Source: a bacterium (GTDB lineage: Bacteria > UBA8248). From it: a stretch of DNA of 64,000 nt. Under the pieces are notes generated by a model. The model was not told the DNA's origin. It did no database searches and worked only from the letters and a program-made list of their open reading frames with translations. Made by a program: the position numbers and the translations under genes. Location: contig CBDBEV010000001.1 of the NCBI GenBank assembly GCA_965204535.1, positions 1,760,001 to 1,824,000 on the forward strand, read 5' to 3'. Below are positions 1-64,000 of the stretch, one piece after another. How positions within the stretch are numbered: the first letter of the stretch is position 1; every line of letters begins with the position of its first letter.

Positions 1-217
1 TACCCGGGCCAAGCATCTTAGCAGGTTTTGGGCGTGAGACTAAGGATCGTGGATGCTTGCCGCCTTTATCGTCGAACCCATCCCGAGCGCGAAAAGACCT
101 CCCTCGGTTCCGGCGCACGCATCGAAAGTGCTAGGATGATTTCTCGTTTCCATCAATCTTGTAGAGAGCGTCCCGGCGAAAACCGGGCGGACTCATCACC
201 CAGCAAAGGAGCGCGTC

Positions 218-1393
218 ATGCCGGAAGCACCCGCCAACACCCGATGGTTCACCTATTTTCCCGAGGATTACCGCTGGTCTTCGGGCGTCGTGAACTGCCT
301 CTCCGTAGCCCCCTGGGGCGGAGCCGACATCGGCGAGGTCGATCAGGTGGGCAGACGGCTCAGGAAAGACGTCGGAAACGACGCGCTATGGTTCCGCGAG
401 TGGGTGCGCATGGCGAACAAGGTGCGCGATTTAGGCCTGGAGGCGGAGGAGAACAACCACCGCCTGAGCGCCGCCTACCACCACAAGCGCGCCGCGATGT
501 ACTTTCAAATTGGCGAGCGTTTCCGCACGCCCAAGGACAAGCGGGCGAAAGACGCCTACCGGCTCGCCCTCGACAGCTTCCTGCGCTTCACGAAGCTGAC
601 CGACGCGCCCCGGATCGAGCGCGTGGAGGTGCCTTACGAGAACGGCGTGAACCTGCCGGGGTATTTCGTGCACGCGCAGAACACGAAAAAGGCCAAACCG
701 CCCGTCGTCGTCTACTTCGACGGTCTCGACATCACGAAGGAGATTCAATACCTGCGCGGCGTTGAGGAATTCGTGCGGCGCGGCATGAGCTGCCTCGTCA
801 TGGACGGGCCGGGAACGGGGGAGGCCATCCGTTTCAGGGAGCAATACCTACGCCACGACTATGAGGCCGCAGGCTCCGCCGCCCTCGATTATCTGGAGGC
901 GCGCGGGGATGTGAACGCCCGGAAGGCCGCTGTGATCGGCATCAGCCTGGGCGGATACTACGCGCCCCGCATCGCCAGCATGGAGAGGCGCTACAAGGCG
1001 TGTGTCGCATGGGGGGCGTGCTGGGATTATCACGCGACGTGGAAAAAGCGCGTCGCCGCCTCGATGCAGACGGAACTCTCCGTGCCGGGCCACCACATCC
1101 TTTGGATTTTCAACACGACGAATTTCGAGGACACCTTCAAGAAACTCGAAGACTTCCGCCTCGACGGCGTGGTGCAGAAGATGCGGTGTCCCTTTCTGCT
1201 CACCCACGGGATCGACGACAAGCAGGTGCCCACGCGCGATGCGAGAAAACTATTCAACGCGGTGGGTTCCAAGGACAAGACGCTCAAGATATTCACCGTC
1301 AGGGAGGGGGGCTCCCAGCACTGCCAGCGCGACAACCTCTCGCTCGGCGTCACTTACATCGCGGATTGGCTGATGGAGAAGCTCAGGCCGTGA
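218..1393 (+). CDS. Alpha/beta hydrolase, FrsA/DUF1100 or 2,6-dihydroxypseudooxynicotine hydrolase-like
   Basis: 391 aa; nucleophile elbow GISLGG, DGPGTGE motif, C-terminal GGSQHCQ His; RBS AAAGGAG upstream. Confidence 0.8.
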   Translation: MPEAPANTRWFTYFPEDYRWSSGVVNCLSVAPWGGADIGEVDQVGRRLRKDVGNDALWFREWVRMANKVRDLGLEAEENNHRLSAAYHHKRAAMYFQIGERFRTPKDKRAKDAYRLALDSFLRFTKLTDAPRIERVEVPYENGVNLPGYFVHAQNTKKAKPPVVVYFDGLDITKEIQYLRGVEEFVRRGMSCLVMDGPGTGEAIRFREQYLRHDYEAAGSAALDYLEARGDVNARKAAVIGISLGGYYAPRIASMERRYKACVAWGACWDYHATWKKRVAASMQTELSVPGHHILWIFNTTNFEDTFKKLEDFRLDGVVQKMRCPFLLTHGIDDKQVPTRDARKLFNAVGSKDKTLKIFTVREGGSQHCQRDNLSLGVTYIADWLMEKLRP

Positions 1394-1442
1394 GGAGACG
1401 ACTCATATCGGATTGAGGAAGAGTCGCCCCGGAAGCGCATAA

Positions 1443-2303
1443 TCATGAGCAAATAGTGTTGATCCGTTCCTCAAGAAAGTCGGCGAGTTTCAGCGCATCC
1501 CTGTCACATGTCACCCGCAGACGATGGATCAACCGCTCATAGGGAAGAAACTGCATCTGATCCTTGAATTCAGGAAGCAGAACTTCATCCCGGAAATTCT
1601 GGGTCTGCTTTTTTACTTTCGCGGCAGTTCGCTCTGGACAGATCGCAAGAACCCCGAAGAATGCCTTCTGAGATCGTCTAGCCGCCTCCGCCGCGAAAAG
1701 GAAATTTCGCATCAGTTGATAGTATGAACCGGCAAACGGGCAGGTATCGCCATACGACTGCTCTGCAAAGATTTCCTGTCGAAAATAAGACCTCCCAAGA
1801 CACCAATAATAACGCGGTGCTCGTCTACCGTCTCGTACTTTAAGGCGACACCAAGCGTTTGTTTTTGTCTTGAGGTCAGACCCGGGACCATAGTAACCGA
1901 CGCAATTTTTCCTCCTGACTTGACTACATGAACCGAAACCTTCTTTCGCATCGCCAACGAATTTGGACTCGAAACAGATAATCTCCCTTGATGATCTACA
2001 GAAAAAATCCACGCTGGTGGGCTGCCCATGTCCTTTTTCGTTGAGGATATCCTTATCCTCATATTCCGTTAAAATTTCCCACTCTTTGGGATCAGGCGCC
2101 GGAATCTTCGGAAATGCTTCTACAAGAAGGTTAGTCAATACTTTGTTACCAACAGCAAGGTTGCGCAGCGAACCCAGCGCGCTCAGGCAGAACACCTGCG
2201 ATGATCGCTCCGAATACGCATCACTATGCCAGTTAAAGGACGGGTTGCGTTCTCGCTCTGTCAAAGCAAGGTCGTACAACGTCGGATTGTTAGGGCCAAA
2301 CAT
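1443..2303 (-). CDS. Putative PD-(D/E)XK restriction-endonuclease-like protein (PGN_0703-like)
   Basis: 286 aa; SSQVF, TSVD...FESKF and YYQLMRNFLFA motifs; visibly lower GC than neighbours. Confidence 0.6.
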   Translation of the reverse strand: MFGPNNPTLYDLALTERERNPSFNWHSDAYSERSSQVFCLSALGSLRNLAVGNKVLTNLLVEAFPKIPAPDPKEWEILTEYEDKDILNEKGHGQPTSVDFFCRSSREIICFESKFVGDAKEGFGSCSQVRRKNCVGYYGPGSDLKTKTNAWCRLKVRDGRRAPRYYWCLGRSYFRQEIFAEQSYGDTCPFAGSYYQLMRNFLFAAEAARRSQKAFFGVLAICPERTAAKVKKQTQNFRDEVLLPEFKDQMQFLPYERLIHRLRVTCDRDALKLADFLEERINTICS

Positions 2304-2304
2304 C

Positions 2305-2931
2305 CTAATTCACCCCCGCAAGCCACGCCTCCGCCTCCTTACGGACGGCTGCCTCTTCCGCGCTGTGCTGGAGAACGATGTCCCTGGCGGGCGGGTAGCC
2401 GATTTTCGCGTTCCGCCAGCAATGGTAGCGAATGGCCGCTGGGTAGCCTGCGAGGTCGATGGATGCGTAGAACGAGGCGGGCACTTCGTCGGGCTTGTAG
2501 GGGTCCATTCTGTCTTTTTCGTAGATGTTGGTCCGCTTCCAGATGCGCCATCCGCCGTCCCGTTTTTCGAGCAATGCGAGGACGCGGCTCCAGGTGGTGA
2601 AATCGAGTTCCACGCCGTCGATGAGCCTTCTCTGGTAGAGGATCAGGTCGTGCTCGGCGGCGGCGCGTAAGCCTGCCAGGCGCACCCAGGGGTTCGTGAC
2701 GGTGTGTTTCTGGCTCTCGCCGGGGTGGCGAGCGATTTTCATCTTCTTCGCGGCTTCGACGAATTCATCCCGCGTTCCGCTGAACCACGAGGTCGTGAGC
2801 GTGGCGTCGGGGTGATAGCACTCACGCCACGCCTCCCAGAGGCCTGCGTCGCGCGCGTAGTTCACGATCGAGAGAACGTCCTTTATCTCGCTCTTGTCGG
2901 CGTTCTCCTGAATTCTTCCGCTCTCTTCCAT
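2305..2931 (-). CDS. SnoaL-like / NTF2-family protein
   Basis: 208 aa; RDAGLW..YHPDA N-terminus, KRDGGWRIWKRT.IYEKDR C-terminal strand. Confidence 0.75.
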   Translation of the reverse strand: MEESGRIQENADKSEIKDVLSIVNYARDAGLWEAWRECYHPDATLTTSWFSGTRDEFVEAAKKMKIARHPGESQKHTVTNPWVRLAGLRAAAEHDLILYQRRLIDGVELDFTTWSRVLALLEKRDGGWRIWKRTNIYEKDRMDPYKPDEVPASFYASIDLAGYPAAIRYHCWRNAKIGYPPARDIVLQHSAEEAAVRKEAEAWLAGVN

Positions 2932-2940
2932 AACGCTTCC

Positions 2941-3357
2941 TTAAACGAACTCGTGCACTTCGGCGAACATGCCCTTCACGACGCCTCCGCTCAGGTGGCC
3001 GACCAAGACTTCGCCCGGCTGATAGGGGCCGCCGCTCAGCGCCAGATGCAGGTGGATGTAGGGTTTGGGTTCCTCCCACGTCTCATCGTCCCTAACGGCG
3101 GGCGGCTGTTCGGGCCAGGAGATATTGCCCACGGCGATGAGTTCGCGCCAGTCGTGGAAATAGCGCCGCGCCGATGGGCCGATTACCTCCCGGAAACCCG
3201 TGCGGATGTCCGATTCCTTGAGCGCGCCGAACACGATGAGCGAGGCGCTCCGTATGTTCTCCTTGATAACGAAACGCTCGAATTCCCCGAAGAAATCATC
3301 GTCCTCATCGAATTCCAGATGAAAGACGCGGCCCAGCTTCTTCTCTTCCGCTCGCAT
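2941..3357 (-). CDS. DUF296 / PPC-domain protein
   Basis: 138 aa; ELIAVGNI, HLHLAL and VGHL motifs. Confidence 0.75.
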   Translation of the reverse strand: MRAEEKKLGRVFHLEFDEDDDFFGEFERFVIKENIRSASLIVFGALKESDIRTGFREVIGPSARRYFHDWRELIAVGNISWPEQPPAVRDDETWEEPKPYIHLHLALSGGPYQPGEVLVGHLSGGVVKGMFAEVHEFV

Positions 3358-3360
3358 GTC

Positions 3361-4224
3361 CTAACCCTCCTTCACCTCCGCGTAGAGGTTCTCGAGCCCC
3401 CGCCTGAAAGTCCTTCGCCTGTGCGCAATCCACGATTCGCCCCGCCCCGTATCGGACCAGAAGAATTTCTCGAACGAATCGTCGGTTGAGGCATCCTCCC
3501 GCGTCATACCCTTTTCCACCAATCCTGCCATGATTCCCCACATCTCCTCGAATTCGTTCCTGAAGCGGCGCACCTCCTCAACGCCGCATATCTCCCCGTG
3601 GCCGGGGACGATGTGCGCCACGGGCAGGCTCTCCATCCATGCGAGCGCTTCGATCCACTCCCGAAAGCGCGCCTCGCGCATGCCGGGGCCCGGTTCGTTG
3701 ATCATCACGTCGCCCGTGAAGATGACGCCTTCTTCCGGCACGTAGACCGAACTGCATGCGGGCGTGTGGCCGCCCAGGCGGTAAATCTGAAATGTCAGTG
3801 GATGCAAGTGGAGTGTCATTCCCTCATCGAAGCACACCTGCGGGAGGGGCAGGACGGCTTCCGCGATCTCTTTCGCCTCATCATGCGCGCCGATGTCATC
3901 CAGCGTGTCGATGAAGGTGTCGCGTCCGGCGAGAGAGCCTTCCTTCGCGGCGAGCGCATCGTACACGCGCTGAGGCGCGATGGAGACGACATCCGCATCC
4001 TCGATGAACGCAGCACCGATGGTGTGATCGCCGTGATAGTCCGTGGAGATGCGGTAGCGGATGCCCTTGGGACTTAGGGCCCTTAATTTCTCTTGCCAAC
4101 CCCGCGAGTCCGTGGGGCGCACGGGACAGTCGATGAGCACCACGCCGGCAGCGGTGACGGCAGCGCCCACGTTCGCCCAGAGATATTCCGTCTCCGCCAC
4201 CAGGTGCTCACTCAGGCGCCGCAT
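3361..4224 (-). CDS. Metallo-beta-lactamase-fold hydrolase (cyclase-like)
   Basis: 287 aa; TDYHGDH, GGHT, FTGD, VPGHG motifs. Confidence 0.8.
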   Translation of the reverse strand: MRRLSEHLVAETEYLWANVGAAVTAAGVVLIDCPVRPTDSRGWQEKLRALSPKGIRYRISTDYHGDHTIGAAFIEDADVVSIAPQRVYDALAAKEGSLAGRDTFIDTLDDIGAHDEAKEIAEAVLPLPQVCFDEGMTLHLHPLTFQIYRLGGHTPACSSVYVPEEGVIFTGDVMINEPGPGMREARFREWIEALAWMESLPVAHIVPGHGEICGVEEVRRFRNEFEEMWGIMAGLVEKGMTREDASTDDSFEKFFWSDTGRGESWIAHRRRTFRRGLENLYAEVKEG

Positions 4225-4255
4225 ATCCTGTTCCTGCCCATACGAAAAAACGCAG

Positions 4256-4282
4256 AGGCGGGGGCGCGAAGCACACCCCCGC
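4256..4282 (-). terminator. GC-rich hairpin downstream of tctC (terminator or mRNA stabiliser)
   Basis: GGCGGGGG...CCCCCGCC inverted repeat just after the tctC stop. Confidence 0.4.
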
Positions 4283-4315
4283 CAAGACTGTCCGTTTCTT
4301 AAGAACGCCCGGTTC

Positions 4316-5305
4316 TTAGTTTCTGATCTTCACCCCTGCGTTCTTGTAGATGTCCTTGTTGCTCTCGTATTCCGCTCTCACCTCTTTCAGGAGCTTCTCG
4401 CCGACGACTGGTTCGGCCTTGACGCCCATCTTCCTGAGCAGACGCTTGAAGGTCTTGTCCTTCGCCACCTTGAGCAGGGCCTTCGTCAGGATGTCGATGC
4501 GATCCTTGGGCGTTCCCGCGGGCGCCATGACGATGCGTTTCGAAGACAGCAGAAGGTCCACCCCCTGCTCCCTGAAGGTCGGCACGTCCGGGAAAAGCGG
4601 GAACCGCTTGACGGCGGCGACGCCCAGAAGGCGGATTTTGCCGGACTTGTAGTTGGAGAGAACGCCGCCCGTCGCCGGGTTGGCGCCCGCCGTTTGCACG
4701 TGTCCGCCCAGCATGGCCTTCATGGCCGGGCCGCCGCCTCGGAAGGGAACGTGGGGCAACGGAGCCTTCGTGTCGTATGCGATCTTGAGCATCATGGTGT
4801 GGCTCAGGCCGTATGTTCCCGTGGAGCCGTGCTTGATCTTGCCTTTGCTCTTCTTTGCCGCGGCGATGTATTCCTTGAAATTCTTCCACGGCTGGCTCCC
4901 CAGCGTGGCCAGCATGTAGGGCAGTTCGTTGATCTGGAAAACGGGGATAAAATCCTTGAAGGGGTCGAAGCCCATGTCCTTCACGTGGGGCGACATGTAG
5001 AGGTGGCTGTTTGCGCCCATCGCGAGGGTGTAGCCGTCCGGCTTGGCGCGCTTGAGCGCTCCCATCCCTATTTTTCCGCCGCCGCCCGGCATGAGCTGGA
5101 CGTAAGCGGGCTGACCGATGTACTGGTGAAGCACGCTCGCCACGGCGCGCGAGTGGAGGTCGTGCGATCCGCCCGCGCCCAGAGGCACGATGATCTTGAT
5201 GGGTTTCGAGGGATACTTCTCCGCCGCCGCGGGGGGGACGGTGAAAGCGAGGAGCCCGAGCGACAAGACTACCGCCAGGGCGATCTTCCATGTTTTGCGC
5301 ATCAT
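4316..5305 (-). CDS. tctC: Tripartite tricarboxylate transporter substrate-binding protein
   Basis: Signal peptide, YPSKPIKIIVP..AGG, KPDGYTL, HVPFRGGG; start reassigned to ATG 5305 (RBS AAAGGAGG, overlaps tctA stop). Confidence 0.9.
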   Translation of the reverse strand: MMRKTWKIALAVVLSLGLLAFTVPPAAAEKYPSKPIKIIVPLGAGGSHDLHSRAVASVLHQYIGQPAYVQLMPGGGGKIGMGALKRAKPDGYTLAMGANSHLYMSPHVKDMGFDPFKDFIPVFQINELPYMLATLGSQPWKNFKEYIAAAKKSKGKIKHGSTGTYGLSHTMMLKIAYDTKAPLPHVPFRGGGPAMKAMLGGHVQTAGANPATGGVLSNYKSGKIRLLGVAAVKRFPLFPDVPTFREQGVDLLLSSKRIVMAPAGTPKDRIDILTKALLKVAKDKTFKRLLRKMGVKAEPVVGEKLLKEVRAEYESNKDIYKNAGVKIRN

Positions 5306-6840
5306 TTTGGTTCCTCCTTTGAATTGGATGAATCGGCTACCGTCTGCGGCCTCATGGTCTCGGCCCACGGTCGCTTCCAGATGCTCGTCACCAGCATGAG
5401 CACGGTCAAACCGATGAAACAAGCCGCGATGGGGCGAGTGATGAAGACAGAATAATCGCCGTCGGAGATGATAAGCGCCTGCTGAAGCGCTTCTTCCGCC
5501 CTGGGCGCCAGGATGAATGCGATGACGAGCGGTGCCATCGGAAACTTGAGTTTTCTAAACCCGTATCCGAACAGGCCCGCGACGAGCGCCAGCACGAGGT
5601 CTCCCAGGTTGCTGTGATAGACGTACGCCCCCACCAGACAGGAGACGATGATGCCCGGCACCAGTAACGACTGGCGGATGGTGACGATCTTGGCGAACAT
5701 GCCCGTCAAGAGCCAGCCCTGAACCAGCATGATGGGGTTCCCTATCAGCAGCAGTGTGAAGATGGCGTACATGACGGGGGCGTGTTCCTGGAAAAGGCTC
5801 GGGCCGGGCCGCAGCCCCTGGGCGATGAACGCGCCCATGAGAATCGCCGCGCTCGGGTCTCCCGGAATACCGAAAGTGAGGGTGGGGATCAGGTCCGCGC
5901 CCGCGACGGCGCTGTTGGCGGCTTCAGAGGCCGCGACGCCCTCGTAGCTGCCGTGGCCGTACTCTTCGGGTTTTTTGGAAGCCCGTTTCGCCGCCGCGTA
6001 GCTCACGAAGGTGGCGATGGCCGCTCCCGTGCCCGGAATCGCGCCGACGAAGGTGCCTATCATGGACGAGCGCACGATGGTGCGCGCCGAATGCCAGACC
6101 TCGATGATCTTGAGTTTCCTGCCGCCTCGCAGATGCAGGGTATCGGGCGGGCTCGAGAGGACGGAAGCCTTTTTTTCCGCCTGTATGAACACCTCGCTCA
6201 CGGCGAAAAGCCCGATGAGCAGGGGAACCACCCCAATCCCTTCGGCCAGTCCGTGAAGACCGAACGTGAAGCGCTCCCCGCCCGAGATGATGTCCGTGCC
6301 CACCATGCCGAGTTGGAGTCCGATGAGGGCCGACAGCACGCCCTTCACCAGGGAGGCGCCCGTCACGCTGGAGATGATGGCCAGCCCCATGAGCAGGAGC
6401 CCGAAAAACTCGGTCGGCCCGAACAGGAGCGCCACAGCGGCCAGCGGAAGCGCCGCGAGAATCAGTACGAGATCGCTGAAAGTATCGCCGATGGTCGAGG
6501 AGTAGAGCGCCATCTGGATCGCACTCCTCGCCTCTCCTTTTTGCGCGAGCGGAAACCCGTCCATACACGTCGCCGCCGCAGGCGCGGTTCCTGGCGTGTT
6601 CACCAGAATGGCGGGGATGGAGCCTCCGAAAAGGGTTCCCTTGTGAATCCCCAGCAAGAAGGGGATGCCCAGCACGGGCGGCATGAAAAAGGAGAAGGGA
6701 ACCAGAATCGCCGTCGCCATCACGCTGGTGAGCCCCGGAATGGCGCCCACCGTGATGCCTACGAAGACGCCCAGCGCAATCATGGCGATACCCTGCCACG
6801 TAAGCGCCATCGTAACTCCCTGGAGTATCTGTTCGAACAT
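5302..6840 (-). CDS. tctA: Tripartite tricarboxylate transporter large permease
   Basis: 512 aa; GAIPGL, GGSIPAILVNTPGT, EAANSA, PTLTFGIPG, PGP motifs. Confidence 0.92.
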   Translation of the reverse strand: MFEQILQGVTMALTWQGIAMIALGVFVGITVGAIPGLTSVMATAILVPFSFFMPPVLGIPFLLGIHKGTLFGGSIPAILVNTPGTAPAAATCMDGFPLAQKGEARSAIQMALYSSTIGDTFSDLVLILAALPLAAVALLFGPTEFFGLLLMGLAIISSVTGASLVKGVLSALIGLQLGMVGTDIISGGERFTFGLHGLAEGIGVVPLLIGLFAVSEVFIQAEKKASVLSSPPDTLHLRGGRKLKIIEVWHSARTIVRSSMIGTFVGAIPGTGAAIATFVSYAAAKRASKKPEEYGHGSYEGVAASEAANSAVAGADLIPTLTFGIPGDPSAAILMGAFIAQGLRPGPSLFQEHAPVMYAIFTLLLIGNPIMLVQGWLLTGMFAKIVTIRQSLLVPGIIVSCLVGAYVYHSNLGDLVLALVAGLFGYGFRKLKFPMAPLVIAFILAPRAEEALQQALIISDGDYSVFITRPIAACFIGLTVLMLVTSIWKRPWAETMRPQTVADSSNSKEEPK

Positions 6841-6847
6841 ACGCGCC

Positions 6848-7324
6848 CTAACTGAAGAGGCTGCCCTCGGGCAGCGCCAGCTTGAAGGCGAACCAGAAGA
6901 AATAGTTCACCACGATGGGAAAGAGGATCGACATCGCCGCGACGTAGCGCCAGTCGCGCGTGCCCATGGACGTAACGAGGATTGCGAGAAATACGGGCGT
7001 ACTCACCAGAAAGCCGAAATACGCCAAAGACTCGACGTAGACGTAACAAAGAACAAAAACGGCGCAGACTTGGCATAACGCCCTTTTGCCCGAAATCACC
7101 TGCCCGCCCGCTTCACTCCGCCTGAGAGCCCCGAACAGGAACATCGCACTCACCAGCCCGAACGTGACGACGGCGGAGGTGGGGAAGAAAGTGGGTAAAA
7201 AGACGGCGTTCGTTACTTCTTCGGGCGGAATGGCGTATTGAATCTGCGTGGGAATGATGTAGAAAAAGCCGATGACGCTGTAGAGTATAAAAATGACGGC
7301 TGTGTAAATATCGGCTTTCCGCAC
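6848..7324 (-). CDS. tctB: Tripartite tricarboxylate transporter small permease
   Basis: About 4 TM helices, PTFFP and C-terminal LALPEG; probable GTG start at 7324. Confidence 0.8.
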   Translation of the reverse strand: MRKADIYTAVIFILYSVIGFFYIIPTQIQYAIPPEEVTNAVFLPTFFPTSAVVTFGLVSAMFLFGALRRSEAGGQVISGKRALCQVCAVFVLCYVYVESLAYFGFLVSTPVFLAILVTSMGTRDWRYVAAMSILFPIVVNYFFWFAFKLALPEGSLFS

Positions 7325-7574
7325 GTCCGGCCCTCTTGACGGATATGGAACCCATGCTCGCCTCATACATACCCCTGACAAGGACAAGCCCGGATTCCGG
7401 GACGCTGAAACCGCCTCACATCTTTTCTGCGTATACAAAACAGGCTAGCAAGAATCGCCGCGCGTGTCATCCCGGAACGACATCCGAAGACGGCGTGAAA
7501 GATGGCGCTTATTGTGGGAAGATAAATTATTCCTCAAAAAAAGACTCGGAGCACGCATTCGAGAAGGAGTGGCC

Positions 7575-8228
7575 ATGTCCAGAGTTCCGTTGCTCGGCAG
7601 GGAGGAAGCAGAAGGCGAAATCGCGCGCACCTTCGACATCCTGAACAACTTCCAAAGCAGGCAGGTCAATTCCACCCGGGCGACGGCGCACTCCCCGTTT
7701 CTCGCGCGCATCTTCTATCCCCTCGTCCAGACACTGATGCGCGAGGGGCTCGGCACCGTGCTTTCTTCCAAGATAAAAGAAATCGCCGTCATCAAGACCA
7801 GCCAGTTGAACGGGTGTGATTACTGACTCGCGCACAACACCGCTCTCGGCCGGGTGCTGGGAATCACCGATGAACACGTCGCCGCCATCGGCTCGGATGA
7901 GTACACGGATTCGCCGCTGCTGACCCCAAGGGAAAAGGCGACCGTCCTCTGGGCCGAACACGTCACGCGCAACTCCGCCAAGTTCCGGGACGACATAGCC
8001 GAGGAAGTGCAAAAGCATTTCACGGACGCAGAGTTCGTGGAACTCACCTTCGTCATCAGCTACTTCAACATGCGAAACCGCTACCACGATTCGCTCAAGC
8101 TGCCGAACGATGAGGCGGAAATCGTCGAGGACGTGGGCCGCCTCCGGCCCGACCCGGCGAAACTCAAGGCTTATCTGCAGGAAGTTCTGGACAACTGGCC
8201 GGACGCCTTCCCCGAACCCAACGATTGA
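7575..8228 (+). CDS. AhpD/carboxymuconolactone-decarboxylase-like selenoprotein (CxxU, Sec at TGA 7824-7826)
   Basis: ORFs 7464-7826 and 7854-8228 are the same frame; read-through gives SQLNGCDY-U-LAHN, where U takes the place of the second Cys of the AhpD CxxC-x-x-H motif; RBS GAAGGAG before ATG 7575; 217 aa. Confidence 0.85.
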
Positions 8229-8266
8229 GAGCAATTATGAATCACACCGAAGAGGAGAAACGATAA

Positions 8267-8992
8267 ATGGACCGAGGAATCTGGGCGGTATGGTACGACC
8301 TTCCCGAAGAGGGAGCGGATGAATACATCTCCTGGCTTCATGAGGTCCACATCCCCGAAGCGCTTGCGCGTCCGGGCTACCTCTGGGCGGCGCACGTGAA
8401 GAACGTCGTCACGCCCGAGCGTGAGGAACGCATCCGGGGCGTCGTCCACCACACGGACGACGCGAGCGTCCCCACGGGGGTTCAGTACCTGATGCTCTAC
8501 GGCGCACTCTCGCCGAACGCTTTTCTGGACCCGAGTCCCGAGCAGATGGCGGAGAAGATGACGGCGGATGACCGGGAAATGCTCGGGCGGCGATTGAACG
8601 CGCGCTCTTGTATCTTCATGGAGCACAACCGCATCGACGGTCCCGAGTTCAAGACCCGCGCGCCGGGAATCACGCCGGGTCCGGGTATCCAGTTCGGTAC
8701 CTTCAACATCAACGCCGTCGAGAACGAGGACGAGCTCGGTTGCTGGTACGCCCAGGTGCGTATGCCGCGCCTCGTGAGCATGGAGGGATGTGTCGGCGCG
8801 CGTAATCTCGTATCGGTATCGGGCTGGGCGAAGCACGGGATTCTCTATGAGTGGGTCTCCCTGGAATCGCTTCAGCAGAATTTCACGACCGAGAAGATAC
8901 CCCGCTCTCGCCAAGCCGTGAGCACCCTCGTCCACGCGCCCAGTTCCCCGAGTCTCGGCGAGCGCATCTGGCCGCCGGCGGGGGATAGTTAA
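8267..8992 (+). CDS. Hypothetical protein with two EthD/DUF4286-like dimeric alpha-beta barrel repeats
   Basis: 241 aa; repeated W(L/Y)..VH/R.P......G motif (WLHEVHIPEALARPG, WYAQVRMPRLVSMEG); RBS GAGGAG. Confidence 0.6.
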   Translation: MDRGIWAVWYDLPEEGADEYISWLHEVHIPEALARPGYLWAAHVKNVVTPEREERIRGVVHHTDDASVPTGVQYLMLYGALSPNAFLDPSPEQMAEKMTADDREMLGRRLNARSCIFMEHNRIDGPEFKTRAPGITPGPGIQFGTFNINAVENEDELGCWYAQVRMPRLVSMEGCVGARNLVSVSGWAKHGILYEWVSLESLQQNFTTEKIPRSRQAVSTLVHAPSSPSLGERIWPPAGDS

Positions 8993-9032
8993 TTTTCGGC
9001 CTTCGTTGTGGTGGTGGACAAGCACCCCGCAA

Positions 9033-10418
9033 TCAATACGTGAGTTTCGAGAACCCCTCGAACAGGTGCGCGAGGAATTTTTCGGACTGGAGAACGCCCG
9101 ATACCTGCGCGTATTCGTTGGCCGCGTGTTTTCGCATGGCGTTGCACGGAAGCCCGCCGATCCAAGGCACGCCAAGCTCTTCGGTCCACAAGGCCACGGG
9201 CATCCCCGCCGGGTGCACGGGCCAGACTTCCGGGTCCGCGCCCATGTCCGCATGGGCCTTCAGGAAACACTGGATGAGAGGATGCTCCAGCGGCGTTCCG
9301 CCGCCCGCGTAATGATTGTTCACGACGAACTCGACGTCACCGTAGCCGCCCTCCGCCAGGATGTTGCGGACGTTCCCGATGCGCTCGTCGGGGTCTTCGC
9401 CCGGCTGGAAGCGCATGTTCACCACGGCCTGGGCCTCGGAGGGAATGCTGACCTTGACGGATTTGCCCTCACCGACGAAGCCCGCGTGAAGGCCTGTCAG
9501 GGTGAATTCCGCCTTGAACAGATGCGAGCGGACGGCGGCGCCGAAATCATCCTGCCGGAAACGCTCGACGCCCAGACTCTGCTTCATCCGCTCCGGGTCC
9601 ATGCGCTCTGCGAGTTTTCGGCACAATTCTTCTTCGGCTTCGCTCGGCGTCCAGCCCTCGCCGTTTTGGTAAATCTCCTCGAGCCTCGCCTGCAGATAAG
9701 CGATCGCCTCCACGATGCGCTCCGCCGGATTGCCTATCCAGTTGCAGTTGAGCGCGTGAATCTCGTTGCCCACCGGGCCGCCCCACTCCCCCGGACGGCA
9801 GAAGAGCCTGCCCATCAGGTTGCCTTTGAGCCCCAGCGGGACGATGGGCGTCCCGTCGGTCTGCCCCATCGGGCAGAGCCAGTAGGCCGCGTTCGCCTTT
9901 TGCATCTTCTCCCTGTAGCGCGGGAAGAAATCCTTGATGCCGCCGCTGCCGAGTTCGGACGCCTCGTGGACGAACATGAGGTTGAGCGGGAGCTTCTCCC
10001 CTGCGGTGCGCGCCGCGTAGACCGTGTTCATCACGCAGGCGATACCGGTTTTCATATCCTCCGCACCCCGGCCCACGATGCAGGGTCCCAAGCCTTCCAG
10101 TTCCTGAATCTCCGGCTCGAAGGGAGGGTTGATCCAGCCCGGTTCTTCCGCCGGCGTCACGTCGTAGAGGCCGTGGCAGAGCAGCGTGCGCTCGGCGCCC
10201 TCGTCGATCAGGCCGTAGACGACGGGAAACTCCGCCGTTTCCACCACCTCCGCCTCGCCGCCGACCTCGATGATCTCATCGGCCAGCATCCGCGCCATCT
10301 CGTCGTTTCCGAGGTTGAGCGCGGAGACGCTCGGCTGTCGAATGTATTTCAGGAGACGCTCGATGTGGGTGGATTCGAAATCCGCCTCGATTTGCGCGAT
10401 GACCCGTTCGACGTCCAT
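9033..10418 (-). CDS. M20-family metallo-hydrolase (dipeptidase/DapE-like) with atypical metal ligands
   Basis: 461 aa; IRQPSVSA, YDVTPA, GRGAEDMK, HAANE motifs. Confidence 0.8.
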   Translation of the reverse strand: MDVERVIAQIEADFESTHIERLLKYIRQPSVSALNLGNDEMARMLADEIIEVGGEAEVVETAEFPVVYGLIDEGAERTLLCHGLYDVTPAEEPGWINPPFEPEIQELEGLGPCIVGRGAEDMKTGIACVMNTVYAARTAGEKLPLNLMFVHEASELGSGGIKDFFPRYREKMQKANAAYWLCPMGQTDGTPIVPLGLKGNLMGRLFCRPGEWGGPVGNEIHALNCNWIGNPAERIVEAIAYLQARLEEIYQNGEGWTPSEAEEELCRKLAERMDPERMKQSLGVERFRQDDFGAAVRSHLFKAEFTLTGLHAGFVGEGKSVKVSIPSEAQAVVNMRFQPGEDPDERIGNVRNILAEGGYGDVEFVVNNHYAGGGTPLEHPLIQCFLKAHADMGADPEVWPVHPAGMPVALWTEELGVPWIGGLPCNAMRKHAANEYAQVSGVLQSEKFLAHLFEGFSKLTY

Positions 10419-10458
10419 CGGAGAACCTCCTCATCCCCTTCGGGGGATACGCAAGCTA

Positions 10459-10770
10459 TCAGGGAATCATGAGACCGAGCAGCGGACCGTGCTGCTGCGC
10501 CCCGTACACGTCGCGGTCGCCCGGTGCGCCCGAGGTCGGCCCTTTCCTCGGTATGGTGATCTTGATCGCGTTGGCCGCGTCGAAATGGACTATCTTCACA
10601 TCCTCGGTCGCCATCTCGTAGAGTTCTGAAACCACGCCCGGCGTGAGCGCCTCGCTGTCGGCCACGCGCCGATAAGTCGCCTCATCGGCGAACAACAGGT
10701 CCAGCGTGATGTGCAGGGGGCCTGCGTTCTTGCTCCGCAACACCTCGGCGAGGTCGTAGAGCCGCTCCAC
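10459..10770 (-). CDS. DUF4387 protein
   Basis: 103 aa; LRSKNAGP...DVYGAQQH signature. Confidence 0.85.
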   Translation of the reverse strand: MERLYDLAEVLRSKNAGPLHITLDLLFADEATYRRVADSEALTPGVVSELYEMATEDVKIVHFDAANAIKITIPRKGPTSGAPGDRDVYGAQQHGPLLGLMIP

Positions 10771-10772
10771 CC

Positions 10773-12137
10773 TCAGCCCACCTGCGCGAATTCGACCTCG
10801 AAGGGCGCCGCGGCATCTTCGAGCTCCACGAGGTGATAGATGTGGAACTCATACACCGGTCCGCCCTCGAAATCAGACGGCGAGAACGGGAAGGCGAGGT
10901 TCCCGGCGGTGGCTTTTCGGCCCTCGAAGTCCGAATGCAGGAACGTGCTCCGCGTAAGTGAGAGCACCGCGTTCGCCGTCGTCTGATCCCTGGCGATCGC
11001 CTCCATCACCACGCCGACCTCCCTTGGAGCGCCTGATTCATCCGCCGCCGGACGGCCCATCACGCCGTCGCGCCCGTAGAAGATGAAACGCAGTTCGTAG
11101 TCCTCGGGCGAGAGCGTACCCCGAACCATGTCCGCGACGGTGTTCTTCACGTTCGCCTCCACCTCATCGAGACTCGCGAGCAGCCTGGGGTCCGTCATAC
11201 CGGCGACGGCGATGGTGCGGTATCCCCTCAAGCGCACCCCTTCGATCTTGATGGTCGGGGTCTGCGCTTGCACGAATCGGCTGCCGCTCACCCGCACGCG
11301 GCGCTCGCCGATCTGTTTGAATTCCGAGTCTTTGAGGTCGATCACCCCCTCCGGTTCATAGAACAGGTAGGGGTCGGGCTGTTCGTACATCATGTGGGCC
11401 GCCACGGAACCCGGCGTCACTCGCATCCCCTCGTTCATCGGTTCGAGTTCGAAGTGATCTTCGCGCAAAGTGCCCAGAATGCAGTCGTTCGCCCCGATGG
11501 GGAGAGCGCACTGCGCGCCGCACTCGATGATCTTCGCCATGTGAAAGGCGAGGCCAAGGTCGAAGCCCTGCATCGCGGCGTAAGAGGTGTAGATGGCCGT
11601 GTCGCAGGAGCGTCCGGCAAGGACGACCTCCGCACCGCCCTCCAGGGCCGTCATGAAAGGTTCCAGCCCCATCTGGCCCACGATGCGCACGCTTTCGTCC
11701 ACCATCTCCTCGGTGAGTTCGGGGAGCTTCCCCAGGGTGCGCGTTCTCTTTTCCCGGACAGCGCGCTTGATGAACTCCTTGTCCATTTCAGAACGGATCA
11801 CCGCGAGTTTGAAGCGGTGCCCGTCGCGCTTCGCCAATTCATTCATCGTCTCGAGCACGCTGTCCACGTGCGGATTTCCGCCCGCCGTACCGGCGGAGCC
11901 GATGATGTAGGGAATCTTCTTCTTTCTCGCGGCGGCCAGCGAAAATCCTAAGTCTCTGCGAATCTGCTCGCGCTTGGTGAGCTGGTCGCCGCTTCCGAGG
12001 TAATAGGGACCCGCATCGGTGGAGCCGTTGTCCGCCCCCATGATGTGCGGGTCGCGGGCGAGACCGTTTTCGAGAGAGGCCTTGGGGAATCCGTAGCCGA
12101 GATTTCCGCAAACGGACAATACCCTGAGTTCATCCAT
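10773..12137 (-). CDS. Acyclic terpene utilisation AtuA-family (DUF1446-like) protein
   Basis: GNLGYG, DNGSTDAGPYYLG, GRSCDTA, KIIECGA, TAGNLAFPFSP; usual partner of DUF4387; start at ATG 12137. Confidence 0.8.
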   Translation of the reverse strand: MDELRVLSVCGNLGYGFPKASLENGLARDPHIMGADNGSTDAGPYYLGSGDQLTKREQIRRDLGFSLAAARKKKIPYIIGSAGTAGGNPHVDSVLETMNELAKRDGHRFKLAVIRSEMDKEFIKRAVREKRTRTLGKLPELTEEMVDESVRIVGQMGLEPFMTALEGGAEVVLAGRSCDTAIYTSYAAMQGFDLGLAFHMAKIIECGAQCALPIGANDCILGTLREDHFELEPMNEGMRVTPGSVAAHMMYEQPDPYLFYEPEGVIDLKDSEFKQIGERRVRVSGSRFVQAQTPTIKIEGVRLRGYRTIAVAGMTDPRLLASLDEVEANVKNTVADMVRGTLSPEDYELRFIFYGRDGVMGRPAADESGAPREVGVVMEAIARDQTTANAVLSLTRSTFLHSDFEGRKATAGNLAFPFSPSDFEGGPVYEFHIYHLVELEDAAAPFEVEFAQVG

Positions 12138-12231
12138 GCGAGGCTCCTGAGGCATTTTGACTGGAAGATACTCGAAACCTACACGATCGCCCCGGCCCGG
12201 TTACCGCCAAGGAATCCAGGTTAAGCCACGC

Positions 12232-12695
12232 CTACGGCTGGACCCGCAGCCTCTCGGGCTCGATGATGGCCTCCGCCGTTATCTCGATCATCGCGTCGGG
12301 AGGACCGAGGCGGGATATCTCGATCAGCGTGCTGGCCGGGCGAACGTTCTTGAAGTATTTGAAGCGCTCATCGGAATGCTTGTAATACTCCATGATGTCG
12401 GTCACATACGTCGTGGAACTGACGATGTCGTCGAACGTAGCACCCGCGTGGGCCAAGCCCTTGCCGATGTTCTCGCAAGTCACTCGTATCTGGGTACGCA
12501 TGTCACCGACACCTTCCACTTCGCCGCTCGGCTTGCGGGGCACCTGACCGGAAAGATAGATATGGGCGTGGTCCGAACCGTGAATCGTCACCACGGGCAC
12601 GTAAAGAAGCTCGTTGTTTTCCACGCGGGACCACATATCGTCGGGCTGCATGAACTGTCTCTGGATCATCTTCTCGTTCCTCTTTTGGTTTTCGT

Positions 12696-12711
<16 letters not shown>
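12232..12711 (-). CDS. Rid (YjgF/YER057c/UK114) family protein
   Basis: IYLSGQV, RPASTL, MIEITAEA motifs; start uncertain. Confidence 0.8.
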
Positions 12712-13511
<800 letters not shown>

Positions 13512-13531
13512 GATATACTCCTATCGGCGCG

Positions 13532-14392
13532 TTATTCGCGCAGCGTTCCCCAGCGCTGGACCGTGGCCAGCTCGATGCTCCGCAGGCAGACGCGCTCCAC
13601 GATCACGCCCAGAATACCAACGACCACCACTCCTCCGTACATCATGTCCGCCGCGAGGAAATCGCGGGCCGCGAAAATCCGGAAGCCCAGGCCCGCCTCG
13701 AGCGCGACTATCATCTCCCCGGTCACGACGATGCGCCATGCGCGGCTGAACGCGATGCGGTAGCCCGCGATGAGATTCGGCAGCGCGCCGGGCACCATCA
13801 CCTGGAAGAAAAGCGTCATGCCCTTGGCGCCCATGGCGCGCCCTGCGCGGATGAGGGAGGCGTCCACGGTCTTCACGCCCGTCCACGCGTTCACCATGAC
13901 GGTGATCATGCCCTCGAACCACAGCACGGAGATCAGCGTGAAATCGCTCAGTCCGAACCAGAGAATGACGATGGGAAACAATGCAAGGCCCGGCACGGCC
14001 AGGAAAAAGTACATCGGAGGCGCGAGAATCCGCTCCACGGTCTGATTCATCCCCATTATCAGGCCGACCACGGTTCCCGAAACGAGGGCGAGGAACGCTC
14101 CGACCAGGAGCCGGTAAAGCGAAACGTAGATGTCCAGCCAGAGGATGCCGGATTTCGCCTGATCCACCATCGTCACCCATATCTTTTCCAAGGGAGGGAA
14201 AAGCACGGGATGGAGCGTGCCCGAGTGTGCGAGCAACTCCCAGAAGATGAGTAATCCGATGAGAGGCGCCGCCATGAGGAAGAACGCCTTGCCCGAGTTT
14301 CTGAAAACCACGCCCCAGTTGGGAGGCCCGAGTTGTCTTTCGGTCCCCGGCGTTTCTCCGGGCTGGGTTCGCGCTTTATCGGCCGACGCCAC
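13532..14392 (-). CDS. NitT/TauT-family ABC transporter permease
   Basis: 6 TM helices, EAA-like loop LIRAGRAMGA, VVTGEM. Confidence 0.9.
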   Translation of the reverse strand: MASADKARTQPGETPGTERQLGPPNWGVVFRNSGKAFFLMAAPLIGLLIFWELLAHSGTLHPVLFPPLEKIWVTMVDQAKSGILWLDIYVSLYRLLVGAFLALVSGTVVGLIMGMNQTVERILAPPMYFFLAVPGLALFPIVILWFGLSDFTLISVLWFEGMITVMVNAWTGVKTVDASLIRAGRAMGAKGMTLFFQVMVPGALPNLIAGYRIAFSRAWRIVVTGEMIVALEAGLGFRIFAARDFLAADMMYGGVVVVGILGVIVERVCLRSIELATVQRWGTLRE

Positions 14393-14406
14393 GAAAATTT
14401 CCTTTC

Positions 14407-15756
14407 TCAGCTTCCGAGAGCCGTTATTCGCCCGCTTCCGAGAGCTTCTATTTGCCCGGGCTCGGGCAGGTTCGCGTAGGGGTCCGGCGCGATGGCGGAG
14501 GCGTCACGCTCCCGCGTGCACAGATCCAGCGCTGCGAGGGCGAATATCTTTGTCGTGTCCACCAGCGCGTCGACGTGGATGTGTTCGCCGATATCGGCGT
14601 TCCAGCCGTAATCCGCATCAAACGTCCGGCCCGCCAGTCCGTACGTGATGGTCTGGACCCCGTAGCGGTTCATGTGGGCGGCGTCCAGATAGGAAGTCTT
14701 CACGATGATGTTGGGCTTTTCACCCACAATCTGCTCGTGCGCCTGGATCATCGCTTTGGAAGGCAGCGAATCGACGGGAATGCCCGAGGGTGGATGCGAG
14801 GAGAACACCTCGACCTTGGCGCCGACGTCGGGATGCTCTTCGTTCACCTGCGCGATGAGCTCTTTGAATTCCGCTTCGACGTTCTGAATCGTCTGACCCG
14901 GTACCAGGCGGACATCCACGTACAGGCGGCACTCGATGGGCGAGCGTGCGCAGCGGTAGGGCCAACCGCCCTCGATGGCGGCCACGTTCACGTGGGGGCG
15001 TTCACCGAGGAATTCGTTGCGGCCCCGGTACTCGGGAATCCACTTGCGAACCGCCGCCTGCACACGTTCCATGCGCTCGATGGCGCTGGCCGTGTAGTGG
15101 CCGTAGCACGTATGGCCCATCGACCCCCGCGTGATGACCTTGAACCAGATCGTGCCCCCGTGCCAGGGTGCTACCTGCATGCCGGTCGGCTCCCCGAGAA
15201 TACAAAAATCCGTCAGATATCCGTGCGATATAAGATGCCGTGTGCCGACGCCGTAGCCGTCGTAGAGCACATCCTGGTACTGATCGATACGGTTTTTCTC
15301 GATCTCTCCCGCGACAGAAGCGAGGACGATGTCGCCCCTGAGCTCCACGCCCGCATCCCGGAGGGCTTTCGCCGCGCCGAGGTAGGAAACGTCGGCGCTT
15401 TTCATGTTGGCCGCGCCGTTTCCGATAATCCAGTCACCATCGCGAATCGCCTTGTTCTTGTAGCCCGGCTGGGTGAGCTCGGGCTCCTCGCCGGAATAGG
15501 AGGTGTCCAGATGGCCGTTGAACATCACCGAATAGCCGCCGCCCGTGCCCGGTGAAATGCCGACCGCGTTGTAGCGGCCCTCGGCCACCTTCTGCAGGTG
15601 CGCCTCGAAGCCGGCCTCCTCGTATTTCGCGTGCATGTAGCGGGCGGCATTCTCCTCGTAGCCGGTGGGGCTGGGTATGTCCACGAGTTCCATAGTGGTT
15701 TTTACGAGGAAATCCTCATCCACCGCGTCGACGACTTTCTTTTGAAGCTCATCCAT
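14407..15756 (-). CDS. M20-family ArgE/DapE-like deacylase
   Basis: 449 aa; IPSPTGYE, FNGHLDT, GAANMK, LGEPT. Confidence 0.85.
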   Translation of the reverse strand: MDELQKKVVDAVDEDFLVKTTMELVDIPSPTGYEENAARYMHAKYEEAGFEAHLQKVAEGRYNAVGISPGTGGGYSVMFNGHLDTSYSGEEPELTQPGYKNKAIRDGDWIIGNGAANMKSADVSYLGAAKALRDAGVELRGDIVLASVAGEIEKNRIDQYQDVLYDGYGVGTRHLISHGYLTDFCILGEPTGMQVAPWHGGTIWFKVITRGSMGHTCYGHYTASAIERMERVQAAVRKWIPEYRGRNEFLGERPHVNVAAIEGGWPYRCARSPIECRLYVDVRLVPGQTIQNVEAEFKELIAQVNEEHPDVGAKVEVFSSHPPSGIPVDSLPSKAMIQAHEQIVGEKPNIIVKTSYLDAAHMNRYGVQTITYGLAGRTFDADYGWNADIGEHIHVDALVDTTKIFALAALDLCTRERDASAIAPDPYANLPEPGQIEALGSGRITALGS

Positions 15757-15807
15757 GATTCGCGATTCTCCTCAAACGCACTTCACAAGCATACGAATAC
15801 AATCTCA

Positions 15808-15842
15808 CCCCTCCGGAGGGCTGCCCGCCCGCCCGGAGGGGT
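15808..15842 (-). terminator. Hairpin between SBP gene and M20 gene
   Basis: ACCCTCCGG...CCGGAGGG(G)T inverted repeat. Confidence 0.45.
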
Positions 15843-15872
15843 AAAATACGGTTCGGAATTATATCTGCCGTC

Positions 15873-16868
15873 TTACTTCATCAAATTGAAGTAGGCGTTT
15901 TCCACCAACGTGATGTCGATGTGCTTGGTGACGTCGATGCGCTTGGGCAGCTTGCCCTTCTTGACGCTCACGTCCACGCCGTCCTGCACTTCCTTGATGT
16001 CCCTGTGCGTGATCATCGCGCGGTCCCAGCGCATGAACTTGTACAGGTCGGTCTTCACCTTCGCCACGCTGAACTTGAAGCCCTGGCTCTTCCAGAACTC
16101 GTGCATCAGCTTCGCGGACTCGTCGCGGTTGCGGTTCAGGAAACGCATCGCGCGAACGTGCGCGTTGATGAAACGCTGCGCGCCGTCGGGGTTTTTCTTC
16201 TTGATGTAGGACCAGGAAGTCGTCAGGAACACCGGGGAGGTGTAGCCGAGCAGATCGTCATAGTCCTTCGGCCCCATGACCATACGGCCCAGGCCCTTAC
16301 CGACGATGATCGAGCCCCACGGCTCCCAGGTCAGGCCCGCATCCAGAGCGCCGCGCTCGAAGGCGGCCGGGAGCGAACCCGTCTTGGTGTTGCGGATCTT
16401 GAAATCCTTGTCCGACATGCCGATGCGCGAGAGATACGTCATCCAGGTGGCCCAGGTGCCGGTACCCATCTGCGCGCCCACGGTCTTGCCCTTCAAGTCC
16501 TTGACCGACTTCGTGGTCTTGTCCTTCATGGGCACGAGAACCATGTTCTGGTTCCCGTAGCGGTTGAGCGCGATGCCCACCACGTCCAGGCCGCGCGCCG
16601 CAATCTGGCCCACGCGGGAGCCGCGCGTGCTGATGATGTCGGCGGTGCCGCCGATGAGTGCGTCGATCAGCGCGCGGGGGCTCGTGACCCGCCGCTGCAC
16701 TTCCACGCCCTCGGCTTTGTAGAAGCCTTTCTTTTCAGCGATGTAGGGGATGGCGGCGTGTGAGGTGTTGTCGTGAATCAACTTGACGACGCCTTTCGCG
16801 GCCAGCGCGTTCGAGGCCATACCCAATACGACGAACATTGCGATCAAAATCAGGCCGAACCTTTTCAT
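15873..16868 (-). CDS. NitT/TauT (SsuA/THI5-like) ABC substrate-binding protein
   Basis: Signal peptide, IAEKKGFYKAEG, DLKGKTV, WEPW; RBS GGAGGA before ATG 16868. Confidence 0.88.
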   Translation of the reverse strand: MKRFGLILIAMFVVLGMASNALAAKGVVKLIHDNTSHAAIPYIAEKKGFYKAEGVEVQRRVTSPRALIDALIGGTADIISTRGSRVGQIAARGLDVVGIALNRYGNQNMVLVPMKDKTTKSVKDLKGKTVGAQMGTGTWATWMTYLSRIGMSDKDFKIRNTKTGSLPAAFERGALDAGLTWEPWGSIIVGKGLGRMVMGPKDYDDLLGYTSPVFLTTSWSYIKKKNPDGAQRFINAHVRAMRFLNRNRDESAKLMHEFWKSQGFKFSVAKVKTDLYKFMRWDRAMITHRDIKEVQDGVDVSVKKGKLPKRIDVTKHIDITLVENAYFNLMK

Positions 16869-16954
16869 CTTATCTTCCTCCACGATTGAGAGAACCCGTT
16901 GCCTCTACTACGTCAAACAGAGATAAAACGATCGGAACCGGCGAGGAGCGCCTT

Positions 16955-17332
16955 TTACTCTCTCGCCGGGTGAAATATGGCCAGCAGCTTTACTTGCCTT
17001 TCTCCGCCCGTCATGCTGCGGTGCATCGTCTTCCGGGGGAGGAATATACAGTCGCCGCCCCGAAACTCGATGCTCCGATCTTCCAACTCGTACCGTCCCT
17101 CGCCCTCGATGATGTAGATGAGTTCGTCCTCTTCGTGGTCGTGCCACTCGTGCGTCTCGCCGGGGCGGAATACCGTGAGCCAGGCGTCGACGTTCCAGCC
17201 GTGGTCCTCCTGCGAAGTCATCCGCCAGGCGTGCGCGCCGCCGTCGAGCACCTTGTGCTTCTGGTTTTCAGGCCTTATCAAACAGGCTCCGCGGTCGCCC
17301 AATTCCTGTCTCCCCGAACACTTGTCCCGCAC
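16955..17332 (-). CDS. Cupin-domain protein
   Basis: WHDH..DELIYIIEGEG and GDCIFLP...H motifs; start uncertain. Confidence 0.8.
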   Translation of the reverse strand: MRDKCSGRQELGDRGACLIRPENQKHKVLDGGAHAWRMTSQEDHGWNVDAWLTVFRPGETHEWHDHEEDELIYIIEGEGRYELEDRSIEFRGGDCIFLPRKTMHRSMTGGERQVKLLAIFHPARE

Positions 17333-17442
17333 GAGATGAAAACGCCGTGTATGAAATTGAATGATATAAGGAGATGCTATGCGCTTGTTCCGCTAATGTC
17401 AATCGCGCGGGCATGTCCGAGGCGTGGAGGGTGTTTCCTTCC

Positions 17443-18924
17443 TCAGGTCTTCTTCCCGCGCCCTCTGCGGAAGATGCCGTCGTAGAAGGTGAACACCGAG
17501 ACGATCATCAGGATCGTGCCGACGGGGCTCGTGAGGAAATACCAGAACGGCTTGTTCTCGAAGGTGATGAGCGCGCGGCGCAGGTTCTCGTCCGCCAGCG
17601 ACCCCAGGATGACGGCCAGAACCATGGGCGCCAGCGGGAGGCCAAGGCACCTGAGCGCGTAGCCGACGAAGCCTGCGGCCAGCATGACGTAGACGTCGAA
17701 CATGCTCAGGCGCACCGCGTACGCCCCCAGGATGCAGATCGGGATGATGATGGGCATCAGCAGGGTGCGCGGCAGGCTGTAGAGCTTGACGGCGGGCTTC
17801 ACCAGCAGGAGGCCGAACACGTACATCAGGAAGTTCGCCACGATGAGCGCCCCGTAGATGAAATAGACGAGACCCGGGTTTTCGACGTCAATGGTGGGTC
17901 CCATCACCACGTGCTTGAGTTCCAGCGCGGCCATGAAGGCGGCGGCGGGCGGACTGCCCGGGATTCCCAGGGTGAGCGTGGGGAGGATGGTTCCGCCGAT
18001 GCAGGCGTTGTTCGCCACCTCGCCGCACACGATGCCCTCGTAGCTCCCCTTGCCGAATTTTTCGCGCTCCTCGGGCTTGGCGCGGCGCTTTCCCACGTCG
18101 TAAGCCACGAAGGCGGCGATGTTACCGCCCGCGCCGGGGATGGCGCCTATCACCGTGCCGATGATGCCGGAGCGCACCGATGCGCGCGCGTAGCGCCACA
18201 ACATACTGAAGGGGGGCACCACCCGGTCCACTTTTTCGGGGATTACCGGCGGCTCCTTTTGGGGCAGTACCCAGAGCACTTCGGTCAGTCCGAAAAAGCC
18301 GATGATCACGGGGATGTAGCTGATGCCGTCTTCGAGGAGAAAACTCCCGAAGGTAAAGCGCGGAACGCCGTAGATGTTGTCGAGGCCGACGAAAGCGATG
18401 AGCAGCCCCAGCCAGCCGGATATCCAGCCCTTGATGGGCGCCTCGCCCGAGGTGAGCGTGCCGCAGATGGCGATCCCCCAAAGCGCCAGCAGGAACATCT
18501 CCCAGGAGCGGAACTGCAGGGCGATGAGCAGGATGAGGGGTATGAACGCCACCAGGATCAGGATGCCCACCCAGTTTCCGAGAAAAGACGCCACCAGCGC
18601 GGTGCCGAGCGCCTGTCCTCCCTCTCCCCTTTGAGCGAGTTGGTAGCCCTCGATCATGGTGGGAACGGCGGCGGGCGTACCGGGTATGTTGATGAGCACC
18701 GCGGTAATCGAACCGCCGAACACGCTCGCCGTATAGACGCCCAGCAGGAACATGATGGCCACGTCCTGGCTCATCTGGGTGGAGAGACCGATCAAGAGCA
18801 CCATGGACATGGTCGTCGAGATGCCCGGCATCGAACCCCACAGGAGTCCCAGGATGGTGCCCAGTATGCAGACGAACACCAGATACGGGTTCATGGCGTG
18901 GATGAGTTGTTCCAGGAAAAACAT
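17443..18924 (-). CDS. tctA: Tripartite tricarboxylate transporter large permease
   Basis: 493 aa; GSMPGI, GGSITAVLINIPGTP, EVANNA, PTLTLGIPG. Confidence 0.92.
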   Translation of the reverse strand: MFFLEQLIHAMNPYLVFVCILGTILGLLWGSMPGISTTMSMVLLIGLSTQMSQDVAIMFLLGVYTASVFGGSITAVLINIPGTPAAVPTMIEGYQLAQRGEGGQALGTALVASFLGNWVGILILVAFIPLILLIALQFRSWEMFLLALWGIAICGTLTSGEAPIKGWISGWLGLLIAFVGLDNIYGVPRFTFGSFLLEDGISYIPVIIGFFGLTEVLWVLPQKEPPVIPEKVDRVVPPFSMLWRYARASVRSGIIGTVIGAIPGAGGNIAAFVAYDVGKRRAKPEEREKFGKGSYEGIVCGEVANNACIGGTILPTLTLGIPGSPPAAAFMAALELKHVVMGPTIDVENPGLVYFIYGALIVANFLMYVFGLLLVKPAVKLYSLPRTLLMPIIIPICILGAYAVRLSMFDVYVMLAAGFVGYALRCLGLPLAPMVLAVILGSLADENLRRALITFENKPFWYFLTSPVGTILMIVSVFTFYDGIFRRGRGKKT

Positions 18925-18927
18925 GGC

Positions 18928-19560
18928 CTACCCCGAACCCGGCAGCGGAATGCGGAAGCCGTAGCGAAACGCGGCGGCCAGAACCAGCGTTGAAATCGCG
19001 GAGACGACGAGACACTGCAGAAACGACTTCGGCCAGAAGATGCGCAGGGCGATGGCCAGCATGGGTATGGTGACGGCCTCGAAGCTGCTGAAACCGAGCC
19101 GGAAACCTCCTATCACCAGCGGAACTGTAATGACGAAGGTCACCCAGTCGAGGAGCACCACGTAAACCACCACCAGGCCCATCAGGATGAGCGCCCACTG
19201 GTTCTCGTAGTCGGCGAAATATCTGCCCAGCAATTCAGCGGGCGAGAGATTCAGTTCCGAACCGCCGCCTCGTTTGAGCGCGCCCGCTCCCAGTCCGATG
19301 GCCATGGCCAGCAGGCTCAAGCCCGTGAGAATGGGCATGAAGCCCGGCGCGGTGAAGATGTTCTTCTCCGGATTGGGCATGAGCAGCCCGAGGATGACGG
19401 CGAGGATAGCGACGACGCCCACGACGCTCGCCGCCGCGAGATCCCTGCCCGGCGTGGCGGCGTCCCCCCCCTCCTCGGAAAGCAGTTGCGAGGCGGCGGC
19501 GTCTTCGGGTTCATCCGCGGGCGGATGCGCCTTGCGGTCATCGTCGTTCGAGGAAACCAT
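18928..19560 (-). CDS. tctB: TctB-like small membrane protein
   Basis: Hydrophobic, APGFMP and C-terminal FRIPLP; between tctC and tctA. Confidence 0.7.
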   Translation of the reverse strand: MVSSNDDDRKAHPPADEPEDAAASQLLSEEGGDAATPGRDLAAASVVGVVAILAVILGLLMPNPEKNIFTAPGFMPILTGLSLLAMAIGLGAGALKRGGGSELNLSPAELLGRYFADYENQWALILMGLVVVYVVLLDWVTFVITVPLVIGGFRLGFSSFEAVTIPMLAIALRIFWPKSFLQCLVVSAISTLVLAAAFRYGFRIPLPGSG

Positions 19561-19602
19561 GCAACTCTCTCGGCATAGAACAAAATCAATGAATACGGCC
19601 TC

Positions 19603-19642
19603 CCCGAGCGGGCCGCCTCATCTCCAAGGCGGCCCGCTCGGG
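19603..19642 (-). terminator. Strong hairpin between tctC and tctB
   Basis: CCCGAGCGGGCCGCCT...AGGCGGCCCGCTCGGG 16-bp inverted repeat. Confidence 0.55.
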
Positions 19643-19670
19643 GCAGGCATTGCGCGATGAGCCGTCTGGC

Positions 19671-20816
19671 TCAAATGCGAGGCTTGTAGCCCTTCGGCGG
19701 CCACCAGGCATCGAAATCCTTCGGTTCGGGAAGCCCGAGTTCCTTGGGTCCGCGCACCTTTTTGCCGATGTGCTTTTGCAGCTTGAGCAGCGTCGCTGCG
19801 CTCAGGCACTCGAGTTGCGCGGCCCGGCGATCGGCCGCTTCTCCCACGCGGACATCGATCTGGAAGTACTTGCGCGTCGCGATCTTCCCGAAGGCATCCG
19901 ACTTCGCGGCTGCGACCCAGACCGGCTTGATCTTGTTGAGCACGTCGGCGGGCGTCTCCCGCCTCAGGGCGATGCTGTACATTCCGCCCATCGGCAACAG
20001 GGCCTTGAGCGCGGGAATGAAGTTGGCGATGGTGTAAGCCTTCCCGTAGTTGGAAATGTCCAGATCATTCGGCCCCGTGTGCATGAGGTTTCTCAGTTTG
20101 CCAGCGCGCAGGAATTCGACGTGCTCGTGCACGCCGCCGCCTGCGATGTCCACCTCGCCCTGAAGGCCCGCGACGGTGGCGGGTTTTCCGCCCTTATACG
20201 GCACGAAGCGCAATTCGATGCCCGCTGCGTCCGCGACGGTGGCGCCCACCTCGTGCCAGATGCTGCCCACGCCCGAAGTCGAGATGGTGAGCTTGCCGGA
20301 TTTCTTCTTGGCCGCTGCGACCACGTCGTTGAAGGTCTTGAAGGGCGAGTCGGGCCGCACCGACCAGCTCGCGAGCGAAGCCGCCGCCGCGAAGTGCTGC
20401 CAGTCCACCCACGCCGCCGAATCCGTGTATCCCATCGGCCGGACGAACTTGTTGTAGTTCCCGGCGCCCAGCCAGGTGTAGCCGTCCGCCGCCTTGTTGA
20501 GCACGTAGCGGGTGGCCACGCCTCCCACGGAGCCGGGACGGTTGATGACGTTGACGGGCCAGCCGGTGGTGCGGGCCATCTCGCCGCAAAGCGTGCGGAT
20601 GACGGTGTCCGTGCCGCCGCCGGCGGCGTACATCACCACCCCCGTGATGGGGCGGGCGGGCCATTTCGCGGCGTCCGCCTTTCGGGTCGTGAGAACCATC
20701 GGCGCCGCGGCCGCGACGCCGGCGACCCCAAGGGTCTGGATGAAGCTCCTGCGCGAGAGATCGGATGATTCGGGAACGATGATTTCGGGATGCTCATGAA
20801 GCTCTTTCTTGGACAT
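19671..20816 (-). CDS. tctC: TctC-family substrate-binding protein with twin-arginine signal
   Basis: SRRSFI Tat motif, WPARPIT, GGGTD, ADGYT, VPYKGG; RBS GGAGGAG before ATG 20816. Confidence 0.88.
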   Translation of the reverse strand: MSKKELHEHPEIIVPESSDLSRRSFIQTLGVAGVAAAAPMVLTTRKADAAKWPARPITGVVMYAAGGGTDTVIRTLCGEMARTTGWPVNVINRPGSVGGVATRYVLNKAADGYTWLGAGNYNKFVRPMGYTDSAAWVDWQHFAAAASLASWSVRPDSPFKTFNDVVAAAKKKSGKLTISTSGVGSIWHEVGATVADAAGIELRFVPYKGGKPATVAGLQGEVDIAGGGVHEHVEFLRAGKLRNLMHTGPNDLDISNYGKAYTIANFIPALKALLPMGGMYSIALRRETPADVLNKIKPVWVAAAKSDAFGKIATRKYFQIDVRVGEAADRRAAQLECLSAATLLKLQKHIGKKVRGPKELGLPEPKDFDAWWPPKGYKPRI

Positions 20817-21157
20817 GATGCTCTCCTCCGGTTGAGATGAAACGACCACTCGGTATCAATCGGTGGCCGACTACGGCCCTTCTGGCGCAGAATCCACCCA
20901 GGATGTTTTCTTTTCCCCTATTTCATTTTTCGGCTGCGCGCGATCCTAGCACAACTGGCGCAATCCTCCAAATTCTGGGATTTCAGGCCCGCCTTTCGCG
21001 CGCGGCGAATCCGTGTAGAATCGCGTTATCAAGAGAACCGGACGGGGCCGTTCATCCAACCGCAACGCGCGCAACACCCAATCGTAATCCGGCTGTGATA
21101 AAATGGCTCGAATGTAAAACCAGATGAATCCCACTTCAGCAGAAGGAAGTATAAGAC

Positions 21158-22186
21158 ATGAAGCTAGGCGTATTGACGGGGGGCGGAGACTGCCCCGGCC
21201 TGAACGCGGTCATCCGCGCGGTGACGGCCTCGAATTTCCATCGCGGCAGCCATACGCTGGGAATCCGCCGGGGCTGGCGCGGCCTGGTGGACGGTGATTT
21301 CGTAGAGATCACGGGCCCGATGATCTCCGGCATCCTCGACAAGGGGGGCACCATTCTGGGCTCCTCGCGGACGAACCCCACGAAGGACCCCGCCGTGCTC
21401 GAGAAATTCAAGGAGAACTGGCGCGCATCGCGCATCGACGGCCTCATCGCCATCGGGGGGGACGACACGCTGAGCGTGGCCGCCTACCTGAGCAAAGAGG
21501 GCTACAACGTCATCAGCGTGCCCAAGACCATCGACAACGACATCGGCCTCACGGACTACTCCTTCGGCTTCCACACCGCCGTCGGCGTCATCACCGACGC
21601 CATCGACCGCCTGCGCACGACGGCGGAGGCGCACGACCGCGTCATCATTCTGGAAGTCATGGGACGCCACTCGGGCTGGCTCGCCACCTACGCGGGCATC
21701 GCCGGGGGGGCCGACCTCATCCTCGTACCTGAGCGGCCCTTCGACATCGAGGAAGTCGTCGGGGTGCTCAAGGCGCGATTCGCGCGCGGGCGCAACTTCG
21801 CCAACGTGGTCGTGGCCGAGGGTGCGAAGCCCGAGGGCATCGAGGACTACATCACGCGCAGCCAGACGGTGGACGAGTTCGGGCACGTGCAGCTCGGCGG
21901 CGTCGGCGAATACCTCGCGAAGGAGATCGGCGACCGGATGAACGTGGATACGCGCGCCGTCATCCTGGGGCACATCCAGCGCGGCGGCTCGCCCGTGCCC
22001 TACGATCGCGTGCTGGCGACGCGCCTGGGCGTGCGGGCGAGCGAACTCGCGCACGAGGGAACCTGGGGCGTCATGGCCGCGCTGCAGGGGCGCGACATCA
22101 ACCCGGTGCCGCTCGAGGACGTGCTCGGCAAGGTGAACACCCTGCGGGAGGACTTCTTCGATTCCGCGGAGTTGTTCTTCGGATAA
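21158..22186 (+). CDS. pfkA: 6-phosphofructokinase, PfkA family, PPi-type signature
   Basis: TGGGDCPGLNAVIR, GGTILGSSR, GGDDT, PKTIDND, EVMGRH, LGHIQRGG. Confidence 0.93.
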   Translation: MKLGVLTGGGDCPGLNAVIRAVTASNFHRGSHTLGIRRGWRGLVDGDFVEITGPMISGILDKGGTILGSSRTNPTKDPAVLEKFKENWRASRIDGLIAIGGDDTLSVAAYLSKEGYNVISVPKTIDNDIGLTDYSFGFHTAVGVITDAIDRLRTTAEAHDRVIILEVMGRHSGWLATYAGIAGGADLILVPERPFDIEEVVGVLKARFARGRNFANVVVAEGAKPEGIEDYITRSQTVDEFGHVQLGGVGEYLAKEIGDRMNVDTRAVILGHIQRGGSPVPYDRVLATRLGVRASELAHEGTWGVMAALQGRDINPVPLEDVLGKVNTLREDFFDSAELFFG

Positions 22187-22437
22187 CCTTCCTGAGTGTT
22201 CCCCGTGGAACGACCCGCGCATCTGCCCGCAACTCCCCGCATTTGCCGTCGCGGCTTTCGCCCCAAACCCCCTATACTCCGAATCATCCCGATCGCGGGA
22301 GTAAGTGCGCCCGCGCGGGGAGAGTATTCGGGAAAACAATTTTTAGAAATACCCCGTAAATTTATCGAATTTTATGGGATTTTCTCGAATTTTTCAGAAA
22401 TTCGTCGGCGAAGATGCGTCCGCACGCGGAAATCTCC

Positions 22438-22516
22438 CTCATCCCGAGTAGACGCGAAAGAGCCGCCTCCTCATCCTGAGTAGTCCTGAGCTTGTCGAAG
22501 GACGTATCGAAGGATG
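22438..22516. repeat. TCA(T/C)CCTGAG...GTATCGAAG palindromic repeat family (also 42502-42650, 57334-57395)
   Basis: Recurrent CTCAYCCTGAGTAG...GTATCGAAG motif; inverted pair at 42502/42620-42650. Confidence 0.6.
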
Positions 22517-22533
22517 CCCTCCGCCCGTCGATC

Positions 22534-22773
22534 TCAGACCCGGAACACCTTCATCACCTCATCGCCGAGGTGGTTGATGACCTTGACGGCGATGCGGCCG
22601 GACTCCGGTCGGTCGAAGGGGCGGGAGATATCGCTCTTGAGCGTCTCCCGGGCTTCCTCGTCGATCTCGGCCATCATGGCCTGGGATTCAGCGGTGGGAA
22701 CGTTACGCCGCTTGTTCTTGTGCCGATGAATGTCGACTTCTTTGGGTTTTTGGGGGGATTTTCGCCGCGCCAT
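22534..22773 (-). pseudogene. Internally deleted site-specific DNA methyltransferase remnant (N- and C-termini joined)
   Basis: N-terminus ..HRHKNKRRNVPTAE and C-terminus SRPFDRPESGRIAVKVINHLGDEVMKVFRV resemble the two ends of large type III Mod-like MTases; only 79 aa remain. Confidence 0.6.
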
Positions 22774-22857
22774 CTAGTTTGGGTCCTCTTCTGTCGCGTC
22801 CGGCAGGTTTCGTAGCCTCTGTGCCTGTCCGGCGCCTACGCCTCTCCCGGCATAAGA

Positions 22858-23229
22858 CTATGCCGGGTCCTCATTCGTCGCATCCAGCAGGTTCCGCAGT
22901 TCGGGCAGAAGTTCGGGAACATCTGTCTGAATGATGTCCCAAATGGTGTCGTCGTCGATGCCCAGATAGCCGTGAGCCAACCGGTTGCGTGCTCCGATAA
23001 TGCCGCGCCAGTCTATCTCCGGGTGCGCCTTGCACACCTCCTCCGGGACGCGGGTAGCCGCCTCGCCGATGAGTTCCAGATTGCGCAGCGTGGCGTCGTA
23101 GGTGCGGCCATCGGCGAGGAAAGCTGCCTGATCCATCCCGTCCGTGTAGGAGAGAACCTTTTCACAGAACCCGATCATGTCTTGAACGTAGAGGCGCCAA
23201 TCACGTTCTTCGGCGGGAGCTTCAGACAT
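22858..23229 (-). CDS. hepT: HEPN/DUF86 RNase toxin (HepT-like)
   Basis: RNLELIGEAA and RNRLAHGY (Rx4HxY). Confidence 0.88.
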   Translation of the reverse strand: MSEAPAEERDWRLYVQDMIGFCEKVLSYTDGMDQAAFLADGRTYDATLRNLELIGEAATRVPEEVCKAHPEIDWRGIIGARNRLAHGYLGIDDDTIWDIIQTDVPELLPELRNLLDATNEDPA

Positions 23230-23512
23230 GGACGATATCCCGTTCCACGTAGGGGCGCAGTTCCGCCCGCAGCGCCTTGTCGGTCACCATATCGACCGGA
23301 CGGCCCAACAGGTCCTCGATGTAGAACTGCGCGCCGAAGTATCCCTTCGACGTCGCCCGCCCCTCGAAGCGCACCAGGACATCGAGGTCACTGTCCTCCC
23401 CCGCCTCGTCTCGGGCGAAGGAGCCGAAAATGGCCAGTTCGGCAACGCCGAAGCGCTCCGCGAGGATTTCTTTGTGCGCCCGGAGAATCTTCAGGACTTC
23501 ATCGCGCTTCAT
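23222..23512 (-). CDS. mntA: Minimal nucleotidyltransferase antitoxin (MntA-like)
   Basis: FGSFARDEAGEDSDLDVLV (GSx10DxD), LLGRPVD; overlaps hepT start; probable start 23512. Confidence 0.88.
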   Translation of the reverse strand: MKRDEVLKILRAHKEILAERFGVAELAIFGSFARDEAGEDSDLDVLVRFEGRATSKGYFGAQFYIEDLLGRPVDMVTDKALRAELRPYVERDIVHV

Positions 23513-23619
23513 CGGGGCGCCCGTGGATTCGATAAAAAGAGTCCTGTAGTTTTTATGTTTTTGCTTCATGGTCAACCGGCCTTGAGCGAGCGAAGCGGTA
23601 GGGCTTCGGTCTCCAACGT

Positions 23620-23708
23620 GGACAGATCGAGACGGCGAACCGCTTCACGCCGTGCGCCCGGCAAAACGCGGCGAGCCGCTCTTTCGGTATGGAAACTTTC
23701 GGGTTCAT
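23620..23708 (-). pseudogene. N-terminal fragment of a second MNT nucleotidyltransferase
   Basis: MNPKVSIPKERLAAFCRAHGVKRFAV matches MNT N-termini but breaks off before FGS. Confidence 0.5.
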
Positions 23709-23815
23709 TCTCGTCCTCGTCGCAATACGTTCCCTTCTCGATGATAAGGCAACCGCATGGACGAGACAAACGAAGGGCGATCCCGAACGGCGGGCGTATG
23801 ACCGCCCCCCCCCCA

Positions 23816-24892
23816 TCACCCCTCCACCCGCGCTCCGGTCGCGCCGTCGAAGGGGTGGACGTTCTCCATGTCGAAGAACACCCGGATTTGCTCGCCCACC
23901 TGCGCGCGGAAATGGCCCTCTTCCTTCACGGTGAGGACGATTCCGTCGATATCGAGGGCGACGAAGGTGTCTGAGCCCAGGGGTTCGACAAGCTCCACCC
24001 GGCCCTCGGCGGAGACGGGGCGCGCGCCCGCGTCCTGAAAGCCCAGGTGCTCGGGGCGGAAGCCGAGAACATAGGCCTCTCCCTCCCGGCACGCCCGAGG
24101 CAGCGGGAAATGCAGGGCGCCCGCTTCGAGTTCGAGACCGCCCTCCGCCCGGTGCGCGCGGCCCTCGATGAAGTTCATGGCCGGGCTTCCCAGAAACCCC
24201 GCCACGAAGCGGTTGACGGGCCGGTCGTAGAGATCGATGGGCGGCCCCACCTGGAGGATTTTTCCCAGATCCATGACGACGATGCGGTCGCCCATCGTCA
24301 TCGCCTCGGTCTGGTCGTGGGTGACGTAGATAGAGGTCGTGCCCAGGCGGCGCTGGAGCTTTCGTATCTCGGCCCGGGCGGTGACGCGCAGCTTGGCGTC
24401 CAGGTTGCTTAACGGCTCGTCGAACAGGAAGGCGACCGGGTCGCGCACGATGGCCCGGCAGACCGCCACGCGCTGGCGCTGGCCGCCCGAGAGCTGGCGC
24501 GGCTTGCGGTGGAGCAGGTCTTCGAGCCCCATGAGGGCGGCGGCCTCCTTGACGCGGCGGTCGATGTCGCCCCCCGTAATCCGCCGCACGCGCAGGCCGA
24601 AGGCCATGTTCTCGTAGACCGTCATGTGGGGGTAGAGGGCGTAGTTCTGGAACACCATGGCCATGTTACGGTCCTTGGCGGGAATCTCGTTCACGCGCTC
24701 GCCCGAGACGCGGATCTCGCCGTCGGTGGGAAACTCGAGGCCGGCCACCATGCGCAGCGTCGTCGTCTTCCCGCAGCCCGACGGCCCCACGAGGACGAGG
24801 AACTCCCCCTCGGCGACTTCCAGGTCGATCCCGTCCACGGCGCGCACGCTGCCGAAGTGCTTGCTCAGGTTCTCGAGACTCACCGTGCCCAA
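23816..24892 (-). CDS. Carbohydrate ABC transporter ATP-binding protein (MalK/UgpC-like)
   Basis: GPSGCGKT, VFQNYALYPHM, LSGGQRQR, DEPLSNLDAKLR, TOBE domain. Confidence 0.93.
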   Translation of the reverse strand: MGTVSLENLSKHFGSVRAVDGIDLEVAEGEFLVLVGPSGCGKTTTLRMVAGLEFPTDGEIRVSGERVNEIPAKDRNMAMVFQNYALYPHMTVYENMAFGLRVRRITGGDIDRRVKEAAALMGLEDLLHRKPRQLSGGQRQRVAVCRAIVRDPVAFLFDEPLSNLDAKLRVTARAEIRKLQRRLGTTSIYVTHDQTEAMTMGDRIVVMDLGKILQVGPPIDLYDRPVNRFVAGFLGSPAMNFIEGRAHRAEGGLELEAGALHFPLPRACREGEAYVLGFRPEHLGFQDAGARPVSAEGRVELVEPLGSDTFVALDIDGIVLTVKEEGHFRAQVGEQIRVFFDMENVHPFDGATGARVEG

Positions 24893-24991
24893 ACCGACTC
24901 CTCCATCATCGCGCGCCGCGCCCCGGACGCGGCTGGTGAAAAACGCCTTGCGGGCCGGGCGGGATTACGACGATCTGCGGGTCGAGGGGGT

Positions 24992-25062
24992 GTAGGGGTC
25001 GCATATATGCGACCCGGCCTTTTTTCGCCGCCCGTCACGGGCCGCATATATGCGGCCCCTAC
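24992..25062. repeat. REP/REPIN-like doublet GTAGGGGTCGCATATATGCGACCC...GGGCCGCATATATGCGGCCCCTAC
   Basis: GTAG-headed palindromes in inverted pairs; copies at 27285-27332, 30645-30713, 60788-60856; variants at 36155-36262, 42335-42455, 46236-46345, 53202, 57424-57450. Confidence 0.8.
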
Positions 25063-25134
25063 AGATGAAAGCCCGATTGATGCGGGAGGACCCCCTCTTC
25101 CTCGTCGCTCGCGTCAAACCCTCTAGCATCGAGA

Positions 25135-25391
25135 CTGTTGAAAAAACTTTTGTCAAGAGAGTAACCCCCCCTACCCCCCCTTGTCAGGGGGGCAAGAAAA
25201 ATCAAACCCCCTCACCCCGGCGAGGACACATCACCTTTTTATATCCCTCTGACAAAAACAAAAGCCCCTCTACCGGCGGCGGGCGTCGCCTTTTTATACC
25301 CCCCTGACAAGGGGGGGTAGGGGGGGCAGGGCAGCCCCGAGGAGGGGCTGTCCTTTATCCCCTGAGGAGGGAGGCCTTTCCCACCAGCCCC
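25135..25391. mobile_element. MITE-like element with IS1182-type ends and CCCCCCTACCCCCCTTGTCAGGGGGG inverted core
   Basis: CTGTTGAAAAA left end, degenerate right end, inverted core repeated at 6+ loci. Confidence 0.6.
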
Positions 25392-25402
25392 CAACACACC
25401 CA

Positions 25403-26251
25403 TCATTTCACCGCTCCCGCCGTCAGGGCGCGGATGAGATAGCGCTGCATGAAAAAGCCCACCAGCAGGGCGGGCAGCATGATCAGCGTCGCCAGGGTGG
25501 ACATGTCCTGCCAGAAGACCTGCATCTCCCCCATCGTCTCCGCCAGCCGGACGGGGATGGTGCGCGCGTACACGTTCGTCAGCATGAACGCGAACATGAA
25601 CTCGTTCCAGGCCAGCAGGAAGACGAAGATGGAAGTCGCCGCGATGCCCGATGAGGCGAGGGGGAAGGTCACCCGCGCCAGGGTGCGCAGCGCGCCGCAG
25701 CCGTCCAAAGCCGCGGCCTCTTCGAGTTCTTTCGGAATGCCGTCGAAAAACGCCTTCATCAGCCAGGTGCCGAACGGGATGTTCAGGGCGGTGTAGATGA
25801 GGATCAGGATGAAGCGCGTGTCGAGTATCTGGAGGTAGCGGAACAGGAGATAGAGCGGCACCACCGCCGTGACGGGCGGCAGCAGCCGCGTCGCCAGCAT
25901 GAAGAAGAGCAGGTAGTTCGACGCCCGGAAGCGGTAGCGCGAGAACGCGTAGGCGGCCAGCGAGGAGACCAGGAGCGTCAGGAAGGTCGTCACCACCGCG
26001 ATGAAGGTGCTGTTCCAGATGAACCTGAGTGCGGATTCGTTCCCGAAGCCCAGGAACTTCCAGTACGAGGAGAAATCAGGACTCACGAAGACCTTGGGCG
26101 GGATGGAGAAGATGGCGGTCTCGTTCTTCACCGAGGTGAGCATGATCCAGACGATCGGGAACAGGCTGAACGCGAGCAGGACCATCATCGCCCCGCGCGC
26201 CGCCGGGAAGGAGGGAATCCCCGGCCCGATCTGCTCTTCGCCCCGCGCCAT
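25403..26251 (-). CDS. Carbohydrate ABC transporter permease (MalG-like)
   Basis: IPKELEEAAALDG, AWNEF. Confidence 0.92.
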   Translation of the reverse strand: MARGEEQIGPGIPSFPAARGAMMVLLAFSLFPIVWIMLTSVKNETAIFSIPPKVFVSPDFSSYWKFLGFGNESALRFIWNSTFIAVVTTFLTLLVSSLAAYAFSRYRFRASNYLLFFMLATRLLPPVTAVVPLYLLFRYLQILDTRFILILIYTALNIPFGTWLMKAFFDGIPKELEEAAALDGCGALRTLARVTFPLASSGIAATSIFVFLLAWNEFMFAFMLTNVYARTIPVRLAETMGEMQVFWQDMSTLATLIMLPALLVGFFMQRYLIRALTAGAVK

Positions 26252-26254
26252 GGC

Positions 26255-27277
26255 CTAGCCGTCCCTGTCCTGGATGAGCCGCAGGTAGGCGAACGCGATA
26301 CCCGCGCCCAGCACGAGGAGGATGACCGAGGTGGCCGCCGCGTTGCCCACATCGAAATAGCGGAAATAAATGCGCTGGATGAACAGGCCGTACGGCATGG
26401 TGGACGTGCCCGGGCCTCCTTCTGTGAGTATGTAGGGGATGTCGAACACCCGCAGCTTGAAGATGGTCTGAAAGAGCAGCGCCACCACCAGCGGGGGCAG
26501 GATGAGCGGAAAGGTGATCCGCCTAAACACCTGCACCCGGTTCGCGCCGTCCACGTGGGCGGCCTCGAACACCTCGTTGGGGAGCGCCGTGATGCCCGCC
26601 AGGAGGATCATGGTGACGAAGGGCGTCGAGCGCCAGACCTCGCAGATCACGATGGCCCAGAAGGCGGGGCCGGTCTCGGCGAGCCAGTTCACCTTGGCGA
26701 CGCCCACGAGGGTGATGAGGAGGTTCACGATGCCGATGTCGCGGTCCCACATGAGCCGCCAGCCGAGGCCCACCGCGATGGGGGCGACCATGTAGGGGGT
26801 GAGGAGAAAGGACGTCATGAGCCTGCGCCCGCGCACGAGGCCGTAGAGCAGCAGCGCGCTCGCCACCCCGATGATGAACTCCAGCGCGATGGTGGCCACG
26901 GTGAAGCCCAGGCTGAAGCGGGTCACCTCCCAGAAGTCGGGGTCGACCCAGAGCAGGTGGACGTAGTTCGCGAAGCCGACGAAGGTGGAGAGATGCGGCG
27001 TCGTGAGCCGCCATTTCCACAGCGAGAGATAGATGTTGTAGATGGAGGGATAGACCAGTATCGCGCCCAGGATGATGAAGGCGGGCGCCATGAGCAGGTA
27101 GGGCGCCATCGCCTGCTTGCGCGCGGGGGTGAGCCAGCCGCGGCCGCCCCGCCGCGCCGTATCCTGAACGGCTCCGGTATTCACGTTCCTCTCCGTGCTT
27201 GCGTCCGCGCCGGACGCGCCCCCAATCCGCCTCTCCTCCGGGGTACGCCTTCGCGTCTGGGGCGGCATCATCGCCAC
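26255..27277 (-). CDS. Carbohydrate ABC transporter permease (MalF-like)
   Basis: FVGFANY, EAAHVDGA, LTEGGPG; true start may be downstream. Confidence 0.9.
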   Translation of the reverse strand: MAMMPPQTRRRTPEERRIGGASGADASTERNVNTGAVQDTARRGGRGWLTPARKQAMAPYLLMAPAFIILGAILVYPSIYNIYLSLWKWRLTTPHLSTFVGFANYVHLLWVDPDFWEVTRFSLGFTVATIALEFIIGVASALLLYGLVRGRRLMTSFLLTPYMVAPIAVGLGWRLMWDRDIGIVNLLITLVGVAKVNWLAETGPAFWAIVICEVWRSTPFVTMILLAGITALPNEVFEAAHVDGANRVQVFRRITFPLILPPLVVALLFQTIFKLRVFDIPYILTEGGPGTSTMPYGLFIQRIYFRYFDVGNAAATSVILLVLGAGIAFAYLRLIQDRDG

Positions 27278-27359
27278 CCCAATTGTAGGGGTCGCATACC
27301 GAGGGGGAGGGCCGCATATATGCGGCCCCTACAACCCCTCTTGCAGGAAACAAAGGCAC

Positions 27360-27755
27360 CCCCCCTACCCCCCTTGACAGGGCCTGTTGAAAAAGTCCCC
27401 TGAGGGAGCGCGCTGCTTTTCACTCCCCCCTTGAGGGGGAGTCGGCAAGACGAGGGCGAAGCCCGAAGTCGCGCCGGTGGGGGGACATGCCACAGAGTAA
27501 ACCTCCCCCCACCGATTCAGCCTTCGCACAAAACGCTCGGCTTCATCGTCTGGCTTTCCCCTCGGGAAGCCAGACCCTCAAGGGGGGAGTTGAAGTCTCC
27601 TCCTTCCCCGGTCATCTCCATACGCCGAATCACGAAATCAGGTCTTTTTCAACAACCCCCTGTCAGGGGGGCTTTCTTTTTTTACCCCCCTGACAAGGGG
27701 GGGTAGGGGGGGTTGGTTTTATCCCCTGAGGAGGGGACTATTCCAACACCCCCCG
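27360..27755. mobile_element. Nested repeat: IS-end-bounded insert (about 27380-27660) inside the G/C hairpin repeat
   Basis: GGGCCTGTTGAAAAAG...CTTTTTCAACAACCCC interrupts CCCCCTTG(A/T)CAGGGGG; encloses an ACTCCCCCCTTGAGG...CCTCAAGGGGGGAGT module (27422-27590). Confidence 0.65.
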
Positions 27756-27780
27756 GTGCGCCTTTGTTTTCGTACCGCTG

Positions 27781-29049
27781 CTACAGAACCGCGTTGATCT
27801 GCTTGCAGGCGTCCCCCATGGCCTGCTTCGCGCTCTTCTTCTTCTGCAGGTAGTTGATGACCTCCTTCGAGGTGACGTCGCTTATCTCGGACGCGCGCGG
27901 ATGCTGCGCCGCGCCGCTGCCCCGGCTGATGGCGGTCAACCACGCCTTCGCCACCGGGAATTTCTTGAGATATTCCGCGTTGTTGTAGACCGAACTGCGC
28001 ACGGGGCCGTTCGCCCAGTTGAGGGCGCCCCGGAGCTGGTTCTTCTTGTTACTGAGCGCCATCATGAGCTCCCACGCCGCCGCCTTGTTCTTGCTCTTCT
28101 TGTCCATGACGAGGTGCCAGCCGCCGTTCAGCGTGGCGCCGCGGTTCTTGCCGTCCAGCGTGGGGACGAGGAACCAGCCCAGCTTGTCGGCCGTCTTGGA
28201 CTTCTTGGGGTTGGTCATCAGGCCCCAGTAGGGGGAGAAGTACACCCCCATCGCGGCGCGGCCCTGCATCATGGCGTTGCGGTATTCGTCGCGGCCCCAG
28301 GCCAGCATGTCGGGCGGCGACCAGCCGCTGCGGAAGGGCTTGCCGAACACCTCGAGCAGCTTGATCGAATCGGCGCGATCCAGCAGGCAGGTCTTGTTGT
28401 CGGCGGAGAGCACGCCGTGGCCCGAACTGTGGAGATAGCGCAGGAAGTCCTGCTCCACGTGGACGCCCGGTTTTCCGCGCTGCACGACGCCGTAAACCTT
28501 GCCGGGCTGGTTCAGCTTCTCGGCCGCGGCGAGGAACTCGTCCCAGGTCTTGGGAATCGCGACCTTGGCCGCTGCGAAGAGGTCCTTGCGGTAGTAGACG
28601 ATGCCCGTCCCCGTCCGGTAGGGAACGCCGTAGGCGGGCCCTTTCGGCTTGGGGAAGCGGGTCGTGCCCGAGAGGGCGGGGATGAGGTCCCCGTAGTCGT
28701 AACCCTTCGGCGCGCTCTTGATGTAGTTGTCCAGGGGTTCTAAGAAACCGATGGTCTCGGGGTTGACCCACGCGTCCACCCAGGACACCACGTCGAACTG
28801 CCCGCCCCCGGCCGCGAAGGAGAGCACCGCCTTGTCCTTGATCTTCCCGTAGGGGGTGGTCACCACGGTGACCTTGATGCCCTTTTCCTTCTCCAGGTCT
28901 GCCACCACGCCCTTGGGACCTCCCGCCGCCTTGAACAGGGTCGGGTGGATGAGGAGGGTGACATTCTTGGCCGCCGCTGCGGGCAGCGCGAGCCCCGCCA
29001 CAAAGGCGGCCACGGCGATAATGCACAGCCAGTGTCTGGAACGTTTCAT
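27781..29049 (-). CDS. Carbohydrate ABC transporter extracellular solute-binding protein
   Basis: Signal peptide, YYRKDLF, PKTWDE; RBS AAAGGAGGAG before ATG 29049. Confidence 0.9.
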   Translation of the reverse strand: MKRSRHWLCIIAVAAFVAGLALPAAAAKNVTLLIHPTLFKAAGGPKGVVADLEKEKGIKVTVVTTPYGKIKDKAVLSFAAGGGQFDVVSWVDAWVNPETIGFLEPLDNYIKSAPKGYDYGDLIPALSGTTRFPKPKGPAYGVPYRTGTGIVYYRKDLFAAAKVAIPKTWDEFLAAAEKLNQPGKVYGVVQRGKPGVHVEQDFLRYLHSSGHGVLSADNKTCLLDRADSIKLLEVFGKPFRSGWSPPDMLAWGRDEYRNAMMQGRAAMGVYFSPYWGLMTNPKKSKTADKLGWFLVPTLDGKNRGATLNGGWHLVMDKKSKNKAAAWELMMALSNKKNQLRGALNWANGPVRSSVYNNAEYLKKFPVAKAWLTAISRGSGAAQHPRASEISDVTSKEVINYLQKKKSAKQAMGDACKQINAVL

Positions 29050-29101
29050 CGTTTCTCCTCCTTTTTCTGAGTGATCGGAAGATGCGAATTCCAAGAAGCG
29101 G

Positions 29102-30487
29102 TCATACCACCGCTCCGTCCTGTCTGAGTTTTTCCCTGAGCGGCTCGACCGGCAGTTCGCGCGGGGTCGTCCGGCGCTCCACGCACATGGCCGCCGCCGT
29201 GCCCGCCGCCTGGCCGATGGTCATGATGTGGGCCTGGTTGCGCACGGAACCGTTCGCGAAGCGGTCGCTCGAGACGGGCCGTCCCGCCACGAGGCAGTTC
29301 TCTATCTTCTGCGGGAGCATGACGCCGTAGGGGATGCCGTAAGCCTCCCCGTCCCTGACGTGTTTGTGCTCGATCACGCCGGTGGGCTGGTGAACGTCGA
29401 GGCAGTATGCCCCCTGGCCGATGTCGCGCGGCCCCTTGCGCGCATCGATGCAGTCTTCGTCGGTGAGGGTCTCCTCCCCGATGATGCGGCGCGTCTCGCG
29501 CACCCCGATGGCCGAGGCCGAATCGATCACGTAGCACTCCTCGAAGCCGGGGGCGTATTTGCGGTAGAAATCGCGCACCTTGAATATCTGCTCGCGGCCC
29601 TCGATGGCGACCTGATTCAGATCGTCGTTGTCGACGCCGCTGTAGCCGAGCATGCTCGTGGAGTTGATGGTGACCACCCCGGGCGTGGTGGTGATGGAGA
29701 ACACCACGCGCTGGCGGTTCGGGTGGAACTCGCCGCGCGACTGGGCGAGCTTGACCGACTCGTAATAGCCGGTGACGAGGGGGTAGTCCTTGTGGGTGCG
29801 GAGGCCTGCGGCTATCTCCTCGCGGGACTTGCCGATGTAGGGGTCCTCGCCGAGCATGAAGTTGTAGGGGTTTTCCTTCACGTGCTGGAGGTGGCGGTCG
29901 AGGTCCACGTTCCCCATCCGGGAGAAGAGGCTGATGGACATCATCTTCCCCTCCTCGTCACCCAGGTGGAAGGGCGCGCCCGCCTGCGCTGCGATGTCCG
30001 CGTCCCCGCTCGCGTCGATGACGACCTGCGCGCGTATCTCGCTCTCCCCGCTCTTGTTCACGATCCGCGCGCCGGCCACCCGGTCGCCGTCCATAATTGG
30101 CCCGATGGTATAGGTGTTCAGCACGAGGTCCACGCCGGCGTCGAGGCAGAGCTTCTGGTTCACGAGCTTGAGCACTTCGCCGTCCTGTGGCGTCACGGTG
30201 TAGGAGTTGCCGTAGGCGTTGTGGAGATGGCCCTCGGGAAAGGCGCCGCCCAGCTTGATGAGTTCGTCCACGATCTCCTGGGGGATGCCGTTGCAGATCT
30301 GCTCTCCCTTCATGTTGTGGAAGGTGAGGAAGTTGCCGAGAAGGCCCGCGGTGGCGTTGCCCCCCAGGAAGGCGTAGCGATCCGTGAGGACCGTCCGCGC
30401 GCCGCCCCGCGCCGCGGCGATGGCGGCGCACACACCGGCCATGCCGGCTCCGACTACGAGAACGTCGACGTTGCTCCTGTCCGCCAT
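29102..30487 (-). CDS. FAD-dependent oxidoreductase (FAD_oxidored family)
   Basis: VVGAGMAG, IDASGDAD, GVRETRRIIG, YGIPYG, LVAGR, GQAAGTAAA. Confidence 0.88.
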   Translation of the reverse strand: MADRSNVDVLVVGAGMAGVCAAIAAARGGARTVLTDRYAFLGGNATAGLLGNFLTFHNMKGEQICNGIPQEIVDELIKLGGAFPEGHLHNAYGNSYTVTPQDGEVLKLVNQKLCLDAGVDLVLNTYTIGPIMDGDRVAGARIVNKSGESEIRAQVVIDASGDADIAAQAGAPFHLGDEEGKMMSISLFSRMGNVDLDRHLQHVKENPYNFMLGEDPYIGKSREEIAAGLRTHKDYPLVTGYYESVKLAQSRGEFHPNRQRVVFSITTTPGVVTINSTSMLGYSGVDNDDLNQVAIEGREQIFKVRDFYRKYAPGFEECYVIDSASAIGVRETRRIIGEETLTDEDCIDARKGPRDIGQGAYCLDVHQPTGVIEHKHVRDGEAYGIPYGVMLPQKIENCLVAGRPVSSDRFANGSVRNQAHIMTIGQAAGTAAAMCVERRTTPRELPVEPLREKLRQDGAVV

Positions 30488-30727
30488 GGGCGTCTCCTTT
30501 TCTAAAATGATATGCTTCGGTTGACGACCTTTTGGCCGGTCAGTTCATGAATCTTTCTCCATAACCACTCTCTGGTGCCTGGGTTTTTTTCACTCCTCCT
30601 TGAGGGGCTGTTGAATAAGCCGGAGAAAGGAAATTCGTTTATGTGTAGGGGTCGCATATATGCGACCCTGTTTTTTTCACCCACTACAAGGGCCGCATGT
30701 ATGCGGCCCCTACAAAACCGCCCCTCC

Positions 30728-31762
30728 CTAATCCCGAACCGCCTTCGTGACCGCACGGGTTTCGCCGTAGGTCGGGAAGAACAGCGTGTGGCTCCCCGGC
30801 CCCCCGGCCACACTGATGAGAATACTCTCCGGCCCGTCCGCCACCGGAACGGCATCGGGTTCGGCCCCGCCAAAAAGTCCCGGCCGCCTGCCCCGCACGC
30901 GCTCGGCGATCTCGGGCGAAAAACTCTTAAGCGGCACGCGCGCCCCCTCGAAGAGCGCGCGCTGGACGTCCTCACGGCTCATGCCGCCCGCCTCAAGTAA
31001 CCCCAGGTGCTGGGGGCTGATGACGACCAATACCTCGCCGCCCCCCTGCGCGTTGTTGGAACCCGGATAGGCCATCGTAGCGGTTATCATGCGAAGCACG
31101 CTCTCAGCACTCCCGCTCGCATAATCGTTCACGTTCACCGGGGCGTCCGCAGCCACGACCGTCACCGCGCTCTGCTCCGCGCGAAACCCCCGCGTCGCGT
31201 GGAGCGGCTCCCATCCGCAGGCCGCCTCGGCGAAACACGCGGAGAACTTGCCCCCGTGGCCGAAGGTGGCCATGTCCGTCTCGCCGGGCACCGCCATCCC
31301 CAGCCGCACGGCGGCCAGGCGGACGGCGCGGCCGATGGCGGCGTTCGCCCGGAAGCCCGGTCCCAAGCACCCGCTGCCCGAATGCACGCCCAACCGCTCG
31401 GCGGCGGGACCGTGGACGATGACCAGGGGCGAGGCGAGCTCGGTGGTCGCCTGGATAGCCAGGAAATTGAACTCGGGCTCCATGACGGCTTCGAGCGCCG
31501 CCAGAACCACCGGAAAATACGAAGGCTTGCATCCCGCCAAGACCGCGCAAACGGCCGCATCCTCGACCGTCACGTCCACCATCCCGGGCGCCATCATCCC
31601 CAGAACGTGGCCGGAACCCTCCTGCACGGAGGCGAGCATGGCGTCCACCGCTCTCCGAGTCGGCGGGATGAGGGGAAGGCCGTCGCCCGGCCCGTTCTCC
31701 ATCGCGGCTTCGAGCGCAGCCTCCGCACTCGGCGAGAGTTCGCTCAGGAGCGCCCCGGGCAT
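30728..31762 (-). CDS. Uncharacterised protein, paralog of the C-terminal domain of the upstream UGSC fusion
   Basis: 344 aa; DGLPLIPPT, AVLAGC, ANAAIGRAVRL, WEPLH, VAGGPG motifs. Confidence 0.75.
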   Translation of the reverse strand: MPGALLSELSPSAEAALEAAMENGPGDGLPLIPPTRRAVDAMLASVQEGSGHVLGMMAPGMVDVTVEDAAVCAVLAGCKPSYFPVVLAALEAVMEPEFNFLAIQATTELASPLVIVHGPAAERLGVHSGSGCLGPGFRANAAIGRAVRLAAVRLGMAVPGETDMATFGHGGKFSACFAEAACGWEPLHATRGFRAEQSAVTVVAADAPVNVNDYASGSAESVLRMITATMAYPGSNNAQGGGEVLVVISPQHLGLLEAGGMSREDVQRALFEGARVPLKSFSPEIAERVRGRRPGLFGGAEPDAVPVADGPESILISVAGGPGSHTLFFPTYGETRAVTKAVRD

Positions 31763-31765
31763 GGC

Positions 31766-33373
31766 CTAGTCGATCTTCCGCGTTATGGATCGGTGGTTCA
31801 GCGCGCCGGGCGCCATGAGCGAGTTCGGCCCCGCGCCACCGTGCACCAGGATGGTGATGTCCTCCCTCTCCTCGACGATGGGCAGGGTCGCGTTCTCCAT
31901 CGTGTTCACCCCGTAGAACATCTGCTTCCAGTCGCTCCAGCGCTCCCGCGATTCGGGGGGATAGGTATTGACCGGAATCCGGTGGACCTCGCAGAGGTAA
32001 TCGCGCACGAGCTTCTTGTCGAACCCGGCTTCTGCGATCTTGTTCGCGTGGGTGGGGCCGAAGATGAGCATGATCTCGCAGCGGCCGAACTGCGGCCGCG
32101 TGCCGGAGCAGGCGGCCACGGTGCCGAAGGTTCCCAGGATGCCCTGCGCGGTGAGCGCGCTGTGGTCGTCCACCATGTGGAGGGGTTCGGCGGTGAACAC
32201 CGTCACCACGCTGTCGGACTCGGCGAAGCCCTTCTCCACGTGGAGCGGCTCCCAGGGGCTCTGCTCCACGTTCTCGGTGATGGCGTCGAAATACTTGGCG
32301 AAATGGCCCTGGCAGGTGGCGCCCCGGTTTTCGAGGTCGCCGATGCAGTTGAACATGATGAGCTTGATCGCGCGGCCGACCGAGGCGTTCACCCCCCAGC
32401 CCGCTGCGCTCAAGTCGCGCCCGTCGCTCATCCCGACTTCGCGCGCGATGGGGCCGCTCACCACGACGATGGGGAAAAGCGTGTGCGCCGTGGTGATGAC
32501 GTGGTTGACGTGGTACTCCTCCGCCCCCATGGCCTGCACCGCCGTCACGAGGATGGGCATGACGCCGGGACTGCAGCCCGCCATGACGGCGTTGGCCGCG
32601 ATCCGCTCCACGGTGATGTCCGCCAGCCTCGGCATGAGGCGGGCGACCACCTCATCGCCCTTTCTGCCCGAGGCCGCCACGAACCGCTCCACCATCTCCA
32701 GGGTGGGGGGGATGACGGGCATCCCGTCCGTCGCCCCCAGATCGAAGAGCGCGCCGTTCGCACCGATGGGGTCGCCCGCGATCGTGAGGACCCGCTCGAT
32801 GGGGTCATCAGCGACTGCGGCCTCTCCCCCGTTCGCCGTGTTCATCCACTCGGCGGCGACCGTATCGACGCCGTTTTTCGCCATGCGCATCAGGGCGTCG
32901 CCGCCCTGGTGGGCCACGGTGTCATCGACGAGGAGAAGGCGGAGGTGGGGGGATTTATAGGCTTTGGCGAAGCTGCGCGCCGCCGTCTCGAACCCGTTGC
33001 CCACCACCACGACGGTGGGGACGCCGCGTTTTTCAAGCTCTGCCGAGTCGTGGACACTCCACGACGTGCAACCCCCTCAGACCCCGAAGCCGGTCACCGC
33101 CACGTCGCAGTTCGAAGCGATCTCATCGAGCGTCTCCTGGCCTGCGCCCTGGGCGGCCCATCCCTTCTTGCGCACCAGGAGCTTCGCGTCGTGCCGCTCG
33201 GCGAAGGCTTCGCCGACGTGGCTCAGGAAATCGCCCGCGTGGGGCATGGAGTTATCAAGTAAAGCGATGCGGAGCCCGTCCAGGCCCGATACGGCGGCGC
33301 CTTCGCCGGAACCCCCCTTATCCGCCACGGCGGCGATGGGATTGATGATTTCGATTCGACCGTTCTCGCCCAT
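31766..33373 (-). CDS. UGSC-family selenoprotein fusion (UGGC, Sec99 at TGA 33077-33079), 535 aa
   Basis: ORFs 33077-33418 and 31766-33010 are the same frame; read-through gives CDVAVTGFGV-U-GGCTSWSVHDSAELEKRGVPTV; RBS GGAGGGAG before ATG 33373; SECIS-like hairpin follows. Confidence 0.88.
33047..33065 (-). promoter_or_regulatory. Putative bacterial SECIS element
   Basis: mRNA GUCGUGGA-GUG-UCCACGAC: perfect 8-bp stem with G-led loop, separated from the UGA by 11 nt. Confidence 0.7.
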
Positions 33374-33537
33374 AGACAAACTCCCTCCAATCCAAGGGGA
33401 ACACGCACTCCGCGCCATGGGTTCGGCCGCGGTCTTCCAGTATGCTTAGATGGATCAGTTATAGACAGGAATTCGTTCGGATGTCAATTATTGTGGAGTC
33501 AGACCCGACCGAGGAGGGAGGGTCTGACGAGCGGGGA

Positions 33538-33762
33538 GGGGTTGTTGAAAAAGCCCCTTCCTCAGGGGAAAAGGCAACCCCCCCTACCCCCCCTTGTCAG
33601 GGGGGCAAGAAAAAACAAAAGCCCCTCTCCCGGCGGCGGGCGTCGCCTTTTCATACCTCCCTCATCAGGGGGGAGAAAAAGCAAAGGCCCCTCAGCCCGG
33701 CGGGTGTGCATCGCCTTTTTATACCCCCCTGACAAGGGGGGGTAGGGGGGGTTGGTTTTCAA
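33538..33762. mobile_element. MITE-like element (IS1182-type left end, G/C hairpin core)
   Basis: GGGGTTGTTGAAAAAG followed by inverted CCCCCCTACCCCCCTTGTCAGGGGGG pair. Confidence 0.6.
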
Positions 33763-33822
33763 GGCGAACAGGCGGAATCCGGAGAGTTTGTCTTTGGCCT
33801 TTTGCCTTTCGTCTTGCCGGTT

Positions 33823-34635
33823 CTATCCCGTGGATTCAAATGCCCGCTCCGTCGGGCCGACCGAACTGAGGCCGCAGCGCAGGGCCTCGAGGTTGAACGT
33901 CATCCAGGGGGGCACGTTCCCGATGTTCACGTCGGGGCCGAATTCGGTGAGCAGGAACTTCTGTAGCTCGTAGATGACGTTGTTCGTCGTGCCCTCGATC
34001 CACCAGCCGGGAAGCTCGAAAATCACCTTCTTGACATCCATCTGCCCGCGGATCGAATCGATCAGAGCGCGGTCGGCCGCGCCGCCGGGCATGAGTTCCG
34101 CCGCCTCGAACAGCACCACCGAGGCGCCCGCTTCCATGCAGATGCGGGCTTGTGCGATCAGCTCCGCCGCGTCCTGCTTGCCGGTCTTGGAGCCCACCTC
34201 GCCGTGCACCTCCAGGCCGGCGTCCACCGCCGAGCGCACCATGCGCTCCCTTTCGCCGTCTGTAAGAGAAACGCAGTTGTCTGAAATCTCTATGGCCTCG
34301 ACCCCGTATTCCGCTGCCGCTTCGAAATAGGGCTGAACCCCGCCCCAGCCCTGTGTGGCGAAGATGAACTCCAGAAACTGCCCGCCGATGAAGGGCTTGA
34401 CGTCGTGGCTTTTGAAGAGCTCCAGCTTCTCCCGGTAGTAATCCTCGAGATACAGGCGCGAGGTACCCACCGCGATTTTGCCGAGGTCGATGAACGGCCC
34501 GCTCATCCGAAGCAGCCCCTGTAGATATTCGATGGTCTCCCCCTTGTCGATCATCATGGTGAGCCCGCTGGTTCTTGGTTTTTCCATGCTCCGCTCCGCG
34601 GAGAGGGGAACGAAGTCGAAGGCGAATCCGGCCAT
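33823..34635 (-). CDS. comA: Phosphosulfolactate synthase (ComA family)
   Basis: KPRTSGLTMMIDKG, IDLGK..GTS, IEISD, EVGSK, FGPDVNIGNV, LEALRCGL. Confidence 0.85.
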   Translation of the reverse strand: MAGFAFDFVPLSAERSMEKPRTSGLTMMIDKGETIEYLQGLLRMSGPFIDLGKIAVGTSRLYLEDYYREKLELFKSHDVKPFIGGQFLEFIFATQGWGGVQPYFEAAAEYGVEAIEISDNCVSLTDGERERMVRSAVDAGLEVHGEVGSKTGKQDAAELIAQARICMEAGASVVLFEAAELMPGGAADRALIDSIRGQMDVKKVIFELPGWWIEGTTNNVIYELQKFLLTEFGPDVNIGNVPPWMTFNLEALRCGLSSVGPTERAFESTG

Positions 34636-34793
34636 CTGAGAACTCCTTTCAGACTTATTTTCAATGCTCAGAATTCGGGGCTTCAGTTAATCGCATCATC
34701 CGCGCGGTTGCAAGGATGGGATGGCAAGGGGGCCGCCACTCCCCTTCATTCGACGATCTTCTCAACTGATTAGGCTCCGGGCGGGCGCGACCG

Positions 34794-34799
34794 TATAAT
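34794..34799 (+). promoter_or_regulatory. Candidate sigma70 -10 box for the sulfotransferase gene
   Basis: Perfect TATAAT in GC-rich context about 90 nt upstream of ATG 34891; no clear -35. Confidence 0.4.
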
Positions 34800-34890
34800 G
34801 CGCCCACACGCCATGCAATCGAAAGCGGGAGAGAGAGTCGTAATACTCGCCCGAGTGGAGAAACGTCCAAGAATCCATGAAGGAGGAAAC

Positions 34891-35904
34891 ATGCCGGATT
34901 TTTCCAGACCCGTATTCATCGTCAGCGCCCCGCGTTCAGGCTCGACCCTGTTCCGGCTCATCCTGGACGCCCACCCGCGCCTGGCGGTGCCCTCCCCCGC
35001 CTGGCTGTATGAAATGGTCTACCCCTACCTCTACAGCTATGGCGACCTCTCAAGCCCTGAGAACCTCGCGGCCCTCGCCGAGGACATCTTCGAGAGTCCC
35101 TTCATCAAGAACATGAAGCTCGACATCACGCCGCAGGACCTCGTTTCCGCCGCTGCCGAGCCTACCTTCCGGGGGCTTTACGACGCGCTCCACCGCCACT
35201 ACGCCGAGAACACGGGCAAGGAGCGGTGGGGCGAGAAATCCCCCCGCAATTCGTTCTGGATGGAGGAGATCAAAGGGGACTTCCCGGATGCGCAGTTCGT
35301 CCACATCGTGCGCGACGGACGCGACATGGCGATCGACATCGCCGATTCGCCCGAGATGCTGCCCGAGAACGTATATTCGGGCGCGCACGTCTGGAAGGAC
35401 TTTACGGGCACCGCGCACGAATCGGGAAAACGCATGGGGGAATCGGATTATTACGTCATCCGCTACGAGGATCTGTGCGCCGAGCCCGAGAGCGAGCTCA
35501 AGAAACTGTGCGAATTTTTGGGCGAGGACTTTGACGGACAGATGCTGGCCCACCACGAGACGGATTCGTCCAAGAGTTGGAGTTCGCTCCCCAACCATGT
35601 GAAGAGCGGGCGGCCCATCTCCACGCAATACTGCGAGATGTACAAGACGCGCCTGCCTGCGGACGACGTATCCGCGCTCGAAGAAGTGATGGGGGATCTG
35701 CTCGTCGAGTTCGGCTACCCGGTGGGCGGGAGCGCGGAACCCATCCCTGAAAAACTCGCGGCCCAGTTGATGGAGAGCGAGATGATCTCAGCACCCCGCG
35801 TGATCGCCTACCGCAAATGGCACGCCGACCGGCGGCGCGAGCGGCTCGAAGAGGGCGTCTGGAAGCTCGAAGAGAGAAAATCCCTCCTGCGCTCTCTTTG
35901 CTGA
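34891..35904 (+). CDS. PAPS-dependent sulfotransferase family protein
   Basis: 5'-PSB-like SAPRSGST, WGEKSP, 3'-PB HIVRDGRD, RYEDL; RBS AAGGAGG before ATG 34891. Confidence 0.88.
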   Translation: MPDFSRPVFIVSAPRSGSTLFRLILDAHPRLAVPSPAWLYEMVYPYLYSYGDLSSPENLAALAEDIFESPFIKNMKLDITPQDLVSAAAEPTFRGLYDALHRHYAENTGKERWGEKSPRNSFWMEEIKGDFPDAQFVHIVRDGRDMAIDIADSPEMLPENVYSGAHVWKDFTGTAHESGKRMGESDYYVIRYEDLCAEPESELKKLCEFLGEDFDGQMLAHHETDSSKSWSSLPNHVKSGRPISTQYCEMYKTRLPADDVSALEEVMGDLLVEFGYPVGGSAEPIPEKLAAQLMESEMISAPRVIAYRKWHADRRRERLEEGVWKLEERKSLLRSLC

Positions 35905-36524
35905 TGGCGGGAAGGCGGCCGGCGGGCCGAAGCCTGCACCCCTGTTGCAAACAAGCAGGACGGCGGCCCGCGATGCCCGGACCTGATGGGGTTGTTGAAA
36001 AAGCCTTTGTCAAAGGAGCAACCCCCCCTACCCCCCCTTGTCAGGGGGGCAAGAAAAAACAAAAACCCCTCTACCGGCGGCGGGCGTCGCCTTTTTATAC
36101 CCCCCTGACAAGGGGCTGTTGAAAAAGTCCCTGCGCACCCCTCGAATGGCGACTGTAGGGGTCAGACATATATGTCTGACCCCGTGGCCGCCCGTCGGTC
36201 GTATTCACCCAGATACAGCAAGGGCGCGAGGGCCACGGACAGGCACGGGGGCCTGTCCCTACAAAACCAACCCCCCCTACCCCCCCTTGTCAGGGGGGTA
36301 AAAAAAGAAAACCCCACAAAAAAAGGATCAACTCCCCCCTTGAGGGTCTGGCTTCCCGAGGGGAAAGCCAGACGATGAAGCCGAGCGGTTTGTGCGAAGG
36401 CTGAATCGGTGGGGGGTAAAATGCGTTTTATCGCCAGTCCGAATTATACCCCCCACCGAATCGCTTTCGGGCTTACGCCCTCAGCTCTTCGTCTGGCTTT
36501 CCCCTCGGGAAGTCAGACCCTCAA

Positions 36525-38037
36525 GGGGCTGTTGAAAAACCCCTGGTTTTATGATCGTATGGAGTTATCCCCCCTCGCCCGAGATGGGAGATTCCCCGAT
36601 GTTGGACCGCAAGAGGCGCGGGCAGATGGAATTGTTCGTGGCCGGTTCGCTGGAGCAGTTGATTCCCGAAGATTACATATTGTTCCGGGTGAACCGCGTA
36701 CTGGATTTGAGTTGGCTTCGCGAGGAGGTGGCGGAGTGCTATTGCGCGGACAACGGTCGACCGGGGATCGACCCGGAAGTGGTGGTGCGGTTGATGCTGG
36801 CGGGTCTTCTGCTGGGCCACGTTCACGACCGGCATCTGCTTCGCGAGGCGCAGGTGAACCTGGCGATCCGGTGGTTCATCGGTTACGAGCTGCACGAGGA
36901 GTTGCCGGATCATTCGAGCCTGACGCGGATTCGCCAGCGGTGGGGGGAGGCGCGGTTCAAGGAAATATTGCGCCGCACGGTTCAGGCGTGCCTGGAGGCG
37001 CAGGTGGCGAAGGGAGAAGTGGTTCACATGGACGCGTCTTTGATACGCGCGGACGTGAGTTGGGAGAGTCTGGCGGCGCGCCACGCGGAGAAGGTGGTGC
37101 GGGAGAACGACTCGGCGGATGAGGCGGGGAAGAAGGGCGGCGGGGGTTCGGGTCCGGTGAGCCGTACGGACCCCGACGCGCGCCTGGCGCGCAAGAGCGC
37201 TCGGGCGGGGTTCGAGCCGAGCTACAAGCACCACGCGGTGGTGGACGACGAGCGGGGCGTTGTCCTCGACGTAGAGGTGACGGCGGGGACGTTGAACGAG
37301 CGGGAGATGATGGAGCCGCAGTTGGATGCGGTTTGCGAGCTCACGGGTCGCGCGCCCGCGGTGGTGACGGCGGATAGTGGTTATGCGTACTCGAAGGTGT
37401 ATGCGGGATTGGAGCGGCGGGGTGTTGATGCGCTGATACCGGCGAAGAAGGAGCCTTCCCAGAGCCGTGTTCCGCTGCAGTTGTTCCGCTACGACGAGCG
37501 GCACAAGGTGGTGAAGTGTCCGGGCGGCAAGACGCTGCGTCCCCGGAAGGAGACGGAGCGGGGGCGCTACTATGGTTCGAGGACGCGCGATTGCGCGGGC
37601 TGCGCGCTGAGGTCGGATTGTCTGCCCAAGTCGCACACGAGCAGGACGGTGCTGATTCCGCATGAATATCCGGCGCTGTTGCGCGCGCGCCGGCGGCACG
37701 CGCGCCGGGGGGAGGAGGAGGGCCGGCTGTGGCGCCGCCACATGTCGCGTTCGGAGGGCTACCACGGCGAAGCGAAGAGTCGGCACGGACTGGGGCGGGC
37801 GGTGCGCCGGGGCCTTGCGAACATGAGGATCCAGGCCTACCTGACGGCGACTGCGGTGAACCTCAAGCGGCTGGCCGCCGCTTTTGCGGCGGATATATTC
37901 GCTCTGTGGAGGGCCTGGGCCGCCCGGAGACGCCGTCTGCGCGCATATCGCGGCCTCACGCGCCGATTGGGCTTCCTATCCCAAGCCGCGTGAGCCGCCA
38001 TACCCCCTGCTTCAAAACAGGGTTTTTCAACAGCCCC
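36525..38037 (+). mobile_element. IS1182-family insertion sequence
   Basis: Perfect 18-bp terminal inverted repeats GGGGCTGTTGAAAAACCC flanking one transposase ORF. Confidence 0.9.
36599..37993 (+). CDS. IS1182-family DDE transposase
   Basis: GRPGIDP, AIRWFIG..LPDHSSLTRIRQR, HMDAS, TDPDAR, ADSGY, CxxC, SEGYHGEAK..HGL.RA..RGL. Confidence 0.92.
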   Translation: MLDRKRRGQMELFVAGSLEQLIPEDYILFRVNRVLDLSWLREEVAECYCADNGRPGIDPEVVVRLMLAGLLLGHVHDRHLLREAQVNLAIRWFIGYELHEELPDHSSLTRIRQRWGEARFKEILRRTVQACLEAQVAKGEVVHMDASLIRADVSWESLAARHAEKVVRENDSADEAGKKGGGGSGPVSRTDPDARLARKSARAGFEPSYKHHAVVDDERGVVLDVEVTAGTLNEREMMEPQLDAVCELTGRAPAVVTADSGYAYSKVYAGLERRGVDALIPAKKEPSQSRVPLQLFRYDERHKVVKCPGGKTLRPRKETERGRYYGSRTRDCAGCALRSDCLPKSHTSRTVLIPHEYPALLRARRRHARRGEEEGRLWRRHMSRSEGYHGEAKSRHGLGRAVRRGLANMRIQAYLTATAVNLKRLAAAFAADIFALWRAWAARRRRLRAYRGLTRRLGFLSQAA

Positions 38038-38291
38038 GACAAGGGGGGGTAGGGGGGGTTGCCTTTATCCCCTGAGGAGGAGGGTTTTCAACAGCCCCGG
38101 ATAAGGCGCGCTTGTGCCGCCTCCTTGGATTCACTATCATGGTCGGCATCCATATTTCATGCGAGTCATGCGCCGCTTGAGGAAGTCCGGTCTATTCGTT
38201 TTCTCTTTCGTTGCGAGAAACCACGAATAAAAGGAGCCGAATACACGGAATCGAAACATAATCTGGGAAAACTGCTCATGGAGGAAGCCCG

Positions 38292-39272
38292 ATGTCCAAG
38301 ATCATGAAATGCATCATCGCCTTTGGTGTTCTGGTATCCGTGGGGGTCGTCGATTCAGCCCCGGCTGAAGCGGCCTATCCCGAGCGCGCCATCAACTACA
38401 TCGTCGCCTACAGGGTCGGGGGCGGCTCGGACAGGACGTCGCGCGCCTTCGTTCCCTTTCTCGAAAAGCACCTGGGCAAGGGCGCCAAGATCGCCATCAT
38501 CAACAAGCCGGGCGCGGGCGGCAACATCGGGTTCAACGCGATAGCGAACGCCAAGCCCGACGGCTACACCATCGGCATGACGAACTTCCCCCAGGCCATC
38601 GTCGGCCCCATCATGGGGAAGGTGAAATACACCATCAAGGACTTCGACTTCCTGGGCAACGTGAACAGGGGACCGACGACGTTCGCCGTGCTCAAGACGA
38701 GCAAGTACAAATCGCTGGCCGACCTCATGGCCGACGTCAAGAAGAACCCCGGTAAAATCTCGATAGGCATGGCGGCGCTCAGCAGCGTCCACAGCATCGG
38801 GACCAGCAAGTTCATGGTCAAGACGGGACTTAAATTCAACAAGGTGCCCTTCGGCGGCGGCGGCCCCGCGCGCAACGCCCTGCTCGGCGGCCACGTTCCG
38901 GTGCTGGCGATCTCGATGTCGGCCATCGCGAAATTCAGGGACAAGGTCAACATCCTCGCCCAGGCAGCGCCCGAGCGGGTGGCCATCGGCTCCTGGGTCC
39001 CGACGTTCAAGGAGCAAGGCGTGGACATCACCAACTTCGTCTATCGTCCCGTGGCCGCTCCCAAGGGTGTGCCGGCGCCCATACTGGCGAAGCTGCGCGC
39101 CGCCTTCAAAAAGGCGATCGCGGACCCGGGATTCCTGAAAGTGGCGAAGAAGCAGAAAGTCGCGGTGGAATACACGAGTGGGGAAGAGATGGCGAAGGTT
39201 GCCAACGATTCTCACATGGCCCACGAGCAGCTCTGGAAGACGAATCCCTGGATGAAGAAGAAAAAGAAGTAA
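38292..39272 (+). CDS. tctC: TctC-family substrate-binding protein
   Basis: YPERAI, NKPGAGG, KPDGYTIG, VPFGGG. Confidence 0.9.
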   Translation: MSKIMKCIIAFGVLVSVGVVDSAPAEAAYPERAINYIVAYRVGGGSDRTSRAFVPFLEKHLGKGAKIAIINKPGAGGNIGFNAIANAKPDGYTIGMTNFPQAIVGPIMGKVKYTIKDFDFLGNVNRGPTTFAVLKTSKYKSLADLMADVKKNPGKISIGMAALSSVHSIGTSKFMVKTGLKFNKVPFGGGGPARNALLGGHVPVLAISMSAIAKFRDKVNILAQAAPERVAIGSWVPTFKEQGVDITNFVYRPVAAPKGVPAPILAKLRAAFKKAIADPGFLKVAKKQKVAVEYTSGEEMAKVANDSHMAHEQLWKTNPWMKKKKK

Positions 39273-39366
39273 GAACCCATCCGGGTCTTCACGTAAGCGA
39301 GAGCGCAAAATCACGAGCAATCCCGAGGCGTGCATAGCCGGTGCGCCTCGGGATCGGGTGAAAGGT

Positions 39367-40149
39367 ATGCCGCAAATCAGCGTCTCGGGAGTCGACCTCC
39401 ACTACGTCGACGAGGGCGAGGGAAAACCCGTATTCTTTCTTCACGGGAACGCGGGTTCGGGGCGCGTGTGGCGAAAAATCACGCCCGAATTCAAAAAGAG
39501 CTACCGCGTCATCGCCCATGATCGCCAGGGGTTCGGTGATTCCGAGAAAAAAGAGAGCGGCGATTTCTCGCCGCGCGGATTCGCAGGGGAACTGGCGCGC
39601 CTGATGGACGCGCTCGATATCGAGCGGGCCCACGTCTGCGGCCTCTCGATGGGCGGCATGATCGCCCAGTGCTTCGCTCTCGATTACCCCGAGCGGGTGA
39701 ACGGGCTGGTGCTTGTGGGGACGATGCCGGACCGCACGGGGCGCAACGTCCCCGAGACGCTGGCCGAACTGGAACGGGACGGATGGCCCGCCGTCGCGGA
39801 GCGCCTCATCGACCACTGGTTCCGGCCGGGCAGCGATGAGGCGGACGTTGCCGAGGCGTATGAGATCGCCCTCCAGTCGCCGCAGAAATTCCGCGAACTC
39901 ACGGTCACCGCGCTCGGGACGTTCGACATCAAGGCGGAACTCCCCGGCATCGAGGCCCCGACGCTGATCCTGAACGGCGAGGCGGACGTCACCAACGTGA
40001 TGGGCCATGCGGAAATCATGAACGAGGGAATCCCGGGTTCGCGGCTCGTGAGGATTCCCGACTGCGGACACCTGATCCCGATTGAAAGGCCCGAGGCGTT
40101 CTGCCGGCACACGCTCGGGTTCCTGGCCGAGGTCGACGCCATGCCGTAG
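39367..40149 (+). CDS. Alpha/beta hydrolase (PcaD enol-lactonase-like)
   Basis: FLHG, DRQGFG, GLSMGG nucleophile elbow, GEAD, CGH. Confidence 0.85.
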   Translation: MPQISVSGVDLHYVDEGEGKPVFFLHGNAGSGRVWRKITPEFKKSYRVIAHDRQGFGDSEKKESGDFSPRGFAGELARLMDALDIERAHVCGLSMGGMIAQCFALDYPERVNGLVLVGTMPDRTGRNVPETLAELERDGWPAVAERLIDHWFRPGSDEADVAEAYEIALQSPQKFRELTVTALGTFDIKAELPGIEAPTLILNGEADVTNVMGHAEIMNEGIPGSRLVRIPDCGHLIPIERPEAFCRHTLGFLAEVDAMP

Positions 40150-40220
40150 CAAGAAAAAGGCGCTTTGAAGTTTCGGCCTCATACGAGTTGTCCCTGGCTT
40201 CACTCGCGGGGGAAGCGCAC

Positions 40221-40661
40221 GTGTTCCAGAACCATGACAGAGTCGCCTCCGTAATCTTCTTCTTTGCGACGACTTTCCTCTACTACCACGCCGGGAGCTT
40301 TCCCGAAGAGGCGGCCTTCTACCCGCGAATGGTCATCGGGTTGATGGTCATTCTCTCCGTCCTCATGTTCGTGAAGTCGTGGCTGAAAACCGGGCGGAGC
40401 AGGACCTTCGAGCCGTTCTTCATCCACCACAAGCGGTTCCTCCTGAGCACCCTCATGGCGCTGGGCTACATCGCGGGCGTTCAGTATCTCGGCTACTACA
40501 GCGCCTCGCTGGTTTTCATTCCCGCCGCGGCCTGGGCGCTGGGCTACCGGAACAGGTTCGTCATGGCGGGCACCACGGTCTGTTATCTCCTGTTCATCTT
40601 CGTGGTGTTCGACCAGCTATTCGACCGTCCGCTCACGCAGGAATTTTTCCTGCGCCACTAA
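40221..40661 (+). CDS. tctB: TctB-family small permease
   Basis: 4 TM helices, AFYP, LGYY, FDRPL; probable GTG start 40221. Confidence 0.8.
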   Translation: MFQNHDRVASVIFFFATTFLYYHAGSFPEEAAFYPRMVIGLMVILSVLMFVKSWLKTGRSRTFEPFFIHHKRFLLSTLMALGYIAGVQYLGYYSASLVFIPAAAWALGYRNRFVMAGTTVCYLLFIFVVFDQLFDRPLTQEFFLRH

Positions 40662-40728
40662 TGGGGAGTGAAAGCATGGCGCCTGAACACCGGTCTGACC
40701 CCAAAAGCCGGGCCAGGGGAATGAAACC

Positions 40729-42255
40729 TTGATCGAGCCATTTTATAATTCCCTGTGGGTCATCCTCGAGTGGCAGAACATCCTCGCCATGTTCGTGGGG
40801 GTGATCGGCGGCATCATCTTCGGCGCCATTCCGGGCCTGACGGCGACGATGGGCATCGCCCTCTTGATCCCCCTCACCTTCGGCATGTCGCCGCTCATGG
40901 CGCTGGGGATGATGGCCGGCATCCACAACGGCGGCTCCTACGGCGGCGCCATTCCCGCCGTCCTGCTGCGCATTCCGGGCACGCCGGGCGCCATCGCCAC
41001 CACGTTCGACGGCTACCCGATGGCCCAGCAGGGTCTCGCGGAGCGCGCCCTCAAGATCGCGTGCGTCTCCTCGGCGGTGGGCGGCATGGTGAGCGCCGTA
41101 TCGCTGATGACGCTCTCCCCGCCCCTTGCGGAATTCGCCCTGGCCTTCGGTCCGCCCGAGATCTTCTGGATCAGCCTGTTCGGCCTCTCCAGCATCGCCG
41201 TGCTGCTTGGCTCCGACCCCATCAAGGGTCTCATGGCGTCGTGCCTCGGACTGCTGCTGGGCATGGTGGGCCTCGATCACGTAACCGGTTATGAGCGATT
41301 CACCTTCGACACGCTCGAGCTTTCGGGCGGACTGCAGCTCATCGTCATCATGGTCGGGGTGTACGCGCTGCCGCCGGCGTTCCAGATGGCGGAGCGCGCC
41401 ATCATGACCGGCGTGAAATCCAAAGACTTGGAGTTCGAAGGCAAATCCGACATGGCGAACTGGCCGTGGATGCAGATTTTCCCCGCCTGGGTCCGCGCGA
41501 ACGTCATCGGGATCATCATCGGGATTCTCCCCGGCGTCGGGGGCGTCGTCGGCGCCTTCGTCGCCTACAACGAGACCAAGCGCTCATCGAAAGACCCGGA
41601 GAGCTTCGGCAAGGGAAACCCGGTGGGCGTCGCCGTGGCCGAGTGCGCCAACAACGCCGACAACGCCGCCGCCATGATACCCGCCCTCACGCTGGGGGTT
41701 CCCGGCAGCGGGCTGGCCGCACTGATACTGGCGGGCCTGCTCATCCACGGGCTCGAACCCGGCCCGCGCCTGTTCAAGGAAGCGCCAGACGTGGTGTACG
41801 GCTACATGTGGGCGATGCTGTTCACCTCGGCTTCCCTGTTCGTGTTCGGCGGCATCATCGCGACCAAGCTGTTCGCCAACATCCTGCGGCTGGCGCAGGT
41901 GCAGCTGATGCCGGTCATCATCGCGCTGACGGTGGTGGGCATCTATTCGTTCGAGAACAGCATCTTCAACGTCTACCTGATGCTGGGGTTCGGCCTGTTC
42001 GGCTACGCGATGGAGCGGCTGAAGTTCCCCATCGCCCCGCTCATTCTCGGCCTGATACTGGGGCCAAAAGTCGAGTTCAACTTAAGAGTCGCGCTCCGGT
42101 TGTCGCAGGATGACTGGTCGATCCTGTGGACGCGGCCGATCAGCATCGCGCTGATCATATTGACCGCGCTCGTCCTCGCGTATCCGCTGGTTTCCGCCCT
42201 CCTCCGCCGGAACAGGGAGGGGCCTGAGGAGGAGTTCGCCCTGGGAGAGGAATGA
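40729..42255 (+). CDS. tctA: TctA-family large permease
   Basis: GAIPGL, GGAIPAVLLRIPGTP, ECANNA, LTLGVPGS, PGP. Confidence 0.92.
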   Translation: MIEPFYNSLWVILEWQNILAMFVGVIGGIIFGAIPGLTATMGIALLIPLTFGMSPLMALGMMAGIHNGGSYGGAIPAVLLRIPGTPGAIATTFDGYPMAQQGLAERALKIACVSSAVGGMVSAVSLMTLSPPLAEFALAFGPPEIFWISLFGLSSIAVLLGSDPIKGLMASCLGLLLGMVGLDHVTGYERFTFDTLELSGGLQLIVIMVGVYALPPAFQMAERAIMTGVKSKDLEFEGKSDMANWPWMQIFPAWVRANVIGIIIGILPGVGGVVGAFVAYNETKRSSKDPESFGKGNPVGVAVAECANNADNAAAMIPALTLGVPGSGLAALILAGLLIHGLEPGPRLFKEAPDVVYGYMWAMLFTSASLFVFGGIIATKLFANILRLAQVQLMPVIIALTVVGIYSFENSIFNVYLMLGFGLFGYAMERLKFPIAPLILGLILGPKVEFNLRVALRLSQDDWSILWTRPISIALIILTALVLAYPLVSALLRRNREGPEEEFALGEE

Positions 42256-42284
42256 GCGGGGTGTCGGCTTAAAACAGGGAAAGG

Positions 42285-42857
42285 GGGGTTGTTGAAAAAG
42301 TCCCTCAAGGGGGAGTGGTTTCTCCCGAAGGTTTGTAGGGACAGGCCCCTGTGCCTGTCCGACGTCATGAGGTTGGATATAAACGACGGGCGGGCACGGG
42401 GGCCCGCCCCTACGAAAAATGTGGTTCTGTAGGGGTCAGACATATATGTCTGACTGTGTGTCCTCCCCCCGCACTCGGGATGAGGGTGTTTTTAGTTTTC
42501 CTCACCCTGAGTAGCCGCCGAAGGTCAAACGCGACTGAGAAAGGAGCGTTTGTATCGAAGGATGGAGGCGTCTCCCGGCCGGCGAGAGCAATCGCTTCCG
42601 CATTGGGCGCGATTGACCTTCGATACGCGGCTTCGCCGCTACTCAGGATGAGGCGGTGCGGTTTTGTTCGTCATTCCGGCGAAAGCCGGAATCCATTTGC
42701 GGATGCGCGTGAATACACGGCGGCGTTTCATTCCCCCGCTGATGCGCGGGAACCCTGACGAAAGGCAAAAGGCGTAAAAATGGATTCCGGCTTTCGCCGG
42801 AATGACGGGCAGAAGGCGAAAATCACGCCTTTCTACAGGGACTTTTTCAACAACCCC
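42285..42857. mobile_element. Composite MITE-like element packed with other repeat modules
   Basis: Perfect TIR GGGGTTGTTGAAAAAGTCCCT/AGGGACTTTTTCAACAACCCC enclosing REP-like, TCACCCTGAG-type and GTCATTCCGGCGAAAGCCGGAATCCA (42670-42695, inverted 42781-42806) modules. Confidence 0.75.
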
Positions 42858-43172
42858 GAACGGCGCGGGATTGACCCGGAAAATGTTTGTTTGTATACCG
42901 GTTGCATACTTTTCATTCATACTGAGGCGTCCTTCCCGGGTTTCAGGAAGGCCGGATTCCCGATGGCGAGGGTTTCACGGCGTCTTTGCGTTTCGCGCAA
43001 GTAAAACCCGGAGCCGAAACGACGCCTCCCGAATCGCGCCGATAACGAGCGCTCATAAAAAATTTTTGAGGGATTGCCGACAACGACGTTATTGAAAATT
43101 CAGAAAATTCGGGAAACGGAATTTTTCGGATTCCTTATCCGGTGAAACACAGACCACACAAAGGCGAAGCCG

Positions 43173-45095
43173 ATGCAGGATAGAGCCGAGGGCGTAGGAT
43201 CCCAGCACAGGAACCTCCCCGATATTCTGGCGAAGATCGTATTCGCCTTTGGAGCCTTGAGCACCGCGTTTCACCTCTACGTCCTCATGGTCCAGCCGAT
43301 TCAGCCCTGGATTTTGCGATCCTTTCACCTGACGTCATCGGGCATCCTCGTTTTCGCACTCATCCCCTGGAGAGCCGACAGGAAAAACGAAGGCCCCAAC
43401 CTCCTGGATTACTCCCTCGCCTTTCTCCTCGTCACGACGACCATCTTCCTCATCGTCGACTTCGACGAGATGCTCTACCGGGTCGGCGTCGACCCCAACA
43501 TCTACGACGTCATTTTCGCCACCATCACGTTCCTCGTCATCCTGGAGATGGGACGCCGCCTGCAGGGATACGTGCTGCCGATCCTCGCCCTCGTCTGCCT
43601 GGCCTATGCGCTGTGGGGCGACTACCTGCCGGGCCTGTGGGGCCACAGGGGCTATCCGTTCCCGCGCACCATCACGTATCTCTTCAGCCTGGAGGGAATC
43701 TTCGGGCCTCCGCTGGCGGCCTCTTCCACCTTCATCATCCTCTTCATCCTCTTCGGCTCCGCTCTTCAGAGCTCGGGCGCGGGGCGATTGTTCATCGATA
43801 CCTCTCTGGCCATCGCGGGCGGCGCGAGAGGCGGGCCGGCCAAGGTGGCGGTCTTCGCCAGCAGCCTGTTCGGCACGATGTCCGGCAGTTCGGTGACGAA
43901 CGTGGTGACGACCGGCACCTTCACCATCCCCCTGATGAAGAGCATCGGCTATCGACCCGCCTTCGCGGGCGCCGTCGAGACCGTCGCCTCCACCGGCGGG
44001 CAACTCATGCCTCCCGTCATGGGCGTCACGGCGTTCGTGATGGCCGAGGTGACCGGCATCCCCTACCTCAAGATCGCAGCAGCAGGCCTCATACCGGCCA
44101 TTCTCTTCTACGTGGCCGTCTATTTCATGATCGGCGTCGAAGCGAAAAACTTAGGGCTTAGCGGTTTGCCCAGGAGTGAACTCCCGCGCCTGTGGGACGT
44201 CCTGCGCCAGAACGGCCACCTGCTTCTGCCCATCTTCGTCCTCATCTACTTCCTGGTCTACGTGCGCGTCTCGCCGATGAAATCGGCCTTTTACGCCATC
44301 GGTGCGGCGGTGGTCGCCAGCTGGCTCCGGCAGGAGACGCGTATGGGGGCGAAACGGGTGGCCGAGGCGCTCTACCGGACGATGGAGGGCGCTATCCACG
44401 TGGCGACGCCCAGCGCCCTGGCGGGCGTGGTCGTGGGCGTCCTGTCTCTCACGGGGCTGGGGCTCAAGGTCACGGACCTGTTGCTCTCCTACGTGGGCGA
44501 CAGCAAGATGCTGGGGCTCCTCGCCGTCATGCTGGTCTCCATCGTCCTGGGGATGGGCGTGCCTACGGTCGCCGCCTACCTCGTCGCCGCAGCCGCCGCC
44601 GGTCCCGCCCTCGTGAAACTGGGGTTTCCGCTCTTGAGCGCGCACATGTTCATTTTCTACTACGCCGTCCTGGCCACCATGACACCCCCCGTGGCGGCTT
44701 CCGCCTTCGCCGCGGGCGCGCTCGCAGGCGCCCACCCCATGCAGGTCGGCTTCATGGCGGTGCGGCTCGGGATCGCCGCTTACATCGTCCCGTTCCTGTT
44801 CGTCTACGGGGATTCGCTCCTGATGCAGGGCTCCTGGGGAGGCATCGCGATGGCGGTCGGCACGGCGCTTTTCGGCGTCTATGCCCTGGCGAGATGCGTC
44901 ATCGACCAGGGAATCGCCCTGTGGCGCAGGGGTGTGCTGGGGGTGGCGGCCCTGCTGCTGATCCTGACCGGCGGCCTGACGGACATCATCGGCCTCGTCG
45001 TGCTCGGCCTGGGGCTGGGGGGCGACCTTCTCGCCTGGTTCCAGAAGATTCGCAGCGGGAAGCAAAAAGAGGACACACTTGAGGAGAGCACATAA
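43173..45095 (+). CDS. TRAP transporter fused 4TM/12TM permease
   Basis: 640 aa; GGPAKVAV..S...GT.SGS, ASTGGQLMPPVMG, LGMGVPT, TPPVA. Confidence 0.92.
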   Translation: MQDRAEGVGSQHRNLPDILAKIVFAFGALSTAFHLYVLMVQPIQPWILRSFHLTSSGILVFALIPWRADRKNEGPNLLDYSLAFLLVTTTIFLIVDFDEMLYRVGVDPNIYDVIFATITFLVILEMGRRLQGYVLPILALVCLAYALWGDYLPGLWGHRGYPFPRTITYLFSLEGIFGPPLAASSTFIILFILFGSALQSSGAGRLFIDTSLAIAGGARGGPAKVAVFASSLFGTMSGSSVTNVVTTGTFTIPLMKSIGYRPAFAGAVETVASTGGQLMPPVMGVTAFVMAEVTGIPYLKIAAAGLIPAILFYVAVYFMIGVEAKNLGLSGLPRSELPRLWDVLRQNGHLLLPIFVLIYFLVYVRVSPMKSAFYAIGAAVVASWLRQETRMGAKRVAEALYRTMEGAIHVATPSALAGVVVGVLSLTGLGLKVTDLLLSYVGDSKMLGLLAVMLVSIVLGMGVPTVAAYLVAAAAAGPALVKLGFPLLSAHMFIFYYAVLATMTPPVAASAFAAGALAGAHPMQVGFMAVRLGIAAYIVPFLFVYGDSLLMQGSWGGIAMAVGTALFGVYALARCVIDQGIALWRRGVLGVAALLLILTGGLTDIIGLVVLGLGLGGDLLAWFQKIRSGKQKEDTLEEST

Positions 45096-45152
45096 ACGCA
45101 GGTTTTCACGTGAACCTGGCAGCCTGTCAATCTCACACAGAGGAGAAAGGCC

Positions 45153-46160
45153 ATGAAACTCACCCGCAAGCAGATTCAACCCGTGGTTATTGCGATCATC
45201 GCCGCCTTCGCCTTCGGAGTCGCGTTGTCCGCTCCCGCCGAGGGGGCGAGAAAAGACTGGCCCAAACGCATCACCATCGGCGGCGGGCCGCTTCAGGGAA
45301 CCATCCAGTTCCAGGCGCTGGGCTGGTCCAGCGTGCTGAACAAGGTCTTGAAGCTCAACTCCTCGGTGGAGTCCACGGCCGGTGCCACGGTGAACGCGAG
45401 GCTCATCAGCCAGGGCAGGCAGGACTTCGGCTTCGGGACGAGTTCGAGCATCTCCGACGCCGCCTATCATGGCAGGGGCTTCGCCAAAGGAAAGCGCTAC
45501 AAGAACCTCCGCATCATGTCGCCGGTCGACAGCTCGGGCGTGCAGTTCTGGACGCCTGCGAAAAGCCCCATCATGAAGGCCGAGGACATCCAGGGAAGAC
45601 GCCTCAACATCAGCCGTCCGGGCAGCGGCGTGGACCGCTTCGGGCGCAACCTCATGAAGGTGGTCGGCTTAAAGCCCAGCCAGGTGACCAACGTGGGCCA
45701 CGGCCAGGCGAACCGCATGATGCAGGACGGCATTCTGGACGTCGCCGCCACGATCGGCGCGCCGCCCCATCCCGCCGTCGCCTCCATCACCTCCCAGCTT
45801 CCTTTCCGCGTGTTCGGGCTCGGGCACGGGAAGTGGGCGGAGATGATGCTGGCGAAATACCCGTTCTACGTGAAGACGGCGATCGTCGGCGGCATGTACA
45901 AGGGGAACCCGAAGCCCGTCAAGACCATCGGGCAGACGAACTGGCTCGGCTCGGGCGCGCACGTGCCGAACGACCTCGTGTATGAGGTGGTGAAGGCGAC
46001 ATTCGCGAACAAGAAGGACCTGGTGCTCGCCCACAGGTCGTGGGAAGCCCTGGACATCAACAAGATGACGAAGGCGAACATCCCCGTGCACCCGGGCGCG
46101 ATTCGCTATTACAAGGAGAAGGGAATCAAACTGCCCGAATCGGCCATGATGGCAAAGTAA
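45153..46160 (+). CDS. TAXI-family TRAP solute-binding subunit
   Basis: Signal peptide, STAGATVN, PGSG, PVHPGAIRYYKE. Confidence 0.92.
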   Translation: MKLTRKQIQPVVIAIIAAFAFGVALSAPAEGARKDWPKRITIGGGPLQGTIQFQALGWSSVLNKVLKLNSSVESTAGATVNARLISQGRQDFGFGTSSSISDAAYHGRGFAKGKRYKNLRIMSPVDSSGVQFWTPAKSPIMKAEDIQGRRLNISRPGSGVDRFGRNLMKVVGLKPSQVTNVGHGQANRMMQDGILDVAATIGAPPHPAVASITSQLPFRVFGLGHGKWAEMMLAKYPFYVKTAIVGGMYKGNPKPVKTIGQTNWLGSGAHVPNDLVYEVVKATFANKKDLVLAHRSWEALDINKMTKANIPVHPGAIRYYKEKGIKLPESAMMAK

Positions 46161-46176
46161 AGAGCCGCTTTGGTAC

Positions 46177-46557
46177 GGGGTTGTTGAAAAAGCCCCTCGG
46201 GGTGTGAGGGAATCCCGATCATCGGATTGTTCACCGTAGCGGACAGGCCCCTGCGCCTGTCCGTGGCCCCCGTGCCTGTCCTGACGAAGGACAACCACGG
46301 GAATAGACATCTTCGATAAGGGCGGCCACGGGGGGCCGCCCCTGGAAAAGCAACCCCCCCTACCCCCCCTTGACAGGGGGGTATAAAAAGGCGACGCCCC
46401 CCAACGAGGAGGGTAGAAAAAAACCTGACAAAGGGGGTATGAAAAGGCAACACCCGCCGCCGGCAGAGGGGCTTTTGTTTTTTCTTGCCCCCCTGACAAG
46501 GGGGGGTAGGGGGGGTTGCCTTTATCCCCTGAGGAGGGGAACTTTTTCAACAACCCC
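46177..46557. mobile_element. MITE-like element with IS1182-type TIRs
   Basis: GGGGTTGTTGAAAAAG...CTTTTTCAACAACCCC enclosing REP-like and G/C hairpin modules. Confidence 0.75.
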
Positions 46558-46572
46558 AGAAAGGAAAGGATA

Positions 46573-48768
46573 GTGCGTCTCCCGGATTGGACGATACAGA
46601 ACTGGACGGATGAGTTGGGCTTCGCCGAGGTCGACCCCGCCGCCGATGCGGTGGCGGGCGAGTTCGGCACGTGGCGGATCCGCTACACGGTGGGCCGCTG
46701 GGGGATAGACGAGCGCGGCTCCATCAAGGTCGCCTTCCGGCAGGTGAGCAACTGGGGCGCGCCGCAGTTCGACGACCCCGAGGGGGAGAACTACACCACG
46801 GTCCGGCTCCATTCCGATTCCGAAGCGGTGCTCGCACCCAGGTTCGAGAGGCGGGGCTACATCCGCCACTGGCGGCAGGCGCTTACCATCGACGTTCTGG
46901 ACGGGTGTCTCTGGGAAGGCGACAGCATCGAGATCGTCCTGGGCGATACGAGTCAGGGAAGCCCCGGCCTAAAGGCGCAGACCTTCAGCGAGAGCAATTT
47001 CGAGTTCAAGATTTTCGTCGACCCCTTCGGCGCGGGGAATTTTCAGCCCCTGCCGCAATCCCCGACGCTCCGGATCAAAGGAGGAGAGGCGCGCCGCCTC
47101 GTCGCCATCATGACTTCAGAAGCCGCCGTCGGCGAAAAGGGATGGCTGCTCGTGAAGGCGGAAGACAGACACGGGAACATCGCGGAAGGCTGCGCCGAGG
47201 AGATTTCTCTCGAAGCCGAGGGCGCGAATCTGGGCCTTCCCGAGGGGTTGCGTTTCGATGCAGACGGGCTCGCGCTGATAAGGACGGGGGAGATTTCATT
47301 CGGGAGCGAGGGCGTGGCGCGCATTCGTGTGAAAGACAGCGCGGGACGCGAGGCGCTCACGAACCCCGTCGTGGTGCGCGAGCGGATAGACGGCCCCCGC
47401 CTGCACTGGGGGGATTTTCACGGGGGCCAGACCGCCGGCACGGTGGGCGTCAACAGCTTCGAGGAATTCTACCGCTTCGCCCGGGACGCGGGCGCGCTCG
47501 AGTTCACCACCCATCAGGGAAACTGTTTCGAGGTGACGAACGAGGACATGGAGGAACTGAAAGAGAAGACCCGCGCCTTCCACGAGCCGGGCCGCTTCGT
47601 CCCCTTCCTGGGCTATGAGTGGTCGGGAACCACCCCGATGGGCGGGGATCACGCCATATTCTTCTTCGATGAAGAGAACGCGATCCACCGCTGCTCCCAC
47701 TGGCTACAGACGGATCTCTCGGACGCCGATACGGATCGCGACCACATCACCAGGCTCCATGCGCAACTGCGAGGCGGGGGAGCGCTGAGCCTTCCCCACG
47801 TGGGCGGGCGTCCGGCGAATCTCGCCTTTCACGACTCCGAACTCGAACCCGTCATCGAGATCCACTCCAAACACGGTATGTTCGAGTGGATGCTCGAGGA
47901 ATCCATCGAGCGGAACATGAAGGTGGGCTTCGTCGGCGGGAGCGACGACCACTACGGCCAGCCCGGCGCCTGTTATCCGAGCGAGGACGTGAGCCATTTC
48001 GCCGCGCGCAACGGCCTGACGGCGCTCTACGCCGGTGAGCTGACGCGGGAATCCATCTGGGCCGACATCAAGGCGCGCCGCTGCTACGCCACGAGCGGCG
48101 AGCGGATTTACCTGCGCTTCACCGTGAACGATAGGTGGATGGGAGAGGAGATCGAGGCGGCCGGGCCCCCGAGAATTTCGGTCGAAGCCGTGGGAACGGG
48201 CCCCATCGAGCGGATCGAGGTGTTCCGCGGGATGACGCGGGTTCATACCGAGAAAATCGCACAGGATCGGGCGGGCAATTGGCTTCGCGTTCTGTTCTCA
48301 GGCGCCAGGGTGCGCGGACGGGGGCGCTCCACCCTGTGGGACGGGCGGCTATCTTTAAGCGAAGCGCGAATCCTTGAAGTCGATCCCGTCGCGCTCGTAG
48401 ATAACCGAGACCGGCTCGACCCAAGCGCGGAATCGGGGGTCTCCTGGAGTCTCTACACAGCGGGAGATTCCCGGGGGTTCAACCTCGAACTGGACGGCGA
48501 TGCGGGCGAGATGGATATCAGCACGGAACACGCGGAACTTCGGGGGAGAATCCGGGACTTTCTCGATAACCCCGCCATGGCGGACGCCGGAAGGCTCGGC
48601 CAGCGGATTGAAGTCGGAAGAACACCTTCGACGGACGGCCCCTGGGAGGCGCGCTTCGAGTATACCGACGACGATGCGCCTTCGGGTCTCAACACCTATT
48701 GGGTCCGGGTGGTTCAGGTGGATCAGGAAAAAGCCTGGAGCAGTCCCGTGTGGGTGAATCTCGCATAA
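46573..48768 (+). CDS. DUF3604-domain (PHP-like metal-binding) protein
   Basis: WGDFH, GYEWSG, PHVGG, EIHSKHG, GGSDDH.G.PG, RRCYATSG, AWSSPVWV; GTG start 46573 after AAGGA. Confidence 0.8.
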   Translation: MRLPDWTIQNWTDELGFAEVDPAADAVAGEFGTWRIRYTVGRWGIDERGSIKVAFRQVSNWGAPQFDDPEGENYTTVRLHSDSEAVLAPRFERRGYIRHWRQALTIDVLDGCLWEGDSIEIVLGDTSQGSPGLKAQTFSESNFEFKIFVDPFGAGNFQPLPQSPTLRIKGGEARRLVAIMTSEAAVGEKGWLLVKAEDRHGNIAEGCAEEISLEAEGANLGLPEGLRFDADGLALIRTGEISFGSEGVARIRVKDSAGREALTNPVVVRERIDGPRLHWGDFHGGQTAGTVGVNSFEEFYRFARDAGALEFTTHQGNCFEVTNEDMEELKEKTRAFHEPGRFVPFLGYEWSGTTPMGGDHAIFFFDEENAIHRCSHWLQTDLSDADTDRDHITRLHAQLRGGGALSLPHVGGRPANLAFHDSELEPVIEIHSKHGMFEWMLEESIERNMKVGFVGGSDDHYGQPGACYPSEDVSHFAARNGLTALYAGELTRESIWADIKARRCYATSGERIYLRFTVNDRWMGEEIEAAGPPRISVEAVGTGPIERIEVFRGMTRVHTEKIAQDRAGNWLRVLFSGARVRGRGRSTLWDGRLSLSEARILEVDPVALVDNRDRLDPSAESGVSWSLYTAGDSRGFNLELDGDAGEMDISTEHAELRGRIRDFLDNPAMADAGRLGQRIEVGRTPSTDGPWEARFEYTDDDAPSGLNTYWVRVVQVDQEKAWSSPVWVNLA

Positions 48769-48812
48769 AATGATGTGGTTTAACCAAGTATGTATCTTGT
48801 GAGGAGAGCGAA

Positions 48813-49691
48813 ATGTGCACCATAGGCGCCGTCGCGACGGCTGACTCAGACGGCAATCCCGTCGCCTTCGCGCTCAAGAATTCGGACTACATGCAGGTCG
48901 GCCACTGGCACGGCTGCATCACCGGAGGGGCGGGCCATGACTTCATGGGCTTCAACACGGCCTCGCGGCCCGGCGTGAACTCCGGCATGAACGAGAAGGG
49001 CCTGGCCGTCATCCGCTCTTTTCTGGACTACCGGGGGCCTTTCGATGAAAAAGACGAACCTGTGAAGGAACAAAAAGACTTCCCGCTCGACGTCGACCGC
49101 CGCAGCGCCATCGCCGCGGGCCTTCTGGAAATCTACGAGACCGTCGAGGAGACGCTCCTCTACCTGCACGACGTGATCCCCAAACACACGGGCAAAGGCA
49201 CCGGACAGCGCGGCGGAAATTTTCTGCTCGCCGACGCGACGGGCAAGGTCGCCGTGCTGGAGCACTGCGAGGACAGAATCGAATCCCGCGTCTATCCGGA
49301 AGGATTCTCGGCGCGCGGGAACAACGGGCGCCTCATCCTCCTGGGCGAGCAGGCCCGGCTGCCCGAACAGGTGCGAGAGGACAGGGAGACGCGCTGCGAT
49401 TACATGCAGACCGCACTGGAGAGGCTTCACGAATCCATCCCCCAAGGGATGAGCAAGGCGGAGGCGCTCGATAGCCTGAAAAGAACCCTCGCCTGGAAAG
49501 GCCCCGAAGGGGACGGGGGCGTGGGTTCGATCTGCGCGGTGGATTTACGCGCCCCCGGAGCGCGGACGAACAGCGCGCAGCCGTGTTCGACGCGCACCGC
49601 CGTCATCTTCGACCTGATAGAGAAAACCATGCACTTCACGCGGGGAAATCCCGACCGATTCCCCTGGGAGACGATGTGCTTCCCCACATGA
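48813..49691 (+). CDS. N-terminal-nucleophile (Cys) hydrolase, C45/choloylglycine-hydrolase-like
   Basis: Starts MCT; KNSD, GMNEKGLAV, NFLLADATG. Confidence 0.7.
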   Translation: MCTIGAVATADSDGNPVAFALKNSDYMQVGHWHGCITGGAGHDFMGFNTASRPGVNSGMNEKGLAVIRSFLDYRGPFDEKDEPVKEQKDFPLDVDRRSAIAAGLLEIYETVEETLLYLHDVIPKHTGKGTGQRGGNFLLADATGKVAVLEHCEDRIESRVYPEGFSARGNNGRLILLGEQARLPEQVREDRETRCDYMQTALERLHESIPQGMSKAEALDSLKRTLAWKGPEGDGGVGSICAVDLRAPGARTNSAQPCSTRTAVIFDLIEKTMHFTRGNPDRFPWETMCFPT

Positions 49692-49772
49692 AGATGATGG
49701 AATTCAACCGCTCCAACCACACCCCGGAAAGAAACGCGAACGCGCCGGGGCCGTCCTGAGAGGAAGATTTTC

Positions 49773-50786
49773 ATGACCGAGAACACCGAACGCCCTGTAT
49801 TCGTCGTCAGCTCGCCCCGTTCAGGCTCCACCCTTCTGAGATTGATCCTGGACGCCCACCCGCGCCTGGCGGTGCCCCCGCCCGCATGGCTGACGCATTT
49901 CATCTATCCCTATCTCTACAGCTACGGCGATTTGTCGATCGAAAGTAATCTCGCCGAAATGATCGAGGACTCCCTCGCCACGCCGACGATCCGCGCATGG
50001 CCCATCTCGCCGAGTGCTCAGGAAGTGCGCGCTGAAATGCGAGAGTCCACCTTCGCGGAGATGTACGCCGCATTTCACCGGCTTTATGCGAAATCCGAAG
50101 GAAAAGAACGCTGGGGAGAGAAAACGCCGCGCGTCTGCTTCTACATGGAAGACTTGAAATCCATGTATCCCGGCGCGCAGTTCGTCCACATCATCAGGGA
50201 CGGACGGGACGTCGCCATCGACATCGCGGATTCCGCCCTCTGGCCGAACAACCTCTACGCGACCGCAGGCGTTTGGCGCGACTTCGTCCGTTGTGTGAAC
50301 GAATCGGCAAAAACGCTGGATCCCGAGTCCTTTTACGTCGTCAGGTATGAGGAACTCTGCGCCGAGCCGGAACCCGTTCTGGAGAAACTGTGTGAGTTCC
50401 TGGGGGAGGATTTCTCGCCCGCCATGCTCGCCCATCAGGAAACCGCATCGACGAAAAAGTGGGCCGAAACGCCCATCCACGCCAAGACGGCCCGCCCCAT
50501 CACGACGGATTTCGTCGAGATGTACAAGCATCGTCTGCCGGAGTCGGACGTAGGGGTCATCGAAAGCCTCATCGGCGAGACACTCGGCGAATTCGGCTAC
50601 GCCCTCACGGGCGCGCCGGACGACCTATCTTCGCGCGAGAAGCGCCAGCTGATGGAGAACGACACCATCACCAACATCGCGTCCATCGAGTACAAGCGCT
50701 GGCATGAGGGAAGAAGAAAAGAACGGTGTGATCGGGGCGTATGGGCGCCAGAGGATCGGGATTCCCTCCTCTGGGGTTTCCATTAA
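49773..50786 (+). CDS. PAPS-dependent sulfotransferase family protein (paralog of 34891-35904)
   Basis: SSPRSGST, WGEKTP, HIIRDGRD; shares ILDAHPRLAVP and YPYLYSYGDLS with the first copy. Confidence 0.88.
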   Translation: MTENTERPVFVVSSPRSGSTLLRLILDAHPRLAVPPPAWLTHFIYPYLYSYGDLSIESNLAEMIEDSLATPTIRAWPISPSAQEVRAEMRESTFAEMYAAFHRLYAKSEGKERWGEKTPRVCFYMEDLKSMYPGAQFVHIIRDGRDVAIDIADSALWPNNLYATAGVWRDFVRCVNESAKTLDPESFYVVRYEELCAEPEPVLEKLCEFLGEDFSPAMLAHQETASTKKWAETPIHAKTARPITTDFVEMYKHRLPESDVGVIESLIGETLGEFGYALTGAPDDLSSREKRQLMENDTITNIASIEYKRWHEGRRKERCDRGVWAPEDRDSLLWGFH

Positions 50787-50800
50787 AGGGAGCGTCCGGT

Positions 50801-51976
50801 TTGTCCCCGCAAAACGACCCGCAGGAGCATCCCCGTCTCCTCGTCCCCGAGGAGGAAAGAGCGGATTTAGAACGCGAGGCCGCCGATCTGCCTCACATCT
50901 CCCTCGACGCCCGCCGGCTATGCGATCTCGAACTGCTCTTGAACGGCGGTTTCGCGCCGCTGCAAGGATATCCAAGCCAAAAAGACTACGAGTGCGTTCT
51001 CGAATCCATGCGCCTTCAAAACGGGGCGTTGTGGCCCATCCCCATCGTCCTTGACTTATCCGAGAAAGAGGCGAACAGGATCGAGAAGCGCTCCCGGCTC
51101 GCCCTGCGGGACGGCGGCGGGACGCCTCTCGCCGTTCTGGACGTGGAAGACATATGGCGAGCCGACTTTGAGCGGGAAGCGCAATGCGTATTCGACACCC
51201 TCGATCAGACCCACCCGGGGGTCAGGTATCTTTTCCGGGAAACCGGCCCCTTCTACCTCGGCGGCCGTTTGCGCGGAATCCGCCTGCCCCGGCACGCCGA
51301 CTTTCCCGAATATCGCAATTCCCCCGGAGAGCTGCGGGAGAAATTCCGGGCGATGGGATGGAAGCGGGTCGTCGCCTTTCAGACGCGCAACCCGATGCAC
51401 AGGGCGCACGTCGAGCTGACGAAGAGCGCCGCTTCCGAGAATGGAGCGAAAATACTTCTGCATCCGGTAGTGGGAATCACGAAACCGGGCGACATCGACC
51501 ATACGTGCCGGGTGCGCTGCTACGAGCACGTTCTCAGGCATTACGCGCCTGATTCCGTCACCCTGGCGCTATTGCCCCTGGCGATGCGGATGGCCGGCCC
51601 CAGAGAGGCCCTCTGGCACGCGCTCATAAGAAAAAACTACGGCTGCACCCACTTCATCGTGGGCAGGGATCATGCCGGCCCCGGCGTCGACGGCCGGGGT
51701 GAGCCTTTCTACGACCCGTACGCCGCCCAGGACTTGCTGAAAACCCACCAGTCCGAGTGCGGAATCGCGATGGTCCCGTTCCAGGAGATGGTCTACGCCC
51801 CGGATGAGGAGCGCTACCTGCCGGTGGATCGGCTCCCCGAAAACACCCGCATCCTCAAAATATCCGGCACGAGGCTTCGCGAAATGATGGAAAAGGGCGA
51901 AGAAATCCCCGGGTGGTTCACCTACGCGGAAGTCGCGAAAGAGTTGAGGCGTTATTCTTCCCCGAAAAAGTCTTGA
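50801..51976 (+). CDS. sat: Sulfate adenylyltransferase (ATP sulfurylase), no fused APS kinase
   Basis: DLELL.NGGF.PL, FQTRNPMHRAH, MRMAGPREA, NYGCTHFIVGRDHAG; probable TTG start 50801 after AAGGGAG. Confidence 0.92.
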   Translation: MSPQNDPQEHPRLLVPEEERADLEREAADLPHISLDARRLCDLELLLNGGFAPLQGYPSQKDYECVLESMRLQNGALWPIPIVLDLSEKEANRIEKRSRLALRDGGGTPLAVLDVEDIWRADFEREAQCVFDTLDQTHPGVRYLFRETGPFYLGGRLRGIRLPRHADFPEYRNSPGELREKFRAMGWKRVVAFQTRNPMHRAHVELTKSAASENGAKILLHPVVGITKPGDIDHTCRVRCYEHVLRHYAPDSVTLALLPLAMRMAGPREALWHALIRKNYGCTHFIVGRDHAGPGVDGRGEPFYDPYAAQDLLKTHQSECGIAMVPFQEMVYAPDEERYLPVDRLPENTRILKISGTRLREMMEKGEEIPGWFTYAEVAKELRRYSSPKKS

Positions 51977-52224
51977 GCCGCGCCCGCCGTCAGAACTCGA
52001 AGCCGTGGACGGGATCATGAATGACAATATCCACCAATCACATCCATAGGACAACAGGACTACAGAGCCGATGAGGGCGGCTCGATGCGACGTAGGATGG
52101 CGGAGATGGAGGGTCAATCGCGACTGAGAAAGGAGCGATTGCGGTTTGCGTCCGATGAGGGAGGCTGCGGAAATGCGACAAGGCTGCGGGAACTTCGGAT
52201 GATCCAGCAATCATGCCCGTATGG

Positions 52225-52317
52225 TGGCGGAGAGGGAGGGATTCGAACCCTCGAGGCACCTTGTGGGCACCTATACGATTTCCAGTCGTACTCCTTCGGC
52301 CTCTCGGACACCTCTCC
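52225..52317 (-). tRNA. tRNA-Ser(GGA)
   Basis: Acceptor GGAGAGG/CCTCTCC, anticodon loop CT-GGA-AA, long variable arm, GGTTCGAATCC, encoded CCA. Confidence 0.96.
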
Positions 52318-52415
52318 GCGGGAGTGGGGCCGTCGCGCGAATCACGAACGGGCCATGCGGAGTTTTGTATATCACGGACGAAGCCGGAATGTCAGTCCGC
52401 CACCCCAATCGCGCC

Positions 52416-52444
52416 TTGACTTTTCGCCTCGTTTTCCCGATGAT
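52416..52444 (+). promoter_or_regulatory. Candidate sigma70 promoter
   Basis: TTGACT-17 nt-GATGAT. Confidence 0.5.
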
Positions 52445-52449
52445 TCCAG

Positions 52450-52621
52450 GTACGTCAGAAAGGAGGTGATCCTAATATGAAAATACACTGTAGGGACGAG
52501 GTGACCGGCGCCTAGGGGAGAAGCCCTCGGGAGATTCCCACGGGTTTATCTTCGCCCAGGCGAATCCCCACCAGGTCACCGAACCATGAAAGACCCCGGT
52601 CCGAAAGGGCCGGGGTTTTTC
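52450..52621 (+). ncRNA. Candidate structured small RNA / small-ORF transcript (MKIHCRDEVTGA, 52477-52515)
   Basis: Promoter, AGAAAGGAGGTGATCC, 12-codon ORF, multibranch fold closed by GGTGACC/GGTCACC, terminator. Confidence 0.5.
52592..52621 (+). terminator. Rho-independent terminator
   Basis: ACCCCGGTCC-GAAA-GGGCCGGGGT stem-loop followed by T run. Confidence 0.8.
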
Positions 52622-52689
52622 ACGTCGCGCCATATGAAAACTTTCATCTTTCACGCAATTTATCCTCAAAGCATAAGGAGCAGGATTCG

Positions 52690-53148
52690 ATGCCGCAGAC
52701 GAGTTGGACGGTCTATCTATCCGGAGAAGTGCACACCGACTGGCGCGAACGCATCACCGAGGGCGCGGAGAGGGCGGGCCTGCCGGTCACCTTCCTCGCC
52801 CCCGTCACGGACCACGACGCGAGCGACGATTGCGGCGTGTCGATTCTCGGCGGTGAGGAAAAGCCGTTCTGGAAAGACCGCAAGGGCGCGGGCGTGAACG
52901 CCATCAGGACGCGCACGCTCATCGAGAAGGCGGACGTGGTGGTCGTGCGCTTCGGGGAGAAATACAGGCAGTGGAACGCCGCGTTCGACGCGGGCTACGC
53001 GGCGGCTCTGGGGAAAGCCCTCATCACCCTGCACGACGCGGGCCACACCCACGCGCTCAAGGAAGTCGACGCCGCCGCCATGGCCGTGGCCGAAGAACCC
53101 GAACAGGTGGTGCGCATTCTCAACTACGCCATCAACGGGACTTTGTAG
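52690..53148 (+). CDS. ytoQ: YtoQ-family protein (nucleoside deoxyribosyltransferase-like fold)
   Basis: VYLSGEVHTDWR, NAIRTRT, RFGEKYRQWNAAFDAG, HALKEVD. Confidence 0.9.
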   Translation: MPQTSWTVYLSGEVHTDWRERITEGAERAGLPVTFLAPVTDHDASDDCGVSILGGEEKPFWKDRKGAGVNAIRTRTLIEKADVVVVRFGEKYRQWNAAFDAGYAAALGKALITLHDAGHTHALKEVDAAAMAVAEEPEQVVRILNYAINGTL

Positions 53149-53201
53149 CAGGCGTATACGGGGTTGGTAAAAATCCTGTCCACCCTTCGAGATTGTTCGC
53201 C

Positions 53202-53520
53202 GTAGGGACAGGCGCAGAGGCCTGTTCGGAACCCCTGTGGTCGCCCGATTGGCTGGCAAGAACGAGGGTTTGACGCGACCGGGGAGAGAAGATTTTCACT
53301 CCCCCCTTGAGGGGGCTGTTGAAAACCCCCTCGCCGAGGGACATTGCCTTTAGCGGGAAGGCCGCTTTCGCGCGAACCCCCGACCTCCCTCTTTGAAAGC
53401 AACCCCCCCTACCCCCCCTTGTCAGGGGGGCAAGAAAAAGCAAAACCCCCTCGACTTGGAGGAGGCGCGTCGCCTTTTTATACCCCCCTGACAAGGGGGG
53501 GTAGGGGGGGTTGCTTTTCC
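53202..53520. repeat. Repeat cluster: REP variant, ACTCCCCCCTTGAG module cut by an IS-type end, G/C hairpin pair
   Basis: CCCCCCTTGAG|GGGGCTGTTGAAAA near 53300-53325; inverted core 53403-53510. Confidence 0.65.
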
Positions 53521-53596
53521 AGTCAAGAGAGGTGTTCCCACTCTCCCCGATCAGGAACGATCTACACAGGAACACATCGGGGTTTCACAGGCTGCC

Positions 53597-54604
53597 TCAC
53601 CTCCCCCTTGGCAGCACCTCATAGGCTTCGGGGTTCACGAGGGTGGAGGGCCGCTCGCCCCGGAAGTAGGCGAGGACGCACTCGGTCGTGTGGCGGAGCG
53701 TATTGCGAATCGCATCCTCGCCCCGGCCGCCCAGGTGGGGGGCGAGCACGGCGTTCTCGAGCGTGAATATGGGATGCGAATAATCGGGCGGCTCCTCGGG
53801 GAACACGTCGATTCCCGCGCCCCGGATGACGCCCTCCTGAAGAGCCTCGGTCACCGCGTCGAGATCGAAGACGGGCCCCCGCGAGGTGTTGAAGACGTAA
53901 GCGTCGGGCTTCATGAGGCTTAAGATTTCGCGGCCTATGATGTGCGTCGTCTCGGGCGTCAGGGGCACGTGGCAGGTGAGGTAGTCCGATTCCCTCGCCA
54001 GCTCTTCCAGGCTCACGAAGCGCACACCCAGCGCATTCGCCGTCTCCTCGTCTTGCACGATGTCGTGGGCGATCACCTTCATGTCGAAGGCGACGGCCCG
54101 TTTCGCCACCTGCTTGCCGATGTTCCCGAAACCCAGTATCCCCATCGTCATCCCGTTGAGCGGACGCATGGGCGGCTGAATTTCGCGCCAGAGGCCCTTT
54201 CTGATTTCTGTGTCCAGCCAGCCGATGCGCCGGACGGCGCAGAGCAGCATGCCGAAGAGATGCTCCGCCACGGATTGTGAGTTCTGCCCCGCCGAGTTCG
54301 CGACGAGTATGCCGCGCTCGGTGGCCGCCGGTATGTCGACGTTGTTCAGGCCCACGCCGGCGCGCACGATGATTCTCACCCCGGGGGCGCCATCCATCAC
54401 GCCTGCCGTATAAGGCTCCGCCCCCGCGATGACGGCGGTCACACCCGGCAGGGCCGCGATGACGTCTTCCTCGGGCATGTAGCCCCGGCACTCGTCGAGG
54501 CGCACCTCAAGCCCCTCGTCCACCAGGGGCTGGAACATCTCCATCGGGTCATCGAAATTCAGGATAAAGGGGGTTCCCACCCAGACGACGGGTTTATCGC
54601 TCAT
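53597..54604 (-). CDS. D-isomer-specific 2-hydroxyacid dehydrogenase (SerA-like, no ACT domain)
   Basis: RAGVG, SVAEH, GILGFGNIG, NTSRG, DVFPEEP, PHLGG. Confidence 0.88.
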   Translation of the reverse strand: MSDKPVVWVGTPFILNFDDPMEMFQPLVDEGLEVRLDECRGYMPEEDVIAALPGVTAVIAGAEPYTAGVMDGAPGVRIIVRAGVGLNNVDIPAATERGILVANSAGQNSQSVAEHLFGMLLCAVRRIGWLDTEIRKGLWREIQPPMRPLNGMTMGILGFGNIGKQVAKRAVAFDMKVIAHDIVQDEETANALGVRFVSLEELARESDYLTCHVPLTPETTHIIGREILSLMKPDAYVFNTSRGPVFDLDAVTEALQEGVIRGAGIDVFPEEPPDYSHPIFTLENAVLAPHLGGRGEDAIRNTLRHTTECVLAYFRGERPSTLVNPEAYEVLPRGR

Positions 54605-54666
54605 TCGCTTTCATCTCCATTTCATTCGTTCTCTTGCTTGCTCAGAAAAATACGAAAAACCGGAAT

Positions 54667-55434
54667 CTACCTGCCCCGCCAGACGGGCTTTCTCTTCTCT
54701 CTGAAGGCGAGGATCCCCTCTTTGGAATCTTCGGTGTGCAGGATGCGGTCCGCCACGTCGCGCGACATGTAGACCCTGTCGCGATAGCCCAGGTCCTCGC
54801 CCCGGCGCGCCGCCTCCTTGATGGCGCAGACCGCCATGGGCGCCGCTTCCAGGATTTCGTGCGCGTAGCGCACAGCCGTCGGCAGCAGTTCCTCGTGCGG
54901 CACCACCTCGGTGGCGATCCCCAAACGCAGGCACTCCTCGGCGGGGATGAACTTGCCGCGCATGAGGTAGCTCATCGCCTGCGTCCAGGGAATCGCGTGC
55001 GCGCACATGGCGGGGCCGCTCACCGAGGAGATGCCCCGCAGCACCTGCGGCCAGCCCATGGAGCCGCGCTCCGAGAAGATGAGGATGTCCGAGTTCAGCG
55101 CGAAGCCCGCCCCCTGGGCGAGGCAGGGGCCGTTGATGGCGCAGATGACGGGCTTGTAGAGATAGCGGAGATAGAGATAAAGCTCATCGTTCGACATCAC
55201 CTGGGCGTCGCTCTCGGGCATCTTCTCCACGATGTCCTTGCCCGAGCAGAATACGTCCCCCGCCGCCGTGATGACGGCCACCCAGACGTCGGGGTTGTGC
55301 TTGATGTCGACGTAGGCGTCCTGCACCTCCTTGCGCATGGCGTAGTTGATGGCGTTTTTCTTCTCGGGACGGTTCAGGGTGAGATACGCGACGTGGTTCT
55401 TGACTTCATACGTGGTTGCTTCTCGGTTCGCCAT
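54667..55434 (-). CDS. Enoyl-CoA hydratase/isomerase (crotonase) family protein
   Basis: LNRPEKKNA, FCSGKD, KPVICAING, EGILAFREKRKP. Confidence 0.88.
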   Translation of the reverse strand: MANREATTYEVKNHVAYLTLNRPEKKNAINYAMRKEVQDAYVDIKHNPDVWVAVITAAGDVFCSGKDIVEKMPESDAQVMSNDELYLYLRYLYKPVICAINGPCLAQGAGFALNSDILIFSERGSMGWPQVLRGISSVSGPAMCAHAIPWTQAMSYLMRGKFIPAEECLRLGIATEVVPHEELLPTAVRYAHEILEAAPMAVCAIKEAARRGEDLGYRDRVYMSRDVADRILHTEDSKEGILAFREKRKPVWRGR

Positions 55435-55630
55435 GGCCGGGCTTCCTTTTTCTGAAAAGGTGCGGGAGCGTCTCTATCGCTCCTTGAAATCATTGTCGGG
55501 TCGAAGACCGCCATTGTAGCGAAAAGCGCCCGTGCGCGCTCCCGTGCGCGGAAATTTCCTTATTCTGAAACTTATGAGAGACTCCACCCACCGGAAACAG
55601 CAAATCCACCGAACCGATAGGAGAAGCCAC

Positions 55631-57286
55631 ATGCGCGTCGTCGACGTCATCGCCGGAATCCTGAAGCGCGAAGGGGTGAGGCACCTCAAATGCTACCCCA
55701 CCACCGTCCAGATCGAAGCGGCCGCCGCTATCGGCATCCGGCCCATCGTCTGCCGCCAGGAGCGCGTGGGGGTGGGCATCGCGGACGGCTTCGCCCGCGT
55801 CACCAACGGCGCCGCACCTTCTGTTTTCACCATGCAGTACGGACCGGGGGCGGAAAACGCCTTTCCGGGCATCTCGACCGCGTATTCGGATTCCACGCCT
55901 ATGCTGCTGCTCCCTCTCGGTCACGCCAGGGGGCGCGACCGCGTGTTCCCCATGTTCAGTTCGGTCGACTCCTACGCCTCGGTGACGAAATCGGCCGAGC
56001 AGGTCAACGTGCCCGAACGGGCGGCGGATGCCATGCGCCGCGCCTTTCATGCGATGAGAAACGGCCGCCCCGGCCCCGTGCTCGTCGAATTGCCCGAAGA
56101 CATCGCGGGTATGGAAGTCTCGGAAGATATGCTGGGCGGCTACACGCCCGTGAAGCGAACGCGCGCCCAGGCGGATCCGAAGGACGTGGAAAGCGCCGCA
56201 GAGGCGCTGCTGTCAGCAGAAAGTCCGGTGATCCTTGCAGGCGCGGGTGTGCTCTACGCGGAGGCGACCGGGGAATTGCGCGAGCTGGCGGAACTCCTCC
56301 AGATTCCCGTGTTGACCACCATGGAGGGCAAGAGCGCGATCTCGGAAGCGAACCACCCCTTGGCCCTGGGCGTCGGCTCGAGCGTCATGAGCGGCCCCGC
56401 CTATCATTTCTTAAGAGACGCCGACCTCGTGTTCGCCGTCGGCACGAGCCTCACCGACCACGGCCTCGCCACGCGCGTGCCCGGCGGAAAGACCATCGTC
56501 CACGCGACGAACGATCCGGTCGACATCAACAAGAATTACCCCGCCGATCACCCCGTGCTCGGCGACGCGAAGCTCGTGCTGCGCCAGTTCATCGACTGCT
56601 GCGCCGAGCGGGCGGGGAGCGCGGACAGAAGCGGGCGCGAGGAGGTGCAGGCGCAGGTGGCGGAGGCGCGGAAGGCCTGGCTGGACGAATGGGCGCCCAA
56701 GCTCACTTCGGATGAAAAACCCATCAACCCCTACCGCGTCATCGGGGAGCTGATGCGGAACGTCCCTGCGGCGGAGGCCATCGCCACCCACGATTCGGGG
56801 AACCCGCGGTACGAGATGCTGCCCATGTATCTCTGCGACACGCCGAGGTCCTATCTCGGCTGGGGGAAATCGCACCAGCTCGGCACGGGGCTCGGCCTCG
56901 CCATGGGCGCGAAACTCGCCGCGCCCGAGAAGTTCTGCGTGAACTTCATGGGCGATGCGGCGTTTGGGATGACGGGGCTTGATTTCGAGACCGCCGTGCG
57001 CGAGAACCTGCCCATCTGCACGGTGGTGCTCAAGAACTCCACCATGGCGGTGGAGACCAATCACATGGCGCTCTCCCACGAGAAATACGGCACGCGCGAC
57101 GTGGGCGGCGAATACGCCGACATCGCCAGGGCGCTGGGCGGCTGGGCGAAGCGCGTGGAGGACCCGAATGAGGTCGGCCCCGCCTTCCTGGAAGCCAGAA
57201 GAAAGACCGAAGAAGGTACGCCCGCGCTGCTTGAGTTCATCACGAGCGAGGAGATGGGCTACTCCCACGCCCGCCCGTTCGGCTAG
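55631..57286 (+). CDS. Thiamine-pyrophosphate-requiring enzyme (acetolactate-synthase-like)
   Basis: CRQERVG..ADG, QYGPG, RPGPV, MGDAAFG..KNS; start ATG 55631 after AGGAG. Confidence 0.88.
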   Translation: MRVVDVIAGILKREGVRHLKCYPTTVQIEAAAAIGIRPIVCRQERVGVGIADGFARVTNGAAPSVFTMQYGPGAENAFPGISTAYSDSTPMLLLPLGHARGRDRVFPMFSSVDSYASVTKSAEQVNVPERAADAMRRAFHAMRNGRPGPVLVELPEDIAGMEVSEDMLGGYTPVKRTRAQADPKDVESAAEALLSAESPVILAGAGVLYAEATGELRELAELLQIPVLTTMEGKSAISEANHPLALGVGSSVMSGPAYHFLRDADLVFAVGTSLTDHGLATRVPGGKTIVHATNDPVDINKNYPADHPVLGDAKLVLRQFIDCCAERAGSADRSGREEVQAQVAEARKAWLDEWAPKLTSDEKPINPYRVIGELMRNVPAAEAIATHDSGNPRYEMLPMYLCDTPRSYLGWGKSHQLGTGLGLAMGAKLAAPEKFCVNFMGDAAFGMTGLDFETAVRENLPICTVVLKNSTMAVETNHMALSHEKYGTRDVGGEYADIARALGGWAKRVEDPNEVGPAFLEARRKTEEGTPALLEFITSEEMGYSHARPFG

Positions 57287-57511
57287 CTCCGGCACAGCGG
57301 GGCAAGGACGAAACCCACAGCCGCCATGTTGATCTCACCCTGAGCAGTGTTCCCCCTTCCCTCACCCTGAGTAGCGGCGAAGCCGCGTATCGAAGATGTC
57401 TATTCCCGTGCTTCTCCTTTGTCAGGACAGGCACGGGGACCTGTCCCTACGGTAAACCATTCGATGATCGGGATGCCCTCCCCGGCGCGGGGTTATTCAA
57501 GGGCCCGCGGC

Positions 57512-58501
57512 TTACGCCTCGACGACGATCTTGCCCATCTGCTGGTTCGACTCCATGTACTTGTGCGCCTCCACCATGTCGTCGAGCGGGAACGTCCTGG
57601 CGACGATGGGCCTGAGGGCGCCCGATTCGAGGCCCTCGTAGATGAATTTCTTCCCCCGCTCCCTTTTTTCCGGGAACTTCGTGATCTCCATGATCGTATA
57701 GCACCGGAAGGTCAGCCCTTTCCGCAGAGCCGGGAACAGGGGTATCTCCGCAGCCTCGGGCGAGAGGCGGCCGTAGAGGAAAATCGAGCCCTGGTACGCG
57801 GTCGCGTCGGCGAGTTTCGGCAGCGTCGACCCGACGACGGGGTCGAAGACGACGTCGGCGCCCGCGCCGTCCGTGATATCCATCACCCGCCCGGCCAGAT
57901 CCTCATCGTCCGTCACGACGACGTGGTCCGCGCCCGCGCCGAGAATGAAATCCTTCTTGCCCGCCCCGCGCGTCGTGGCGATCACCCGCGCGCCGACCGA
58001 TTTCGCAATCTGGATCGCCGCGACGCCGACGCTGCTGCTCGCCGCCGTGAGCAGGACGGTATCCCCCTCCTTCACGCCCCCGAATTCGATGAGCGCGCCG
58101 TATGCGGTGAAATACGGCATCCAGATGGAAGCGCCCTCGGCGGGCGAGAGGTTATCGGGATAGCGGGCGGCGGCGAACGCCGGCACGACCGCCTGCTCGC
58201 CGCACACGCCGTGCTCCACCATCGAGAAACAGGGAATCGTGCTCACTCGGTCCCCGACCGCGAGGCCCTCTACGCCCGGGCCCACGGCGTCTATCGCCCC
58301 GCAGGCCTCATAACCGATGCGGGAGGGGAACACCGGCTTGTCGTGGTAGCGGCCCTCCCGGAAGAGAATCTCCGCCCGGTTGAGCCCCATCGTCTCCACG
58401 GCGACGCGCACCTCGCCCTCCCCCGGCTCCAGATCAGGAACTTCCGCCACGCGGAGCACGTCCGCGCCGCCCAACTCGTCGAACAAAACCGCTTTCGGCA
58501 T
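57512..58501 (-). CDS. Zn-independent MDR / NADPH:quinone oxidoreductase family (copy 2)
   Basis: GLNRAE, GYEA.G, TAASSSVG, MESNQQMGKIVV. Confidence 0.88.
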   Translation of the reverse strand: MPKAVLFDELGGADVLRVAEVPDLEPGEGEVRVAVETMGLNRAEILFREGRYHDKPVFPSRIGYEACGAIDAVGPGVEGLAVGDRVSTIPCFSMVEHGVCGEQAVVPAFAAARYPDNLSPAEGASIWMPYFTAYGALIEFGGVKEGDTVLLTAASSSVGVAAIQIAKSVGARVIATTRGAGKKDFILGAGADHVVVTDDEDLAGRVMDITDGAGADVVFDPVVGSTLPKLADATAYQGSIFLYGRLSPEAAEIPLFPALRKGLTFRCYTIMEITKFPEKRERGKKFIYEGLESGALRPIVARTFPLDDMVEAHKYMESNQQMGKIVVEA

Positions 58502-58577
58502 TCTCTCATCCTCCATCCTTGTCTATGAATTTGAACGAACCCTTGCAGAACATTCCCGCCCGCTCATACAGACCCGC

Positions 58578-59567
58578 CTACACCTCGACGACGATTTTGC
58601 CCATCTGCTCGTTCGATTCCATGTACTCGTACGCCCCCACGATGTCGTCGAGCGGGAACGTCCTGGCGATGACGGGCTTGAACGCGCCCGACTCCAGACC
58701 GTCATAGATGAACCTTTTCGCTTCCTCTCTCAACCTCGGGTCTCTGGAAATTTCCATTATCGTGTAGCCCCGGAAGGTCAGGCCTTTCCGGATGGCCGGG
58801 TAGAGGGGGATCACCGAATCATCGGGCGAGAGATGACCGTAACAGAAAATCGTGCCGTGGTAGGCGGCCGCCTCGGCGAGCTTCGCCAGATAAGACCCGA
58901 CGACGGGGTCGAAGGTGACGTCAGCACCTGCGCCGCCCGTATGCTCCAGCACGGACTCCGCCAAATCCTCCGCATCCGTCACGACGACGCGAGCAGCACC
59001 GATGTTCAGGAGAAAATCCTTCTTCCCCGCTCCGCGCGTCGCGGCGATGGGCCGCGCACCCAGCGAACGCGCGATCTGGATCGCCGCAATGCCGACGCTG
59101 CTGCTCGCCGCGGTGATCAGGACGTTGTCGCCTTTCTTCACCCGCCCGTATTCGACGATCGCTCCGTATGCGGTCATGTACTGCATCCAGACGGCCGCAG
59201 CCTTGACCGGCGTGAGGTTATCCGGGTAGCGGGCCGCGGCGAACGCCGGCACGACCGCCTGCTCGCCGCACACCCCGTGCTCTATCATCGAAAAACACGG
59301 TATCGTGCTCACGCGGTCCCCGACCGCGAGATCCCCCACGCCGGGGCCTACCGCGTCTATCGTCCCGGCCGCCTCATAGCCGATTCGGGAGGGGAACTCC
59401 GGCTGTACGTGGTAGACGCCCTCGCGGAACATGATCTCCGCCCGGTTTATCCCGAGCGCTTCGACCTCGATGCGCACCTCGCCCTCCCCCGCCTCGAGAT
59501 CCGGAACCTCGGCCACGCGGAGCACGTCCGCACCGCCCAGCTCGTCAAAAAGAACCGCTTTCGGCAT
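58578..59567 (-). CDS. Zn-independent MDR / NADPH:quinone oxidoreductase family (copy 1)
   Basis: Same motifs; tandem paralog of 57512-58501. Confidence 0.88.
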   Translation of the reverse strand: MPKAVLFDELGGADVLRVAEVPDLEAGEGEVRIEVEALGINRAEIMFREGVYHVQPEFPSRIGYEAAGTIDAVGPGVGDLAVGDRVSTIPCFSMIEHGVCGEQAVVPAFAAARYPDNLTPVKAAAVWMQYMTAYGAIVEYGRVKKGDNVLITAASSSVGIAAIQIARSLGARPIAATRGAGKKDFLLNIGAARVVVTDAEDLAESVLEHTGGAGADVTFDPVVGSYLAKLAEAAAYHGTIFCYGHLSPDDSVIPLYPAIRKGLTFRGYTIMEISRDPRLREEAKRFIYDGLESGAFKPVIARTFPLDDIVGAYEYMESNEQMGKIVVEV

Positions 59568-59591
59568 ACCTGCATCCTCCCAGGGTTTCTT

Positions 59592-60419
59592 CTAAAGGGC
59601 CGGGCCGACGGGCCACTCGATGACCGTCACCCCCAGAAACCACAGGGGCTCTATCCGGTAAGTCCACAGATTCGCCCCGGTGTCTCCGCTGAGAGCCGCG
59701 GCGGAAATCCATGTCCTGATCTCGTTGCCCCCGTTTCCGCCCTCATCGATTCTGGCCTGCGGCCACGCGGAGAGGCCCTTCGCGTCCGCGCGGCATAGCA
59801 TATCGATCACCTCGCGGTCCCACGCCTCGTCGATATCGCCCTGCTCGGGGGTCCCGATCCAGTGCGAGGGCGCGCCCGTCGCCACGACGGCCACGCGATC
59901 GCAGCCGGCATAATCCTCCAGCAAGCGCCTGAGCGAGACGCCGAGTTCGTATGATCGCGCGGCGGGCGGCAGGGGCGGCGCCACCGTATTTTGCAGGATC
60001 GGCACGATGGGAAGCCCGGTATCGCCCATGAGCGCCAGGGGCGATACGAAGGAATGATCGAGCGCGAGTTCGCGGCAAACCAGGGGGTCGAAGCCGCTCG
60101 CCAGCAGCCCGCGCGTCAGGTGGGATGCCAGCCCCTCGGCGCCTTCGTATATGTCAGACGGCAGAAAAGGCTCGGTCTTCACCGGGCCGAAGCGGGGACC
60201 CGCGCCGATAGCCAGGGCGGGGTATCTGTCCATGGAGAAGGCGTGCAAGTGATCGTTTCCCAGCAGGACCATCGCCTCGGCGCCGCGCTCCACGATCGCG
60301 CGGGCCATCCGACGATAGGAGGAGAACACCTCTTCCCTCACTTCTTCTGCGGGCGCATCGTGCCTCAGGATAAAAAGAGGCGTGTGACTGGCCGCGAAGG
60401 CCCCGACGATCTCCGCCAC
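59592..60419 (-). CDS. Extradiol ring-cleavage dioxygenase, LigB-like catalytic subunit
   Basis: ASHTP, NDH, LDHS, SHW, GGNEIRTW; GTG start 60419. Confidence 0.85.
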   Translation of the reverse strand: MAEIVGAFAASHTPLFILRHDAPAEEVREEVFSSYRRMARAIVERGAEAMVLLGNDHLHAFSMDRYPALAIGAGPRFGPVKTEPFLPSDIYEGAEGLASHLTRGLLASGFDPLVCRELALDHSFVSPLALMGDTGLPIVPILQNTVAPPLPPAARSYELGVSLRRLLEDYAGCDRVAVVATGAPSHWIGTPEQGDIDEAWDREVIDMLCRADAKGLSAWPQARIDEGGNGGNEIRTWISAAALSGDTGANLWTYRIEPLWFLGVTVIEWPVGPAL

Positions 60420-60420
60420 G

Positions 60421-60699
60421 CTATATCTCCCCCTCATCGGGGCGCGGATAGGATAGGCCTGCAAGCGCCGCCCGGAAATCTTCATCCGAAATGCCTGCGC
60501 GAAACTGCAGCACCCGAAGCAGATAGGGGTTGGCGCCGAAGCGCCACAGCGCGCGCACGTCGGAATCGCGAACCGCCGCAAGCTCCGCATCCGTGACGTC
60601 ATAGCCGCGCGCGAATTCGAGCGGGGCGCGCAGGAACGCCTCGCGTTTTTCCAAAGGCTGAATGTCGTGGATCAAGCGGTTCAGGGATAATTTCGGCAT
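60421..60699 (-). CDS. LigA-like small subunit of the ring-cleavage dioxygenase
   Basis: 92 aa; YDVTDAE..AV...D...L...GANPYLL; directly upstream of LigB-like gene. Confidence 0.75.
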   Translation of the reverse strand: MPKLSLNRLIHDIQPLEKREAFLRAPLEFARGYDVTDAELAAVRDSDVRALWRFGANPYLLRVLQFRAGISDEDFRAALAGLSYPRPDEGEI

Positions 60700-61017
60700 G
60701 GATGAAGCCTACATGAGGAGTCTGCGAAAAGAAATCGCCCCGAGACGGGGGAGGTGAAAAAGTCGGAGAGGGAAAATTTATTTGTGTGTAGGGGTCGCAT
60801 ACATGCGACCCTGTTTTTCACCCTCCGGCGACGGGCTGCATGTATGCGGCCCCTACAATCGAGGCGGCGCCTGTCTCGAACGGAGTCGAGGAGGCGTGTT
60901 GAGGCGGCTACTCGGAGGGAGGTCGATGCGGAGGCCTCCTCAGGCGGCGTCAGCCGCTAGCCGATTCACGCCCGGCGCGGCTATAATCCCGCCATCTCAT
61001 CGAACAAGGAGTCCGAT

Positions 61018-62340
61018 ATGGAATGCACGCCGGACCCGGCCCTTCCGCCGGGACGCGGAAAACCGGGCAAGGAGATGACCCCCGAGGAAGCGAACGGCTT
61101 CAAGCTCCTGGGCCACTGCGATTTCGGCGGCCGCAACAAGGGCGACGTCATGCAGCTTCTCGTGAAGGACGACTTCGTGCTCTGCGGCCACGTGGGCATG
61201 TCGGGCGCGGGCACGAGCGTCATCGACGCCTCGAACCCCCGGAAGCCCAAACTCGTGAACCAGATTCCCGCCCCGCGCAACACGCACAACAACAAGCTCC
61301 AGATCGTGGGCGACATCATGGTCGTGAACAACGAGCAGTTCGGCGGGCGAGGCCCCGATTTCGAGCCCTTCAAGGCGGGCATCGACATCTACGACGTATC
61401 GAACCTGCCCGAACTCCGCCCGCTGGGGTATTTCCACACGGGCGGGCGCGGGGTGCACCGGTTCTGGTTCGGCGACGGTCGCTACGCCTTCCTGACGGCC
61501 GGGGACGATGAATACATCGATCAGTTCCTGAAGATCATCGACCTGGATGATCCCACCCGCCCCAAAGAGGTGGGCCGCTGGGCGATGCCGGGCATGCGGA
61601 ACGACGAGGAGCGCGACTGGTACCAGATGGGCCAGTTTCGCTTCAAGAAAAACCGCAAGGGCGAATACATCCCCCTGGGCGGCGAGGTGCCCGAGGGGAT
61701 GAAGAAAAAACGCGCCTGCGTGCACATGTCAATGAACGTAGGCGAGAGGTGCTACGGCGCGTGGTGGGATTCGGGCTTCATCATCCTCGACATCGCCGAC
61801 ATCACGAACCCCGCCCTCATCAGCCACACCCAGTGGCCGCCCGAGGAGAGTTCGGCCACGCATTCGGTGCTGCCCCTTTTGGACAGAAACATCTGCATCG
61901 TGTCGGATGAATGCACGGCGGAGGACATGGAGGACATCGAAAAGCAAATCCGCGTGATGGACATATCGGATGAGAAAAACCCGAAAGTGCTCTCCACCTT
62001 CCCGCACCCCGAGGGCGATTACGCCGAGCGCGGCGGACGATCCGGCCCGCACAACCTGCACGAGAACCGCCCGGATTCCCTCATCGATAAAACCCGAGTC
62101 TACATGACGTGGTTCAACGGCGGGCTTCGCGTGTTCGACATCGAAGACCCGCTGAATCCCAAAGAAGTCGCCCACTACGTGCCCGAAACGCCCAAACGCG
62201 ACCCCATCCGCCCCTTGTGGGGGAGAGACTACGAACTCCTGCAGGTCCAGGTGGACGACGTCTACATGGCCGCCGACGGCAGGGCCTACATCAGCGAACG
62301 CCTCGGCGCGGGTGTGTGGATACTGGAGTCTGATTTTTAG
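61018..62340 (+). CDS. LVIVD-repeat beta-propeller protein
   Basis: Repeated xIxDxSxPxxP units, GVHR, ATHS, GPHN; RBS AAGGAG; TATAAT at 60982. Confidence 0.8.
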   Translation: MECTPDPALPPGRGKPGKEMTPEEANGFKLLGHCDFGGRNKGDVMQLLVKDDFVLCGHVGMSGAGTSVIDASNPRKPKLVNQIPAPRNTHNNKLQIVGDIMVVNNEQFGGRGPDFEPFKAGIDIYDVSNLPELRPLGYFHTGGRGVHRFWFGDGRYAFLTAGDDEYIDQFLKIIDLDDPTRPKEVGRWAMPGMRNDEERDWYQMGQFRFKKNRKGEYIPLGGEVPEGMKKKRACVHMSMNVGERCYGAWWDSGFIILDIADITNPALISHTQWPPEESSATHSVLPLLDRNICIVSDECTAEDMEDIEKQIRVMDISDEKNPKVLSTFPHPEGDYAERGGRSGPHNLHENRPDSLIDKTRVYMTWFNGGLRVFDIEDPLNPKEVAHYVPETPKRDPIRPLWGRDYELLQVQVDDVYMAADGRAYISERLGAGVWILESDF

Positions 62341-62458
62341 GGGATGCTTCCTTGCATTCGCATATTCGGGCACTGGCTGATGAATGACAAATTGATTCCC
62401 GCTCATCAAGAGTGATCAATGCTGCATCGAGGAAATCTTGGGTAGTGTCTCAGTTTGA

Positions 62459-62701
62459 AAAAATATCCCCATTCAAAAAATCAGAAAAGCTCTCGAAAAA
62501 GATGGATGGGAAATGGAAGAGAACAAAAGGGGCCCCTTGGGGTATAGAAATGACAAGGGCCAACAGGTAGTTCTTCACATGCACCCGAAGGCGACCAAGG
62601 GCCCTAAAACTCTCAAGGGCTTGTTGAATGCCGTTCAATGGACAGAATATGATCTGAGGCCGCTTAAAATTAATCAAGTAGAAAATACTCGGAAAAGATA
62701 G
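62459..62701 (+). pseudogene. 5'-truncated HicA-like toxin
   Basis: Frame reads NIPIQKIRKALEKDGW...VVLHMHPKATKGPKTLKGLL...WTEYDL with no upstream start; abuts the IS-like end. Confidence 0.45.
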
Positions 62702-62718
62702 TCTTTTCTGAGTATTTT

Positions 62719-62790
62719 CGTTCACATTCCATGTTTTCAATCCGTTCGCATTCCATATTTTCAATCCGTTCGCAAAATTCCGTTCACATT
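62719..62790 (+). repeat. Tandem 24-bp direct repeats with CGTTCRCA boxes
   Basis: CGTTCRCATTCCATRTTTTCAATC twice plus partial copies; boxes at 62719, 62743, 62767, 62781. Confidence 0.7.
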
Positions 62791-63080
62791 AATGAAAATA
62801 CGGTTGCGCGTGAACGATTGATGTGTTATCGTTCGTTCATGGCTGGAAAAGGCGATGACGTCTCAGCTGGCCAGCCAAGACGTCATCGGGTGAAACTTGG
62901 TGGTTCAGAAGAGATCCCACCATATCATCCAGAGCCTACCCGGTCAACAACAATATTGGTGTGCCTTTAACCCAGGGAGGTCTGTAGTGCTGGCGGGGAG
63001 GTTGTGCATTCCTTCCCTTGCCAGCAAACTATTTTATACACCATGCGCTGAAAATGCGCAATTTGTACAGGAGAATTATT

Positions 63081-63719
63081 ATGTCAAGTCTTCGAGTTAA
63101 TGATCTTTTAGGGCCATTCATGAAAATATTATGGGAGCGACATCAATGCAGCATCAAAGAAATGGTAGATCAAATAGCGATAAATCTTGGCCTTTCTTTG
63201 GAAGAAATGACGCAAACCATCCCGAGCGGTCGAGAAACTGTGCTTCAAAATAAAGTCGGATGGACCAGAACATATTTAAAAAAAGCGGGGCTGGTTGAGT
63301 CTCCTCGCCGTGGATGGGTCGGAATTACCCCCGAGGGCAGAAAGGCGATTAGAGCTGCTGGAGTTGTTGATATTAATTATTTAAATACGATCCCTGAATT
63401 TGTTGAGTTTCGAAACAAAAGAAGCACAGGCAATCAAAGAGAAAAAAGCAATCAAATCCCTGCGAAAAAGAAAAACTTAACACATCTGATCCCTATAGAA
63501 TTTGGGATGGATCAGTCAGGAGCATATCAAGCAGATCAAGTTTCTCTTTCGTTCGATGGACTTAATCAGAGAATATATTTTCAATTTTCGAAGAAATTTA
63601 ATAGAGCGATATCAAAAGAGGTAATTGTGAGCATTCCTTTTGCCGATGAAGCACCCATAAGCCATGTCACAACACTCTGTAAAATCCTCAATGATATATC
63701 CGACACCCCCAAAAGATGA
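63081..63719 (+). CDS. Mrr N-terminal winged-helix domain protein without a recognisable Mrr nuclease domain
   Basis: PSG.ETVLQNKVGWTRTYLKKAGLVESPRRG..ITPEG; RBS AGGAG before ATG 63081. Confidence 0.75.
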   Translation: MSSLRVNDLLGPFMKILWERHQCSIKEMVDQIAINLGLSLEEMTQTIPSGRETVLQNKVGWTRTYLKKAGLVESPRRGWVGITPEGRKAIRAAGVVDINYLNTIPEFVEFRNKRSTGNQREKSNQIPAKKKNLTHLIPIEFGMDQSGAYQADQVSLSFDGLNQRIYFQFSKKFNRAISKEVIVSIPFADEAPISHVTTLCKILNDISDTPKR

Positions 63720-63738
63720 ACAATTCCTAACTCTCTCC

Positions 63739-64000
63739 TTACGCGGCTTTCTGCCGCTTCTTGTAGGTTTTCGGGTGCCCCGGCCTCGGTTCCCGCGTTC
63801 TATGAGTCCAACGATCCACTCCATATCACGAAGCTCCGAATCAACTCCAGCGGCCATAGCTGAGCTTACTCGTATGCTCTTGTGAATACGGCAGAAGTTA
63901 TAGTGCAGGAAATAGAGGGCGAGCATATGCACATGGTTCACAAGCCGCTTCGAGAAGGCGTTGGTAAGGCGCGTGAAGCGACACATACACATGCGCATTG
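63739..64000 (-). pseudogene. C-terminus of an IS1-related DDE transposase, frameshifted near its end (partial)
   Basis: RFTRLTNAFSK...HYNFCRIHKSIRV..AMAAGV; the expected tail PKTYKKRQKAA* lies in another frame ending at 63739. Confidence 0.7.

What the first reader, a model, noticed from the sequence alone, without database searches (positions are those of the whole stretch)
7575..8228. Hidden AhpD/CMD-like selenoprotein with CxxU
Seen: a single in-frame TGA falls exactly where the second Cys of NGCxxC-x-x-H belongs (C81-D-Y-U84), and the frame continues for 133 codons with typical codon usage. A possible SECIS-like stem (CUC-GGCC-GGG, G-led loop about 22 nt after UGA) follows but is weak. 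Established: Sec-containing AhpD-like proteins exist. Standard gene callers would split this one in two.
Basis: partly seen in the sequence, partly recalled or inferred. Interest (0 to 1): 0.7.

Follow-up and report, generated by a model that had tools for sequence, protein, structure and literature searches.

The report
Selenocysteine AhpD-fold enzyme, one of many
This is one intact gene whose internal TGA very likely codes for selenocysteine in a redox enzyme of a family known since 2005; the extra points are that the genome carries about a dozen such genes and that their active-site histidine is placed as in the debrominase Bmp8, which hints at, but does not show, a job other than peroxide removal.

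Summary
Confirmed. Window 7575-8228 (+) is a 217-codon frame with one TGA at codon 84 (C81-D-Y-U84). The genome has selA, selB, selC and a TGA-containing selD. TGA holds this column in 76 of 80 related loci (TGC in 4), and both sides are under purifying selection. The SECIS is weak in this gene alone, but across the family its loop-closing pair covaries (CTT..A / CTC..G; 77 of 77 TGA genes, 0 of 4 Cys genes). AhpD-like CxxU selenoproteins are known since 2005, the likely lineage (UBA8248) is already listed as selenoprotein-rich, and this scan found such genes before on other DNA (3 windows). New here: 13 TGA-containing AhpD/CMD genes in this genome, 9 with CxxUxxHN; His sits at +3, not at the +4 proton-relay position of solved AhpD-like peroxidases, a spacing seen only in Bmp8 among the solved sequences viewed; neighbours are transporters, catabolic genes and a recurring EthD-like partner. 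Most likely a selenenylsulfide-cycling reductase for a small organic substrate; dehalogenase is a 13% lead.

The parts
7561..7566 (+). Shine-Dalgarno-like AAGGAG upstream of the ATG
   Evidence: seen in sequence; function inferred
7575..8228 (+). 217-codon AhpD-fold selenoprotein gene (CxxUxxHN subfamily)
   Evidence: dN/dS 0.084 upstream and 0.122 downstream of the TGA
7815..7817 (+). Cys81, first residue of the CxxU motif; likely resolving thiol
   Evidence: C in 32 of 32 full-length homologues; role inferred
7824..7826 (+). in-frame TGA, codon 84, predicted selenocysteine
   Evidence: TGA in 76 of 80 loci, TGC in 4; 18 of 18 orthologue rows
7833..7838 (+). His87-Asn88: His at +3 of the Sec, Asn at the column where solved AhpD-like peroxidases have the relay His
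   Evidence: invariant in 32 of 32 and 14 of 14; alignments
7842..7857 (+). SECIS-like hairpin, stem 7842-7847/7852-7857, loop GGCC 7848-7851; weak copy of a family-wide GG(U/C)C hairpin
8267..8992 (+). 241-aa DUF4286/EthD-like gene, 38 nt downstream with its own GAGGAG; recurring partner of this family, function unknown
   Evidence: (E 3.7e-4, under cut-off)
4316..7438 (-). divergent tctB-tctA-tctC tripartite tricarboxylate transporter genes; context, not part of the gene

Best explanation
The gene has an in-frame TGA at the second Cys position of an AhpD-type CxxC motif, which is very likely read as selenocysteine, giving a 217-aa redox enzyme that likely reduces a small organic substrate of an uptake/catabolic pathway. 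Shown: the frame, the conserved TGA, the Sec machinery, the family hairpin, the predicted fold. Inferred steps: SelB binds the GGCC hairpin 22 nt downstream and delivers Sec-tRNA; the Sec84 selenolate at the start of helix 82-94 attacks an electrophilic bond (O-O, S-S, S-O or similar) of the substrate; Cys81 resolves the adduct to a selenenylsulfide; a cellular thiol system re-reduces it; His87 rather than the usual +4 His would supply the acid/base. Odds: Sec read-through 0.97; this substrate class 0.55.
For: selA, selB over cut-off, tRNA-Sec(UCA) 75.9 bits, selD with its own TGA; selA in 49 of 51 genomes of the phylum. TGA in 17 of 17 full-length orthologues at 81% identity or more plus one partial; 76 of 80 GTDB loci across several phyla. 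dN/dS 0.08/0.12 on the two sides; synonymous change halved in codons 85-99 (pS 0.21 against 0.41-0.45; 18 sequences, L066 left out for a frameshift). Loop-closing pair Watson-Crick in 77 of 77 TGA genes: all 38 Leu-Gly-Gln cases use CTT-GGT, against 13 of 187 closing pairs and 18 of 187 GGT in other Leu-Gly-Gln of this genome; 0 of 4 Cys genes. On 12 chosen sequences 89% of stem cells pair, 0 of 500 shuffles as high, slid controls 30-56%. Model pLDDT 90.8, AhpD-like fold, Z 19.1, rmsd 3.0 over 180 residues to 6k40. For a catabolic job: relay His out of register; several paralogues kept across the genus (10-16 matches in 21 of 22 same-genus genomes, 7 in the 79%-complete one); 13 window neighbours and 29 hand-picked neighbours of 9 related loci are transporters, amidohydrolases, MmgE/PrpD, monooxygenases, dehydrogenases, none an AhpC; EthD-like partner beside 3 of the genome's Sec paralogues.
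Against: No protein-level evidence of selenium. This gene's own hairpin is not more stable than shuffles and 4 of 18 orthologue rows break a second stem pair (CGT codon). Related genomes are not independent and the Cys control is 4 closely related genes. The genome is full of transport and catabolic genes, so such neighbours are expected; neighbours were hand-picked, not sampled. One paralogue lies 3-4 kb from genes that look by eye like a superoxide dismutase and a peroxiredoxin. G001 and G007 keep the partner gene (85%) but showed no orthologue above 54%, so the pair is not obligate. No substrate is identified.
Confidence: 0.55

Rival explanations
1. A selenocysteine version of a plain AhpD-type antioxidant: it reduces hydroperoxides or re-reduces a peroxiredoxin, and the many copies reflect oxidative stress in the host.
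For: Closest solved sequences and folds are PA0269/AhpD-like peroxidase-related proteins; Glu69, Cys81, Tyr83 match PA0269 Glu36, Cys48, Tyr50; PA0269 reduces H2O2 weakly (PMC3141380, passages). A selenolate may not need the His relay (inference).
Against: His55 of PA0269, called invariant and essential in that paper, aligns with Asn88 here, also in Cys homologues; no AhpC among the 42 neighbours scanned.
Confidence: 0.28
2. A selenium-using reductive dehalogenase: like Bmp8 (and like deiodinases) it strips Br or I from halogenated aromatics or pyrroles, which would explain its expansion in a bacterium of sponges.
For: Bmp8 reads GCMYCKSHF, the same CxxCxxH spacing, with Lys at Lys68; the 8 other solved sequences whose alignments were printed (PA0269, 2gmy, 2oyo, 6k40, 2pfx, 2prr, 3c1l, 2ouw) have His at +4. 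With the paralogue profile Bmp8 is the best long-form hit (E 7.1e-16). Close relatives of the DNA occur in sponge and coral metagenomes. Bmp8 is a dehalogenase (PDB titles; PMC7918430, passages).
Against: Bmp8 is only 15-19% identical, ranks 12th by Z (16.7 against 19.1) and last with the N-terminal profile; it lacks Glu69 and Asn88. The +3 His is common and changes often: 56 of 74 CxxC-bearing representatives have it, 6 changes on a quick tree. Sec sits at the second Cys, whereas the Bmp8 mutant used to trap ligand is C82A, the first Cys if the chain numbering is offset by 3 (inferred). The family also occurs in record titles not linked to sponges. No halogen-specific neighbour was seen.
Confidence: 0.13
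3. The TGA is a true stop: the gene is a pseudogene, or makes two separate polypeptides (83 aa and 124 aa).
For: A GTG at 7854 could start a 124-aa frame; the hairpin is weak; two orthologues carry frameshifts (G004, L066).
Against: Codons 85-93 between the TGA and that GTG are conserved as protein, with invariant His-Asn; the GTG is GCG in 2 of 18 rows; the same TGA is kept in paralogues down to about 30% identity and in other phyla.
Confidence: 0.02
4. TGA is read as Trp (or is a sequencing error).
For: 2 of 32 database homologues show W at this column.
Against: TGA is the commonest stop in the genome (925 of 1855 long frames) and ends this gene; the only UCA tRNA is tRNA-Sec; both W proteins nest among TGA genes on the tree, as expected if a gene caller read TGA as W; contigs of 4 studies agree.
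Confidence: 0.01

Closest known systems
AhpD-like selenoproteins (CxxU; COG2128 / TIGR01926) of the Sargasso Sea and GOS surveys (PMC1088965, PMC2398784 'AhpD-like 1'; listed in PMC13188914 and BSepDB PMC13326102)
   Same: CxxU motif at the AhpD active site, Cys homologues, UGA-proximal SECIS, marine bacteria; same superfamily hits.
   Different: Below the TIGR01926 cut-off (60.7 against 81.8 bits) and far below the three NCBIfam (seleno)protein models; CxxUxxHN spacing and a 35-residue C-terminal extension; nine copies in one genome. Whether these exact sequences are already BSepDB entries was not determined; a genome in its top-ten table holds an 85% orthologue (L064).
Pseudomonas aeruginosa PA0269 / Mycobacterium tuberculosis AhpD (peroxidase-type AhpD)
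   Same: Two-helix hairpin with Glu, Cys, Tyr and the second chalcogen in register; all-helical fold (Z 17.2, rmsd 2.0 over 142 to 2o4d; Z 12.6 to 1gu9).
   Different: Sec for the second Cys; Asn at the relay His column, His one residue earlier; no ahpC beside it.
Bmp8 tetrabromopyrrole debrominase (PDB 6OHI, 6OHJ)
   Same: AhpD fold (Z 16.7, rmsd 3.0 over 173), CxxCxxH spacing, Lys at 68, Asn-Arg at 168-169.
   Different: 15-19% identity; no Glu69 or Asn88; Cys not Sec; works in a biosynthetic cluster; not shown to be the nearest relative.
gamma-Carboxymuconolactone decarboxylase (PF02627)
   Same: Pfam CMD hit over cut-off, residues 60-108.
   Different: gamma-CMD proteins lack the CxxC motif (PMC3141380, passage); this protein has CxxU and is about twice as long.

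Membership tests
AhpD-like selenoproteins (CxxU) | in-frame UGA at the second Cys of an AhpD CxxC motif | tested here: met
   C81-D-Y-U84
AhpD-like selenoproteins (CxxU) | homologues with Cys at the UGA column | tested here: met
   30 of 32 full-length proteins; 4 TGC loci
AhpD-like selenoproteins (CxxU) | AhpD-family homology | tested here: met
   TIGR00778 28.7 bits over 27.8; PF02627 31.5 over 23; fold
AhpD-like selenoproteins (CxxU) | TIGR01926 subfamily score | tested here: inconclusive
   E 1.5e-16 but 60.7 bits, under the 81.8 cut-off
AhpD-like selenoproteins (CxxU) | SECIS hairpin with apical G just after the UGA | tested here: met
   family-wide covariation; this copy alone is weak
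AhpD-like selenoproteins (CxxU) | selA, selB, selC, selD in the genome | tested here: met
AhpD-like selenoproteins (CxxU) | selenium in the protein | not testable with these tools
   needs 75Se or MS
NCBIfam (seleno)protein equivalogs NF053654, NF041238, NF041537 | score over the curated cut-off | tested here: not met
   64/310, 26.2/175, 12.5/510 bits
Peroxidase-type AhpD (Mtb AhpD, PA0269) | Glu, Cys, Tyr/His and second Cys of the relay in register | tested here: met
   E69, C81, Y83, U84
Peroxidase-type AhpD (Mtb AhpD, PA0269) | relay His four residues after the second Cys | tested here: not met
   Asn88 at that column, His87 at +3, in 32 of 32 homologues
Peroxidase-type AhpD (Mtb AhpD, PA0269) | peroxide or AhpC reductase activity | not testable with these tools
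   assay needed
Bmp8-type debrominase | CxxCxxH spacing | tested here: met
Bmp8-type debrominase | closer to Bmp8 than to other AhpD-like proteins | tested here: inconclusive
   5th of 14 with A4, 7th with A1, last of 13 with A5, 12th by Z
Bmp8-type debrominase | Asn170, recalled as a key residue (paper not readable here) | tested here: inconclusive
   with a 3-residue offset it aligns near His171, variable in this family; Asn168 matches a neighbouring Bmp8 Asn that PA0269 also has
Bmp8-type debrominase | halide release from halopyrroles | not testable with these tools
   assay needed
gamma-CMD decarboxylase | short CMD domain without CxxC | tested here: not met
   CxxU present, 217 aa

The most novel reading that the evidence does not exclude
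The CxxUxxHN subfamily is a bacterial, AhpD-fold counterpart of the selenium deiodinases: a set of Sec-dependent reductive dehalogenases, amplified to nine copies in a sponge-dwelling bacterium to strip bromine or iodine from host metabolites before catabolism with the neighbouring transporters and EthD-like partner.
Probability: 0.13. Interest if true: 0.8.

Novelty: new member of a known kind. Interest (0 to 1): 0.3.

Why it matters
As a gene, it is an annotation fix: databases hold only the 124-aa tail, with the active site cut away. As a family observation it is a modest lead: AhpD-like proteins are among the commonest marine bacterial selenoproteins (299 in GOS, PMC2398784) and I saw no tested function for them in the passages read. 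A genome with nine in-register paralogues, Cys homologues that are easy to express, and a His spacing shared with a known debrominase makes 'what do AhpD-like selenoproteins act on' directly testable.

Tried and rejected
Folding the hairpin alone gave no signal; only comparison did. A whole-genome count of selenoproteins by codon score plus hairpin filter was too noisy to use: 176 TGA candidates against 111 TAA and 135 TAG controls, 33 against 15 and 13 at the stricter score; no selenoproteome size is claimed. The partner protein folded without an alignment was unusable (pLDDT 33) and its profile found nothing in the PDB. No sigma-70 promoter or plus-strand terminator was found. RNA-library contigs cover the TGA and the 8126-8326 junction but contigs cannot show transcription or one transcript. 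Trees are quick and midpoint-rooted: Cys forms sit in several groups among TGA forms (4 changes), suggestive of Sec-to-Cys reversions but untested. The primary Bmp8 papers could not be read, so its catalytic roles are recalled. Searches for Bmp8 with AhpD/debrominase terms gave 0, 0, 0, 6 and 3 papers (one search returned only unrelated BMP8B papers); none of those listed links it to selenoproteins, but the library lacks most subscription journals. The BSepDB supplement held as text had no 'UBA8248' (file possibly cut, and the other store gave no answer), so whether these genes are catalogued is open. No complex prediction was run, so binding to the partner is untested.

Full report
Observation. 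Window 7575-8228 (+) translates to 217 codons with a single internal TGA at 7824-7826, in the context TSQLNGCDY*LAHNTALG. A ribosome-binding-like AAGGAG precedes the ATG. Ordinary ORF calling splits it, and the protein collection holds 124-aa tails for the close orthologues. Contigs of four runs from four studies cover the codon without a change while neighbouring third positions vary; a near-identical run that may be the source also matches throughout.

Sec machinery. The genome (4.56 Mb, 2 contigs) has selA (E 7e-153), selB (389 bits, cut-off 242), tRNA-Sec with UCA anticodon (75.9 bits, cut-off 47) and selD with an in-frame TGA of its own. selA is found in 49 of 51 genomes of the phylum, the two misses being 79% and 67% complete. 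TGA is otherwise the commonest stop (925 of 1855 long frames), so this is not a Trp code.

Conservation. All 17 full-length orthologues at 81% identity or more keep the TGA. Of 80 GTDB loci kept (best 80 of 202), 76 have TGA and 4 TGC at this column; titles include Nitrospinota-labelled genomes, Tectomicrobia, Rhodospirillales, SAR324, Burkholderiales and Acidimicrobiia. Among 32 full-length database proteins the column is Cys in 30 and Trp in 2. Over 18 orthologous sequences (L066 dropped for a frameshift) dN/dS is 0.084 before and 0.122 after the TGA, and synonymous divergence falls to 0.21 in codons 85-99 from 0.41-0.45 elsewhere. These genomes are kin, so the figures describe rather than test.

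SECIS. The hairpin of this gene (GCUCUC-GGCC-GGGUGC, one U.U mismatch) is not more stable than shuffles. The family shows it is real: the loop lies at the same offset, GGUC in 55, GGCC in 18, GGAA in 3 of 76. The loop-closing pair joins the silent third base of a Leu codon to the second base of the codon after Gly: every one of 38 Leu-Gly-Gln genes uses CTT-GGT (U-A closure) and every Leu/Phe-Gly-Arg gene uses a C-ending codon (C-G closure), 77 of 77 TGA genes in all, against 13 of 187 Leu-Gly-Gln and 250 of 658 Leu-Gly-Arg elsewhere in this genome, and 0 of 4 Cys genes. On 12 hand-chosen sequences 89% of stem cells pair, with 5 double changes at the closing pair; 0 of 500 shuffles reach that, slid controls give 30-56%. 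The orthologue group of this gene has one of the weaker stems, which might mean lower read-through (inference).

Protein. Pfam CMD and TIGR00778 score over their cut-offs; TIGR01926 and three NCBIfam (seleno)protein models do not. The model with Cys at 84 is confident (pLDDT 90.8) and matches AhpD-like structures (Z 19.1 to 6k40, 17.2 to PA0269, 16.7 to Bmp8, 12.6 to Mtb AhpD); residues 187-217 were barely covered by those matches. PA0269 uses Glu36, Cys48, Tyr50, Cys51, His55 as its relay, and His55 is called invariant (PMC3141380, passages). Here Glu69, Cys81, Tyr83 and Sec84 are in register but His55 aligns with Asn88, and His87 sits one residue earlier, in 32 of 32 homologues. Of nine solved sequences whose alignments were printed (counting the PA0269 entries once), eight have the +4 His and only the debrominase Bmp8 has +3. 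Against reading much into this: among 147 distant representatives, 74 have a CxxC, of which 45 have His at +3 only, 11 at both, 16 at +4 only; the label changes at least 6 times on a quick tree; Bmp8 is not consistently the nearest solved relative; and Sec lies at the second Cys while the ligand-bound Bmp8 mutant is C82A, the first Cys by an inferred numbering offset.

Expansion. The protein finds 13 loci in its own genome, 11 with one TGA at this column; a CMD family search adds two more with TGA, 13 in all, nine of them CxxUxxHN with a GG(U/C)C hairpin. Same-genus genomes have 10-16 matches (21 of 22; 7 in a 79%-complete one), including single-contig assemblies, so this is not contamination; 148 of the 150 listed matches contain a TGA and the other two are fragments past the site. 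BSepDB already lists three UBA8248 genomes among its ten most selenoprotein-rich (54, 50, 48 genes; PMC13326102, section 11); one of them holds an 85% orthologue (L064), from which I infer that the window belongs to this lineage. Related DNA is found mainly in sponge and coral metagenomes.

Context. The gene is divergent from tctBAC and followed after 38 nt by a 241-aa DUF4286/EthD-like gene. That partner follows it in 18 of 18 orthologous loci (in L066 about 3.4 kb away); paralogues of the partner lie directly upstream of two other Sec paralogues in this genome (3 of its 5 copies), and within 5 kb in three Rhodospirillales loci; TctA homologues at 67-70% recur beside family members in five further loci. 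Two genomes keep the partner without a close orthologue. Neighbours scanned in other lineages are transport and catabolic genes, no AhpC (29 picked by hand). This favours, weakly, a step on a small organic substrate over a general antioxidant role.

Mechanism. Shown: intact frame, conserved TGA, machinery, covarying hairpin, predicted fold, altered His register. Inferred from established selenoenzyme and AhpD chemistry (own knowledge; Mtb AhpD sulfenic acid to disulfide cycle as summarised in PMC4674687, passages): Sec84 attacks, Cys81 resolves, a thiol system recycles. Substrate odds: small organic electrophile in catabolism 0.55, peroxide/peroxiredoxin 0.28, organohalide 0.13; no Sec at all 0.03.

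Known or new. AhpD-like CxxU selenoproteins were described in 2005 (27 sequences, PMC1088965, passages), counted in GOS (299, PMC2398784, passages) and are in current lists (PMC13188914, passages). Three earlier notes of this scan reached the same reading on other genomes; none mentioned Bmp8 by word search. Verdict: real, a new member of a known kind, interest 0.3, with the His spacing, the expansion and the partner gene as testable leads. Papers seen: passages only for PMC2398784, PMC13188914, PMC3141380, PMC1088965, PMC4674687, PMC7918430, PMC10849742 (no use); passages, section 11 and one supplement search for PMC13326102; Bmp8 primary papers not seen (recalled).

Noticed in passing
window 8267-8992 (+); G000 C2:941144-941875, C2:695452-696189, C2:2432138-2432866, C1:1486728-1487438: Conserved 241-aa DUF4286/EthD-like family with no PDB match; 5 copies here, up to 17 in G055, found in 39 of 41 same-family genomes and not found with this query in 9 more distant ones; repeatedly adjacent to Sec-AhpD genes.
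   Followed up: partly
proteins P0003-P0007, P0027, P0064, P0244-P0255 and others: About 30 proteins of 290-370 aa are two-domain forms: they start after the active-site column (as if cut at a TGA) and carry a second AhpD domain with a degenerate motif. Likely Sec-domain plus dead-domain fusions; DNA not checked.
   Followed up: partly
G000 C2:1074896-1076175: A TGA-containing AhpD-like gene (CNYU) directly followed by a paralogue without the Cys motif, behind an aminotransferase-like gene: a split version of the active/dead pair above.
   Followed up: no
G000 C2:1221246-1222043, C2:656825-657097, C2:218298-218894: Three further CMD/AhpD-type genes with in-frame TGA and other spacings (CDYUIDSH, CQPUVDRR, CYGUTINH).
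   Followed up: partly
G000 C1:726423-727082, C1:669176-669859, C1:1309654-1310283, C2:987248-987745, C2:1607564-1608337, C2:2199731-2200642, C2:706718-707395, C2:533236-533595: Other plausible selenoprotein frames in the noisy scan (CYVU, EYHU, CVHU, HAGUG, xUxLCxRS, QGYU, NIUTAC motifs); unverified.
   Followed up: no
L070, L071, L077: Sister group of the orthologues, labelled Nitrospinaceae/Nitrospinota, with a GGAA loop and an offset stem: a possible SECIS variant.
   Followed up: no
G004:C3:1727717-1728366; L066: Two orthologues carry a frameshift downstream of the TGA; assembly error or decay not resolved.
   Followed up: no
P0069, P0106: Database proteins with Trp at the Sec column, nested among TGA genes: probably TGA read as Trp by a gene caller.
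   Followed up: partly
window 1443-2303 (-): REase-ARP family nuclease gene (PF22558, E 7e-18) inserted next to the SnoaL/PCC/MBL/Tct block.
   Followed up: no
window 10459-12155 (-), 9033-10418 (-): AtuA-like plus DUF4387 pair and an M20 peptidase, syntenic with the gene in most same-genus loci.
   Followed up: no
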